Positions 1 to 64,000 of a DNA stretch of 64,000 nucleotides are shown here, piece by piece. The DNA is taken from NCBI GenBank assembly GCA_965637545.1, contig OZ281501.1:1798001-1862000 (forward strand). Reading direction: 5' to 3'. The translations under genes and the position numbers were made by a program. The notes under the pieces are model-generated. The model saw only the letters and a program-made list of their open reading frames with translations. It had not been told where the DNA came from and searched no databases. The stretch's first letter is position 1, and each line of letters starts with the position of its first letter. The DNA comes from Phallusia mammillata (taxonomy: Eukaryota).

Positions 1-571
1 GTGGTTTGAATAAATGTTTTTAAACAACTGTGCCGCATTACACTAATCTAGCGTAAGAGGGCAGGTTGTTGCAATGGATCAACCAAAAAAAATATTTGTG
101 TGAAGTGGGATTTGACTTTATCCTAAATTGTTTTGCAATAGTATTCACCATATTATACAAGTCGCGAAACGCAGTTTGTATATTTTCCTATTGTTGCAAG
201 TGATACTTAAACAAACGTTCAAATGATTTAATGAATTAGTCTCAAAACAAGGAAAGTCATTTAAAGAAGCGTCGCTTTTTTCAGTAATATGTTGTGTTTA
301 AAGAATTGTGTACAAATCGTCACAAGGCATGTAAAATGCATACTAAAAAAGCGAAGATTACTTGAATAAATTGTTTCGATTGGAAGCTTGCGTTTAAATA
401 TTGGCTACACTGTTTTGCCCAGACACAGATTTTGACAACATTTTGCAGTTCGTGTTTAAGAAATAGGATATAAACACCTTAACACGAAAACACCTTATCT
501 TTTAAGAAATCATATACAAACTTTCGGTTAAAACACCACTAAGCAAAACACTTGTATGTTCAGCCAATAAG

Positions 572-2849
572 TTAAGGTCCACACACATCTTGACACAAAT
601 GGGTGATTAGTTCTTTTGCCAATTTCGTTCCTATGTTTGTGTCGCTTTCCCCAACAACAAACACGTGTTCAGGTTCGCCAGCAATGTCCAGAAGTTGTTC
701 CATGTCCAACGGAACGTGGTCATACAAATTGATAAAGATGACGTAAGTCTGCAAAACAAAAAGCTAATTGAGAAACAATACAGTTGCGTCAACTAAAAGG
801 TTTGAGTCATATTCAAATGCACAGAGGAACTTTGGCTAAACTTATGCTGGGCGTTAAAAACTTACCAGAACGCCATCGTCCCTGAGAGCTTGTGCTGCCT
901 CTTTAACATCATCGTTTGAGTTTCTATCAATAGATACGACCAGGACATCCTTGTGTACAAGTGAACGATGAGCTTTGGTATACACGTGTTCACTGACGTA
1001 ACGAAGGGCGTCTCCGACGTTCACCACAGCGCTGTCAGCCACGTCACCTAATACGTCAAATGACATCAACTCATGACAAAAGTTACAATAAATATTTTAG
1101 GACATAAAAACCTTCCGCTGGATGGCGTTGTGCTCCAGGACGAGCACTTTTGGTATCGTTAAAAAATTTACTAAACTCCGGATAAACAACATCACCAAAT
1201 ATGATCCTAGCTTCCCTGTAGTGTTTTGGATCCATACTCCATCCCCTGACAATGCATTGACTTGTTATACATATTTGAAGTTTCTTCTAAAGTTGGTAAT
1301 AGCATAAATGGAAAATGAATGCACACAATCCTTTCACAACGGTTGTTTAAAAGTTGTGATTGTCTACTTCTTTTTCCTTACTCGTAAGCGAGATTCCCAA
1401 ACGCATTGAGTGCTTTGTTGTACCTCTCGTCTGATCTTCTGTTCATCAAGACGACCAAGTCAAACGGTGCATATGGAGGACAGGGATCTAAAACATAATC
1501 TATTAAGCAAAAAGAAGGAGGTCAATGTATTAAGTACTCACGTGCACAACAAGGCTCTGGGCTCGACCACTGGCCGTTTCCCTTGCATTGCAAAGTTGTA
1601 GAGTCGCTTGGGTTAAGATAATATCCAGAGTTGCAGCTGTAGTAACATTGCGAGCCAATCTTGTTGCCATTTGTGCAGTAAACTCTACCGTTTCGAAAGT
1701 TGTTCATGGGAAGACTGCATGTTTGTTGATTTGTATTTGCTAAAAAAGTACAGAATGTGTTCTGAAATCAGCCAAATATTTTTTTTCTAAAAGCTTGTGT
1801 TTAGCAGTTTAATAATTTCACCTGTACATGATTCAGCAACGTTGCAGGAATCTTTGTCACAGCAACAACAGCAAACAGATGAAAACAGGTTGTCGTTGCA
1901 CTGATGCCTTCCGCCGTATTTGTCCAAGTTCTAAATACAGTTTGATTGCTACAGCAGTAAGTAACACTAACTTTATGTCTACTAACTCCTCAAACATCGC
2001 AAGGCTGCAACTGTGAATAAAAACGCGCAACACAACTGGCTTGCAACAAAACTGTCTTGGCTCAGGTGATTATATGGCCAAGCGCGCAAATTGCCTTCTG
2101 TCACGCAAGCGCTTAGTGCCTGCGGTCACCACGCCTTGACAAAACAGTCGAAAGTTGCGAAACAGTAATTTTCACAAGTTGTAATTGAATAATGCAAGAG
2201 AATGATCATAACTTGGATTCTAGTTAAAATAGGTAGTTTGTTGATTGTTTAATATTTTACTTTAATTTGTTTCAAATATTGGATCCACACAACATTTTTA
2301 GAAACTTTAAAAATATTGCCACACTCACCTGTCTACGATCATTCTCGCAGGCCTGTTTCTGTTTGCATTGCTTCCAAATCCTCTGAATAAAAAAGTTTCT
2401 GCGCACTACAGTTGCGCACACGTCCTGAAACGGATAAATTAAAAGGGTAAATATATTGTCATATAACTACTTTTGTCTACATTGCCCCAACATTATGTAC
2501 AGCAGAACTTCGACAACATCCTTAAACAACCATTTTACCTGATTGTTTTGGCAAGTTACCAGTCTTCCTGTTTTCGAGCATCCCTCATTACTTGAAGCTG
2601 AACATTCCCAACACTTTAAACCTGCGACCAACAAAACAATCAAATCAACCTAAACATTATTATCAGCAGTTTGAAAGCAAGAAGTTAAAATATTTTCTGT
2701 AAAAAAATGTAAAAAAAACCTTGCAGGTTGTGGTAAGATCAAGATTAAACGTTTTGTGATTACACATTATAAGTTACTTAACCTTGTGCATTGCAGAGAA
2801 ACATCAACAAAAGAGATGCTTGGAAAACTGCCACCAACATCGAAAACAT
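572..2849 (-). CDS. Secreted LU(Ly6/uPAR-like)-CCP(sushi)-VWA protein, intact copy A, about 383 aa, 9 exons
   Basis: Exons 2849-2783, 2621-2539, 2424-2329, 1930-1822, 1739-1542, 1487-1382, 1245-1112, 1047-866, 748-572. All introns are GT-AG with matching phases and there is no internal stop. Signal peptide MFSMLVAVFQASLLLMFLCNAQG; LU-like LKCWEC...VCCCCCDKDSCN; CCP with C..G..C.YSC..GY...C...GQWS; VWA-like DLVVL...NVGDALRY...VVSID...QLLDIAG. The donor at 1111 (GTTTTT) is weak. Confidence 0.85.
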
Positions 2850-4007
2850 TTTTGTTTTTGTCAAAATCTGCCAAACACAAAGTTAATGTTATAGTCGTAA
2901 ATTGTGATGTCTACTTAAACCTCTTTTAAGTCTCTGTTATTTCTAATATGGATTTAGGAAATTAAAATCTTTGCCCAAAAAAATACAATTGCAGTTTATT
3001 TCTGACATTTTTCAATAAATTAGTGTGATTGCTTTTAATTATTGTAATAAAATACAGCGTAAAGAAATAAAAATGTATAGGTTTCTGAAAACCTAATATT
3101 CAATAAAAACATTTTTTATGCAAAGTTTAATACTTTCTCATTTGCCTGTTAATTTATACAGAGGGTCTCAAAAATCGTGAACACTGGTACACACCGTCAG
3201 AAAACTGCAATGAAATCGTTAATGTTTAATACATCACATATATAAAGGCAACAAGATCGAGTCATCACTTTCACCCAACTATACCTCGCAAGTGTCGGAA
3301 TTTTAAAATGCATTTGCAGAATTATACCAACGCCCCTTTACCCTCTATACTTAGCATATTCCCTCAGGGTAGATAAAAACATCGAATGCTGACCGTTAGA
3401 ATAGATTTATCTACAGATAAAACTTGTATTCAAATTACTTGCGCTATTCGCACGAAATGACCCCACGGATGTGAAACTGAGTTCAAATATTTAAAATTGT
3501 TTTATAACAAGCAAAATCTTCTTAAGATTATGTTAAATAATAAAACATACACACATGGGCGCCGGCAGAAAATTTTGCAAGAGGGGGCAAATTTTGGCTG
3601 ATACTTTACCGCATCAAGAATTTGTTACATATGAAGCCATAAATCGTGTACTTCACAATTGAGTTGCCTAAAAGTTAAAGCATTGAACGACGTCACAAAT
3701 CTCCGCGCTGCCACTTTAATTAGTAAATATTGTTCGAGAAAAACTAAGGTCCCAAGTTCGAATCCCACCGGCCACCACCAAAAGAATAGTTTTGGTTTAC
3801 AACTAATTGCCTCTTTTATACCATTAATGGTTTCGCAACACACTTCTCTCTACGGTAGTTTAGTATGATGCGGCACAGTGGCCAAAAAGCATTTGTTCAA
3901 ACCATGGCTTCTTAGTTTCGTCAGTTTTGTAGCCAGCATTTTTCATATTTATTTTTAGTATACACCACATTGCAAATTTAAACCACATTGTTGAAAATAC
4001 ATCTTCT

Positions 4008-7000
4008 TCAGTAAAAATCACAAATATGCTCACACACGTAAGATTGCAGTGTTGCTGGATTCTTTCCTATCAAAGTTCCGTCTTTGTTTACGATCAGAAC
4101 TCGTTCCTCTGCTCCTGCAATCTCCAGCAGCTGTGTCATGTTGTACTGCTAACTGTCTGTCGGTCGCAGAAACTGAACGAAAGTCTGAACACAAAACATA
4201 TCGTTTTTTTTTAATGCGCATTGGCAAACTACACGCATTTCACGGTAAAAAAATATTTGGGAAATGTATAAGAGTAAGCAAACGTTCCCTGTATGTTGAT
4301 TTTTTTTTCATTTTCGGTTGGCGTGAAAATAACCGATGTAATTTCTCCACAATGCTCTACACTACAGCAAGGCTTAGTCCTTTTTAGCCCTTTGCAGTAT
4401 TTTACATCCATGTTCAACAACTTTTTCAGTTCATATACTTACAGCGACTCCCATACTACGAAGCACCCGAGCAGGGGCCAGCACTTCGTCATCCGAATTA
4501 CTGTCGGTCGCCAAGAAGATCACATCTAAATGATACCGAGACAATCTAGAATGATTTTTATAAATTTCCACAGCATACCACAAAGACTTGCCCACGTTTG
4601 TTAGTCCGCCATCTGAAAGAAAACGAAAACTTTTAAAGGCAACAATTAATTTCATTAGCTAATTATGGACCTAGTTAAAATGTAGCTCTTTTTTGACCTA
4701 TTGACCACAAAACACTATCTGCAAAACTAAGAACTGTTGTGATGGGACACTGGTATTTCTGTAAATAATTTGGACATGTTTGTCAACGTCGAGTCAACTT
4801 TAAATTTCTGGTAATTTAAGTACATCAGAGTAACGGAATTTAAAAGTTAAATAAAAATTCATTTAATCTGATAGCTATCTAATATAATCAGTGTATATCC
4901 ATTCCTCTGTTGCATGTGTTCAGTTAATTCGGTTTGTAAATTACTCTTACAAAAACAAGTTTTGTCGTTTACCAGTTTTAACAAACTTCTGTTTGGAAAT
5001 TGATTTAAAATATTCTGAGTTGTTCCATTTATCCGTTTGTTCGAATGAAATCTCATTTTTAGTGTCGACATCACCACTGAACGGAATTCGCATCACTCTC
5101 ATAGAGTCTTTTGACATCTTGTAGGTTCTGCAAATCAAAGTGGTTCACACACAAAATGAAGTCATAAACTAACATGTTTTTCACTGACAATGCAACTGAC
5201 ATATATTTAACGAACGTATATAATGACCGCCACAGAGCAAATACTTATACCTGTTTTGAGCTGCTAATTTGAAGAAAACAAAACATAGAAGCAAACACAG
5301 AAGTAACAATTGCGAAAAAAATGTTTCTTTGATATTTTTCTGCACAATTTTACCTCAGTATAGATCCAACCACCAAATTAATATGCCATTTGAAAACTTC
5401 CTGATTTTGAGCAGTTACCAATGCTATGAGATCAATCGGTACGTATGGGGGACATGGCTCTAAAAATAATAGCAGATTTAGTCAATAATTGCGTATTTAC
5501 GTGGTTTGCGTTTCCTTTAAAAAAATCGGATAGTAACATTAGGCAAATGGAGAGTTATATCAGCCGAAATTATTATAATGCTGATAGGTCGCACAAAAAG
5601 CACATACATATTTACAAGGATATTTATGAAAACTTACTAACGGTTAGAGCTATTTGGGTTGGGGTGAGATTTTGTAACTAAACTTTTAATCGAACTAACT
5701 TTAAAACTTAGTTTTAAACAAGAAACCTCAAAAAATTATATCTTAACCCTTTCCCTATAGCTATCTCACAATGTGGGGAATGTTTTTTTCAAGTTAAAAT
5801 CAGTTGACAGTCTGATAAAGAACACAAATATATTTCACCGAAAAAGAATCAAGAATGGTAATAGAACAGGTAAAGATTCTTAGATCAAGTTACCAAGATT
5901 TATAACCTTGCCCTATCTGACTGTTAAATAAAAAATTCATGCTTTGCGCCTCGGTATTAAGTAAAGATTCACCTTACGTGAGCTGTAGCGTAAGTAGCTG
6001 TACCAACACTTACTTGTGCAGCATTGTTTTGGCTGACTCCACTTTCCGTCGGACATACACACACATATCCCACTTTCCGGTGTAGGATGGATTGAGAAAC
6101 CATCAGCGTTGCAGAAGAAGTTGCAAACTGAACCTATCTTGTTGGAATCGCTGCATTCCACTTCGCCTCTTGGAAAAATTTGCGGAACAACGGGACACTG
6201 GATAATAGCTGAAAAAATTGTTTTCCGATTATCCACTGCAAATGGTGTTAACAATGTAATCAGATGACAAAAAAGCTAATCTTGATTTTGTATTAATACT
6301 TATATAAAAACATATAATGGTACTATGCCTGCACAAAGTATTAGATTCAAAGTAATTTTGTTCCTTACAGAGTTTTCTTTCATTACTCAGCGTTATTTGG
6401 TAAACGATTAAAGTGTTCTTGTCCATTTTTTCAAATGCCTTATAGAAACTTTATGAGCTCTTCTAACAATTGTATTTTTGCACCGACGTTTAGACGTCCT
6501 ACAGGTCGCCTTCATCAGGGTAAGTAACACGGAAAACGCGTAGTACTGTGCACGATAAACAAAGGAAAAAACAATTTACCGCGAGCACGTCGCAGCGCAA
6601 CAAAAACAATAACAATTGAAACGTCGGTATAAAAATACAATTGCAAGAAGAGCCCCATAAGGTTGATATTTTGTCTGGTAGCAGCAGTTTATGATTGCGT
6701 TTTATAAATTGATATGTTAAATTTTGTACCTTTGCACGCATTGTGCTGGTTACACATCGAAGTATCGCAGCAGCATGTACATGATGAAGAACTTCGGTCG
6801 TAATTACATTGATGCCAGGATTTGAAAGGGCCACGATAGTTCTGCCAAAATACATGTCGAAATAATAACTGATATTCTAATACCATAGAAAAACGACCTT
6901 GCATAAAGTGTCGTTTCTATTGAAACCAACTCATATAAATCGAATCCATCTTTTTTGAATTCAGACATCTTCTGTTTTATCGTATTTGCGTAATAAAATC

Positions 7001-7679
7001 ATAAACTTATTAAACATCGATTTTATTTGAAAAAAAACTGATAAAAACAAAAACTATTTCTGAAACATAAACATTCTGAGATACATATCACATATATATG
7101 TAATTTGCGGCCTACAGTTTTTTCAATGTTCTTTATTTCGGATTATGCCACTGTATTCACCTGTTTTTCATCGTCTTTATATGCGGTTGCTGTTTACGAC
7201 CTTTCCACATAATTTCGCGTTGTTTTTCTCGTCGTACAACCGTCAAACAACTGTCCTGAAACAGATGGACGTCTCCACAACTAGCTATGCGTTTTAAGAT
7301 GTTTTCCACAAATTTTACGTTATCTTTTTTAATGTTATAATGTTCAACTGATGTGATAGACATTGAACATATTTTCCAATTTGTTGACATTCTTGCAAAC
7401 TGCTGGCTTGTTTACACTGCCAACAATGCAAGCCTAAAAATGCAACAAAATATCTACGATTATTTAAAACAACATAATCTGTGGTAAAAAATTTAATAGC
7501 TCAAATAAATACAAACTCAAATGACTTGTTAGAAAATAAAGCATATCGCATTAATTTCAGAGTTTTCTAATTTACCGCTATTTGTTTGCATCAGGCATTT
7601 GATATTTCGGTGTTAAACAGTTACCTTCGGAACAGAATAAAAAATCTGTAAGGAAAACGAGACAAATCAAACTTCACAT
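4008..7679 (-). pseudogene. Full-length LU-CCP-VWA paralog (copy B2), pseudogenised
   Basis: Same 9-exon, same-phase layout as copy A: 7679-7625, 7433-7348, 7255-7161, 6841-6730, 6208-6014, 5459-5354, 5127-4973, 4612-4443, 4184-4008. Lesions: TGA at codon 2; no GT after exon 2 (CAG/TTGAAC); exon 3 is 95 nt rather than 96 (frameshift) and has lost two Cys; in-frame TAG at 4151-4149. Confidence 0.8.
6451..6660 (-). mobile_element. Inverted-repeat fragment of a Penelope-like element pLTR carrying a minimal hammerhead ribozyme (6482-6521, GAAA mutated to TAAA)
   Basis: Minus strand reads ACC CTGATGA A GGCG acctgtagga CGTC TAAA CG TC GGT. Inverted arms of about 42 bp at 6451-6492 and 6619-6660. 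The same flank (caaaaatacaattg..agaagagctc) occurs at 23156-23193 and 57735-57772. Confidence 0.65.
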
Positions 7680-8187
7680 TTTAGCTCAAACGTTGTCACA
7701 CTGAAAAGGTAATTGCACGTACTTAGCCAAGTTGGCAAACTCAGGTGTTGCAGATACGTTTAGCTGTTGTATGCAAATGATTCTGACCTACGTTTATCTT
7801 ATATGCTAATGTAGAATTTGGCTAAACGCGAAGTGGCAGTACAAAGCCGAACCGATAGATTAGCTTAAAGGCACATTACAGGACTTGCCTTAGGGGAATG
7901 TATCGTTTACATAATAATTTATAGGCTATTATTTTAGTTGGTTTGCATTAATGCTATCTGATCAAAAAATCAGTAATAATCATGGTTATCATATCTACAG
8001 ATATGTGCTTGAGTTCTTGATGCTTGCGTTAAAATGCTGAGACATTATAAGTCCAGCTTAGAAAATATTTTGTGCCCAAATATATTTGATTACCTTTTTT
8101 GCAAATCATATCACTATAAAGCAAAGTAAGTGTAGCCACCGGGTTTCCATGCATTCCCTTATGACTAAGCATGGAATAAAAATCTAG

Positions 8188-8266
8188 CTTGCGGTGGGAT
8201 TTGAACCCACCTGTTCTATGACAGGTGGCGCCTGCGGTAGCTGTGGTTTCCAAGTCACATTGCAAG
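8188..8266 (-). repeat. tRNA-like / tRNA-derived SINE-like remnant
   Basis: GTGGGTTCAAATCCCAC T-arm/B-box hairpin, also present at about 32387-32403 (related at about 3760-3775). CTTGC/GCAAG ends and a D-arm-like TGTG..CACA stem, but no proper anticodon arm. Confidence 0.35.
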
Positions 8267-8306
8267 TGTCAAATGTAACATCACATTTCCACACCAAAAT
8301 TGTTAC

Positions 8307-8361
8307 CTTCGGAATCGCAAGACATGTGCTAAAATAGGAGTATTTCAAAAATAAAACCCAT
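8307..8361 (-). pseudogene. Orphan signal-peptide exon remnant of the LU-CCP-VWA family
   Basis: ATG...TCCGAAG/GTAACA, 55 nt, reading MGFIFEILLF*HMSCDSEG. It has the same length and the same TTCCGAAG/GTAAC end as B2 exon 1, with an internal TAG. Confidence 0.55.
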
Positions 8362-8560
8362 ATTTATAACGATTGCAAACTAACTAAAAAACGCAACTAC
8401 ATGAACATATTCACACCTTGTTTGCTGAAGGAAAATACATCAAATACATCGTTTTATTTGTTGAAACAATACTTAGAGAGTGTTACGAAATTAATCAGTA
8501 ATATTTTGTCTTAAAGTGTTTTAATTTGAAGCTTGTGTTAAAAGACATTATCAGATTTAC

Positions 8561-8999
8561 TTGTAAATAATTCAGCAACGTTGCAGGAATCTTTGTCACA
8601 GCAACAACAGCAAACAGATGAAAACAGGTTGTCGTTGCATTGATGCCTTCCACCGTATTTGTCCAAGTTCTAAATACATTTTGGTTGGTGCAAAAAGTGG
8701 CACCAACGCATCACCTAAAATCGTATTGCTGTTACTGATTTAGAACTATAACAGCAACACAACAGGCCCACAACAAAACTACTTTGCTTTAACTGCATGA
8801 TTGAGGCCAATCGCGCAAATTGCGTGTCATAAAAGCGCTTAGTGCCTGTGGTGTCAACTTCTCGCAAAACGACTCCACGCTTTGATGTAACCGTTAAACA
8901 TTAGTTTTAATTTTTTAACACTTTTGAATAATGCTTCATCACTTGATATTGCAGTGGAAGTACCTGATTTGTTGATGTTGCAACCAATATCGAAAACAT
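8561..8999 (-). pseudogene. Internally deleted partial duplicate (B1) of LU-CCP-VWA copy A
   Basis: 8999-8964 (MFSILVATSTNQ/GTACTT) resembles the 5' part of A exon 1. 8669-8561 matches A exon 4 at 104/109 nt. Exons 2-3 are absent. Upstream 10005-10145 is homologous to 3415-3540, which lies upstream of copy A. Confidence 0.7.
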
Positions 9000-10506
9000 T
9001 TTTGTTTCTGGAAAAATCTGCCAAGCACAATTAATGTCAGCAGCAGTGTTGATAAGTTATAATTTGATTCGAAATATGACGATTGTTACCAACACTATCG
9101 ATACTTATTTGATAAGGTGGTAACAGATAAAAAGGATGATTTTGTTTTGCAAACAATGTCGTTTTTCTTTCTTCTTTCATGTGCATTTCTTTGATTCTAT
9201 GCTTTAATATGGGGTGAGAACTTCTGAAATCAGTTGTCGTTTTGAAAGATGATGTTGAATATGACATTACGGATTATCTTGAAAACCATAGCTGCCACAG
9301 GAGCACAACTTGTAATTAACACCGCGGAACGTACTACTCAAAAATCATGTTATCGCGAAGATTGATTTTGCACAGGCTGGATCTTTTCATGCATAGATAC
9401 CATGATTTAAATCTGCTGCTTAAAGTCTTGATTACACTTTTTATCCTTACTTAGGATAAGGAGTTTGTAACAGAGAGTCAATTTTATCCTATATAGTTAA
9501 CTAAAGCATTCACTGTTTGGGAGTACATTTAATTAAGTTAAAATTTAGCCTGTTTCGGTACGTGTTGTTTTACGCTGTTATGTAATAATAATATTTTTGT
9601 TGGTTTTTACGCTGTCCTTTCGCAGAATTACAATGAGGTAATTTTTGATCAGTAATAGACATTTTTAGAAGTATAACATGTGTGTATCAAGCGTAAAGAA
9701 ATAAAAACTCAAAGGTTTTGTCACAACCAACAATCAATAAAAAGCAGTTTTTACACAAGGAGCAACTATTGCTCTGATCACTTGTTAATTCAAATGTGTT
9801 CGTACCACTTATCAAAAAGGTCAAAAGGTAGTAAACACAAAATAGTCACCGCTGTTGTCCTTCTATGGTAGGTGCCTCGCAAGTGCCGGAACTCTAATTT
9901 ATTTGCAACATTAAACAAATGCCCCTATTCTCCTTATTTTTACATTTTCCCTCAGGCCAAATGTGAACTGGTTCGAATGTTGATCGTGGTTGTTGATTTG
10001 TCTGCAGATAAAACTTGCAGTTGGTGTAATTTGATTTTCTTTGGCATAATCCGCAAGAAATGACCCCACTGATTTAAAGTTAAGTTCACATATTTAAAGT
10101 GTGTTATTACAAGAACATTTTTTATCGTAAGATTATGTTAAAATTCATTGGCATATTCTTTTCCACTGTTATATGCATGTTCAATAAGTTTGCGATTATA
10201 CGAAGTAAAAACAAATAAGCAACTGTAAGTGAAGTGGTGCAAAATAGGCAAAAGCTAAACAAATTTTCATAGGAAAGCTGTTTTAAACAACCAAAAGGCA
10301 TTTAAGTGGAACAAAGCACAAGTTTGGCAAATTCTACTGTCAACGACATTTTATCAAAAGCACTGTTGGGCAACTTTCTCAAACCTAATCCGTTAACTGC
10401 AGTTTAAATTATGGTCAATTGCTTTTGCAAACAAAGAACAGCCATAATATTGTGTTAGGAATAAAACAAACAACGTCGATACTATAGGTCCACAAAATGG
10501 CGCTGT

Positions 10507-11480
10507 TCATCCTTCGTCGCGATTCGATCTTTTCTCTTTGGTGTTTTGTCGAACGATTTGCGTTGCGGGCATCCGATGAAAGAGCAAATAACCTATCCCA
10601 CATCCACCCACCGAACTGGCAAATATCCAGGGGTTAAAGGTCATGGCAGAAAGCATCAGAAGATAGGACCACAACAAGAGAGTCACGTGCGTTGCTGTGT
10701 CAAAGAATCTTCGGCAAATGCTGCGAAGATGAAATATATTATCCAAAGTTATAAATTGCGATATTTAAACATTTACAATACGACCAATTGCTCACTTGGT
10801 GTGGTTGTCTTTTTGCTTTTGCTTTGTTTCCTCCTGAAAATAACAACAGCAAACAACAACAATTATCGATGTTATAAGAATATGATAAATTAATTGCCTC
10901 AGTTTTAAATTAAAAGTACGTTATCAATCTCAATACAATTATTTAATGAACTATATAGGATGCTATACTTCGCTTTGTGAATCGTTTGGTTCTTTGTTCA
11001 GTGTTCTGGTCCGGGGCGGTAGACGACATAAATCCTGTGCGGCGAAGCGCACTTGCAAACTCTTCAAATATTCGTGACCAAGTCCAAAACAGAATAACGC
11101 CAGGCACGATATAATCAGATCTAGACACAAACGAATATTTTGTTTTGAGTTTGTTTCACCTGGCATTACAGAGTCGTACATGAAAGACTTTGTGCATTTT
11201 TAAAAGCCATCTTGCATTGGATGTAAGTTCAGAAAAAAAACATTTAGTCGTTCATCTTTAAGTCTTTTGTTTTTTCTGAACTTACATCCATTGCTGTAAG
11301 TCTCATAGGTCTTTATCGACAAGCAACGGACTTGGAGATTCCAGCTTTAAGTTTTACGAGAATCGCCATCTCACCTTGAATTGATTCAACCCTCCAGAAA
11401 GCAAACAGATTGTAAACAGGGAGTTCCCCGCTAAACACCAGTCTATGTCCAGTTGTGGTCGTGACGTCATCATCAGTCAT
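10507..11480 (-). CDS. Ctr/SLC31 copper transporter family protein (Ctr2-like), about 169 aa
   Basis: Exons 11480-11375, 11120-10969, 10833-10796, 10720-10507, phases consistent. LFAFWRVES...LIISCLALFCFGLGHEYLK (TM1), YLLMLSAMTFN (MxxxM, TM2), GGCGIGYLLF (GxxxG, TM3). A possible extra 5' exon at 12215-12109 would splice in frame at 11493. Confidence 0.88.
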
Positions 11481-12905
11481 GACTTTGACTTTACTAAAAA
11501 ATCTTTGGTACTAAGCGATATAATCTTTCCTTGAAATGTTCAACCTACTGTACTGGGTTGCATCAATCTTTTTGCAGGGTTTTTCTGATTACTTTCTGGT
11601 TAACATTAATGCCATCACAACTGTTCCAGTCTCAAAACTGCAAATTTCGACGGATTCTGAAACATGCAGCTTTCACAGCATATAATACAATGAGTCCAAA
11701 ATAGCTTTAGGCTTGAAAGCATTTCATTCTGCAATCAAATGTGACAATTAATCCGATATCTCAGCGAAGAACATCGCATTAACAGGTGATTTCCGTGCTT
11801 GCCCGTTTGCTGGCGTTAAGCGATTACATCGGCAGTGCTCTACTTTTTTCTCCCGTGTACTTGTGCAGGTTGTAGGCGTCTTTGCTATTTCAAAAACGAC
11901 CTGGGGCACTTTTTAATTAGTAATGCATGAGTGGTTATTGCGGAGTAATTACTTCAGTGCGGTAGCCAAAACACAAAGTAGAATAATTCAACACAAAAGT
12001 CGGAAGTTTCAAAATAAATCTACAATGTGATACAAAATTCTCACAAAACACTTCAAATGGTTTCCGTTGTATTTGCAGGTCGCTGTTTTTGCTGCATTTT
12101 AATCGAACCTGTGCCCATGGGTCATTCGGCCGCCTGCCAGTGTACAGCAGTAGATGGCTTTAGAAGGCATGTTGTCGTTCTCAATCAGTTGTGTCGATAA
12201 CAACATAGCACTCATAGCATTATATTGTTACGAAATGCAATTTACAACTAGGTAGGTATAATGTATGGTATATGTTTTACCTAAAAATGCATGCAAGATG
12301 ATTGCAAACAGGGCAAATGAGTTGTCACGATCAGCTAATAGTTTGCAGTCACGATTTCAAGTGAGGTTTTTTGACTCGGTTTGCTAACATATCACTAAAT
12401 CTGTCGGTTGTGCTCACAAAAGTTAATTTAAAAGGTCTGCAGAGGCGGTATTATTTTCTTCAAGTCTATCTGCGCTTTGATTTAAGATTTCATAGCTTTT
12501 TGTTTTCATATAACTGAACAGGTCGATATGTGAAGCTAGAAAACGGATCAATTTCGTTTAAATGTTTACATGCATTGTGAGTTGAATCGAGTTTTTATGA
12601 ACCTGGGGTCAATAGTTATGAAATACAGGCAAATAACTTTTAACAAGTTACCTCTAAACTAAATTAACTTTTAAATACAAAGCGAAACACACAAACTATT
12701 AGAAAAAAAAATTAAAAAAATAAATAATGTAAAAGGTATTAAAAAAAAAACGTTTTGACTTAGGTATAGCAAAGGTATCTTTTGACAAAGTGCTGCTCTT
12801 ATTGCCTGGGGCGATTGTCTATTCTTATATTTAATCTGTAGGTTAGATATTTAAAGTATTTTATCCATGGTGTTGTCTAAGTTGCTGGATTAAATTTATT
12901 ACGCG

Positions 12906-13303
12906 ATGAAGACCAACTCTACAGATATTCACAACGCTTCAGATTTGCAAAACCCAGTCGGTATATACTGGGTGCCAGTCGTGGTGACGATAGCAGCATT
13001 TCTAGTCTTTGCGATATATCTTCTTATGGCCAGGCAAGGAGACTGTATAACATTAATTAAACGGATTTTTAACATTGACTGGAAAGATTTAAAGAAATTT
13101 AAATGCGATTTAATAAGCATGACATTTCGAATGTTATTTTCAGATTTCGATTGGTAGATGTGTCTTTGCCATCATCCGACAAAACATTTGATGGCCACGC
13201 GGTGGTGATAGAGAACAAGCGAAGTTCGCGAGCGTCTCTGACGAAGTCTTGGATTGACCGACCGGGCTATAATACGTACTGCGATGGAAATGCTGTCGTG
13301 TGA
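12906..13303 (+). CDS. Small single-pass membrane protein, about 95 aa, uncharacterised
   Basis: Exon 12906-13033, GC-AG intron 13034-13143 (CAG/GCAAGG...TTTTCAG), exon 13144-13303, phase 2 on both sides. Two N-terminal NxS sequons, hydrophobic IYWVPVVVTIAAFLVFAIYLLMA followed by RFR, polar tail. Confidence 0.5.
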
Positions 13304-14079
13304 ATTAACTTTGTGCACATAAAAATGTCCTACTTCATTGGTATTGTTAAACCCATTACAATGTGTAATATTGTAGGGATGCAGCTGTAAAATTGTTGTA
13401 CACTATGATATATTTGATGCTATGAGTTATTAACCATTGGTTTTACACTTATATTTTTATCGGCACTTCAATGAAACTTTGTTGTCTTTTTTTGTCAATT
13501 GTAAGTGTTTTGTATTTGTGGCAAGTTAAGTTAAACCAGTGGCCGATTTCAGCTCGATTTTTGCGACACTTTTTAGCGGACATATATATATTTACTAAAC
13601 ACGAGATAATGGTAAAACAGCTACGGCTAAAAAGAGATAAATAAAGTAGAGATAACATAAAAAACAAACAAGCATAGTAATTAGACTCCCAAACCAGTTT
13701 ACAGTTACGTTCAATTAAATGGAATACCATCAAATGCTTGACGTGTTATGCATATTCCTTAACTCTTGGCGGCCCTCTGGTGGGCAATGTGATATAACTT
13801 ATGAGCACTGCACAAACAGAATATTTGATAAACTTTCGTGCTTACGTCATACGATGCTCAAAACGCTTGCAATCTGTATTTTATTCCGGATAATAATCTC
13901 AACGTTGATAAAACTATTGAAAACGCGATCGACAGCAAAAAAAGAAAAGAAGTGTAATAAATATAATGACAACAGCCAGGTAACAAGGGGCATTAACAAA
14001 AACGCGGTTTAAAACGAACGACAGCAATAAGAAAAATTGTCTAATGGGGTAAAAGTCGCCACACACAATGACTGAAACA

Positions 14080-14137
14080 ACGTCATCACTGTGACGTCAT
14101 CCTGACGTCATGCATGTAACTAACATATCTGACGTCA
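14080..14137. promoter_or_regulatory. CRE cluster (3 x TGACGTCA plus a half site)
   Basis: Perfect palindromes at 14092, 14103 and 14130; ACGTCA at 14080. Confidence 0.5.
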
Positions 14138-15987
14138 TTTAGACAAACACATATTCGGAACTTGATGTGAACGGGGAACAACCGAATGGGAAAGTTTTTT
14201 TTCAAAGATGCTTTTATAGTTATTGACAGAAAAACCGTTGAATACAAGACTGTGATGGTTTTCCAGCTCTTTAGCGCCGCTTAGTGCGAGCACTCACCGC
14301 TGCTGCGTTGACGTTTTTGCCTGCACATAGAAATCATAAATGTTTCAGAAAAAAATTTCAGTTTAGAAAATACCGTAGGGCAGCCGAGAAATATATTCAC
14401 TAAAGACGTAAAGAACAACACAGGACAAGTTGGAGGGATTGTCAAAACAATTCATGCGAATTTGTGCTTCAGATTTGCATTGCAAAAAAAGTTACTGCAA
14501 TAATAAAGCCTTTGTGTTAAAGCCCGAGTACGCATGAGATGCAAAAGTGTTAAGTCATCGATTTCTGAGTCAGCGTTTTAAAAATTGACGTGGGTGTAGA
14601 AAGACAATGTGCTTTTGCACAATAAACACTGATATATCAATTCGAAAGGTCAAATGCGTATGAGGTGATCAAATTTTAAAAACCTTGTGCCAAAAGAGTT
14701 TTTGTGTGTTATACGCGTTAATTTAGGTAGACAGTAGTTTGTAGGGTGCAATGGTGCCATGGTAACTGTTTACAATTGTCTAACTTAATGATATAAGGAC
14801 TTTGTTTTATAAAGTATGTCCAAAAGAAAACAAAAGTAAATAGCTTTCTTCTTTAAGTAAATAATGCGAACTACACTTATATGGTTTGCGATTTTGGGTG
14901 AATTTGTTTTGGGTCCTTGACAGCCAGCATTTGACCTTTGCTAAAAACGGAAGATAAAGAAAAAAAACGAAAACGAAAAAGAAACATGGGCAAGAAGCGG
15001 GTAAGAGTGAGAAACTAAGGATTGAAGAAGCATACCAACATTTGAAGCTATTTGCACAAAAACACAGTCAAGCGAGAACTGCGGTGTGTTCCCGTAATTG
15101 CACAGTGATAGTTGATCGTGATGAGAGGTTGATCTTATTGTAGCATTTGAAGCATTTATGGTGTGCCATTACTTTACATGACGAAAAAATACAACTGAAT
15201 TAGCTTGTTAGCTATGACCCGATTTGTTAACAGAGTTTTAGCCAAGGTTTAATGTATAGGTGAACTGGCGAATGACAAAATGGGTTAATTGGCGCCACCA
15301 AGTGGGTTAAACAGAATTATTTTTACGTCACAGTATAGCGCTGTTTCGCTGAATGAAGGCGGTAGTGCAAATTGATAGTGCGACAGCAAACAATAGTGAC
15401 GGGATTTGAAGATTTTTTTTCGGGTTTATGTTAGGGTAGGTTAAAATCTTAGACATCCCAAAAGGTGAATATTGAAAGAAAAAAAAACGATGCACACCGG
15501 AAACGTAAAATGTAAAGTATAAATGTCGGAAAGCAATAAATAAATAAGTGCACGCGATTTCAAAGGAACTCGGGCGCGCACGTGGCGATAGGTTTTGCGT
15601 TTAACGCTTGAAGATATGGATTGTGGCAGGGGTAGCGCTAGAGAAAGTTTTTTTCTTTTGGAAGGGTGCTGTCAAATACCAAATTTGCCTATGTTTGAGT
15701 CTGATGTTTTTGTGCTATTAGAAATATCGAAACAAACAAAAAGTCCTCATCGACAAGCGTGGTAAAGTAAAATGCAAGCCTTAAAGGAAATCAAATTTAT
15801 GTGACAAAATAATTTTTGAAAGCGAATCAATTGAAAGCACAACAGGATAGTGATGCTTTCCAGTGTTTACGTCCTCTTTCTTCTCATGCGAACCTCACAT
15901 GCTCTGAAGCAAACGGGTTTAATCTGCTACAGCGCCACTAGCGGATCCCAGTTGCGTGAAAGCGTAATGCGCATGCGCCAACTACGG

Positions 15988-18900
15988 TCACCTTGCTGCT
16001 TGCTGGAACTGCAACATTTCTTGTTTTGAAATTTCCTTTACTCTCGTTTCCTTTCCGTGCATGGCAGAACAACCATTAAACAATATCAGCTCGTTCGTGT
16101 CCTTATGTTCCTCCTTAGCAGGGACAACAATAATGGGTGTAGTTTCAGTCGGGCGCCAGATCAGGGTTTGTGCGTTGTTGGCGCTAGGACGCACGAGGGC
16201 GCTAATGGGTATTTGTCCGATATAATTGCTGTTGCTGTTATTGTCCATGCCACGACGGCGATTTTTCACAGGGCTGTTGAAAAAGCTCTTCTCGCAAGGA
16301 CCGTTGGTGATGAGAGGTTGCTTCTGGATGCGAGGAGCAACAATACGGGATCTACTTCCGAGTTCTCGCGTGGGATCGATGTCAATTTCAAGGTAGAATT
16401 TCCATCGCACAGTTTTAAGCACAATTATCTCTTTAGTGGTTTCGTTGATGGCGGCTAACCACGTGACAAAACTCTGGTCACGGACGATTCTTGTGAGGTG
16501 AGCACTTGTTCCCTCGCTTACTGGGATATCCCACGTTACAGAAGGATAAAAGTTGTCGTTCATCTGCAAATGAAAATAAAACTATGAAATGCCGCTTTCA
16601 AACTGTTTAAATGTTCTGATTTAGTTAATTAAATTTAGGAACACTAGGTGAAAAAGTAACTTTGTCGAAAACAAAACAGCTCAAAATCCTGCATGTGATG
16701 ATTACTTTCTATTACAGGCGTATTACATTGCCATTATTAATGGACAAAATGATTCTAACGTCTTTCAAACTATTTGAACCGCGCTTCAAATTAACCATTT
16801 CCCCTTAATTCAAAAGCAGAAAAGACAAGATTGAGTATTTTCAACAAAAAGCAGTTTTTTGTTTAACTTTAGTTTGTGTATTCATACAAGCGTCGTGTGA
16901 TGTACAGTCCAACAGTTTGGTGTATTGCTAGGCACCTGAGGTTTGGTTTCAAATAATCTTTATACAAGGCAAGGTATCTCCATCTTTTTAGGCATCTCAA
17001 GAATTAAAAAAAAAATATTTTCTCTTGAAAACATAATCTAATAAAACGGGCATCTTCCAACTGAAATTAAAACATTCCGTAGGGGGGCGCAGTTGCACTA
17101 ACAATCAACATAGCGGAGACTTACCGTCAAATTCATGCTTCTATATGAATCTGTGGGACCGACGATGGTGGCAATCTCGGTGGTGTTGCCGTACCAGGGA
17201 TATGAAACTCCGTCGCTGTCGCTTACTGCTGGAATCCTTCCTGATTTAAGCGCTGGAATTTCCCAGCTTGAGCTGAAAGATGAAAGAGATGTGGATGACA
17301 AGTGAGATAGGGAAGTTCTTGATTAAACGACAAAGGAACAAAACTTAAACCGCAAAGGTCGAATGCACATGGCTGGGCTTTTGCTTCTGCAGCTTTATCG
17401 TTGTGAATGTAGTTGCAACGTTTACTAAGTTCAGCAAATCCACTTTAGTACAGCATTATTACAAGATTTCACAAGCACACCAAACCCCTTAGATTTTCCG
17501 GCTTTTGGCAAACCCTTGGTGCAGTTTTATTGAAACACCATGGACTGTAGGCACCATTTTTCGTGTATGTTCAATTACAAAGAGGTCAACAGATGTCTGT
17601 ATTAATGTCCGGAGAACAAAACTACAGACAATCGTGGTGCAAAAGCGAACAAAATACCCAAACATGTGAAAGGTCCATTATACTGCTCAACAATCGCATT
17701 GTGAAGGCCTTGGTCGTACCTGTTTTAGCGGTTTTTGTTCGGGACCTAATGGCGTCCCATGTAACACTACAGATTAATATGGTGGCTGACACGAATGCAA
17801 CAAAACCAATAACCCTGCACAGAACACACATCGACAAAACAGATACCTACTGCCTTGTTGAACTGGATGTATGTAAACACCAAACAATTAAAGGGATGTT
17901 ATACGCGCTCCTGTGTGACTAATTAGTTGTCGTTTAAAGCTCGATAACAGTGTTGGTAACAATTCTGGTGGACAGAAAGAATAGACGACAAATGTTCATA
18001 TTGTGCAATTGGATCAATAGGTTGTTTCCATTCGAATGATTGACAACAAGGACAATGTCCAAACTGTTGTGTTTAAACCGGTGTGTGCAAATTGGCCCAC
18101 ATTGTTGTAAAATTATGCCGGATACTGTCAAATGCTCCCCGCCCTGTGCTGGAGTAGTAAAGTATACGACCACCTGCAAATGTAATGCACAGTTGCACCA
18201 CATAGCTTCGAAAAGAAGCTTGTTATTAGTAGTTTAGGGGAAACTTTCAAAGTGGTTGCCTTTCAAGTCACATTGCTGTTTAAAATATCTGGGATAACTA
18301 CTTTTTAGGTAAATGACAATAGTCTCACAGTCACATACATATAATCTAGCTTCCACACTTTAAAAAACGTTACATGTACCAATACGACATTTCCACAATC
18401 GTTTTTTAAGCAATTGTTTTGTACCAACACAAAAATTTGTGACCATAAATGACATAAAATAACTGCGAGGCGCCATTTTGTCAGTTTTTAAAGCTTTACC
18501 ACGTTCAGTTACTTCCTTTTCGGAAGTTGAACAACACGACCTCTTATCACGTTCGGATTTTGGGTTGCTTTGTATTTATTGTTCACTGCAACAAATATAA
18601 CCAATATTTCTTTGTTCACATTTGCCTGTCACCCTTCTGAACTTAACAAGGGGGCAAGCGTTTATAAAGGATCAATTCATAATAGTTCTTTTGCACTGCG
18701 GTTATTACCAGGTTAAATTTGTTGTGGTTTTGGGTAAAACGCATATTCGCTGAATCTGACCTTTACATCAAAAATTAAGGAAACTTTTATCACTTAATAA
18801 CCTCTTCTGCCCTAATGCAAATGCAATGGCTTGAAACGCATTTTAACCAAACAGTTTTTGACATAAAATGTGGCAATGAAGCAATAGGAAAGTGGTTTAT

Positions 18901-21900
18901 GACGTCACAGCGCGTTTAGCTATTTGCAAACAGCTGCGCGTCTAAAAACTTTTGAACAGTGACTGTGACGCAACAACGATGCGATTGTTTGCGTGGAAAT
19001 CATCACTTCCGGCCCGCCCCCTCAAAATGGTCATCAACAGCGAAACCAGCAACAGCAAACAACAAGTGACAAACTGCTTTCGTATATTCGTCAGCGTAAC
19101 AGAGGTTAACTGGGGTCTCTTGTAAACATAAAGCCAACTTAAAGTAGCTCATGGCAAAAGAAATAACAAACACTCTAATCAACATGCCGTATTTGCTGGT
19201 GTGTATACACGCTTCGGGGCTGATCCCAGTTATGAATTTATGTTCATCTTAGCTGATCAGCAGAAACAATTATGAAGGGAAAAGATACATAATCTACTTG
19301 GTGCGATAAAGTTTAAACCTCAAATCAGCTCTATTCAACCACAAGTCTTCAAGTGCCATAGAAATACATATTTTTGTGGGACAGATAATCTACATATCTA
19401 AATGAGTTTATAATAGGCACCGGTTCATGCAAAACGTGCTAACCGTACGCACGCTTTATCAAGGGGAGGCATTTGTGACAATTTATGGCGGTATTGGGTG
19501 ACACCACTGATTAGAATATTCACAAAATGGTCGATACTTCCATGCGTTATAACTCCCTTGTGACAGGCTGCCCATACGTGCATAATAATTGCTTCAAGCT
19601 GCCACCAAATGTAACTGCTGCTATTAAGGGTGCCTCATATATGGTAGCATATGGCGTTTGAATCAGGAATTTAGGTTGCTAGTTGTTGAAAAAATTTACC
19701 CAAAAACATTGGGTCTTATATCGAATTTGATAATAGTTCGAAAGAGTAAACGAGTTTATAACAGGTAACGACGATTGGTGTAACTTAGCTCTAATGTTTA
19801 AATAGTAAAGTTGGCCATAAAGGTATAATAAACAAAATTGAGCGTCGGGTAACTTACCATCCAAGATTCCCGTATTGGTTGATAAATTTCATGTAGTCAC
19901 AAGCCTGGATCCATCCTACAGTCCAAGTCTCCTTTCGTCGAATCGGGGGCATGATGACCTGGGCGTTGGCGCGGAAATAAGGCGTCCTGTACCGGAGAAC
20001 AATCGGGGAATATTCTTCTATCACAGTCGGCGATTGATCGATGGTGGCCTGTACATCACTGTGTATGTTAGTACGGCATGGGCCCACTTTGGACTTGTTG
20101 GAGACGCTGTGGAAACATCCCATGTCAGTTTGATCGGGGGTGATTATACCCAGGTTTCTGTTTTTCGGTGACGCTGCTTGTGCGGCGTACAAAAGCTTGC
20201 TGAAAACAATCGAGGGATTAGACGAGGGAAGAGAGCTTGTTCCTCCGAAGAGAAGACAAAACGGATCGCAACAGTGATGAGGTTTTCTCCTAGGGTTCTT
20301 TGAGAGATCTTGCTCGTCAAAGCACTTGTGGTTGTTGGAAAACGATCGCTGCTTCGAAAGATCCTTGCTGAAGCCGAGATGACCTTGCAACTGATCTTGT
20401 GTTCGTCCACACGAATTTGATCGTTTAAACACGTTCAGGTGTCTTCGTTCCACAGTCCGAGGTCCGCTTGGCGTGATCAACGCAGTCGACTCCTCCGTTT
20501 GCGATGGACTTCGATTCTGCTGTTCACGTTTTGATTGACAAGCCGGACAACGCTCTTCGATCCTACAGAGACAACGGACACTTGCCGCTATGTCTTGATC
20601 AAAAGTGCTACTCTCAGTCTGTGCTTCCTTTTGCTGATGGTTGAGTCTGCCCGAAGCGGTCTCCTTTTGAGCGCCTCTCCTCTGACGTAACGGCAACGTC
20701 ACAGTCCTCGGCACCTGCTGTGACGTATATAACGCGTCACAGGTTTTGGTGTGAAACAGTGGCGACGAACAATCGCAAATTCGCGTCGTTTGTTTTCGCG
20801 CTGACTGTAGTGACTTGTTTTTAGCAGCGCAAGTCGTCGACGACGTCGGCTTGCTGGATGAGGTAGACTTGTGACGAGCAACTTGCAGCTTCAAGAGACC
20901 CGTGTCTGTGTGTTTTGCGACCAATAAGTCGCAGGATCGCGGTTCGCAGACCAGTTCGTCCAGTCCAGTGTGCTTTAGTCTTCTTCTTAAATACAAAGGT
21001 CGCTCGCTAGTGGTCGCATTCGTGTTCCTATTTAAGGCCAAGTAATCGCTGTTGTCCGTAAAATCGCCAAAGTTGTAACCCTGAAGAGGAGACAGATTTT
21101 CGACCTTCGTGGTTCTGGGAAGAAAGCTCCTTTGTGAATCAATCCCACGCTGAGCACGCCTGTACAGTCCTGGGTCAGACCTGGTTGGTTTTAGAGTGGA
21201 TTTTGTCCAGGAGCTGGGGTTGACAGTGGAACAATGAACACGCGAAACCCGCGAAACCGGCGCGATTTTTGTTATTGTGGTGGAAAACGTGTTGAAGTCT
21301 TCAAAGAGATGTAGTTTCTTGTTGGAATCCAGGTTTTGGACACAGTTTGATGTTGGAGTTTCGGTATCGGGAAAAGCCGGGAGTTTGGAGATCTCCTGGA
21401 GGGAGGAAAGAGGATTCGTGTTGTAGCTAAGTCTTCTTCCACTGCGCTTTGTGAAAATCTCTGTGCTATTTGGATCCTCTTCTTCAAGTCCCGACGTTAT
21501 TGAATCTTCTTCGTTTTTAGTTATTAGGTCACAATCTCCTACTGATGACACCACCGTTGAGTTGTCGTTGTTTTCGTTTGCGTTAGCTGAAACACGACAA
21601 AAATATTTGGCTATCAAATAAACAACTAAACTCAAATAGGTAATATGGAATTAACAGCAGTTTCAATAAAAGCAAACAATTATTATCTGACTCAAATGTT
21701 TCAAATTGAGAGGAACAGGGAAAAAGTTATCTTGGAAGTTTTTCGTTTAAATGTATAACCTTAAACAATGCTCAAACAAAATATATGTTTGACCCCACCT
21801 GTAAAAACGCTTCCCGCTCCAGATTGCAACAAAAGATTAGAAGTTCGTTCGCAGTCTGTATCTTTCGTAGTTTCGGTTAACCGTTGACGTTTGTTTTCTG

Positions 21901-22272
21901 TTTCTTGCAAGTTGGACCTGAAAACCATGTGATATATAGCCTTGCCTCTTATGTATAAAAGTAAAGTTATAATATTGAATAGTGTAAAACTTACTGAATT
22001 TTTCGTTTTCTTTCGCAAATGAAATCCGTATTTGACTGCACGTCCTTATTTTGACCAAAGGAGGCAGGTCGCTTTGAAACTAATCGCTGGATGTGGTCGT
22101 TTTGCCGTAAATCCGGATTTGCTTGCTGTGCTAAACTTTGAAGTACGTCCCTAATAAGTGAAGTCAAATCCTGGCCGTTGCACTCGCTGTGGTTGGCCTT
22201 CTGTGCAAGAGGCAGGAGGTTTATAGTCCTAGTGGTTGTTGGCGCTACCTCGTGTTGGCGCTTTTGTATCAT
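15988..22272 (-). CDS. FAM78: FAM78 family protein with a long N-terminal extension
   Basis: Exons 22272 (or acceptor 22344)-21995, 21917-21799, 21586-19858, 17272-17125, 16563-15988, phases consistent. Recognisable FAM78 motifs: MGCFHS, SPIVLRYRTPYF, TWTVGWIQAC, SSWEIP, SDSDGVSYPWYGNTTE, MNDNFYPSVTW, RDQSFVTWL, SANNAQTLIWRP. The 5' end is uncertain, and A versus B orthology cannot be assigned. Confidence 0.9.
18471..19030. promoter_or_regulatory. Promoter-like motif cluster inside a FAM78 intron
   Basis: YY1-like CGCCATTTTG at 18471, CRE at 18900, and ETS CACTTCCGG at 19004 abutting GC box CCCGCCCC at 19013 and CAAAATGG at 19023. Confidence 0.35.
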
Positions 22273-23140
22273 TGAGCTGGAGATGGGAGCCCGGCGTCCG
22301 ACATCCGGCCTTGGGGATGCACCGCTAGATGGCGAGAAGGAGCACTATGCATATCACATAAACTACGTGCAAGGCTCTTTGATGATCTGTGCAAGAGAAT
22401 ATAGGTTTATACATCGAAAGATTAAAGCTTAAAAAGTGAACACAACTTTTCGCCTGTTACTACATGTCATCAAAAACAAAACCTCTTGCTTGAGCCTACT
22501 TGTACAGGTCTGTTCTATCATATCATGAACACTTTAACATAATTGAATCAATTTTCCAAGGAACTAAATACATTGCAGAAACTATACAACAAATCAGTTA
22601 CGTTAAAAACCCTCAGATGATAACGAGGTTTACAGAAAACACTTAACCACCAAGCTAGTAGCGATGATCCAAATGAGACGTTGAAACGTCGGATGAGTAA
22701 TACATATTTGCCGGTTGAGCAAAAAGAAAACTTTTTGAACTATGCTGGCTGCCACACTATACTCATGTTTGTTACAATGACAGCAGCAGGTTAAGGTTGA
22801 TCTAATGCCCTACCGACCTTTGCTTCACACTGGTCTGTAGATACGATTAACATAGCGAATGACCTATTGGCGACAATAGGATTTAACAATACAGCTCTAC
22901 TTGGCGCATAATACATTAACAGTTAGAATAGGTTCGGGTTTGAAAATAGGTGCACTCAATACCTGATAACAGGTTTTATCTATTGTGCGTATCAATAACC
23001 GACAATTAAATGCCGTGTTTGATACCTCAATATACGCTTCATAACAATACACAGAAATCTGTTCCAAAAGCCTTTTAGCGATGTAACTTTACGTTTTTAG
23101 GATCATTATATTCCTCAGAATATACGCTAATAAAAGTATT

Positions 23141-23193
23141 TCTGTATAGGACGTCGAAACGTCGGAATAAAATTACATTTGCCAGAAGAGCTC
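23141..23193 (+). repeat. 3' half of the hammerhead-bearing repeat (a further degenerate copy lies at about 22676-22720)
   Basis: ctgtataggacgtcGAAACGTCGGaataaaattacatttgccagaagagctc matches the 6451 and 57671 family; there is no upstream CTGATGA. Confidence 0.55.
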
Positions 23194-25311
23194 TACAAAC
23201 TTAAAAATATTTCTCTTGTCAACAACATATTTTTTATTCCGAGCCAAAACGGTGGAAAACCCGTTTATACAAATGCAGCATTTCGCTTTCTATTGAATTA
23301 AAATCATCATATGTACATAATGCAAATTCGTTTTGATGTGCAGTACAGCATATGTTTTCCAACACAGTTTGCCAAAAGACATCAAAAAATCTAATTTGTA
23401 CGATCCTTAAAGTAAATATGTGACTTTTTTCTATATTTATTTCAATGAAGAAGCGTCAAAAAAAGCTTCAGAAACGTTGTTTTGGACTTTAGACGGTGGA
23501 AAATATCCTTACTAGTAAACTTATTTACATTGCGCGGAATTTCCATGCCAACACATCGTGCTCAGGCCCCGGTGAAACATCAACAGTGCTCGGAAGAAGC
23601 AATCACTTATCGACGAAACAGAAAACAACAGAATTGCCCCAAGTAAACCAAAACAAAAACAAAACGAGACTAAAGCCAGAACAGTGCAACAGTGAATGCA
23701 TTGTTTAACGTTATATCACCATGCTGTTGTCTTTCTAAGCAAACAACCGGATTGTAAGACTGTTGTTCTTGTCAAACATCAAATGACAGTATGATTGTGC
23801 AATGAACGTTTTGATAACAACCGTATGTTTCGGTAAATTATCCAACCAAATTTCGAGACCATTACAAAAATCGACGAAGAAACAAAAAAACACTAAAAAA
23901 TGCGTTGCATTTTCCTAAATACAACTTTTCTTCTAATGCAAACTGAATTATTCCCTTTAAAGTGTTTTAAAACACTAGTTTAAAAACTGCTGATTTTCTT
24001 TTTTCTCAAAGAGAAAAACACAACTGTCTCGACCTGTTTCACAAATTCTACAAAATGCTTCTCTTGGTTTAGGAAACAGGACCACGGCTACTGTAAATGA
24101 TAAACTAGTTGTGAAACGAAAAATGACAGCACCACACCCTGTGATATGTTAATTTGACCAAGGATATCACTTTGCTCGCTGCAGGTGCTAAAGTCGTGGG
24201 CTGACTTTTCTCTCATGGGACCAGGAGGACCAATGTAGCACGGCAGAGACGCCTGACACGTGCTATAAGTTAAAACCTGGCAGAGGACTCCTGGGAATTA
24301 ATTTATATTATCTAAGCCCTCATTATGTAACGCGTCACTAGCTACCTGTCCTCTATACAAGAAAGATCATTTTAAGCTTGTCGTGTATAATTACGTTGAT
24401 GATAAACTTGGTTATATAAGACATTGATAATGCTAAAGGTAATTGTCAAAATCGTTCATGTGTTTGGAGCTGTATTGTTAAAACTTCAAGACAAATTCAT
24501 TTCAACAAACTATTTAGGTCATTAACTGTGCTTTTCATCTGTCTGTTTACTTATATTACACAATATTCTTTCCAACTTCATACATGATAACCAATGTCTT
24601 AAAAAATTAAAACCGTATACTAGTTCACATCTGATCTAATTATTAGCTACTGCTACTACTACTATATAACATGTGAGTTAACAGCTAATGTTTAATACGG
24701 GTCAGTCAATTTACTTGGAAACGCTGTGTGCTACTATCAGCTACCACTCGCATGGCGTCTGACGACTTGCATGCTAAAATAGTCCGGAATAGCTAAATCG
24801 GAGAGGTTTCCTGCTATACATATAATAAAATGCCCATACTTCGCCATAGTGTTTAAATTTAAATCGAAAGCACATCTTGGTCGGCGATACCGTATCAATT
24901 TCTTCATGAGAAACTTGAGTTTAAGAATTTTATGTATCTTTGCCCAAACAACTTGATTTCTTCTGTGTTACTGATGCAATACAAAAAGAAATAGTTAATA
25001 AGCTGTAAAGATATTTTTCTTTTATATTTAATGACACCAGCAAATATTTTTTCCTGCTAGTATTCTTTACTGCTAATAAATATATTTTAAACCTCTTCTA
25101 TCAATCTGTCGTTAGGTTCTACGCCATACGCATAAGTATTTAACAAACTAAAAAACACTAAAAAATTGAACGCCCTTTTACTGCACAGCAAAAGGATTGC
25201 CTGTTCACACATATGCATAGCTGTACAGGCGCGTAGAGTGCATTAGCCGCACTGAGTCGTTTGCATTATTCAGTACCTACTGCATGAGAACTAGACCCTC
25301 TTGCTGGACAT

Positions 25312-25509
25312 ATGCGACCTTACTTCAATGCATATGAGTATGGCCAATCAGCTACAGTGTTTTCGTTTATCAGCAAATTCACTGTAGATGCAAAAACGCT
25401 GCCTGTGCTGAATATGATCCACCCTTTCCTTCGTCCGCAAAAGTCCAACAACGCCAACTCAACGACGCTTAGAGAGTCGTTCTATAATAGTGTTGTGCGG
25501 TTATCATAG
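25312..25509 (+). mobile_element. Possible degraded LINE ORF2 3' end
   Basis: IHPFL...TTLRESFYNSVVRL resembles the HP...R..NSF.P..IRL tail of L2/Rex-type LINEs. The similarity is weak and recalled, not searched. Confidence 0.25.
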
Positions 25510-28500
25510 AGCTGCTCAATCAATTTACACCATTCCTTAGACAATCTCCATCTGCATAACAATTAGCAAGCCAAATCGCAATCCCAGCGGCTCTCCGAGC
25601 CAAACAAACATCACAAGGCAATGTAGAAATAATTTGGAACGAGTTCAACAAATCCTTATTAGTTCAAACCCGAGAGACAAAAAACAGGCAGTAACCTTTA
25701 ACCGATTTCAGTAGTCCAACTTGGATTGCAAGTAGTAGTAGGCAGTTTACCATCAAGTATCCCGATCCGTTCCAAGCAAATATAATCAACCCCAAATGTT
25801 TACTTCACACCGGGACGCGATTACACTGAGGGCAATAGTTGTAATACGGATAAGTGGGTCGACGGATCGCCTGCTTAAACTGCTTGTCAATTTAAACTAA
25901 GAGCTGAAAGCCTTTAAACGCCTTTTAAGTAATGATTTCAATGATGTAAACATTTGAAAAATTTTGTACGGAAATAAATAAATAAAAAAAACATATGAAG
26001 CAGTCTCAAACTGCCAGTGGAAAATAGTTTTCTCAAACACAATAACCATTGTACTGTTTTCAGAAACAAAATTTACAAACACAATTATTACATCGGCCGA
26101 CGGTAATATCGCGAAGTCACATTTTTTGTTTGTTGAACTTATGTACTTTTTATAAATTGATGCTGTACATTTTTGTGTGCCTAATTGTGTTTTACGGAAC
26201 TCTTTATGGCAGAATTGCATTTACTTGTAAAGCATTTGTTGCAGGCGTCATTAAACCCACATTAAAAAGAAACAAAGGAAACAAAAATGAATTGCATTCC
26301 TAAGCTGATCAGAATACTGCAGTGCGCCACTCTTTTTCTTTTTCTCTCCTATTCGCTCTCTTTTGTTTCTTTTTAATGAGCGACCGGGGATAATCGCCCC
26401 CGTAATGTTTTCGCTTTTAGGTTTCGAGCGCTCGGCCAGCTGGCAGTTTGCTGACAGATGGAGGAAAAAGCAGGCGGATAGAAAGGCGCCCGAACCGGCA
26501 CTTTCTCATTACTGACAAACGTCTCTGCAATACTCCACAAACACATGTTTTGCATGTTTTAATTATTTAATTCTGCCTGAATGCTACAAAAGTTATCGAA
26601 AAAGATTTTTAATTTGCATTAAACGCCATTTTTAGTCCATATTTCATAATTTAGATTTAAAGTTTAGACTTTATTGTTTTGTTTTAATCGCGCTATCCCT
26701 TTTATGCATTTCCAATGAAAATGCCTTTTACTTTTAATTTAGTAAATGTTGCTGTGACTTTAAATCAAACACGGAGAATTTTGATTCTTGTCCAATGTGC
26801 TATTTCTCGGTATAACGCTCTCACGAAAATATAATCTTTAATTAGAAAATGCAAGACAATGCTTATGTACAACGTTTTTGACATTTCGACAAGACATTTC
26901 TTTTTGAAATTTCTATTGAAATCATGTTTGACATTTCTACTGTCAGGTCCACAAATAAATTGGAGCTTTTAAGCACAATATTTGGCTCAATTTTTGCAAC
27001 AATTACGCATGTACAATATTTTACTAATGAATAAAAAATTGGAGTTGTTTTTTGGTATCGCGTACGCATCTTATTAAAAACGCATTTGATTTCGAAGACA
27101 GTTATTCATACAACATACAGTGGTCGCTGCAAGCAGACATTGGCAGCAGATGATACCAAGCATTGCACGACCGAGCAACGATGCGACACCAGTCAGCACA
27201 CGTCAAGCTAAGGCTGGAGGTTAAATCCCACTCACAGTTGCATTTCCCAGTACAATGTAGGAAGTCAAACAGAACAGCTAGCATCAGTACAACACAGACA
27301 GACCTTAAGAGGACAAAACACGGCTTCCAATAGACTCTAAATATCGGCCAACCACAACGATGTCAAATCCCAAAAAAAATCGAAGGCTGATCTGAAATCT
27401 GCCAGACACCTGCGCAAGAGCAACCACCTAACACTGTCCTTTTGTCCTCTGAAATTGGTTTTACTAAAGGGCAACAGCACTCAGGCCCTTGGTTGGTTGC
27501 GTGGTCAAACCACTAGGTCCCTATCTGGCTTATAACTGACGAATCCAAACGTACGATAGACAAGCAAAAAATACTGGCGCATTTTTGTTGCCATTTTGAC
27601 TGGACTTCTCTCTCTCTGCGGCCAATCTTTATTTTCTCAACATAGCTGAATCCAAATAAATAGTTTACAACCTATTTTGTACCAAAAATCAAAAATAGTG
27701 TAACAAAACCTCTTTGAAAAATCATCTAAATCGCCTGAACAGTCATTGTAATTGTCATACCATGGCCTATTATGTACAAGGAACTTAAAGACAAATGCTA
27801 AAAGACACAAGTTATAAAACATTTTGGAAATACCCTCGTGTCTAAACCCTAATTTGCAGTAACACGTCTAAACGCCCCAGTTCATTACAGTTCAAACCAC
27901 ACTTCCAGGTTACTGTGACGCAGCGCTCACGTCACAAAGGACAATGGTGGCTGGTGCAACGTCACATCCGTTGAAGCAGACCCACCAGGCCGTCATAATG
28001 GCCTTTATACTTTTGTGTACATTATGCTAAGGTCAGCGATTATTGTATTAAACTCCTTAGCGTATGATTATGATTATAGACCTCTAAACCAAAGCGAACA
28101 TGGATTTGTTATCTAAAGCGTGATAGCAACGAGTAATGGTTCATCCAGAGGACTTTTTCTGATCACTCTGTACTATATGTGGGAATTTCCATGTCGTTAT
28201 AAGTTAAAAAAACCCACTAACAAGGAAACCAGTATAGCAGATAACTTGTTTAGGCAAGACAAAAAACCGTTGAAACGTTAACTACTAAAAAACTAAATAC
28301 CACCGAACTAAAACAATTACACCAACAGTATAGATTTCAGCTTTTTTTGAAAAAAAAGCGAGAAATGAAAAGAGCAGAATAATACAAAACGAGTTATGAC
28401 AACTTGATCCATGTAACGTTTATTCCATATTAACGTATTTTAAACAAAACAAAGAAAAGGTCGTTCTCTCAAGGTAAAGATGCAATATGATTAAGTCTAA

Positions 28501-29760
28501 GAATGTTTTTTTTTAATATTTAAAAATCTATTCGACTTTTAAATCTGGTCTATACAAAGTCCCGAAATTGTTTCAACATTTTTGTATTACAATTAAAGTT
28601 TGTTCCACTATTCACCTAATTAAAGTATTAGGTTTGTGAAGTTTATTGTTAAGAAAACCACTCAGATGTTGTGGGTGTAGTTTTTAAGTCTGAAAAAAAG
28701 GGCCTGATCTGGGCCTGGCTTTACATAAGGCGTTATTGGTGTCGCAATTTAAACAACTTTCAAGGCCAATTCGGGCGTTGGTTTTTCTAAGTCGAGCTCG
28801 AGTATTTTGGGATTCGGGCCCTAATTTCGGACTGGTTTACAACTGTGGTATAGACCCGCAGAATTTCGAATCCAGGTAATGAAAAGTTACGTTCAGGCAT
28901 TTGAAGTTAAAGAGGTGCTGATATAAAAATTGTCTTAATCCACAGATGCACATCAGACGACATTCACTTGACATATCTTAGCTGACACTCAAATCAGTAA
29001 ACTAAAATTGTCAGCTAAAATACGCTTCTGAAGTATTAGTTAAAGATGGGAGTATTTCTTATCGCATTTCGGGGGGCCTTGAGCATGGTGGAAGGACGCA
29101 ATACGGAAGAAGGGGATCCTTCTCTCATCCGCATCCTGTTTTGGCTAACAGGGGGAAGTGATGTAATAATTGAATACTACACACGTCACAACTTCTCGTC
29201 ACGATGGTGAGTTGCAAAACGAAAACCAAAACAAGTAACATAACTATTCTGTTGCAGGCCAACGCTTTGAGAATGAAAGTCAGAATGTCGATTCTATGTT
29301 ACACATTAATACCCAGTTTATATTGCTAGCTGACTATTGATATAGTTTGGCCATTAACTGCTGGTGAGACTTTCGACACACTTGAAGTAAGTACACTAGT
29401 GTGCAAAACCTGTTACTACATTCGATGCAACTTACATATATTGGCCAAAATATTCGATTAAATGTTGACGGCTCGTTGTACCATCCATTGACAAAACAAT
29501 ATATTATTTTTTTTAACTCTCATCTTTCGGAGCTAATTACCGGTGACAACTTAACGTTTAGACCTCTACAAGCTTTTGTAAGATGAACTAAAACTTAGAA
29601 AGATCTACTTGGTACTTTTAAATGATATCCAAAATTCAACCTAACAATACTATTCGGACACATAACCCGAACAAATGACCCATCCCTTTATGCTTCATAA
29701 TTAAACTCAGCATCACGACACGAACTCTGGACTCGACCAAGTTTCCGTGGCTTCTGACTC

Positions 29761-29796
29761 GTCACGTGTCACGTGATCTACTGTTGGCCACGTGAC
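29761..29796. promoter_or_regulatory. E-box cluster (3 x CACGTG, with GTCACGTG/TCACGTGA/CACGTGAC contexts)
   Basis: CACGTG at 29763, 29770 and 29789. Confidence 0.4.
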
Positions 29797-32700
29797 AACC
29801 GGAATTTAAAACTAGCGTAATCTCCGCCTGGTTCTGAGCTGCAATATCGTCGCAATTCATGTGAATATGCTACCATGTGGTCACTGTTTTTCAAATAGAA
29901 AGGGATACGGTTTGGTGCTTAGATTGTTATGCATACTTCGTTGTTATTAACCAGCTGAAACCTCGGCGAAAAAACTACATTCGTCTATCTTTAATGTAAT
30001 CAACCCTGTCCCAAAAGTAGTCTATAAAACTACACGCAACCTATAACACATACTGAAATCTTTTTAATTATATAGTAGTTATCTACAGGAAAGCTATTTC
30101 TACATGATCGAATTCTGTTTTGTATTACTTGAATGCAATTTGAAGTATATTCTAAATAAGCTAAATTTGTCTCTTTGCGTCAAACTAAATACAGTGTTAG
30201 CAACTTCTATAAAACCAACCCATAAATACAACCTTAACCATGTCTTCTATACACAGCGTATTTTTACTTGCTTCAATTCATTAGCATAATAAGTCTTTCA
30301 AAAACAGGACTTTCAACATGTTTTGCATATATCCGAAGCACGTCCAACCTTTCAACAAACAAAACAAACTCACGACCTCCAAAACATCACAAGAACGATA
30401 GCAATGTCTGCACATAATGCAGCGCCCAGCAGGCCTGGCGAAATCGATTTGAAGGCGCGCTCACAATATGTTGACGGTCGATACAATGACAGACGACATT
30501 TGCGGATTTTAATACCCCGCTTTCCCCGAGAGAGATCGCAATCAAGGACCCGAACTGTGATCAGATGCCGACCAGGGCAAACGGACCAGACTGTGCTAGG
30601 ATGGATGAATCGTTAGAACTGGGTAACCATCCACTGGCTATACCTTGTTTGGTTTCATTGATTTGATCAAAGCAAAAGTCGGTTATACTAAGTCATCGTA
30701 TAAGAAAATTAGACTTTTGCAAATCTTAAGTGAGGGGTATTTGCAGGCTAAGTGAACACCAGATCAACAATAGACAATGTGTAATATCAAATGTTAGTAT
30801 AAAAATGTTTGTGACTTTATCCTGGACCGTAATACAAAGGAAATAGTTAAATTTCGGATCGCACAATGACCGAAAAAATACTTGCAAAGATGTTGAAATT
30901 TGGAGAAAAAAAATGCTGCTGAAACCGAGCAATATATATTCGCGTGACTCAACAAAAAAATATTTGATTTGTTGCCTATCAACTCAATTGCACGAATTCT
31001 CTTTACATTCAACGAAAAAAAACATTTTATTAATCAGCCGTAATGCATGATATTACTGCTTCTATTGACAAACTCTATTCAAATGTGCTTGCAACAGCAA
31101 TATATGACAAGTCATGCATAAAATGACGCATTTGGGTGTGTTTGACGTCATTGAATGTAGGACGTCTGGAATAATAATGTTTAAAGGGAGGTGTAGGGGA
31201 GTGAACGACCATTAATCAAATTCACCTCAACAAGGTTAGCAACGATTCGTTAAATAAAAAAAAACATTTATTGAAAAATCCCAAGTATTTGAATACGACT
31301 ATGAAACAACTTGTGTAGGATAAAAATGTCGACGCCCCTTACAGTGACGACATGTATTTGCAACATCTATGGTGAATTTGCTGATCAAGAGAGTTTCGTA
31401 TGACTTATATGGGCAAAATTTCGGTTTCGAAAGACCGTTTGTGTCTGTGAAACCAAAACAAGCAACAAAGAAAAGCTAACGATGCCAAGATAGGAAATGT
31501 GTTGCGAAAAAACAGTCACCGTTCAATGCTGTTTATGTTCGCTAGCCCCTTACATGGATCTACTGTTTGGTTTTTAGTTGATTGGTAGCGAAAAGAAGCG
31601 ACAGCATTAAACAACGTTACCGTGGTAATAAGGGCACAATAGGAGTTCGTTAAAATGCCCTTGGTGGTCGAAACCATGACCCAACACGAAAATACTAAGA
31701 GTGTACAATGGCGGTCCTAAAATAAATAAAGAACTGCTGTGCAGTGTTTGAGAACATGAATAGTTTATTACACTCAAACTACCTTGTACACTGGTTTACT
31801 TTCAACACCATTTGAAACGGACTGCTTAGAAACGCTAAGCTTTCCTAGTTTCCAAACACAGACCATCTCTCCGATATTCTTTTAATTGTGTAGGACGTTA
31901 AAATGCTTAGCACAAAATATTAACCATTTTGTAAGGACGCCTAGATATTTTAAACACGCTGTTTGGACGTCTGTGTTAAGAGGTAGGGCAAGTGTTATTG
32001 AAAAGCGTAAAAATTGAAACGAGCTGTTGCAAAAACGACTACATTTGAATCCCGTTTCAATTATGCCACTCTTAATCCACACACCAGCAGCATGAATTCA
32101 AAACAAACGATGACAACACAGAATTCTTATTCATATCATTTTGTACACCAAACACAAAATACTGACTAAACACTCAGCAGAATAAAGTAGAGCAATGTCT
32201 AATTTAATTCACCCGTTTTTTTGCAAAATACCTCTATTGTGAAGCAACTTTTCCTACAATACTACTTTTTGAAAAGCACTAAGCAAAACTCTGTTATACG
32301 TTATCAGGTGTATTATGTGAAAGTGCTTAGAAAACCTGCGTCATGCTCGGACCTTCATAACATGCCCGCCCACCCAGTAGTGGGAGGTGGGATTTGAACC
32401 CACAAGTACAGAATGACCTGCACAAGGTCAGGAACATGACAGGGCAAACAAACAACAAACAGCACTGCATACTGCACTTCACATACAAGACTATATGTTG
32501 CTATCTTTAATACAGAAACTTAGTATCCATTTGTAGTATATGGTTTTCTTTTTAAGTATCAATGAGTTTGAAGTTAAAGAGTCTGATTCATTTTCTCATG
32601 CGCTCAGCTAATATACAGCCCGGCATTTGTAATAAATCACAAAGCATAGTTGAAAATCCTGATTTGATTGACTTCTACCTCAGAACAATGCCAAAACCGA

Positions 32701-35700
32701 TTTTCTACAAATATTTTACCACCTAAATCACAGTACGCGACGTCTACGGCACTTACTACAGTAACACAAAGCATGAAACTAAATGCCGAGTGTAGCAGTG
32801 AGTATTTTAGGCTTGTAATTTACGTGATGAGAACTGAAATCCTCTGAAGCGCATTCAACGTGGGACTCGGATGAACAAATGCAACCAAAACAAAGCGAAC
32901 AAAGTAGTTGGACCGGTGAACCACGGCAGTTTGTATATTTCCTATGCGAAATCGGTTATAATACACAAATATGTCGGACATATGTAATAGCTACACCGGC
33001 GAATTGCATTGAAACACGTTGCCATTTTCACAGAGCCATTGTGACGAAACTAAATCTTTGCTGCGAAATTGTCAGCGACTGCCACCTAATCCTAATCAAC
33101 AAGTGCAAAGGGTAAAGGACGATTTGGCCTATGTGTGCAAATGAATTGATTTCCATTGATTCTCTATTTATTTTTGCAATTATATACAGCGCTGCTACGA
33201 AAATGGAACCAGAATAGGGAGAATGAATGGCACAAGCGGCATTAACAACCTACGAAGTATGGTAAATTTCAGTAAATACGAATTAAGAACAATTCCATCG
33301 CTTGATTTTCCAATTTTAACCAACGAAAGTGTATTACTAAACACTTACTTAACCACATAATACCCAAAACTTAACAACAAATTGGCGAAAAGAGGCAATG
33401 GGCTAAGGTAAAAAGAATAATAAATTCAAAAAGAGTATCTCAACAGCCTCAAAACAAATCAGAAAATAACTCTACGAACACATTGGTCACTTGCACCTAT
33501 CCTATAACGACACAATTTGGAATAATTCAAGCTGTTGTGCCCTATTACTGCCGCTAATGACGAGTACCAAACGAAAATCAGACATAACTTCCAATAACTA
33601 AATTCACAAACACAGCAAATCACCTACAATAAACTAGCTTCTCAATGTAAACTAAACATCCAAAATGTCCAAACGATGACATTTTTTGACCAAAATACAT
33701 ATTGCTCAAGCAGGCTGCAATGACCAGCGCAGTATAAAGGATAGCATCAGTAACAATACGGCAGCAGTAGCAGCAGCTGGTTAATTAATTCCGCCAGCGC
33801 ATCGCGAAACGGCCGCCAACGCAGAGGCACAAGCAGAAGCTGAAGCAGCAACAGGCGGAGTCTGAGCTGGGGAAGAGACGCCCATGCATAATTCACCATC
33901 TGATCAGCACAGTAGCTGCTGACCATCGATTTTTGCAAGCTGGTAACGCCAAACCCTTGAGTTGAAACAGTTTCCATCTAAGCTACCAAAAATATGTAGC
34001 TAACTCAAACATTTTATGTAATGTTTAAAATTTCGTTAACAGCAAGTCATACAATACACCATATGACCCTTCGATTTTAAACGTTGGGATGGAAAAATGT
34101 CAGCATTGCGATAAGAGAGATGAAAAGAATGACTATCTTGTGCAAAATATAATCTTAAAATAAAACTGGTGTTTTCAATTGTTTTTTCAGGTTTAAAACT
34201 GTGTTTTGTCAGTGACAATGCTATATTAAAACTCAACGTAACACACCTTTACCCATATTACGGTAATCAATGCATACAGCATCACATATTTCATTTAAAA
34301 ATGCCTTAAATTTGTCAAAGTGTGTGCTGTTCTTAAAAAAAATCAACCTACCATACAACAGCATGCATGTAACATGGTTGGCGACATAATGCCACATAAG
34401 ATGAACTAAACAAATCGTGATTGAAATCCGTTTTAGCAAAACACAAATCAGCTGTCAAATAACAAATGTTGGCAAACAAAAGGCTTCTGAGTTTACAATA
34501 CAAGTCAATTCGGTCGAGATGCAAAACACAAACTGCTTGTGAACTCCGTGTCACAAACTTGTTGTGAAGTAATCAAGTTTCGATTACACGGACAAAGTTA
34601 AAACGGGATCTAATTATCCTTGGTGTCGGCTAACCCTTGGTGACCCGTATCCCCTATGGAAAAACTTCGCCAATATAATGATAAGAATCCAGGACCGCGT
34701 TTTTGTTTGTTCCTGCTCTTCTATTTAACCTGCCACGACGGGTTAAAAAATCATATTTTAAAATAGAACAATTGCTGTAAAACAAATAACTAGGCTGGGC
34801 TATTGTTCTTCCTCAATTTTTCCACCATCCTTTACCCGAGTCGTTTTTCATCTCATTTATCTCCCCTGAAGTTTCAAATATCTTTCCTGGACATTGAGAC
34901 CAAAAAGCCCGCAGCTCCAGTCAACTTAACACCAGTAGCTTCGCTAACTGCAAAACAATTTAGCCAACGTGGTAAATGCATGCGCGTGCACATCCTATCG
35001 CACACACGCGCTGCGTTGCGCATTACAACGCGTCGGCACGTGCGCATTAATCAATCGCACACGCACTCCGCTCTGAGCATTCAATGCCCACAGACATCTG
35101 TTCTGCAGCTTGGGGGATATTCCGAACCTCCTGACAGTTCAACAGGTTGTCGCCGTGCCAATGTGTTGATTGACATAAGGCCGACCGATCGGCGGTGTGT
35201 CTAGGATATATTATTATTTTATTTCACGTGGGTTTGTTGTGAAAAATAAGCTATGAAGTGTGAAGTGTATATACTGCATACTGCTAGTAAACTTTCTAAT
35301 CGGATAAAAAAATGATAAATTTGAAATCCAAGCGAAACAAATCTTAACCTAGCATTCTGTATCTTATTGTATTTTCAGCAGTTTTAGCGTCACATGCGAT
35401 TACAGTAACAAACATCTTTTGTTTTGTTTTCTAATTTTCACCTTCTTTTGATCCTCTTTTTGGATTTTACCTGTTTCAGATTTTGTGATTAAATATTCAC
35501 ACTAAAATTGCATTCCTTTTTTCAAACTTGATATAGCCAAGCTAAAGTTGCATATGTTTTTTTTTGTACTTTAAGTTAATAAGACAGAAACCACAAACAC
35601 ACCAACACAATTCAAACAGATCATTCCGAATTTTAACATTAGTTAGTTACTTTAATTTTAACTTTTTTATTTTGTTTCACATTAGTGCGATTAATTTTCT

Positions 35701-35885
35701 TTGTCTATCTCCAGAAACAGAAACACACATGCTCGAAAGGGATGATATTTTCCAGCCGGTGAAAGTTTGCGATGCAAATAAGCGGAGGTTCTTATGCTTC
35801 CGTGCATTGAGTCGATTGTTGCAGGTTTGTTGTGTCTAGGAAGGGATGCATGATGCAACATTTGGTGATTCTGGTGGCTTTAGAA

Positions 35886-36807
35886 CAGAGGTTCTTAAAC
35901 TGGGGGGCGCGCCCCCCTAGGGGGGCGTGAGGGATTCGCAAGGGGGGCGCAGCACAATCTGGCTGCAAAGTTTTCACCTGCAAACAATTGTAAATGAATG
36001 GATAGGAATAATGTGGGCGCTGATTTCGAACTTATTGTTTGGAAATTAAAGTAAACTCTTCATTACTGTGAAATGGATGTCCAGCCCACGAGGCGATTTT
36101 TATATGGGCGCCAAGATATGGTCGTCCTGGAAGTCCATTTAAAATCTGTTCATAGTTAGTCTCATCTTACAAGCAATGCATGTATATTACGTCACAAGTA
36201 ACAAAATAAGGAAATTGTTTGCGCACAATTAACACTTTGTGACGTGACAAAACTGGCTTTGGATCAATCCTGGGCGTTGCAATCCCATAAAAGTAGGTAC
36301 GGTAATATTAATTCTACATGTCGTGACAGTAAACTTTCGTAAGAAGTAGACTAATTTTTGAATGTAACGAAGTTATCAATACGATTTGACAAACCAAAAA
36401 TTGGGTCGCGAGCCGGATGAAATGACCTCACAGGCCGTAGTTTGGTGACCCCTGTGCTATATAGTCGGCTGTACATTTTTCACTTGTTCTTAATTTCGCA
36501 TCAGAGATTGCCTTGACTTTCAGTGCATGAACAACGTCTGGGCGTCGGACGACATATGCGTAGTTTAAAAGAATACTGGCAACGTGTCTCTGTGTTCGCA
36601 AAAGCCTACTTTTTCGCAACTTATCAGTGTTGAAGTGGCTTTTTCCAACGTTCGGAACTAACTTGACAGTAGCTTAAAGCGGACCTAAGATGTATGTTGT
36701 TTTCGAAAAACAAGACAAGCATCATCAGTGCTAACGTTTTTAGGGGGGCGTGAGATTAAATAAATAGTGTCAAGTGGGGCACGACCGAAAAAGTTTAAGA
36801 ACCCCTG
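35886..36807. mobile_element. Non-autonomous hAT-type DNA transposon (922 bp)
   Basis: TIRs CAGAGGTTCTTAAACT / AGTTTAAGAACCCCTG; perfect 8-bp TSD CTTTAGAA on both sides; one internal end of another hAT-like element (TTTGGTGACCCCTG, about 36440-36453). Confidence 0.85.
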
Positions 36808-39800
36808 CTTTAGAAGAAATAAGCAAGTTTATAAACCTAAAAGATATCGAAAAACAGACTAGCTTTAAATCATTGTGTAATAAATCGGCATTTTGATAAC
36901 TCCTTGGCCATTTTGAATTAAGTACAACACTAAACAAGCTATGACACGAATGCAAGCTTAGCAAAATTGACGCTATTGTACTAATTTAAGATCTACTCGT
37001 TTTCAATTTCGTTGTTTTTTATCTACGTGCACACCTGCCGTTAGAGCCGTGCTCCCCCCTGTTTTATTGGTTTAAAAAACTCAGCAAAATTTTGGAAGTT
37101 GTAGTAATAAAATTCGTGTTGTTTAGTGGTAGTTTATTTCAATTCCAAAAACTACTGACTTTAGGCAAACAACCTCTTTTTTCGGTATTCCAAACAGCAA
37201 AATACCCAAAATATAAGCGGAGTTGTTACCGGAGTCGAACGAACTCTAACCCGTACCCGAAAAGAACTGGCCAAATTAACAACCCTGAATTAGAGTACGA
37301 ATAATTACAACCCCCCTATATCGTTTTTTTTTCTTGCCTTGAAAATAACTTTTTTGCCTTGGAATTTTTTTGTCGCTTTTCCTTAAATTTTCAGAATCCG
37401 AAGTATTGTTAAAGGTTCGATAACGTATCATTTAACGTTTTGTAGCACAGATGGGCATCAAACCCACGACAGGCAATAATATCAGAGTAGCACTGCAAGA
37501 GCGACCTGTAGCGGATGTTCACTATAAGATATTTTATCCGTTAAAGCGCACAAGAAAACTTCCTTTGTTTCAATTTGTTTTCTTACATTATTTTTATCTC
37601 AGACATCGGTTGTAGCAGGTGTTTTGAAAGCATTCCTGCGTTTCTAAAAAGCATATTTTTTTCGAAAAAAAATGTTTGGTGTGAAAACAAAACAAACAAA
37701 GTTTGAGAAAAGTTTGTTGGTTACACAAACTTCTTAGTAAAACGGGCTTCTACGTTACAAATTAGAAGGTACAAACCAATAAATTCAAGCGTCCCTATTA
37801 ATTTCCCACCCTCCTCTTCAGGTATACAATACACCTCAACGTTATTACAGTTTGACAGTTAATTGAAATATCAGTATATTTGAGCTAATGTAACCCATGT
37901 GTCTGCTGATGTTTGTTAGTAAGACTAATACACGGTTGGTTGCAAGTTAGACGGCTTAAATCATATGGCGTAACCCACAATTCAATTTTGTTACCTATTG
38001 GTCGCCTGTAAAAGTAAAATCGCCCCGCAACTCGAAAACATGCCACCTTCGCCCCATTGATTGACAAAATCGCCATCGTTAAAGAACCCTGAAAAACCTG
38101 ATACTTGTGACACCATTGCATTGCGACTCATAGAGGACCGTTGTTACGGTAAAAACAATTATTGCTGTCTGGCTTGTCTTTACCATTACCATTATGATGC
38201 AATGTACACGTGAAAACGATTTGTTGCAATTCATTAGAATGCTACTGGTATAAGAACTTGATGTTACCGTACCAAATTAATTGCTGTAAAATTTTGACAC
38301 ATACGACATATTTTGGTGTTAGTTCAGTGTGTTGTCGCATGTTATACAAATAACTTATTGCGCACAAATTTTCCTCAAGTGATGCAATTTTGTGTCATCC
38401 TTAGTAAAATTCCATCCACCCGCCCCTTCCTTTGACCCCGCTTAGAAATACTCGAGGGCCATTGCGCGGGGTGCGGCAATCACGTTTGCAGCATGATTTA
38501 GCAGTTTTGGGGCTGTTGCGATTTTGGGGCTTTTCACCCACGATCCCATGGGTGACATTGGGGCGCTTTTATCCTGTTCGGCATGATTGAGAAGTACGTG
38601 CGACCACGTCGCGTTTCTGTGGTAAACGCTTTTACTTCCGGCGCAATTTCTATTATTATCTCCTCAACGGAAAAATACTATCCAAGCTTTTCCACCGTCC
38701 GTAAGTTTGCCTCCGAACATAAGGGTGACAGGTATATGTGGAAAATGTATGCATTTATCAACTGTGGTAAATATGTGTGGTAATAACTTGGAAATATAGT
38801 GTTTCAAATGTCAGGTTTGCTTCCAAAATGGGTAGTATTGCAAAAGTTTGAACTGAAAACCTGATTTGCAACTACACAAAGGGTTCAATACAAACCAAAA
38901 TTGTGTTTGTTTTATCCTAATTGCATTTTAAAGTTGGTAGTTCCAACCAAACATATGTTGCGTGTTGTGTGATTATTTCTCATACTGCAACAACCGTCAC
39001 AGACAAGTTGATTTAAGTTCAAGCCCCAGTTAACTATGCAACATGAGGGAAGTACCAAGCCATTAATGACGAATGTTGACGTAACGAAAGAGCCCTTGAA
39101 CATACGTCACATTACCACACATAGTTTTGCTATGTTGTTTCAAACCATCGTTTTGTTGTTTCTAAACAAGTCTAGACTAAAGTGACACTGTTCCATACAT
39201 GGGGCCCAAACCCTGAACATGAAACATGAGTTCAATACACTAGAAAATCCATCAAAAACGGTGCTTGTATAAGCAAGACACGCCATTGAAGTAATTCTGT
39301 TACAGGGTGAAAATCCGTATTTATTGGTGTACATGACAACAATGTAGAAAAGTGGTTCTTATTATTGATTACCTAACTACTCCCTTTAAGGATTTTTCAC
39401 CAAAACCCACACTATGATTTTTTACAGAATGTGATAATGCTTATATTTCCATCCAAACGTCAATGTAACAGCCAATTTAGTGTGCAGTCAACCGTTAAAT
39501 TGGTGGTCTTGTTTAGATAAACTCACTTTCACCACCAACTTCATCATATAACAAAGAAAAGCAGATAAATGATAACGGGACTTATCATCGCGGTGTTGGG
39601 TCACAACATATTCTCAATTATAACATTTGCTAAAACATAGGTCCTGGAAACCAATATCTTCGCGACAACAAAATGGCTGTGACCCCCACATTCAGATTAG
39701 AGAACCCTAATCTTTACAGCAGAACCTTAATTTAATCTGTTTTGTCGTCAAAATTAGTCTCAACCAACACATATACAGACTGTGCTTCCTTTGTTAGCAT

Positions 39801-40771
39801 CGTTTTTAGAGCCAGCAAAGTCAAAAAAATAAAAAGGATTTGATCGGTAACATAAAGGGGTGAGAGCTTCTACACTATAACGGTGATTTTGTTCTTCGTG
39901 CAAATAAACATTAAACGTCAAAAACCAGTTTGCCAGAAACTTTTGTTTACATGAACAAGTGTATTTCTGCATTTATTTGACTCAAATACATTCACATGGG
40001 CGTAAATAAAAGTTTGTGGGAAAGGCGCAAGTTGTTTACAACAAAGATGAAAGACAAGTTTGTGTAATGGTGGGTAAAACCATCAAAGTAATGTTTTTGT
40101 TTGGATTTTTGTTTTTGTTTATCCCGTTCGGCATGGTTTGCTTTGTTGTTTCTGATCCTAAAAACACATAAGACGATAATTGTGACTGAGATTTGCTCTT
40201 ATCGTCTTAGTTAAGTAAGGCCAAGCCCTATGTAATGCAACGTAGTTTTTCAATGAAAACCTAATTGCTTTTACAAGAGTTTGCTTGTTTCTTTCAAAGG
40301 AAATTGTAAAGGTCGAATAATCAATCAGTTTTGTTGCTGACTGCTACAAAGGGGGAAGCCAATACCCTTGATGAGGCTAACATTTCGTTGAAACTTGCCT
40401 AGGATTAACTCATTTCACTCAGAAACAACTGTTAAAGAAGCAAACCACTTCCCAAGACGTCAGAACTGGCGTGACAGTGCGTTTTCGGGTCAGAAATTAG
40501 CTGCTATTTGCACTTCGTTGCACACAGAAAAGTTCATGGCTAGCTGCGTTATTATGCAATCTTTAGAATCTCTCCTCTCTGCATTACCTAATAAGGTTCA
40601 GCATCTGCCAAACTCGGCCAGGTTTTGTACGTGGATAATTTTTTAGGGTAATTAGAGAAGATCCGCATGTTAGTATTGTTAAGGTATTCTTAATATTTGA
40701 CCGGACAAGACTGCACTTGACAAGTCCCGTGCATAATTTTTTCTAACAAATTGTTTATGATAAGGTTAAAC

Positions 40772-41684
40772 CAGTGGTTCTTAACCGGGGTTCGGCAACG
40801 CCGAATCAGGGGTTCGACGAAGGTCTTTTTGAAGTACAAATACTCGTTTTACTCGTACAAATAACTTTAGGGTCTATAGTCGCTAAAAACGGAAATTTGT
40901 ATTTGCCAAATATCAAAACACTGGAAGGTTAAACTTAGGCAGGGGTGTTTCAAACTGCTCTAAACAGTTTTGGGGTACTAAAAAGAGTATTACCAGCCTA
41001 ATAACCATATGTGTCATGACTTTTTGTACGTCTATTGTGTGCCAACAATGCGAACAAAACAGGTACCACAAGCATCACTATATACATCATGACATCATAA
41101 ACACTTAAGACTGATCTCGCTGTGCAGCTCAATCTGTGCACCGAGCTAGAAATTAATCTGGGCTTTTGGGGCGCTATTAGATGGTAAATACATGATATAA
41201 TAAAACCAAGTATTTTAAAACATAAATAAGCACGTAAACGGCGGCCGTTGGTGAAATAAGAATCTTCGATGTGGCCGTCCTAGCAAAATGGTTGTGCACA
41301 CCTGCACTAAGGTTTTATTTTCTTTTTTTGACGCATTGTTCGCGTTGTTCGTAAGCACAAACACAACGAAATTTTGTTGGCAGCAAAAACGTATTTCTTC
41401 ATCTTTTTCATGCTTGTGTACAGATGCTAAAAATATAATGCTTCATTTTGGTAAAAACTAAAAATTGCCGGAATTAAAGCAATCATGAAACAAGTTGTTT
41501 GTACTATTATGTCAGAATATAACAAAATGACAAACAGTAACTGTTGCCACTACGTTTGAACAAAAACTAATTATGATCCACCAAAGAAAATGGGTTTGAA
41601 ACCTAGGATGTAGCTTTGGGGTTCGACCAAAGGTTGAAGAATATCGTAAGGCTTCGGCCGTTATAAAAAGGTTAAGAACCACTG
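40772..41684. mobile_element. Non-autonomous hAT-type DNA transposon (913 bp)
   Basis: TIRs CAGTGGTTCTTAACC / GGTTAAGAACCACTG; perfect 8-bp TSD GGTTAAAC. Confidence 0.9.
40940..41304. mobile_element. Probable hAT-type MITE nested in the 40772-41684 element
   Basis: Ends CAGGGGTGTTTCAAAC / GGTTGTGCACACCTG; flanks AACTTAGG and CACTAAGG (6/8 match, degraded TSD). Confidence 0.45.
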
Positions 41685-43889
41685 GGTTAAACGTAATTTA
41701 AAACTTTTAATAAAGTGGCAATAAAAACTTAAAAGTTTGTCTGTCTGCAAGGTAATGTTAAAAAAATTTCGTTTTGCTCTGCGCATTATTTATAAAAATA
41801 ATAGTAACACCATAACTAAAAAGGTATGTTTGAATATTGCATCCAAATAGCATTTATTATACAGCCACGCCGTTATATAACGATAAACGTAATCAGGAAA
41901 TGTGACGGTTTGAAAACCTGTTTTTTTCCGCTGCAGCAGATGAGGTTTATGCTCTTCTGCATTCTCACGACTCTATAGTTGTTATGGCAACACTGTGTTC
42001 GTGCCACAAATTAACCCAAGCCCCGACGTCCATTCAACCGTACATCTCAAATCCGTTTAACCAGGATCCACAGTTTTGCTGAAGTTGCAAAATTTCCACA
42101 AACAGATCAAGGCCTGCATCCATTTTGAACCTGCACCAATACGCCGCATCCCTGCAGCCGACAGCATTAAAACACGAAGTCATTCTGTGCGCTCAGGATG
42201 CGACGCGCATGCCTATTGTGACGTCATACTCGCGACGCGCTCTATTGTGACTCACTGAATGTGTTTAACAACTGTATCTGTATGTGTATTCGGTAACATG
42301 GTATTGCGTCAGGTAGCATTATCTGTTAAGTAAGGTAAATTAACGTTGAGACTGTACTGATTATTAAAAAAATAGATGCTGGATTGAAAAACTCGTTTTA
42401 GTTAAGTGAGAAACAGTATTTTGTTCAGATTTTTTTTACATGTTCTTTGGTTGGTATATTTGTATTTCTGTTACAGTTAATATGTATTTGTTGAAACAAG
42501 GATTTTATTTTCCATCTGTCACGCGAAAAATAACTGAAATCGTAAAAGCAAAGTGGCTTAAAAACTAAATCTGTTTGTAGTATTGCTACAAGAACTAAAA
42601 ATACAAAACAGTTTCAAGTTTTTAGGAGGTGTTAGATCTTAGTCTGTAAAGGCATTGGAGGGTAAGCTAAATCATATACAGTATTTGAACAATAATTAGA
42701 TACTGTTGCCAAAAAGCATGCATTTTACCAAAACCAAGAATTAAAATTCGTATCCTAAAAGTGAATTCCAACTACTGTCTTTCCAATGTCTATTCCGTAA
42801 ACGCCAAGCCTAAAAGCATGCGTTCCTAAGAGGTAAGGTGCTCTGATCTGTTCACATAACGGTGCGAAGCTTGCGTAGTTGCACGAAGCTGCCAAAATGC
42901 CAGCGCGTGGCACTCACAAGTGATTGGGAGTGCAATTATGGCATTGCTGAATAAACAAATACCTGTCACTGTGATGTCTTTGGCCTTGACATATTGCGTA
43001 AGCAAGGGACTACACCAAGTTCTCTGTTGAAAAGTTTAGTCGTAATGGTTTGTTTTTGTCCGTTACAGATCTAAAAAGCACAGAGCAGTATGGAAGTGTT
43101 GACAAGAATATGGTGTAAAAAATAGTAGACGTATTATTGTTGAAAGTTATGAACTCTGTGCATATAGGTGTTTGATCTATAGTTCAGATGTTATTCGTAG
43201 AAGTTTAATCCAGGAATGTTGAGTGGGCCTTGATGAAGTGACGTGTACTTTGATGGGTAAAAGAAGTTGTAGTCAACAAGCATGATTTAACCGAACTGCG
43301 TCGGGACGTTGCAAGCATCTCAAAAGACAACGCAGCTTTTGTGCAGTTCTTTTTTCCAAGAAAAAACTACTGATGCAATTGTGGCTTTTTCTTTATGAAT
43401 GGCAGCTAGTGAGGTATTAGTTTGATAAATAATTATTTGATTTATAATCAGCTGATTATAATCAGCGCTTAAAATTTTAGCGGTGGCACACATGTACGCC
43501 AAAACGTTTTTACTTTAAATCTACTTGTATGGATGTTTATGTCAGATCTCAAACCAAAGTATTAGCAGCACAGTCTCTTATACGTTGTAGATTAAATTAT
43601 AGATGAATTAATAAATACTACTGAAGTTCGCTTCAACTCATGCTACAACAGCGTAGTTATACTAATCAGTTTAATATTTGTTTACCGGTAACACCTACTG
43701 TTTCAGCGCTTAGTCTGTTATCAGATTGTTTATTTTATCGCACGCAGTTTCTGTTTGTCTTTTGTGCGCAATAACTTCTGTACAAATAATGATCATGGCC
43801 CTACGTAGCAAAAACAACAGAGATGCCATGACGACATATCCAATGACGTCACATTTAGCCACTGTTTTTGAGTTTGCGGTCATTTACAT

Positions 43890-44345
43890 CAGTGCTCTTC
43901 AACCTTTTTAGTGACGCGGAACCCTTAAGGTATTTTGTCAAACTTTGCGGAACCCCCATAAAATAATTTTAATGAATGTAATACAAGTAGGCTACATCAA
44001 AGAAAAAAGATGCATACACATCTAAAGCACATCACAAAGGTTGACTTGAATTAAACGGTTAACTGAAACGCATTGCCGTGTTATTTGGATCGGTCGTTTC
44101 TACGTTAATCTCGCAACTTAGCTAGAGTGTAACAAGGTTGTATTTATTACGTCACAATTGATCAATGGTGTAACAAAGGTTAACAATATTGCACAGGCGA
44201 GCATTGCTGTTCGAAACAATGATACTATGAATCATTCGTGTTCGAATTGCTATATACTCCCCGTGCAACCCTTAAAGTTCACGGAACCCCTGAAAGGGTT
44301 GTACGGAACCCTAGGGTTCCGCGAAACCCCGGTTGAAGAGCTCTG
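43890..44345. mobile_element. hAT-type MITE (456 bp)
   Basis: TIRs CAGTGCTCTTCAACC / GGTTGAAGAGCTCTG; TSD ATTTACAT / ATTCACAT; repeated subterminal CGGAACCC motifs. Confidence 0.85.
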
Positions 44346-45172
44346 ATTCACATGAAGTTTCGAGCAATGTAGTAACACAAAATGTAAAATATATATTATA
44401 ACAAGCAAAAATATGTTAGGAAACGAAAATCAATTGATTAGTTTATGCGAAATATTATGAAAAAATCAAACGCTGAAACTAATGTGTATAGCAATCGCAC
44501 GTCTAATACTTATACTAGTTGCATGTAATACCACTTGTGGTGAAATACGGTCATGTAGTGCATGTTACACATAACATCTAAATGGAACAACACTGACACA
44601 ACTTTTTGTTGAACAAATTAGACTGCAGTCATGACTTGGGTCAAAAAAGGCATTTTCGTGCAATTGCTGATTAAAAGTGCATGAAAAGATGGACTCGATT
44701 GGAACGGATTTTATTTACATTAAAGACCTGTTTTAATGTTTAAACATTTGGCACAGAACATGACTTTCTTTATTACAGCATCACATATACACCCAAGTCC
44801 AAACACCCACACAGTACAACGAGATAAATTGTTCAGTCGGAGTTTTACCCAGCGACTTCCTCATTCTATGCTCAGGATTCAGCTTTCATTGACATGATAA
44901 ATTACCTGCTTGCGTTTCATTCTCATGCCATATCCGGAATATAGTTACGTCCTTGTATGGTCTAAGCTTATAGGGCAAACGTTTTGTTGTGATTAAGCAG
45001 TTGTAAGGTATTGTAAGGTATTTGTGTCAATGTTTGCAAATTCAGACTATGGTCAATGTGTTAATCAAAAGTTTTTGCCAGTTAGTTTTGTTTTGTTGGT
45101 TCATGACGGGTTTGTCACGATTTTTGCAGTTTTTGTTCAAAATGGGAATACAATGAGATTCGTATATGATTC

Positions 45173-45250
45173 CAGAGTTGTAAGTCGGGCCGGGTTCGGG
45201 TTAGGTTTCTTCAAAAAAAAAACGGGCTTGATTTAGGCCTGACTTTACAC
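45173..45250 (+). repeat. Fragment of a dispersed MITE-like family (CAGAGTTGTAAGTCGGGCCGGG terminus)
   Basis: Related degenerate copies on the opposite strand at about 28690-28848, 59041-59200 and 59590-59660, with CCCGA/AGCCC motifs. Confidence 0.4.
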
Positions 45251-48200
45251 ACTGTTGAATGTTCCGTTAAAACGCTGTTTGTCCACCGAATTCTGACCAG
45301 ACAAAATGCTTTGATGCAGCAAAGTACTAAAAGGTATCTGCATTCAATGAATCGTGTTGCTTGCAACCTATGCTAATTTTCGTTTGATCGGGTTCGTTGT
45401 TCAGGCAGCGCATAATTTCTATTTACTGAGTGGATTTGTAGCTTTGATCTGTTTCTACTGAACCAGTAATCGCAGCTAAATTGGACCCAGCCAACCCCAA
45501 AACTTGTTCAGCCCAAACCTCTTAACTAGTGATCGATTACTGATTACATGCTCCACGCCTCAAAGAGAAATTTTTCTTTGAACAAAATCATTAGAATTCC
45601 AGCGGTAACAAGCAAGAAGTTGGCATCCAGCCGACGGTGTGTGAACATTTATGGCGTTACTTGGATACGATTAAACCGTTGGTATCTTAAAAAAATGAAT
45701 AAATCCTGCTGTTCCAAATTTCTGCCCCCTAAAACAAAAAATGCAACGTCTTGCGATTAAAGTTATCTTCCATACGTATATGACGTCACAAACATATAAA
45801 GTGACGTCGGTCCACTAACATTGCATTGAAAAGGCTTGGTGATTGCAATTAATGTGGAACGTCGCCTTGTTTTTCGAAAGCATTGTTAAAACTCAATGAC
45901 GTCAGTAGATATAACCCGTTTTATTACGACATAAAAGGACAACCGGAAGTTCGCCGTACCAACAACAAACGTTCTTCCCAGCTTTGCGCCGCAAAAATGC
46001 CCCGAAACGAATTGCCAATTAGCTTTACACTGGCTTACACTACAGCAGCGATTGGAAAATGTTTAAGCCGGGGTTACCCGAGGTCATTGGCGTTTATTCC
46101 GTCACGGCATTGTTATGTCAGGAAAGTCCAGACCTTGGATTTGTTTAAGCAATGCTGCCGCTCTAATACGATTTACGCAGACGGGGTCATATATAATGGA
46201 AGAGGCGGTATAAAACAATGTTGTTAGACTGTGTTGTTAGAACGATCGGCTACAGCGGATATAGAACATGTTAGGGGAAAACGTTGGTCAAATACATTAA
46301 TGCTTATGAGACAAGGTTATTTCAAGGTCAAACATGCAATGTAGATATTCATCTTCGGGCTGGTTGGCCAAAGTACGATCACGCAATTGACGGAAGCTTC
46401 AAAAAAATAAAAACAAACTGAAAGGAAGTTCACTTTGAACCGCCTGATATGGTAATTATCGTGTTGTACAAGAAAGTTCTGCAGTAACGATTGAAGTTTA
46501 AGCAAAGGTCATCCCGCTTTTAGTTCGATTTTGCCGAGAATTCAGTTTTGCAGCAATCAATAGAGCTGTAGGTTTGAGGTTCAGGCCGGTTGACTGGTAA
46601 TCTGACTTGCATTGAACAGAGTGCAGCGATGCCCTTACGAGTCAAAAATATTCATTTTTTTATCTCTTTGTAGACCAATTTTAGTCTTTAACATTAATGA
46701 GATTGTTGCACTTGAATTTGTTTAATTTGTGGCACAAAACATTATTACATTTTCTGACTGGTTTAGTGTTAAAAAATAAATCTAACAGTAGAGTAAAGCG
46801 GTCATTATAATTCTATAGTTCTGTGTGCAACCTTGCAGATGAACAAGTAAATCATGCCTTAATCATACAAATGATAACTTCCGGTCCACGTTTTTTTATA
46901 GATCGTGACGGGTAAGCTAGGTCCTTGTACAGATGTGGCGTCAGTGCCGTGTGAGTCCCGTTTCACTTTTGAGGGTTTAGTCAACATCAGATGATGCGGA
47001 TTGCGTCATTTTTACGTGCGCACCGACACGGGGCTAAATCTAGGGGCAGTGTAAGCAGTGCGTGTTATGCACGTGGTCATTCGATCCATATAAAGAAACA
47101 TTTTTGTAAGTGGGGAATATAGTTAGTTTACACAAAGCTTGAGTATACATAGCGTTTTTGATCAATTGTGTGCATTTTTTGTTCTGAATTTGTGTAGGAT
47201 ATGTTGCAAGCTGTAAGTGTAGATGCTACGAGTTTGCTGCAATGCAACAACGTGTTGGTATGCTGTTTTAGTCTAACATGATTATGACATAATAGAGTGC
47301 CCCTGTTTAGCTCTTCACGCAACTCGATTGACCTATAGTAACCTCTGGTTTCTAAGCACTGATTATATTCTATAATCTATAATAGGAACAAATAGATAGG
47401 ATTGCAAGTGAACGAATCACACTAGGAAAAAGTTACTTAAGCTGTGTATAATAACGAAACTGCAAGGATCAATGGTCAAATTATTATCAGAGGAATCTTG
47501 ATATTTTGCAATATATGTTTTATTCGAAAGACAGTTTGTTAAAAGGGCAGTATTCACGCACCCCGTGTTCTGTTGTTACAGTTGTTGCACTTTAACATGT
47601 TAATTCAGAAATGTTGGAAATAACATGGCAATTAAAATGCCCTCAACCTCAGAGCATGACCAATTAGTGAACTTTCACTGCAGAAAATCGAATTTTTTAA
47701 ATGTCAACTATTTTTTTTATCGTCACAGACTTGAAATTATGACACATTTATATCTGAGTTGTATCAAAAAGCAGGCGTGAACATTACTTAGCAACACCTA
47801 ACCATCCCTTAAAGTTTATGACGTCTGTTTTGCATACGCGGCATTCCTGTCGTGTATTAGAAATCCAAATGTGGTTTAAAATTCCCCCGGTAGTCACAAC
47901 AGAAGCAAAGGAGAAAATAACCCTCTCGGTGCAACAAGTAACCGTGACCTACAAATTTAACCACACTATAAGGAGTACAATATAATGCTCCTTTTTGGTC
48001 TAAATTATTTTGCTTGTTAAGATGGTGATTAAAAAAATATGTTTTAATTAAAGTTTGGAATGTAACAAAATGGCGATTTTGTTTTGCATAATCTAGTTTA
48101 AATGATTTCCTGCTATGCATAAAATCTTCAGGAAGCTTTCACCCCTTGCTGGGTTCATTTGGAAGGCGTTCTGTAATAGACATTTGCTTTCGAAGATATG

Positions 48201-51200
48201 CGCTGTCTAATTAAAGTTTTCAATTAGATTCTATACCGCGAATGGCCGTCGGCAAATCACCTGCATCTAATCGTGTGCAACCATGCATGTCGTGCACGTG
48301 ACCCTGGAACCGGTCCTGTTGTTATGACGAGTAATACGAGCTAGAGTGCGGAGGCTTAAATGTTGATGCGTATTTAGGAGTATAAGAGGTTAAGTTCCAA
48401 GGCCTGTTTTCGAGTTACTTGCAGAAACAACTTGAACCAGGCCTAGTGTTAAATATGCTTGCAGGCTCGGATGTTGTTTACAGCCCATCAGGAATAAACT
48501 ATCCGCAGGTTTGTTGGGTGTGATTGTGTTTCGTTGCAATTTTGCTGCAGTGCGTGCGAAGGCATTTTCAAAGCGTTGTCTTCAGGAGATTGTGCTCTAT
48601 ACTGTTTAAGAGAACTTTCCATACCTGCACTTATCCGTTAAAATACATTAATACCTTTCTACAGTTTTTGTGCTTTAGCAATTATGAACGATAAAAGCGA
48701 CTATTACCAGTTCGTCCAGACCCTCATGAAACATTTTCTCCTTGTAGCAGAATTTTTTTTACCTAAACATACTAAGATTAAATCTCTGCTTAAAGCAAAA
48801 GTGGCTAACAGTCAATTGTTACATGTGAGTGTGACGTAACAATAGCTCTAGAACGTAACTAAATAGAACATTTGTGGATTTTGTTCGACCGTTTAACTTC
48901 CAAATTAGCGCACATGGTATTTGTTTGCGGTTGGTATTTAAACAATTTGAGACGAACATTGATTTATCTTCAAGGATTGTAAAGATGCTACTGCAAGTGT
49001 GTTTCACGCAACCTGTATTACTTTATGGCCTCACGTGTTTTTTCTTAATCTTCTAAGTCAGGGGTTCACAATCTGTAAACGTTGCAGATGCAAACTGGTG
49101 TGGCCGTGTACGTTAAAGAATAGAAACGTTTTTGAAAAGTATTTGACTTCGGAAAGGATTTGAAAGCACGTTTCTGTTCAAAAAGAATAAGACTTCTTTT
49201 ATAATTTAGACCAAGTAGGCGTACGTATCCAGCTGCAAGGCATTTTGATTAGGCTCTCACTGGTTAAAGGTTGGCGGCCTTTAGTGAAATAAGAAGCAGT
49301 CGGGTAGCACGCAATAGAGAAATATTGTGCTGTTCTAAGTTGTACATCATTATCAGATAGCATTTGTGTGAACTTGTTCTGGTACTGAGTGAACGAGTAC
49401 TTGAAGTATATTAATGACAAACAACTAAACTAAACAGGGCGTTTAATTTCTCAGAAATGCCGCAACAAAATAAATTATTTCCTTTTATGTTGAACGTTAC
49501 AGTCTTACACGCGTAGGGGGTAATTTCCTGAGCCACGTCGTTAAAAGTAACTCATTTCACAACCACAGTAATATCAGCATAATATCAAACATTACATCTA
49601 AACTAAACTCTAAACACGTTCAGAAAAATGCCAAGTGCACTTACGTATGATTGCATCAGCACAAATTCTACAGCAACTTGACCTTGAATAGAAGAACAAA
49701 ATTTTGTTAACAAAATTGTTTTACACAATTTTTTCAACAAACGTCGCCGGTGTATTGAGAAAAGCACAGTTCGTAGTTTAAGACTTGTTTTGTCGTGTCA
49801 TTATGACACAGCATAATCATTGCCACAATATCAACGAAGTGGTGGATAGAACTTTGCACGTACACCAAGCAAACACAGGACAAAAAGGTTACTTGCCAAA
49901 ATTCTTGTTGTCATGATTAACACGCTTTTTGCCGTCCAACTGTACCAAACATATTGCCCTTTGCTTTTCGGTACTTTAGGCAAGGTGTGAATGAAACAGA
50001 ACAAAAAGGTATTTTAGCGTTATTTTGACTCAGACGCTATGTCATATAATGACATTTGACGTATTGCAGCAAAACCGCCATGTATAAAATTCCAAGTCAG
50101 CGCTAAACTTATAGTTTTAACAAACGTTTCCAGTTACGAATAATATAAAAGTGATTAATGTTTTGTGTCATATATACGTTTGCATCGCTATGCAAATATG
50201 CGCTGTTGGGTGACATAGCTGCGTAAACTTGAAAACGAAAAAACGAATTTTTTCAAAAGTCATTTTGTTAATATTTTACACATGGCGTTATATAACGTAA
50301 ACTTTAAACACGTTTACTAGAGCTGATATGTCAACTTTAGAATACTTTGCGTGAACGCGTGGCATGGGAACTAAATGTGTTTATTAATTTAGTGCATTTA
50401 AGCAATTGTAGTTTCAGTTTGGCACCGTTTTACCTGTCGTATTTGCATTATATAGTATAATTCAGGTTTGTGAAACTATAACTTATATGTTGTAAAACAT
50501 TTTCAGCAGTTCTAGTTGATTTTCCATAGCTTGAGCCATAAGCATGTTTTGTAAGGCGAAACTTATTAAACGGTCAAACAAGTATTTTTCAAACTGATGT
50601 TGACCAGACTTTTCGTGATATAAGTCAGTAAACAAGACCCTAGCTTACAGATTTAAGTAATTTCGTTTTGGAATTTGAGGCACATTAGCAGTGTAAGCCT
50701 CTGACACGAGAAAAAGTCCTCAGTATTGTTTCACAGACGTGAGAGTTGATCCGCAGTTGCTTGTACTATGTTTCACGCCTGAAGCGGGTTCCTAAACTAG
50801 ATTCGTGCAGTCAACCGTCTATAGCGGTTGTTGGTAAGATTAGGTTTAGGACTGTTCAAAAAAGAGTTGATTTATGTTCATCCCTTTCATTAATGAATAA
50901 GAAGTATTTTGTTCTGTCACGGATTTCTACACAAAGCTTGTTTAAAAAGTGTTTTTGTGGTAAAGTTGTGTTAGAAGATAGGCACAACTAGAAAGCTCTT
51001 TATTTGCTGGGAAAATCAATTGGTTTTTGCCAGTCGCTTTCCATTACCACCAACCAAACAACGCATAGTGGCTGAAGCAAATGTAAATGTCTGTGTGATA
51101 ATTACCTATTATAATAGGTCAGAAACAGTTTGTCATAACGAGGCAATTTTGCAATCTCTTACATCTGGCTATGGACGTGCCAGATAAGCCCTACAGCAAA

Positions 51201-51251
51201 GTCAAAGACTTTTCTATGAAAGTCTATTGCCGTGTTATAACCAGGTGTAAC

Positions 51252-51431
51252 CAGTGGTGGGATTCAGCCGGTTCGCACCGGTTCTATCGAACCGTCTCAC
51301 GAAATTTTATGAGATCAGCGAACCGGTTAGCAATACTGTTTACTGTCAATGGACTTTTTGTGACAAAAACCTTGTGAAAAAATATGACTTTTGTGATAGA
51401 ACCGGCTGACCAAAAAATTGAAATCCCACCA
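51252..51431. mobile_element. hAT-like MITE with an eroded right terminus
   Basis: CAGTGGTGGGATTC...AATCCCACCA; repeated AACCGG/CCGGTT subterminal motifs; TSD not recoverable. Confidence 0.65.
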
Positions 51432-52576
51432 ACCCACGATAAGTAAGAAATGAAGAACTGTAGCATCTTTGAATTCAGTTAACAGTGGCAGGACGAATCA
51501 GACAATAATGTAGCTATTGATTTTTCGACGTTATTTGATCAACTGACTCCAAGTATCGATCAAAATACCTAGAGTCAGGAAGCTAAATAACGTTTTGTTC
51601 CCAGTCAAGTTTGTTGATGGCGAAATGAGGCAGAAATTTAAAAAGTCCAGTTAAACAGACAAATTAACTCAGCCATTACATTGAATTAAACTATCCATCG
51701 CTGTATGTCGTAACCAATGATTTATTCTCGGTGCATCACGCCATGCGATTGAACTGGAGTAAATTTAAGTTGTTTGTGTGTTCTAAGGTGACTTTGTAAA
51801 TTACCTTCATGGTGTTTTTGAAAGAGTAAAGTAGGCACCTACTCAGTTGTTGTTGTGACAGAAAGTGATTGCGGGCAGAAAGGGTAGCCTTGATGTCTGA
51901 TGTGTATCTGTTTTGACTACTTTGTGTCACATAAATTGTGGGTTATCTTAAAATGAAATGTGATTTTGAATTTTGTTTTTGAACTGCTTGTTGTAGAACT
52001 TTTGCTGTTATACCACAACCTAATGGGAAATGTCTTGGACCACAAATAAGTCAGAAATGCGCTTCGTTTACCAAGAAAACTGCTCAGATTTGTATTTAGT
52101 TTCTCTATATATTAAAACAGATATGTTTCACACAAAAAGCAAAAGCTATTCAATTGTGTTGTTGTAGTAAAGACTACAGAAATACATTGAGGTGGAAAGT
52201 TTTTTCTTTAAAAATTATTCAGAATGAAACGCACTTAATTTCTAAGTTAAATTTCAGGGTCAGGGTATTGAAAAGACGTTTTGGCATCAGTGCAAATTGT
52301 GCAAAGTATTTTCGTTTGTTCTGAAAGTCGTGTATGCCGCATTGGTGCCGAGTTGTGCAAAAGGTAGCAAACTATACTTCAAACTGTTTTCTTCAACAAC
52401 AAGAGAAAACCCGTATTCGGGGAAATGCGGGAATGACTTGCAAAAAACGGTACGTGTCAAAAAACCAGGTAAATTTCCATTTTAAATTGCAGACGAAGCG
52501 ATCACCTAGTGCACTAAGCAGTTGGTTGGTTTCTGAATCGAAAACGGGACAAGCCGAGATAGAGAAAAGGGAAAAA

Positions 52577-55500
52577 ATGTCGGGGCCAGACAGCTTGCAT
52601 AAAAGGGATTCGAACGCACTAGCGAACCATACATACCGCGCTGAAGACGCCATCAGCTCGAGCAGTTCAGACAAATCTCCCTACAAACCTGAGAACATTG
52701 AACTACTTGATTCTGGTAGAATGGACCCGAGCACTGAAGACAGCATGGCGAATGGCAACGCCAATATCGACGTAAATAAAAACAAGCAGACGAAGACAGG
52801 TCGCGTACAGGAGTTCAAACAAGGCGCCGAATTTGCTGTCGACAAAACCAAGTCATGTTGCGGTAACTATTGGTCTGATGTGTGCTCGGTGGACAACCTG
52901 AAACGCAGACTTCCAATCATCAACTGGTTGCCAAAATACCGACCTTCTACGTTTAAGTGTGACGTCATCGCTGGTCTTACAGTCGGTCTAACTGTGATTC
53001 CGCAGGGGATGGCGTATGCTGACTTAGCTGGTTTGGAGCTACAGGTTAGTTCGCCTTGCTATTACGCATGACTGCATTAGCGTGCAATAATTTTGGCGGC
53101 AATTTAACTTGTCCCTATTGGGTTACGTTTACAATTGAGTAAGTGTTCGAGATTTTGCGTGGTCAAGCGGAATTATAATTTGCGTTTTGTTGTCGCTGTC
53201 AACATATTGAATTACGAGGCATGCTGCACGCGATTTTATTAAAACTATTGCGCTGTTATGTTTCGTTGATGTAAATAGCGAAATCTCAAAATTAAAACAA
53301 GATAATAACCGTCATTTTAAAGTAGAATGTTCAACAAAACTCTGCAAAAACATATTTTACAATAAGAGGAACGACGCTGGTCATTTTTAAAGGCGTTTTC
53401 CTATTTGTATTAATTTAATTTAACGCCGCAGTTCCTCTTTATTTAAGTTTTGTTTCCTAATAATTCCGTCGTTTTTCGCATATACGTGACCCCAGGTGAA
53501 CGATAAAGCCGGTAACGAGACTTTAAGTCTTTTTCTTTTTGACGAGTTTCGGCGACAAACATTTTTGTTACCGGTGGTTGCAAACTTTTACGAGCGGATT
53601 ACTTTAACAACTAAACACGTTTTAATTGATGTTTCAACTTGTTAAAAATTTTAACAATGTCATTTGCTACCGTTCATGCGCTTGCGACAACCTTAAGTTG
53701 GTTGGTCGGTTGCCAAAGACCTGTTGAAGTGTTCACATAATGCACCGCTGCACGCAGCGCTTCACAAAACGTTTGTACCAAACAAAGTATGCACCACGAA
53801 ATCAAGTCAGGAATAAGTAATTTTTCTTGTGCACCCTATGAATTTGACAACAAAATATCTTTCTTGAAAGTTACACGCAGTCTTCGGCAATTACAGTTCA
53901 AAGCTAACTATTTTGCTTCATGTTTTCGTGATATTTTATAATAAAGTTTTTTTTTTCAGTACGGACTCTACAGTGCTTTCATGGGCAGTTTCCTTTACGT
54001 GCTGCTTGGAACTTCGAAAGACATTACGATGGGTCCGACTGCTATAATGTCCATCTTGGTGGCCGAATATGCTCACGACCGATGGGGTCCAATGTTGCCT
54101 GGAGACGAACATACGGTAAGCCTATAAACTTTGAAACATAAAAAGTTGACGTGAAAAAGTTGTTTTTCACGATGATAAGTGACATGTTATGTTGCGTGAA
54201 AGGTAAAAACGATGCCAACATACAAACGTACACATCTAGTCTTCCTTTCGGCGTGTATTAGTTACCAATTATTTGCAACGTTGCATGATTCTTTAAGGAC
54301 AGATACACCTTTGGTGCTTTTATCACCTTCACCTTAAATGCATAATAGTCAATTGGAAAGTTTTGATAGAAAAGTGCTTTTTTAGCATATGTGAAACGGT
54401 ACTAAACTTTGTATAAAGTGATACTTTTATGTTCTGATATATTTTACGCAACTGCATAAAATACAGTTCAACGCAATCAAGACAATCATTACATTTTCGT
54501 ATTTCATCATAAGACATCTGTTTGTGGTATTCTAACCAGTTATAACAGACCATGCAGACACCTGGCATGTGAATCGTGTTAATTGACCGTTGTAATTAAT
54601 TACCACAGCTAATTAATTGAGTGACGGCAATCCGTTTTTTGGACCCATGATACTCAGGTCACCTTGTGATGGCCATCAAAATGCATCGCGTCATTGTTTT
54701 GTGTTTTATAATATCTTTATTGACTTGCGAAACAAACCTAGGGAAAATATGATTATTTTTTCCTAAAGTGTAATTTTTTTTATTAGAATAATCATGTACC
54801 GAAGCCCTTTTAGAATGATATATAAGCGATAATATTAAAACTGATACAAGTTTTATTTAGCGGTGTAAAAAATTTAAGGGAGGTTAATGACGGCTTAATT
54901 GAACGTATTTATTACCCGACGTTAACAATAAGCGGCAATTGAAACCGAAACCGATTTGCAAAGATGATTCTTCAACTTTGCATTTCTCTAACGCTGAGTT
55001 CCAGTTCCTCATTTGACGTCAGCTTTGGCGTCACAAAGACACCTGTATAAATGAGCAGCAAAATAGCATTTTTGCACATCAACACTAAGCTACTGAACAG
55101 ACAAATAAAAGAAGCAAAAAACGTTATAAGTTGTTATTGATTCGGATTTCCCAAAATCGTTTTCTTCTAAACTTTTTGCAATCTTTCGGTATGTTGATTG
55201 ATGTAAGGTTTCCGAATTCCTTTGGTTTTGGGGCAAAGGTGAGCATCTGGTGACGCGGATGCAAACGATCTTGAAGCGCAAACTCGTTTGAACAACAGAA
55301 CATGAAATGAGTGTAATGTTTCCATACCTCAACCTTTGCGTAACATGTTGTCTACCGAGTTTCAGTTCTCCCGATCGATGTCTGCCCCCATTTACTTGTT
55401 TGCGGGAAGTTTTGAGACGACAAACCCTGATAAAGTTCGTCAACAACTGTCACCCGCCGCAAACAACACATGGCCATAGTCCACTTTAACTTAGATTAGT

Positions 55501-58500
55501 TGTTAAATGCAAATAATCTAATTAGAGTTCACCGATAAGATTCGAAGAACACATTCAAATGTCAATGTCAACGTTGTTTGATCAGATACACTTTACTCAG
55601 CTGGCTTAAGTTATAAATACCCAAACACAAGTTCATAACATGGATTTGAAATGTTGTTTATTAACAACATAACTTCCAGATGTAGTAAAAGATTAATCGC
55701 AAAGTTTTTCCCGCCTAAAATTGTTTTCAAAACAACGTAATATTAGCAAGTCGATTTTAAAAGTTTATTAACCTCAGTTTGAAAATATCTACATTAATAT
55801 TTAGTACTTTTGGATAACATCGTATTTAATCGTGTCATCGGGAAATAGAACGCTATTGCTTATGTCATGCAAAATATATTTAATTCACACGTCCTCTAAC
55901 AGCGAATGATATTTGTTTGATATATATATAGCAAACATATTTAAGGGTACATTATGCAGTGAAATATATTCTATCACATGATTGAGTTCACTCATACTTA
56001 ACGCAGAGTCACGTAGTGTATGCATAATTAGTACGGATTAATGAATATACACATACTTAAAATAATCGTGTATGAGGCGGCCTTTAAAAAGCGGGTGCAA
56101 TAGCGTAGTATACCAGAAAAGAAAATCAACACGAACGGTCTTTAACTGACGCCAACCCCAAAGCGTAAATGCGTAAATGTCATAGTGAAGGCAAATCCAA
56201 CCAAGTTACATAAACTCTTCTCATTTTTTCAACAAACATTGAAACTACGCTCCTTTTAAGCTTACAATTACTCCAAGGCATGTCAAATCTACAAATATTT
56301 ACCCCCGTCTTAAAGCAACATTTTGTTCACAGACAAATGTGACATTGGCGATATTACTGACCCTGCTGAGCGGCGTCATCCAACTACTTATGGCAGTGTT
56401 CAAACTTGGATTTCTTGTGCGTTATATCTCGCATCCAGTAATAGTCGGGTTTACGTCAGCCGCCTCCGTTGTGATATCGATGACACAGATCAAGGTAAGA
56501 CAGTTTTTAAGACTATACTTGATGAATAAACAATAAAGATTATGCAACTTTAAGCAATAGTGTAAAACTTTTAACAAAAAAAATCAGAGTCAGTATGTGT
56601 GTATATAACATGACGACGTTTCGACAAGTGCTAAAGTCATCATCAGGTCACCAGAATTAAAAGCAACAGAACCATACAACTAGGTGCCGCAACCTAGTCA
56701 CGTTTTACACACAAATACTGGCTCTGATTTTTTTTGGTCAGGTTATTCAAAACCGGGAATGCCATAGTCTACCTTATTAAAACTTTTAATTTTATCGTCT
56801 TCCTAGTGTCTTCCCACAAACAAGCACTGTCAGAAAAATATTTAATTACAGTATAAGTGATATGTATCACTGTAGTTTAGAACTGATCAGATTTCAACTT
56901 TTTGCTCAGAAAATCTTTGGGATTTCAACTCCTAGAGGATTTTTCGAAACGATTTATCACTTCTTTCGTGACATTGCCCTCACAAAGTACGTACCTGCAA
57001 AAAACTTTGGACAAATTTGTACTAATCCTATGCAGCCAATTTGTTTCAGCACATTATAGTCCGTTTTGACAATCATTTTTGCTGATAATTTTCTTATACG
57101 TTATTTCCTTTTTTCATCATGCGTCTTAAAACTGGAACCTTTGTCCTATTAATAAACCGGCATAGCCACACACATAAGATACACAAAACATATTTCATAT
57201 ATCGTGGCTCAGCATGGCATTTTCAATAATACTTTGTTTGTTATTTTGTAATTAGTTGACCAACTTTATTTTTGATTTAAATACCGCAATTTTTTTCTTT
57301 AGACACTGGGATCTGATTCTTGGTCTGTCGAGCATGGTGATACTCTATCTGCTCAAATACTCGAAGAACCGATGGTCAGAATCACGACAAGGCGACAAGA
57401 CTGCGATCAAGGTTCTCAGGAAAATTCTCTGGGTGTTTGGCACCGGTGAGTAATTATGTCCATGCGGTGGCGCAAGTGAGTTACGAAATAGTTCAACATA
57501 AAAACTCTTGCCCAAATAGCTCACGGCGTTAGACATAGACTAAGAAACCAGATTCGTACGTTTGGGCTGGAACCCCGTATAAAAGCATGCTTGCCAAACG
57601 TTTGAAACTCAATGATATGAACTGTTTTTGTTACAGCTTTCACTTTGAACCACATAGTGTTAACTATATAGAGCTCATCTGGCAAATGTATTTTTGTTCA
57701 TCAGGGTAAATTAAGGCGACCTGTATTGGACGTCGAAACGTCGGTACAAAAATACAATTGCCAGAATAGCTCCATGTATGCAAGATAGCAGCAACAGCTA
57801 TTATACAAATAATATTTAATTGCTCTGTAATATGTATACCACGATACAGGCTGTACGAATTACTAATGTTGTTTGTTAAGGTCGCAACGCAGTTATTGTA
57901 ATCGTTTCCGCCGCGATTGCTTACGGAATAACCGACTTGGAAGGACCAGTAAACGCGCGACCCCTCACCCTAACGCAGAACATCACTGGAGGCGTGCCAG
58001 GATTTGCAGTTCCTGCTTTCTCGTACGATGTACCAAACACAAATCAAACAATCTACTTTCCCGAGCTTATTTCGTCGCTAGGTAGCGCTCTTGCCATCAT
58101 ACCGCTGATGGGATTTCTTGAGGCCATCGCCATTGCTAAAGCTTTTGGTAAGTCGTAGACGTTTGCATCTCCTGATTTGTTTTTTTTTGCTGAATGGTCA
58201 AGAATTGTAAATCGGATTCGTCTTTTCGGTTCAGGCTGATTTTTTTTTCGTTTAACTTTTTACATCGCTAATTTTATACGGGTCGAATTGCAGGCGTGTA
58301 AACATGCTCAGATCCTAAATTCGGGTACAAATACAACTTTCACATGGTGGGCTATAAATGGTACGATAATGTACATGTCCCACATTTTCCTAATCATAAA
58401 CTGAAATGTTGTAGGTCGCAAAAACAATTACAAGGTCGACCCGACACAAGAACTTTTCGCCATCGGCACAAGCAACCTGATTTCCTCATTTGTTGGCTCC

Positions 58501-60479
58501 TATCCAATCACTGGAAGCTTTGGCAGGTATGCTCATTACTCTGACACAAAATAGCATTTATTACTGTTCAGGACTGATGATGCCATATTTTGTGGGGCAA
58601 AATCGATATGTGGTTTGTGATAAGAAATACTCAAACTGATTTGAGTATGATGTAATAGTCAGTTAAGATACGAAAATAGTATTAAAAAATCAAATTCTGA
58701 AGCCAATACCCTTTAACTACTTCTATAGGTCAGCCGTCAACGCTCAAAGCAACGTTATGACGCCTATGGGTGGGATCTTTACTGGAGCAGTGGTTTTGCT
58801 TTCTCTCGAATTCCTTTCCAGTGCCTTTCAATACATTCCCGAGGCGGCCCTGGGAGCTGTTATTATTATGGCAGTCATCAACTTATTCGATTGGAATGGC
58901 ATGAAACACATATGGCATGTCAGCAGTAAGTATAAACTTTCTTTGGGCATTTTTTCGGTGGAAAAGTAGCAGGCCACAAACAAAGAATGTCCATTGTTTA
59001 ACAAGGAGTTTGCCCATATGACGAAAAACAGAATAATAAGCGGCCCGAATCTGAAATACAAGCCAAAAGGCAGTCCCGAACATGTTTTTTTACAAAGCCT
59101 GCATCAGGCCTGAATGTGAAATAGTAGTGCAAATAAGACCGAATGAAATCAAGCCCGATTTATTCAAATTAAAACCTGAACCAGTCCCGATCAACAACTC
59201 TGCCACAATAAACTTTCAGTGGTTTTAAACCCCACCACCCAGAGCAGATAATAAGACAATATTGAACAATTTTGCTTCTTAAATCTAAATAAATGTCAAA
59301 TTGTGTTTTGTTGAAACAGAAATGGACATGATCCCACTGATTGTTACGTTTTTCCTTTGTTTCTGGGATATCGCATACGGCATTATAGCAGGGATAGGAA
59401 TTTCGATTTTGATTCTGCTTGCCAACCATGCACGGTAAGACAAATAAAATCCAATGCAGACACGATATGTCTGTTAAACTTATCAAATTTAAGCCTAATG
59501 AAATGCTAAATATGGAAGAATTTTATTAAAATAGAATGAACCTACTAAAGGCCTTACATAATATTTACGTTACATAAAAAGATAAAGGTCAAGTGTGAAG
59601 CCAAGCCCAAATCAAACCCGTTTTATCAAAACATTATTCCAAACCGGACTTACAACGCAGTGATTGCTAATCTGGGTCGTATTGAAGTATTTGTTGTTAC
59701 TTTACAGACCCCAAGCCAAAATAACTCGTAGCGACAGCTCTGTGTTGTTTGTTATAAAACGTGGACTCGACTTTCCCGGGGCTGAGTACATCGAGGAAAA
59801 ACTAGTGGATCAAATTGACGAAGGTCAGTATCAATAAATTGCGACAAAAACTTTACATCAGGCTTTCTTGTGTTTCAAACATATGTTTTGCCACAGATAC
59901 ACCTGAAATGTCGGGTTTTAGATTTTTTAAGTTTGATTCTTTTTGTATTTGGTTCCATGTACTTTTCTGTAGATAAACTTTTGGATGTGATTGTGGACTG
60001 TTCGAATCTCACTGAATTGGATTATAGCGGTGCAGAAGCCTTCCTGCACGGAGCCGATGCGTTCAGAAAACATGACATCATCTTGAAATTATGTGGATTA
60101 CGAGTAAGCGATGACTAACTTCTTTTATGCATCATTTGACAAAACATGAAGTTTTGCACTAAACGAAAACTAAACGTTGGGCCTCAATTAAATAGTATGA
60201 CTTCAGTCTTGAAAGGAAGTGCCAACCTGCGGTCTGCATATATGTGTTAAATTGTCTGCATTGTCGACTATGATCTCAAAAAGGTTGTGTAGCTATCCCT
60301 GTTTTAGGATTGACGCAAAGTTTTTCCAAAACAAGTATCGGGATTTTGCATTTCATTTGCAGCGCGGACACAAGGCCATGTTAAAACGACTCAATATCCA
60401 CAAAATCGGCGTCAAGTTTTACAACTCAGTCGAGGAAGCGAAAAACGAAAGCACTGTTCTGCCCGAGCAGGCGGTTTGA
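52577..60479 (+). CDS. SLC26A11: SLC26A11-like sodium-independent sulfate/anion transporter, about 686 aa, 12 exons
   Basis: Exons 52577-53044, 53960-54115, 56333-56494, 56910-56986, 57303-57445, 57881-58147, 58415-58526, 58729-58925, 59320-59434, 59708-59823, 59973-60103, 60363-60479; all GT-AG with consistent phases. Motifs RLPIINWLPKY, DVIAGLTVGLTVIPQGMAYA, YGLYSAFMG, GPTAIMS, LEAIAIAKAF, TGSFGRSAVN, and STAS VIVDCSNLTELDYSG. The start may extend 5' (open frame to 52334; acceptor at 52492). Confidence 0.93.
56611..56650 (-). ncRNA. Minimal type I hammerhead ribozyme, intact core
   Basis: TGAC CTGATGA T GAC tttagcactt GTC GAAA CG TC GTCA: stem I TGAC/GTCA, stem II GAC/GTC, palindromic ACGT in place of stem III, GUC cleavage triplet. 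It lies inside an inverted repeat at 56576-56735 in SLC26A11 intron 3. Confidence 0.8.
57671..57772. mobile_element. Rearranged head-to-head pair of hammerhead-bearing pLTR fragments (same family as 6451-6660)
   Basis: Inverted arms gagctcatctggcaaatgtatttttgt / acaaaaatacaattgccagaatagctc. CTGATGA is on the minus strand (57698-57704); stem II plus GAAACGTCGGT is on the plus strand (57714-57745). Confidence 0.6.
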
Positions 60480-62783
60480 ATACCACGTGACCGCGATGTG
60501 CACGAGGGCGCCACACACCGGATAGTATTATGCAAATCGTGCCTTCTATTACTTTTTCGTTGCCTACTTTTTTGGCATTCCAACAAACGCTTTTATTCTT
60601 TCAAGTGTTGTTTTACGTATTTCGTTTTATTCGAACTGATTCAAGTCATTTTTACTTTAAAGTGTATGCAGGGAGAATACTCTGCATACACTTTAAATAT
60701 TTGAATACAAAAAATAGGGCTTCCTTAACAAGCACAAAGAGCTGTAAATGGGTAAATGCAGCATTGCTGCAATTATATTTTTACGCGTATTTTCACCTAT
60801 CTGCAATTTTGTTATTCCTAATTCATCTCGTAGCAGAGATGCTTAGTAACTGGTGTTGTGACAAGCAAGCCATACGTTTGCGTTTAGAAAATTGTTATGT
60901 GTGCGTATTTTCTTCAAGTGACATCCAGAATGATCAAAGGTGTAGAACAATGTTTAGTGAGAACTCGCATAGCTGGTTGCAAAGTGGGCCTGTCACAAAC
61001 ATCCTATCATGATGTGCATTTTTGTGTGTCTTCTTCATTTTCTTATATTGCACTGACTAATGGCGAGTCATCATTTAGCTTATGTCTAACCATTATATTC
61101 CTCCGTGAGGTGTCGCGCTTGAGCAGCTTGCGAATCGTCCACGTTGTGGTGAAAATCGGCATTTATAGCTGGGTGGCCAATTGAAGAGTGTAGAAAATGT
61201 CTTATGCACCACTCGACCAAAGTCACCGTATTTATATACATAAGTATATCACCATTCCAACTATGTGATTATTTGGACATAAACAATGTGAACATTGCAT
61301 GTGTGGTAATTTTTGTTGCAATTGCGCTCGAGGGATGCAATGACATAATGAAATATTTATTTGTACACAATTTTACACTTAAGTGCGTCGACTATACAAT
61401 GGTGACTTTTACTTTTGCTTTTGTCGGTTTGGGACATTATGCAAACACTGATATTCAGTGAAATTTTGCACAGTATAAGCTATAAGCCTCTTGTAGTATG
61501 CCTTACTGCCAAGTGCACTTTTGTAAATAGCCTGGGTTTTATTCGCCAATCTACCACCCTAACTGCTGCTTAAACCACATGTCTTGTCATCTAAAGAACT
61601 GGAATTGGTCAAAGTTGCTTCACGGCATTACTTTTTGATTAAGCTTTAAACTCCTGTGCCAAATAAAATTACTAGTATTTCCAACAAACTAATATGCATA
61701 AGAATATAACTTATGTCCACACAAAGTAGGAAAATTTGTTTTTATTTTCTATTGGCTTAGATTGTTTTCCTGATTCTGCAGACTTTTTGGACGACTCTTG
61801 CATTTGTCAGTGAACTTTTGTTGGCTGAACGTTTTTTTGTGCGCTGTTGCAAAAGCCGTTCATACCTTTCGACAGATAAGAAACAAATACAACTGTTCGC
61901 AATACTTTACGTTTGTAAATTTCATGTCACATGCATTGTTGTTTCCATCGAAAGTTAGTTGAGCGTTGTGTTTTCCACTGCAGTTTGCTACATCTTTACA
62001 ATACTAAGAGGTTTATGCAACAAACGGTAAGAAAAGTTTAGACTAAGAAGGGCTTTCTAATTAGTCAGAGTAGAGTCCGAAACGCTTACTTGGTAATTAC
62101 AGCAATGATGTAATTACGAAACCACAGCACATTTAGGTCTGCCACTCGGTGTCACCCAAGAGCAATATTCTGTCGCCTCTCTTTCTGATAGATGTAATCC
62201 ATTGCCAAAAGGCCGAATGATCTTTGAACTATATAATTACATCTATCACACGTGTAGTAAGTCTTTCTTTGTAAATCTGAAATTCACCAAAGTACAGAAC
62301 AATTTGAATTGCTTCAAATTGTGACAAAACGAACTCCAGAAACAATATACAACGCAAACAGAGACATATAACCCATAACTTGACCTTCTGTGAGTAAGGC
62401 TACGCCCTGCCAAATATTGACCAAATGTCTGCGCCCGCAAACCGATTGACGGTCGCTTATTGAATTTTCACCCACTCAATGGTAAATGTTTGAGGAATCT
62501 AAAAATAACCCTGAAAATAACGTTATTGACGATAAATTATACTGAAATAGGGGAGGCGATGTCTCCGATGCGTTTTGACAAACGGTAGCTCCTGGCAGGA
62601 GCTGCAGGAAAACGTGTCCTGCAGAAATCACACACTGACCACAAAACAAACTAGTAATTCGGTCACTTTAATTCTACACGTATTTACATTGCACTTTTGA
62701 CAAAATTAAACAAAGGTCAAAGAACTTACTGTCCTGGTAGCAAGCTCTGAACAGCACTTGGCATTCAGTTTATTCTGTGAACC

Positions 62784-63835
62784 ACATTTGTGCAAAAGAC
62801 TGTTGCTTACGAAGTCCCGGGGTCACGTAAAAGGCCGAGCGAGACCACCAACATAGTTGCTTCCAATAGCAACAGCATCTGCAACTCAGCGGAAGGAATG
62901 TATAATAATGTTATGGAAGCAAACACAACCTCAATCGTTCTACTTTTTACCTGCTTGAACACCTACTGAATATTTCCCTGCAACTAGAAAAGAATTGGTT
63001 CAAACTTAATGTAGTTATCAATTGATAGTCAAGTTTAATACAGTGGCAAAAGGTTTTGGGAACATAATGATTATACACAAGGAAGGGTTGTTGGTTTACA
63101 TATTGGCGGTTGTAGCAAACAGCCTATAAAAGCAAAAACAAATCAAAAAAACGTGACACAAATGTCTAACTTGGACTTAAAACAAAATGAAAATCCCTGT
63201 ACATATTTCAGTAAGATTTTTGAGAATCCTGGCTCGATATTTTTTGTGCAAGTTTTTTTGTAACATTTTTTTTTCGAGAATCGTTGTTTAATCTTTAAAC
63301 AACAAGAAAAGGGTAAGATTATTTTAGGCGGTTAGTTTCCGACATGTTGGGCGTGGAAAGAGCACAATAATATTGTTTTGGATGAGCGTTTAATTTGGTC
63401 AGCACAAGCAAACAAAAAAGATCAACATCCCCACCTAACTTAACCTCTAAAGTTAACTAAACTTGGAAACAAGCTTAATGTGCAAAATCCACGATTTTAA
63501 ACTGTTGTAAACAACCCGCCATAATGTCATAATAATGTTAACTTACGCTGACAACTTCAACAGGTAGCAAATCCAGCCTGTCAAAATCAAAGCCTTTACT
63601 AACACTTAATTATTAGGGCGAACACAACTTAAGTTCTTTGCTACAGGCAATATTAAACTTTGTGGCAAGTCTTAATCTAATCTGCGAAAAGATTGATGCC
63701 TAACGTTTACAGCACAAATTTACAACTTTCAAGTGGTTTATGGTAGCACCCAACTGTACATCGCAGAGATAATCCAGGACTTACTCTCTAATATCCAAGT
63801 ACTTTTCTGCGTCTTCTGAAACTTTAATATCTGCT
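62784..63835 (-). other. Candidate chain of micro-exons of an unidentified minus-strand gene
   Basis: AG..GT-bounded segments at 63835-63785 (ADIKVSEDAEKYLDIRE), 63577-63547 (LDLLPVEVVS), 63123-63100, about 62980-62953 and 62851-62784. The first two join in phase; the later frames are ambiguous. Confidence 0.3.
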
Positions 63836-64000
63836 CTATATGATCAACTTGATACAGTAAACCAGTATCAGCTGTTTTCCTTCCCGCCACTTTTTAGCAG
63901 TAAACAAAGAATGACTGTGACGTAATAGTACGATAGTAGCCATATTTTAAAGCACGGAGAGGTTTAAACAAAGAGCTATGGTGGAAGATGAATAAACCTG

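What the first reader, a model, noticed from the sequence alone, without database searches (positions are those of the whole stretch)
572..9000. Tandem birth-and-death cluster of a secreted LU-CCP-VWA protein family
Seen: an intact gene, a full-length pseudogene and two remnants, all in the same orientation and sharing one exon/phase layout. The ORF track misses this because the domains are split over small exons. The live and dead copies are strongly diverged in amino acid sequence but keep the Cys frame. Established: LU (three-finger), CCP and VWA modules are typical of complement regulation, adhesion and gamete recognition, but I know no characterised protein with this three-domain, anchorless order. 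Inference: a lineage-specific, fast-turnover recognition or immune family, such as a complement-like, allorecognition or gamete-surface effector.
Basis: partly seen in the sequence, partly recalled or inferred. Interest (0 to 1): 0.75.

Follow-up and report, generated by a model that had tools for sequence, protein, structure and literature searches.

The report
Sea-squirt three-finger–sushi–VWA gene array edge
This stretch of the sea squirt Phallusia mammillata genome holds one intact gene, one dead gene and a partial duplicate of a large, unstudied, sea-squirt-only family of small secreted proteins; the family is real and expanding and decaying as claimed, but it evolves under constraint and looks more like a binding adaptor than a fast-evolving immune or mating receptor.

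Summary
On the minus strand, nine GT-AG exons (2849..572) give a clean 383-aa ORF: signal peptide, Cys-rich three-finger (LU)-like module, one sushi/CCP, one VWA, no anchor. Copy 2 (7679..4008) keeps the layout but has four disabling lesions. 8556-9956 is a partial DNA duplicate of copy 1.

The window is only the right edge of the picture. The genome (Phallusia mammillata) has at least 20 such loci on this chromosome and about 57-59 exon-level matches genome-wide. Two paralogs have spliced database proteins that match my models. Copy 1's own transcription could not be tested.

Sushi and VWA pass Pfam cut-offs. LU fails them but is supported by the Cys pattern and by predicted-structure matches to Ly6/uPAR clusters.

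The family is a one-CCP offshoot, lacking the VWA metal-site motif, of ascidian LU-(CCP)n-VWA "P-selectin-like" proteins. These include Ciona's Ci-sushi-type genes.

dN/dS is 0.13-0.32, so there is no sign of rapid adaptive evolution. Paralogs are mosaics of exchanged blocks.

The scan found this family before on two other stretches of this genome (s1-351706, s1-395746).

Verdict: real, unstudied, moderately interesting; immune or gamete role unsupported.

The parts
2783..2849 (-). Copy 1 exon 1: ATG and signal peptide (22 codons + 1 nt)
   Evidence: ATG at 2849, donor gt; hydrophobic MFSMLVAVFQASLLLMFLCNAQ(G).
2539..2621 (-). Copy 1 exon 2: LU finger 1 (Cys 1-4)
   Evidence: ag/gt, 83 nt, phase 1 to 0. 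Aligned in register with 10 paralogs and the Clavelina proteins.
2329..2424 (-). Copy 1 exon 3: LU finger 2 (Cys 5-7, 'CKQKQAC')
1822..1930 (-). Copy 1 exon 4: LU finger 3 with the 'SVC-x-CCC-x4-CN' signature
   Evidence: This exon has 57 exon-level matches in the genome.
1542..1739 (-). Copy 1 exon 5: one sushi/CCP domain
   Evidence: Pfam PF00084, E 3e-11, 44 bits against a cut-off of 20.7, on the exon alone.
1382..1487 (-). Copy 1 exon 6: 'PCPPY' linker and first VWA strand; the MIDAS position reads LMNRRSD instead of DxSxS
1112..1245 (-). Copy 1 exon 7: VWA, variable middle part
866..1047 (-). Copy 1 exon 8: VWA core
   Evidence: Pfam PF00092, 26.6 bits against a cut-off of 23.8, on the exon alone. 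59 exon-level matches in the genome.
572..748 (-). Copy 1 exon 9: VWA C-terminal part, 'HLCQDVCGP', stop TAA at 574-572; no hydrophobic tail
7625..7679 (-). Copy 2 exon 1 relic: ATG followed at once by TGA (7676-7674)
7348..7433 (-). Copy 2 exon 2; the donor is lost (CAG|tt at 7347-7346)
7161..7255 (-). Copy 2 exon 3: 95 nt (-1 frameshift), two conserved Cys lost
6730..6841 (-). Copy 2 exon 4 (open, splice sites kept)
6014..6208 (-). Copy 2 exon 5, CCP (open, splice sites kept)
5354..5459 (-). Copy 2 exon 6
4973..5127 (-). Copy 2 exon 7 (placed by position, phase and splice sites; too diverged for tblastn)
4443..4612 (-). Copy 2 exon 8, VWA core; its closest open-frame kin are on C5 17.55-17.58 Mb (47-54% identity)
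4008..4184 (-). Copy 2 exon 9 with an in-frame TAG at 4151-4149
   Evidence: An inverted relic just outside the window reads Glu at that codon.
8556..8852 (-). Partial duplicate of copy 1: orphan exon 4 (8561-8669, both splice sites kept, last Cys lost) plus part of intron 3
   Evidence: 76% DNA identity to 1817-2126.
8979..9037 (-). Partial duplicate of copy 1: 5' flank and the first 21 nt of exon 1 (ATG at 8999-8997)
   Evidence: 87% identity to 2829-2889.
9690..9956 (-). Upstream-flank homology of the partial duplicate (9690-9753 and 9875-9956, matching 3056-3118 and 3284-3368)

Best explanation
The window carries the right-hand end of a tandem array (C8 about 1.768-1.807 Mb) of a Phallusia mammillata gene family. 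The family encodes small secreted proteins built from a signal peptide, a three-finger (Ly6/uPAR-like) module, one sushi/CCP module and one VWA module.

Copy 1 is an intact member. Copy 2 is a dead member of a more distant subfamily. The third element is a partial duplicate of copy 1.

The family is a shortened offshoot of the ascidian LU-(CCP)n-VWA proteins that databases call 'P-selectin-like', the kind to which Ciona Ci-sushi belongs. It has one CCP instead of several and has lost the DxSxS metal-site motif of the VWA. It arose before Phallusia and Clavelina split. It then multiplied separately in each lineage by tandem duplication, block exchange between copies, and decay.

Inferred mechanism: the protein is exported, is held rigid by about 11-12 disulfides, and acts outside the cell as a soluble binder or bridge. 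The three-finger and sushi modules would offer protein-binding surfaces. The metal-site-less VWA would bind a partner without a metal ion, as vWF A1/A3 and collagen VI A domains do.

Shown: anatomy, domains, copy states, family extent, constraint, and transcription of two paralogs. Inferred: secretion, metal-independent binding, and any partner.
For: Gene model and lesions.

Domains:
- Sushi E 3e-11 and VWA 26.6 bits (cut-off 23.8) on single exons.
- VWA fold on paralog P0154: Z 18.9, rmsd 2.4 A over 167 residues, to the collagen VI alpha3 N2 domain.
- LU: Cys 1-7 at CD59-like spacing and an invariant 'CC-x4-CN' ending.
- LU: sub-threshold matches to two LU-clan Pfam models in two members.
- LU: atlas structural matches of P0154 residues 22-118 to nine Ly6/uPAR clusters, TM 0.59-0.79.
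- LU: AF2 pLDDT 83-89 over residues 21-80, with the expected hairpins.

Family extent: 59 and 57 exon-level matches genome-wide; about 22 loci on C8 with conserved exon sizes and phases.

Transcription of paralogs: P0056 equals the modelled 1.981 Mb copy with 0 mismatches in 213 aa. P0154 matches the 1.989 Mb copy at 359 of 362 residues.

Relatives: Clavelina short forms are 34% identical to copy 1 over the full length, E 1e-55. Long forms in Ciona, Clavelina and Styela have an intact DSSSS motif. One split, supported 100/100, separates the short forms from the long ones, and each species' copies form their own clade. The published Ci-sushi primers encode 'QACEANEA' and 'SVCRCCC'.

Constraint: dN/dS 0.13-0.32.

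Mosaic paralogs: per-exon nucleotide identity switches from 94-98% to 67-74% within one gene pair.
Against:
- The joined 383-aa model was never put through Pfam, homology or folding. Domain calls rest on single exons and on paralog P0154, which is 51% identical.
- No LU-type Pfam model reaches its cut-off (17.4 bits against 21.2 and 31.5).
- The LU fold evidence compares predicted models with predicted models. A fold of the LU part alone could not be made by reference.
- Secretion is read from sequence only.
- No binding partner, tissue or stage is known.
- Whole-domain dN/dS cannot exclude positive selection at a few sites, and block exchange blurs such estimates.
Confidence: 0.7

Rival explanations
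1. Humoral immune or complement-like recognition family. Many diversified secreted copies would recognise microbes or altered self, with CCP-VWA acting as in C2/factor B.
For: - Large, lineage-specific tandem expansion with birth and death.
- Block exchange between copies creates new LU/VWA combinations.
- Foldseek's top matches to the whole model are factor B and C2, which share the CCP-then-VWA order.
- CCP matches by sequence are to complement regulators.
Against: - dN/dS is 0.13-0.32 with no domain near 1.
- The DxSxS metal site, kept in the C2/factor B type of VWA, is lost.
- There is no serine-protease domain.
- The factor B/C2 match has rmsd about 12 A and reflects domain order only.
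- The VWA alone is nearer to collagen VI and vWF A domains (Z 18.9) than to C2a/Bb (Z 13.9-14.4).
Confidence: 0.15
2. Developmental signal at larval metamorphosis, like the long relative Ci-sushi. That gene is a JNK target needed for tail-cell apoptosis in Ciona.
For: - The Ci-sushi primers encode this family's LU landmarks.
- Ci-sushi's role is as stated in PMC4389792, PMC8495957 and PMC13225635.
- Sushi and VWFA proteins are prominent among proteins that change at Ciona metamorphosis.
Against: - The short forms are a separate, deeply split branch (100/100). They have lost the metal site and all but one CCP.
- A single developmental role does not explain dozens of copies.
- That Ci-sushi itself has a VWA was not verified here. 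Its identity with P0160 is excluded at the primer site.
Confidence: 0.15
3. Gamete-surface or allorecognition effector. Polymorphic copies would mediate self/non-self discrimination.
For: - Some Ly6/uPAR proteins act in fertilisation, for example zebrafish Bouncer (10.1101/354688, listed).
- CCP-containing polymorphic genes serve allorecognition in other ascidians (my own knowledge, not tested here).
- Tandem expansion and mosaicism.
Against: - The protein is soluble and anchorless, whereas Bouncer-type action needs membrane attachment.
- Purifying selection throughout.
- The three differences between P0154 and the genome copy are too few to indicate hypervariability.
- No gonad expression data.
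Confidence: 0.07
4. Copy 1 is itself silent or on its way to decay, so the window holds no working gene. Only other array members function.
For: - No transcript for copy 1 was found.
- Its neighbours on both sides are broken.
- About a third of the C8 loci are damaged.
Against: - A 383-codon ORF over nine exons with all 16 splice sites intact.
- All family-invariant Cys are kept.
- dN/dS against its closest kin is 0.27-0.32, which indicates constraint since divergence.
Confidence: 0.1

Closest known systems
Ascidian LU-(CCP)n-VWA proteins auto-named 'P-selectin(-like)' (Ciona intestinalis XP_002125765.3 = P0160; Clavelina P0159, P0161, P0165; Styela P0155, P0156), the kind to which Ciona Ci-sushi (KH.C11.274, ci0100139289) belongs
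   Same: Signal peptide; the same LU-like module (LxCWxC ... CKQxxAC ... SVCxCCC-x4-CN); CCP; a 'PCC-x3-CPP' junction; VWA; a C-terminal C-x3-C; no anchor. The profile match is E 6e-129. The Ci-sushi primers encode the LU landmarks.
   Different: The long forms have 2-10 CCPs and an intact DSSSS metal site. The window's family has one CCP and no DxSxS, and it lies on its own branch (100/100). Ci-sushi's VWA was not verified here.
Ly6/uPAR (LU, three-finger) proteins such as CD59, PSCA, LYPD1 and LYPD6B
   Same: Cys 1-7 spacing and the 'CC-x4-CN' ending. The predicted fold matches these clusters at TM 0.59-0.79 by query.
   Different: No Pfam LU model reaches its cut-off. There are four extra Cys, including a run of three to five. 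The module is fused to CCP and VWA rather than standing alone with a GPI anchor.
Complement factor B / C2
   Same: A CCP followed directly by a VWA; these are the top whole-model Foldseek matches.
   Different: No serine protease, one CCP instead of three, an added LU module, and the metal site lost. The VWA is less similar (Z 13.9-14.4) than to collagen VI (Z 18.9).
Collagen VI / vWF A / matrilin-type VWA domains and mussel PTMP1
   Same: The best structural and sequence matches of the VWA part (6snk_B Z 18.9; 4cn8 Z 17.1). Cys near both ends of the domain, as in vWF A domains.
   Different: These are large multi-VWA matrix proteins without LU or CCP. Database names for the family such as 'collagen alpha-1(XIV)-like' reflect the VWA only.
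SVEP1 and selectins (the names given automatically to family members)
   Same: They contain sushi repeats; SVEP1 also has a VWA.
   Different: The family has no C-type lectin, EGF, pentraxin or transmembrane part. The names are misnomers.

Membership tests
Ly6/uPAR (LU, three-finger) domain superfamily | Cys pattern: N-terminal LxCxxC, eight to ten Cys at set spacing, C-terminal CC-x4-CN | tested here: met
   Copy 1 exons 2-4 align in register with 10 paralogs and with the Clavelina, Styela and Ciona proteins. Cys 1-7 and 'CCC-x4-CN' are invariant. Four extra Cys are present.
Ly6/uPAR (LU, three-finger) domain superfamily | Match to a curated LU-clan profile above its cut-off | tested here: not met
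   Single exons give nothing, and whole P0143 gives nothing. P0154 against Toxin_TOLIP scores 17.4 bits (cut-off 21.2). P0157 against UPAR_LY6_2 scores 17.4 bits (cut-off 31.5).
Ly6/uPAR (LU, three-finger) domain superfamily | Three-finger beta fold | tested here: met
   Tested on paralog P0154 (51% identical to copy 1), not on copy 1 itself. The atlas model of residues 22-118 matches nine LU clusters at TM 0.59-0.79. The AF2 model shows hairpins at 25-45 and 51-72 and a strand at 99-106, with pLDDT 83-89 over residues 21-80. Both sides of the comparison are predictions. A fold of the LU part alone was not possible by reference.
Ly6/uPAR (LU, three-finger) domain superfamily | Disulfide connectivity 1-5, 2-3, 4-6, 7-8, 9-10 | not testable with these tools
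   Model coordinates are not returned; this needs a solved structure or mass spectrometry.
Sushi / CCP / SCR | Pfam PF00084 above its cut-off; four consensus Cys and the conserved Trp | tested here: met
   Exon 5 alone: E 3e-11, 44 bits against 20.7. The Cys and 'GxW' are kept in all paralogs. Two extra Cys are present.
VWA fold | Pfam PF00092 above its cut-off and an alpha/beta Rossmann-like fold | tested here: met
   Exon 8 alone: 26.6 bits against 23.8. Whole P0143: E 1.3e-16. Model of P0154: Z 18.9 to 6snk_B.
Metal-binding (MIDAS-competent) VWA, as in integrin I domains and C2/factor B | DxSxS motif after the first strand | tested here: not met
   Copy 1 reads LMNRRSD, other paralogs read similarly, and Clavelina reads LMHVRDA. 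The long forms keep DSSSS.
Complement C2 / factor B | Three CCPs, a VWA and a C-terminal serine protease | tested here: not met
   The protein ends 5 residues after the VWA's last Cys. No protease family appears in Pfam.
Selectins | C-type lectin, EGF, CCPs, transmembrane helix | tested here: not met
   No lectin or EGF match appears in any family member, and there is no C-terminal hydrophobic stretch.
Ascidian LU-(CCP)n-VWA family ('P-selectin-like', Ci-sushi type) | Signal peptide, LU module with SVCxCCC-x4-CN, at least one CCP, PCC-x3-CPP junction, VWA, C-terminal C-x3-C | tested here: met
   All are present in copy 1. The profile links short and long forms (E 1.9e-113 to 6e-129). The tree puts the short forms on one well-supported branch within the family.

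The most novel reading that the evidence does not exclude
The arrays are a combinatorial diversity system. Block exchange between tandem copies re-pairs different three-finger halves with different VWA halves. This would give sea squirts a repertoire of secreted two-headed binders used for recognition (immune, self/non-self or settlement cues). Such a repertoire would have evolved independently of vertebrate and other known invertebrate repertoires, from a Ci-sushi-type developmental gene.
Probability: 0.1. Interest if true: 0.7.

Novelty: new variant of a known kind. Interest (0 to 1): 0.4.

Why it matters
All three modules are well-known extracellular binding domains, but this fusion has not been studied in either its short or long form. 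Databases label its members misleadingly as P-selectin-like, SVEP1 or collagen XIV-like, because the three-finger module escapes Pfam.

Recognising that module ties a large unstudied ascidian gene family to Ci-sushi, the one member of the kind with a known phenotype. It also gives a concrete hypothesis for how such proteins engage partners.

The arrays also offer a clean case of tandem birth-and-death with block exchange in a chordate close to vertebrates.

It does not, on present evidence, open a new kind of immune or mating system.

Tried and rejected
- A scan of metagenome contigs for the contig that encodes P0157 found nothing. I had wanted a contiguous LU-coding stretch from it.
- Candidate intronless LU copies on C3 turned out to be read-through of short introns. 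The LU module could therefore not be folded alone by reference.
It was assembled only inside sandbox scripts, for coordinates, pairwise comparison, dN/dS and the tree.
- Exon-by-exon Pfam gave nothing for the three LU exons.
- The first alignments with exon rows were smeared by MAFFT and were discarded (A2 and A4).
- The profile search with exon 8 was flooded by multi-VWA giants. Only the single-stretch hits were useful.
- Whole-model Foldseek and VIA searches are dominated by the VWA and say nothing about LU.
- A supposed second remnant at about 8300 rests on 13 nt and was rejected.
- tRNA-like stretches gave no ARAGORN or Rfam match.
- Literature searches for LOC100175501 and for Ly6+sushi+VWA in ascidians found no description of the family.
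- The original Ci-sushi paper is not held.
- Equating P0160 with Ci-sushi was rejected: the forward-primer peptide differs at that site.

Full report
WHAT IS IN THE SEQUENCE.

Reading the minus strand of 572-2849 gives nine exons with GT-AG introns. They join to 1152 nt, that is 383 codons and a stop, with no internal stop.

A tblastn of that model against the whole window finds family pieces only between 572 and 9037.

Copy 2 (7679-4008) has the same nine exons, with sizes 55/86/95/112/195/106/155/170/177 against 67/83/96/109/198/106/134/182/177, and the same phases. It carries four independent lesions:
- a TGA directly after the ATG (7676-7674);
- a lost exon-2 donor (7347-7346);
- a 95-nt exon 3, which shifts the frame and has also lost two conserved Cys;
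- a TAG in the last exon (4151-4149).

The stretch 8556-9956 is a DNA-level partial duplicate of copy 1. It holds:
- orphan exon 4 plus part of intron 3 (76% identity);
- the first 21 nt of exon 1 with its 5' flank (87% identity);
- two further upstream-flank blocks.

The two remnants are parts of one duplicate. That duplicate runs past the stated end. Copy 2 does not keep the whole Cys frame.

HOW THE SEARCHES WERE RUN.

It exists only in sandbox scripts, where it was used for coordinates, pairwise comparison, dN/dS and the tree. Family scans were run exon by exon by reference. Whole-protein tests were run on database proteins that the searches returned.

DOMAINS.

On single exons, exon 5 is a sushi/CCP (PF00084, E 3e-11). 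Exon 8 passes the VWA cut-off (26.6 bits against 23.8).

The three LU exons give nothing piecewise. Even whole family proteins reach no LU-type Pfam cut-off. There are only two sub-threshold matches over the right residues: P0154 to Toxin_TOLIP (E 0.008) and P0157 to UPAR_LY6_2 (E 0.005).

The positive evidence for LU is of three kinds:
- Cys pattern. The first seven Cys fall at CD59-like spacing (CD59's spacing is from my own knowledge). The ending 'CC-x4-CN' is invariant across Phallusia, Clavelina, Styela and Ciona members. There are four extra Cys.
- AF2 model. The model of paralog P0154 has mean pLDDT 75.5, and 83-89 over residues 21-80. It shows a hairpin, a long hairpin, a helix and a strand.
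- Atlas comparison. The atlas's own model of P0154 residues 22-118 matches nine Ly6/uPAR clusters at TM 0.59-0.79 by query. It also matches an 878-aa chordate Sushi+VWA cluster at TM 0.78.

These are comparisons between predicted models. A fold of the LU part alone could not be made, because no contiguous coding stretch is available by reference.

The VWA fold is firm: Z 18.9, rmsd 2.4 A over 167 residues, to the collagen VI alpha3 N2 domain. C2a and Bb score lower, at Z 13.9-14.4. Foldseek's top whole-model hits are factor B and C2, but at rmsd about 12 A, so they reflect only the CCP-then-VWA order.

The DxSxS metal-site motif is absent in every Phallusia and Clavelina short form; copy 1 reads LMNRRSD.

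The protein ends five residues after the last Cys and has no hydrophobic tail. It is therefore neither GPI-anchored nor membrane-spanning, as far as sequence can tell.

THE WINDOW IS ONLY AN EDGE.

In the window's own genome (240 Mb, window at C8:1798001-1862000), exon 8 has 59 matches and exon 4 has 57.

After fetching the neighbouring DNA, exon-by-exon mapping shows about 22 loci on C8, in four blocks: 1.768-1.807, 1.906-1.913, 1.965-1.993 and 18.616-18.630 Mb. Exon sizes and phases are conserved (83/96/106-112/198-201/106/131-149/170-182/171-192).

At least eight loci give complete open models. Others show stops, frameshifts, truncated exons or lone exons. An inverted relic lies just left of the window; its exon 9 reads Glu where copy 2 has TAG.

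Copy 2's nearest open-frame kin are on C5 17.55-17.58 Mb (47-54% identity in exon 8), so it belongs to another subfamily.

More distant arrays lie on C3, C5 and C2. Birth-and-death is thus well supported.

The scan had already met the family on two other stretches of this genome (s1-351706, s1-395746). Their summaries agree with what I found independently.

SPECIES AND TRANSCRIPTION.

A profile built from exon 8 of 15 paralogs recovered several useful proteins among many multi-VWA giants.

- P0056 is a 213-aa Phallusia mammillata entry. It equals my model of the 1.981 Mb copy with no mismatch.
- P0154 is a 385-aa Phallusia entry found in a later search. It matches the 1.989 Mb copy at 359 of 362 residues, with all nine exons joined as modelled.

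This identifies the genome. It validates the splice models and shows that at least two paralogs give spliced products.

It does not show that copy 1 is transcribed.

Copy 1 is 51% identical to P0154. It is 34% identical, collinear over the full length, to Clavelina lepadiformis P0143.

WIDER FAMILY.

A profile of short and long members finds the following:
- Ciona intestinalis 'P-selectin' (XP_002125765.3, 918 aa): signal peptide, the same LU module, eight sushi repeats, a VWA with DSSSS, and the same C-terminal Cys pair;
- Clavelina and Styela proteins with 2-10 sushi repeats;
- several unnamed environmental or transcript contigs.

In a maximum-likelihood tree of 23 proteins:
- the one-CCP forms lacking the metal-site motif sit on one side of a 100/100 branch;
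- Phallusia copies (99/98) and Clavelina copies (100/99) form separate clades;
- copy 1's sister is the copy at 1.9655 Mb, 167 kb away.

Pseudogenes, and the 18.6 Mb block whose exon 7 I could not model, were left out of the tree. The root is set by one long matrilin branch.

The genome also keeps long forms on C7 (19.568-19.575 Mb) and C1 (25.074-25.080 Mb).

The only member of this kind with a known phenotype is Ciona Ci-sushi (KH.C11.274, 'p-selectin'). It is a JNK target needed for apoptosis of tail cells at metamorphosis, as cited in PMC4389792, PMC8495957 and PMC13225635. Its published qPCR primers translate to 'QACEANEA' and 'SVCRCCC', which are the LU landmarks of this family. At that site it differs from P0160, so the two are not the same gene. 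I could not check Ci-sushi's VWA.

EVOLUTIONARY MODE.

Pairwise Nei-Gojobori dN/dS among eight intact paralogs is 0.13-0.32. LU is 0.09-0.24, CCP 0.18-0.64 and VWA 0.09-0.44. dS is saturated for distant pairs.

The CCP exon has much lower dS than its flanks. Per-exon nucleotide identity switches abruptly within gene pairs. For example, exons 2-5 are 94-98% identical but exons 6-9 only 67-74% between the 1.981 and 1.989 Mb copies. Copy 1's LU half resembles its neighbours, while its VWA half resembles the 1.9655 Mb copy.

The copies are therefore mosaics made by conversion or unequal crossing-over. This also means that the concatenated tree and the dN/dS values are averages over different histories.

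INTERPRETATION.

What is shown: a real, constrained, multiplied and decaying family of anchorless LU-CCP-VWA proteins, restricted so far to ascidians and derived from longer LU-(CCP)n-VWA proteins.

What is inferred: they are secreted, disulfide-rigid binders or bridges whose VWA works without a metal ion.

A role related to Ci-sushi is a lead, not a finding.

A literature search found no description of the short family. The recent survey of invertebrate LU architectures does list VWA among partner domains in a figure legend, but it does not mention sushi or tunicates.

I rate it as a new variant of a known kind, of moderate interest.

Noticed in passing
C8 loci L029/L035 and window 572-2849 (per-exon comparison): Paralogs are mosaics: nucleotide identity switches between exon blocks within one gene pair (for example 94-98% in exons 2-5 against 67-74% in exons 6-9). 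The CCP exon is homogenised across the array (dS 0.1-0.9 where the flanks are saturated). This points to gene conversion or unequal crossing-over.
   Followed up: partly
G000:C8:1797279-1797870 (+), just left of the window: An inverted relic of a copy-2-type gene: a 'CCCCC' exon-4 scrap and an exon 9 that reads Glu at the codon that is TAG in copy 2.
   Followed up: partly
window 8561-9037 (-) relative to copy 2 at 7679-4008: The duplicated exon-1 start (36 nt, then gt) and the orphan exon 4 keep splice signals. Their phases would allow splicing to each other and on into copy 2's exon 2. A chimeric, non-coding transcript is conceivable but untested.
   Followed up: no
window 6446-6664: A MITE-like element, 219 bp with 46-nt inverted ends (80% complementary), inside intron 4 of copy 2. 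Related ends occur at 57710-57775 and 23147-23193.
   Followed up: partly
window 3740-3790 (+) and 8190-8240 (-): tRNA-like 3' halves (a T-arm plus an acceptor stem ending in CCA at 3755-3777; a 'GGTGGGATTTGAACCCACC' stretch near 8205). These are probably SINE or tRNA relics. ARAGORN and Rfam find nothing, and the first is unique in the window.
   Followed up: partly
G000:C8:1770352-1770540 (+): A lone last exon, 94% identical to the last exon of P0056 (whose gene lies 210 kb away). It sits among minus-strand array members as an orphan exon.
   Followed up: no
G000:C7:19567828-19574782 (-) and G000:C1:25073914-25079921 (+): Long LU-(CCP)n-VWA genes, the Phallusia counterparts of Ciona 'P-selectin', lie on other chromosomes, apart from the short-form arrays.
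   Followed up: partly
L025 (G000:C8:1758001-1768000): A 200-N assembly gap lies next to the leftmost array member (1767666-1769403). Its missing exons 7-9 may therefore be an assembly matter rather than a deletion. The gap was left untouched.
   Followed up: no
P0114 / P0152 (Clavelina lepadiformis): A CCP-VWA relative without the LU module. It has an N-terminal hydrophobic stretch instead and nests within the Clavelina short-form clade, so the LU module can be lost.
   Followed up: partly
window 20123-22344: Another first-reader note on this window (s1-361589) concerns a FAM78-like gene. I did not examine it.
   Followed up: no
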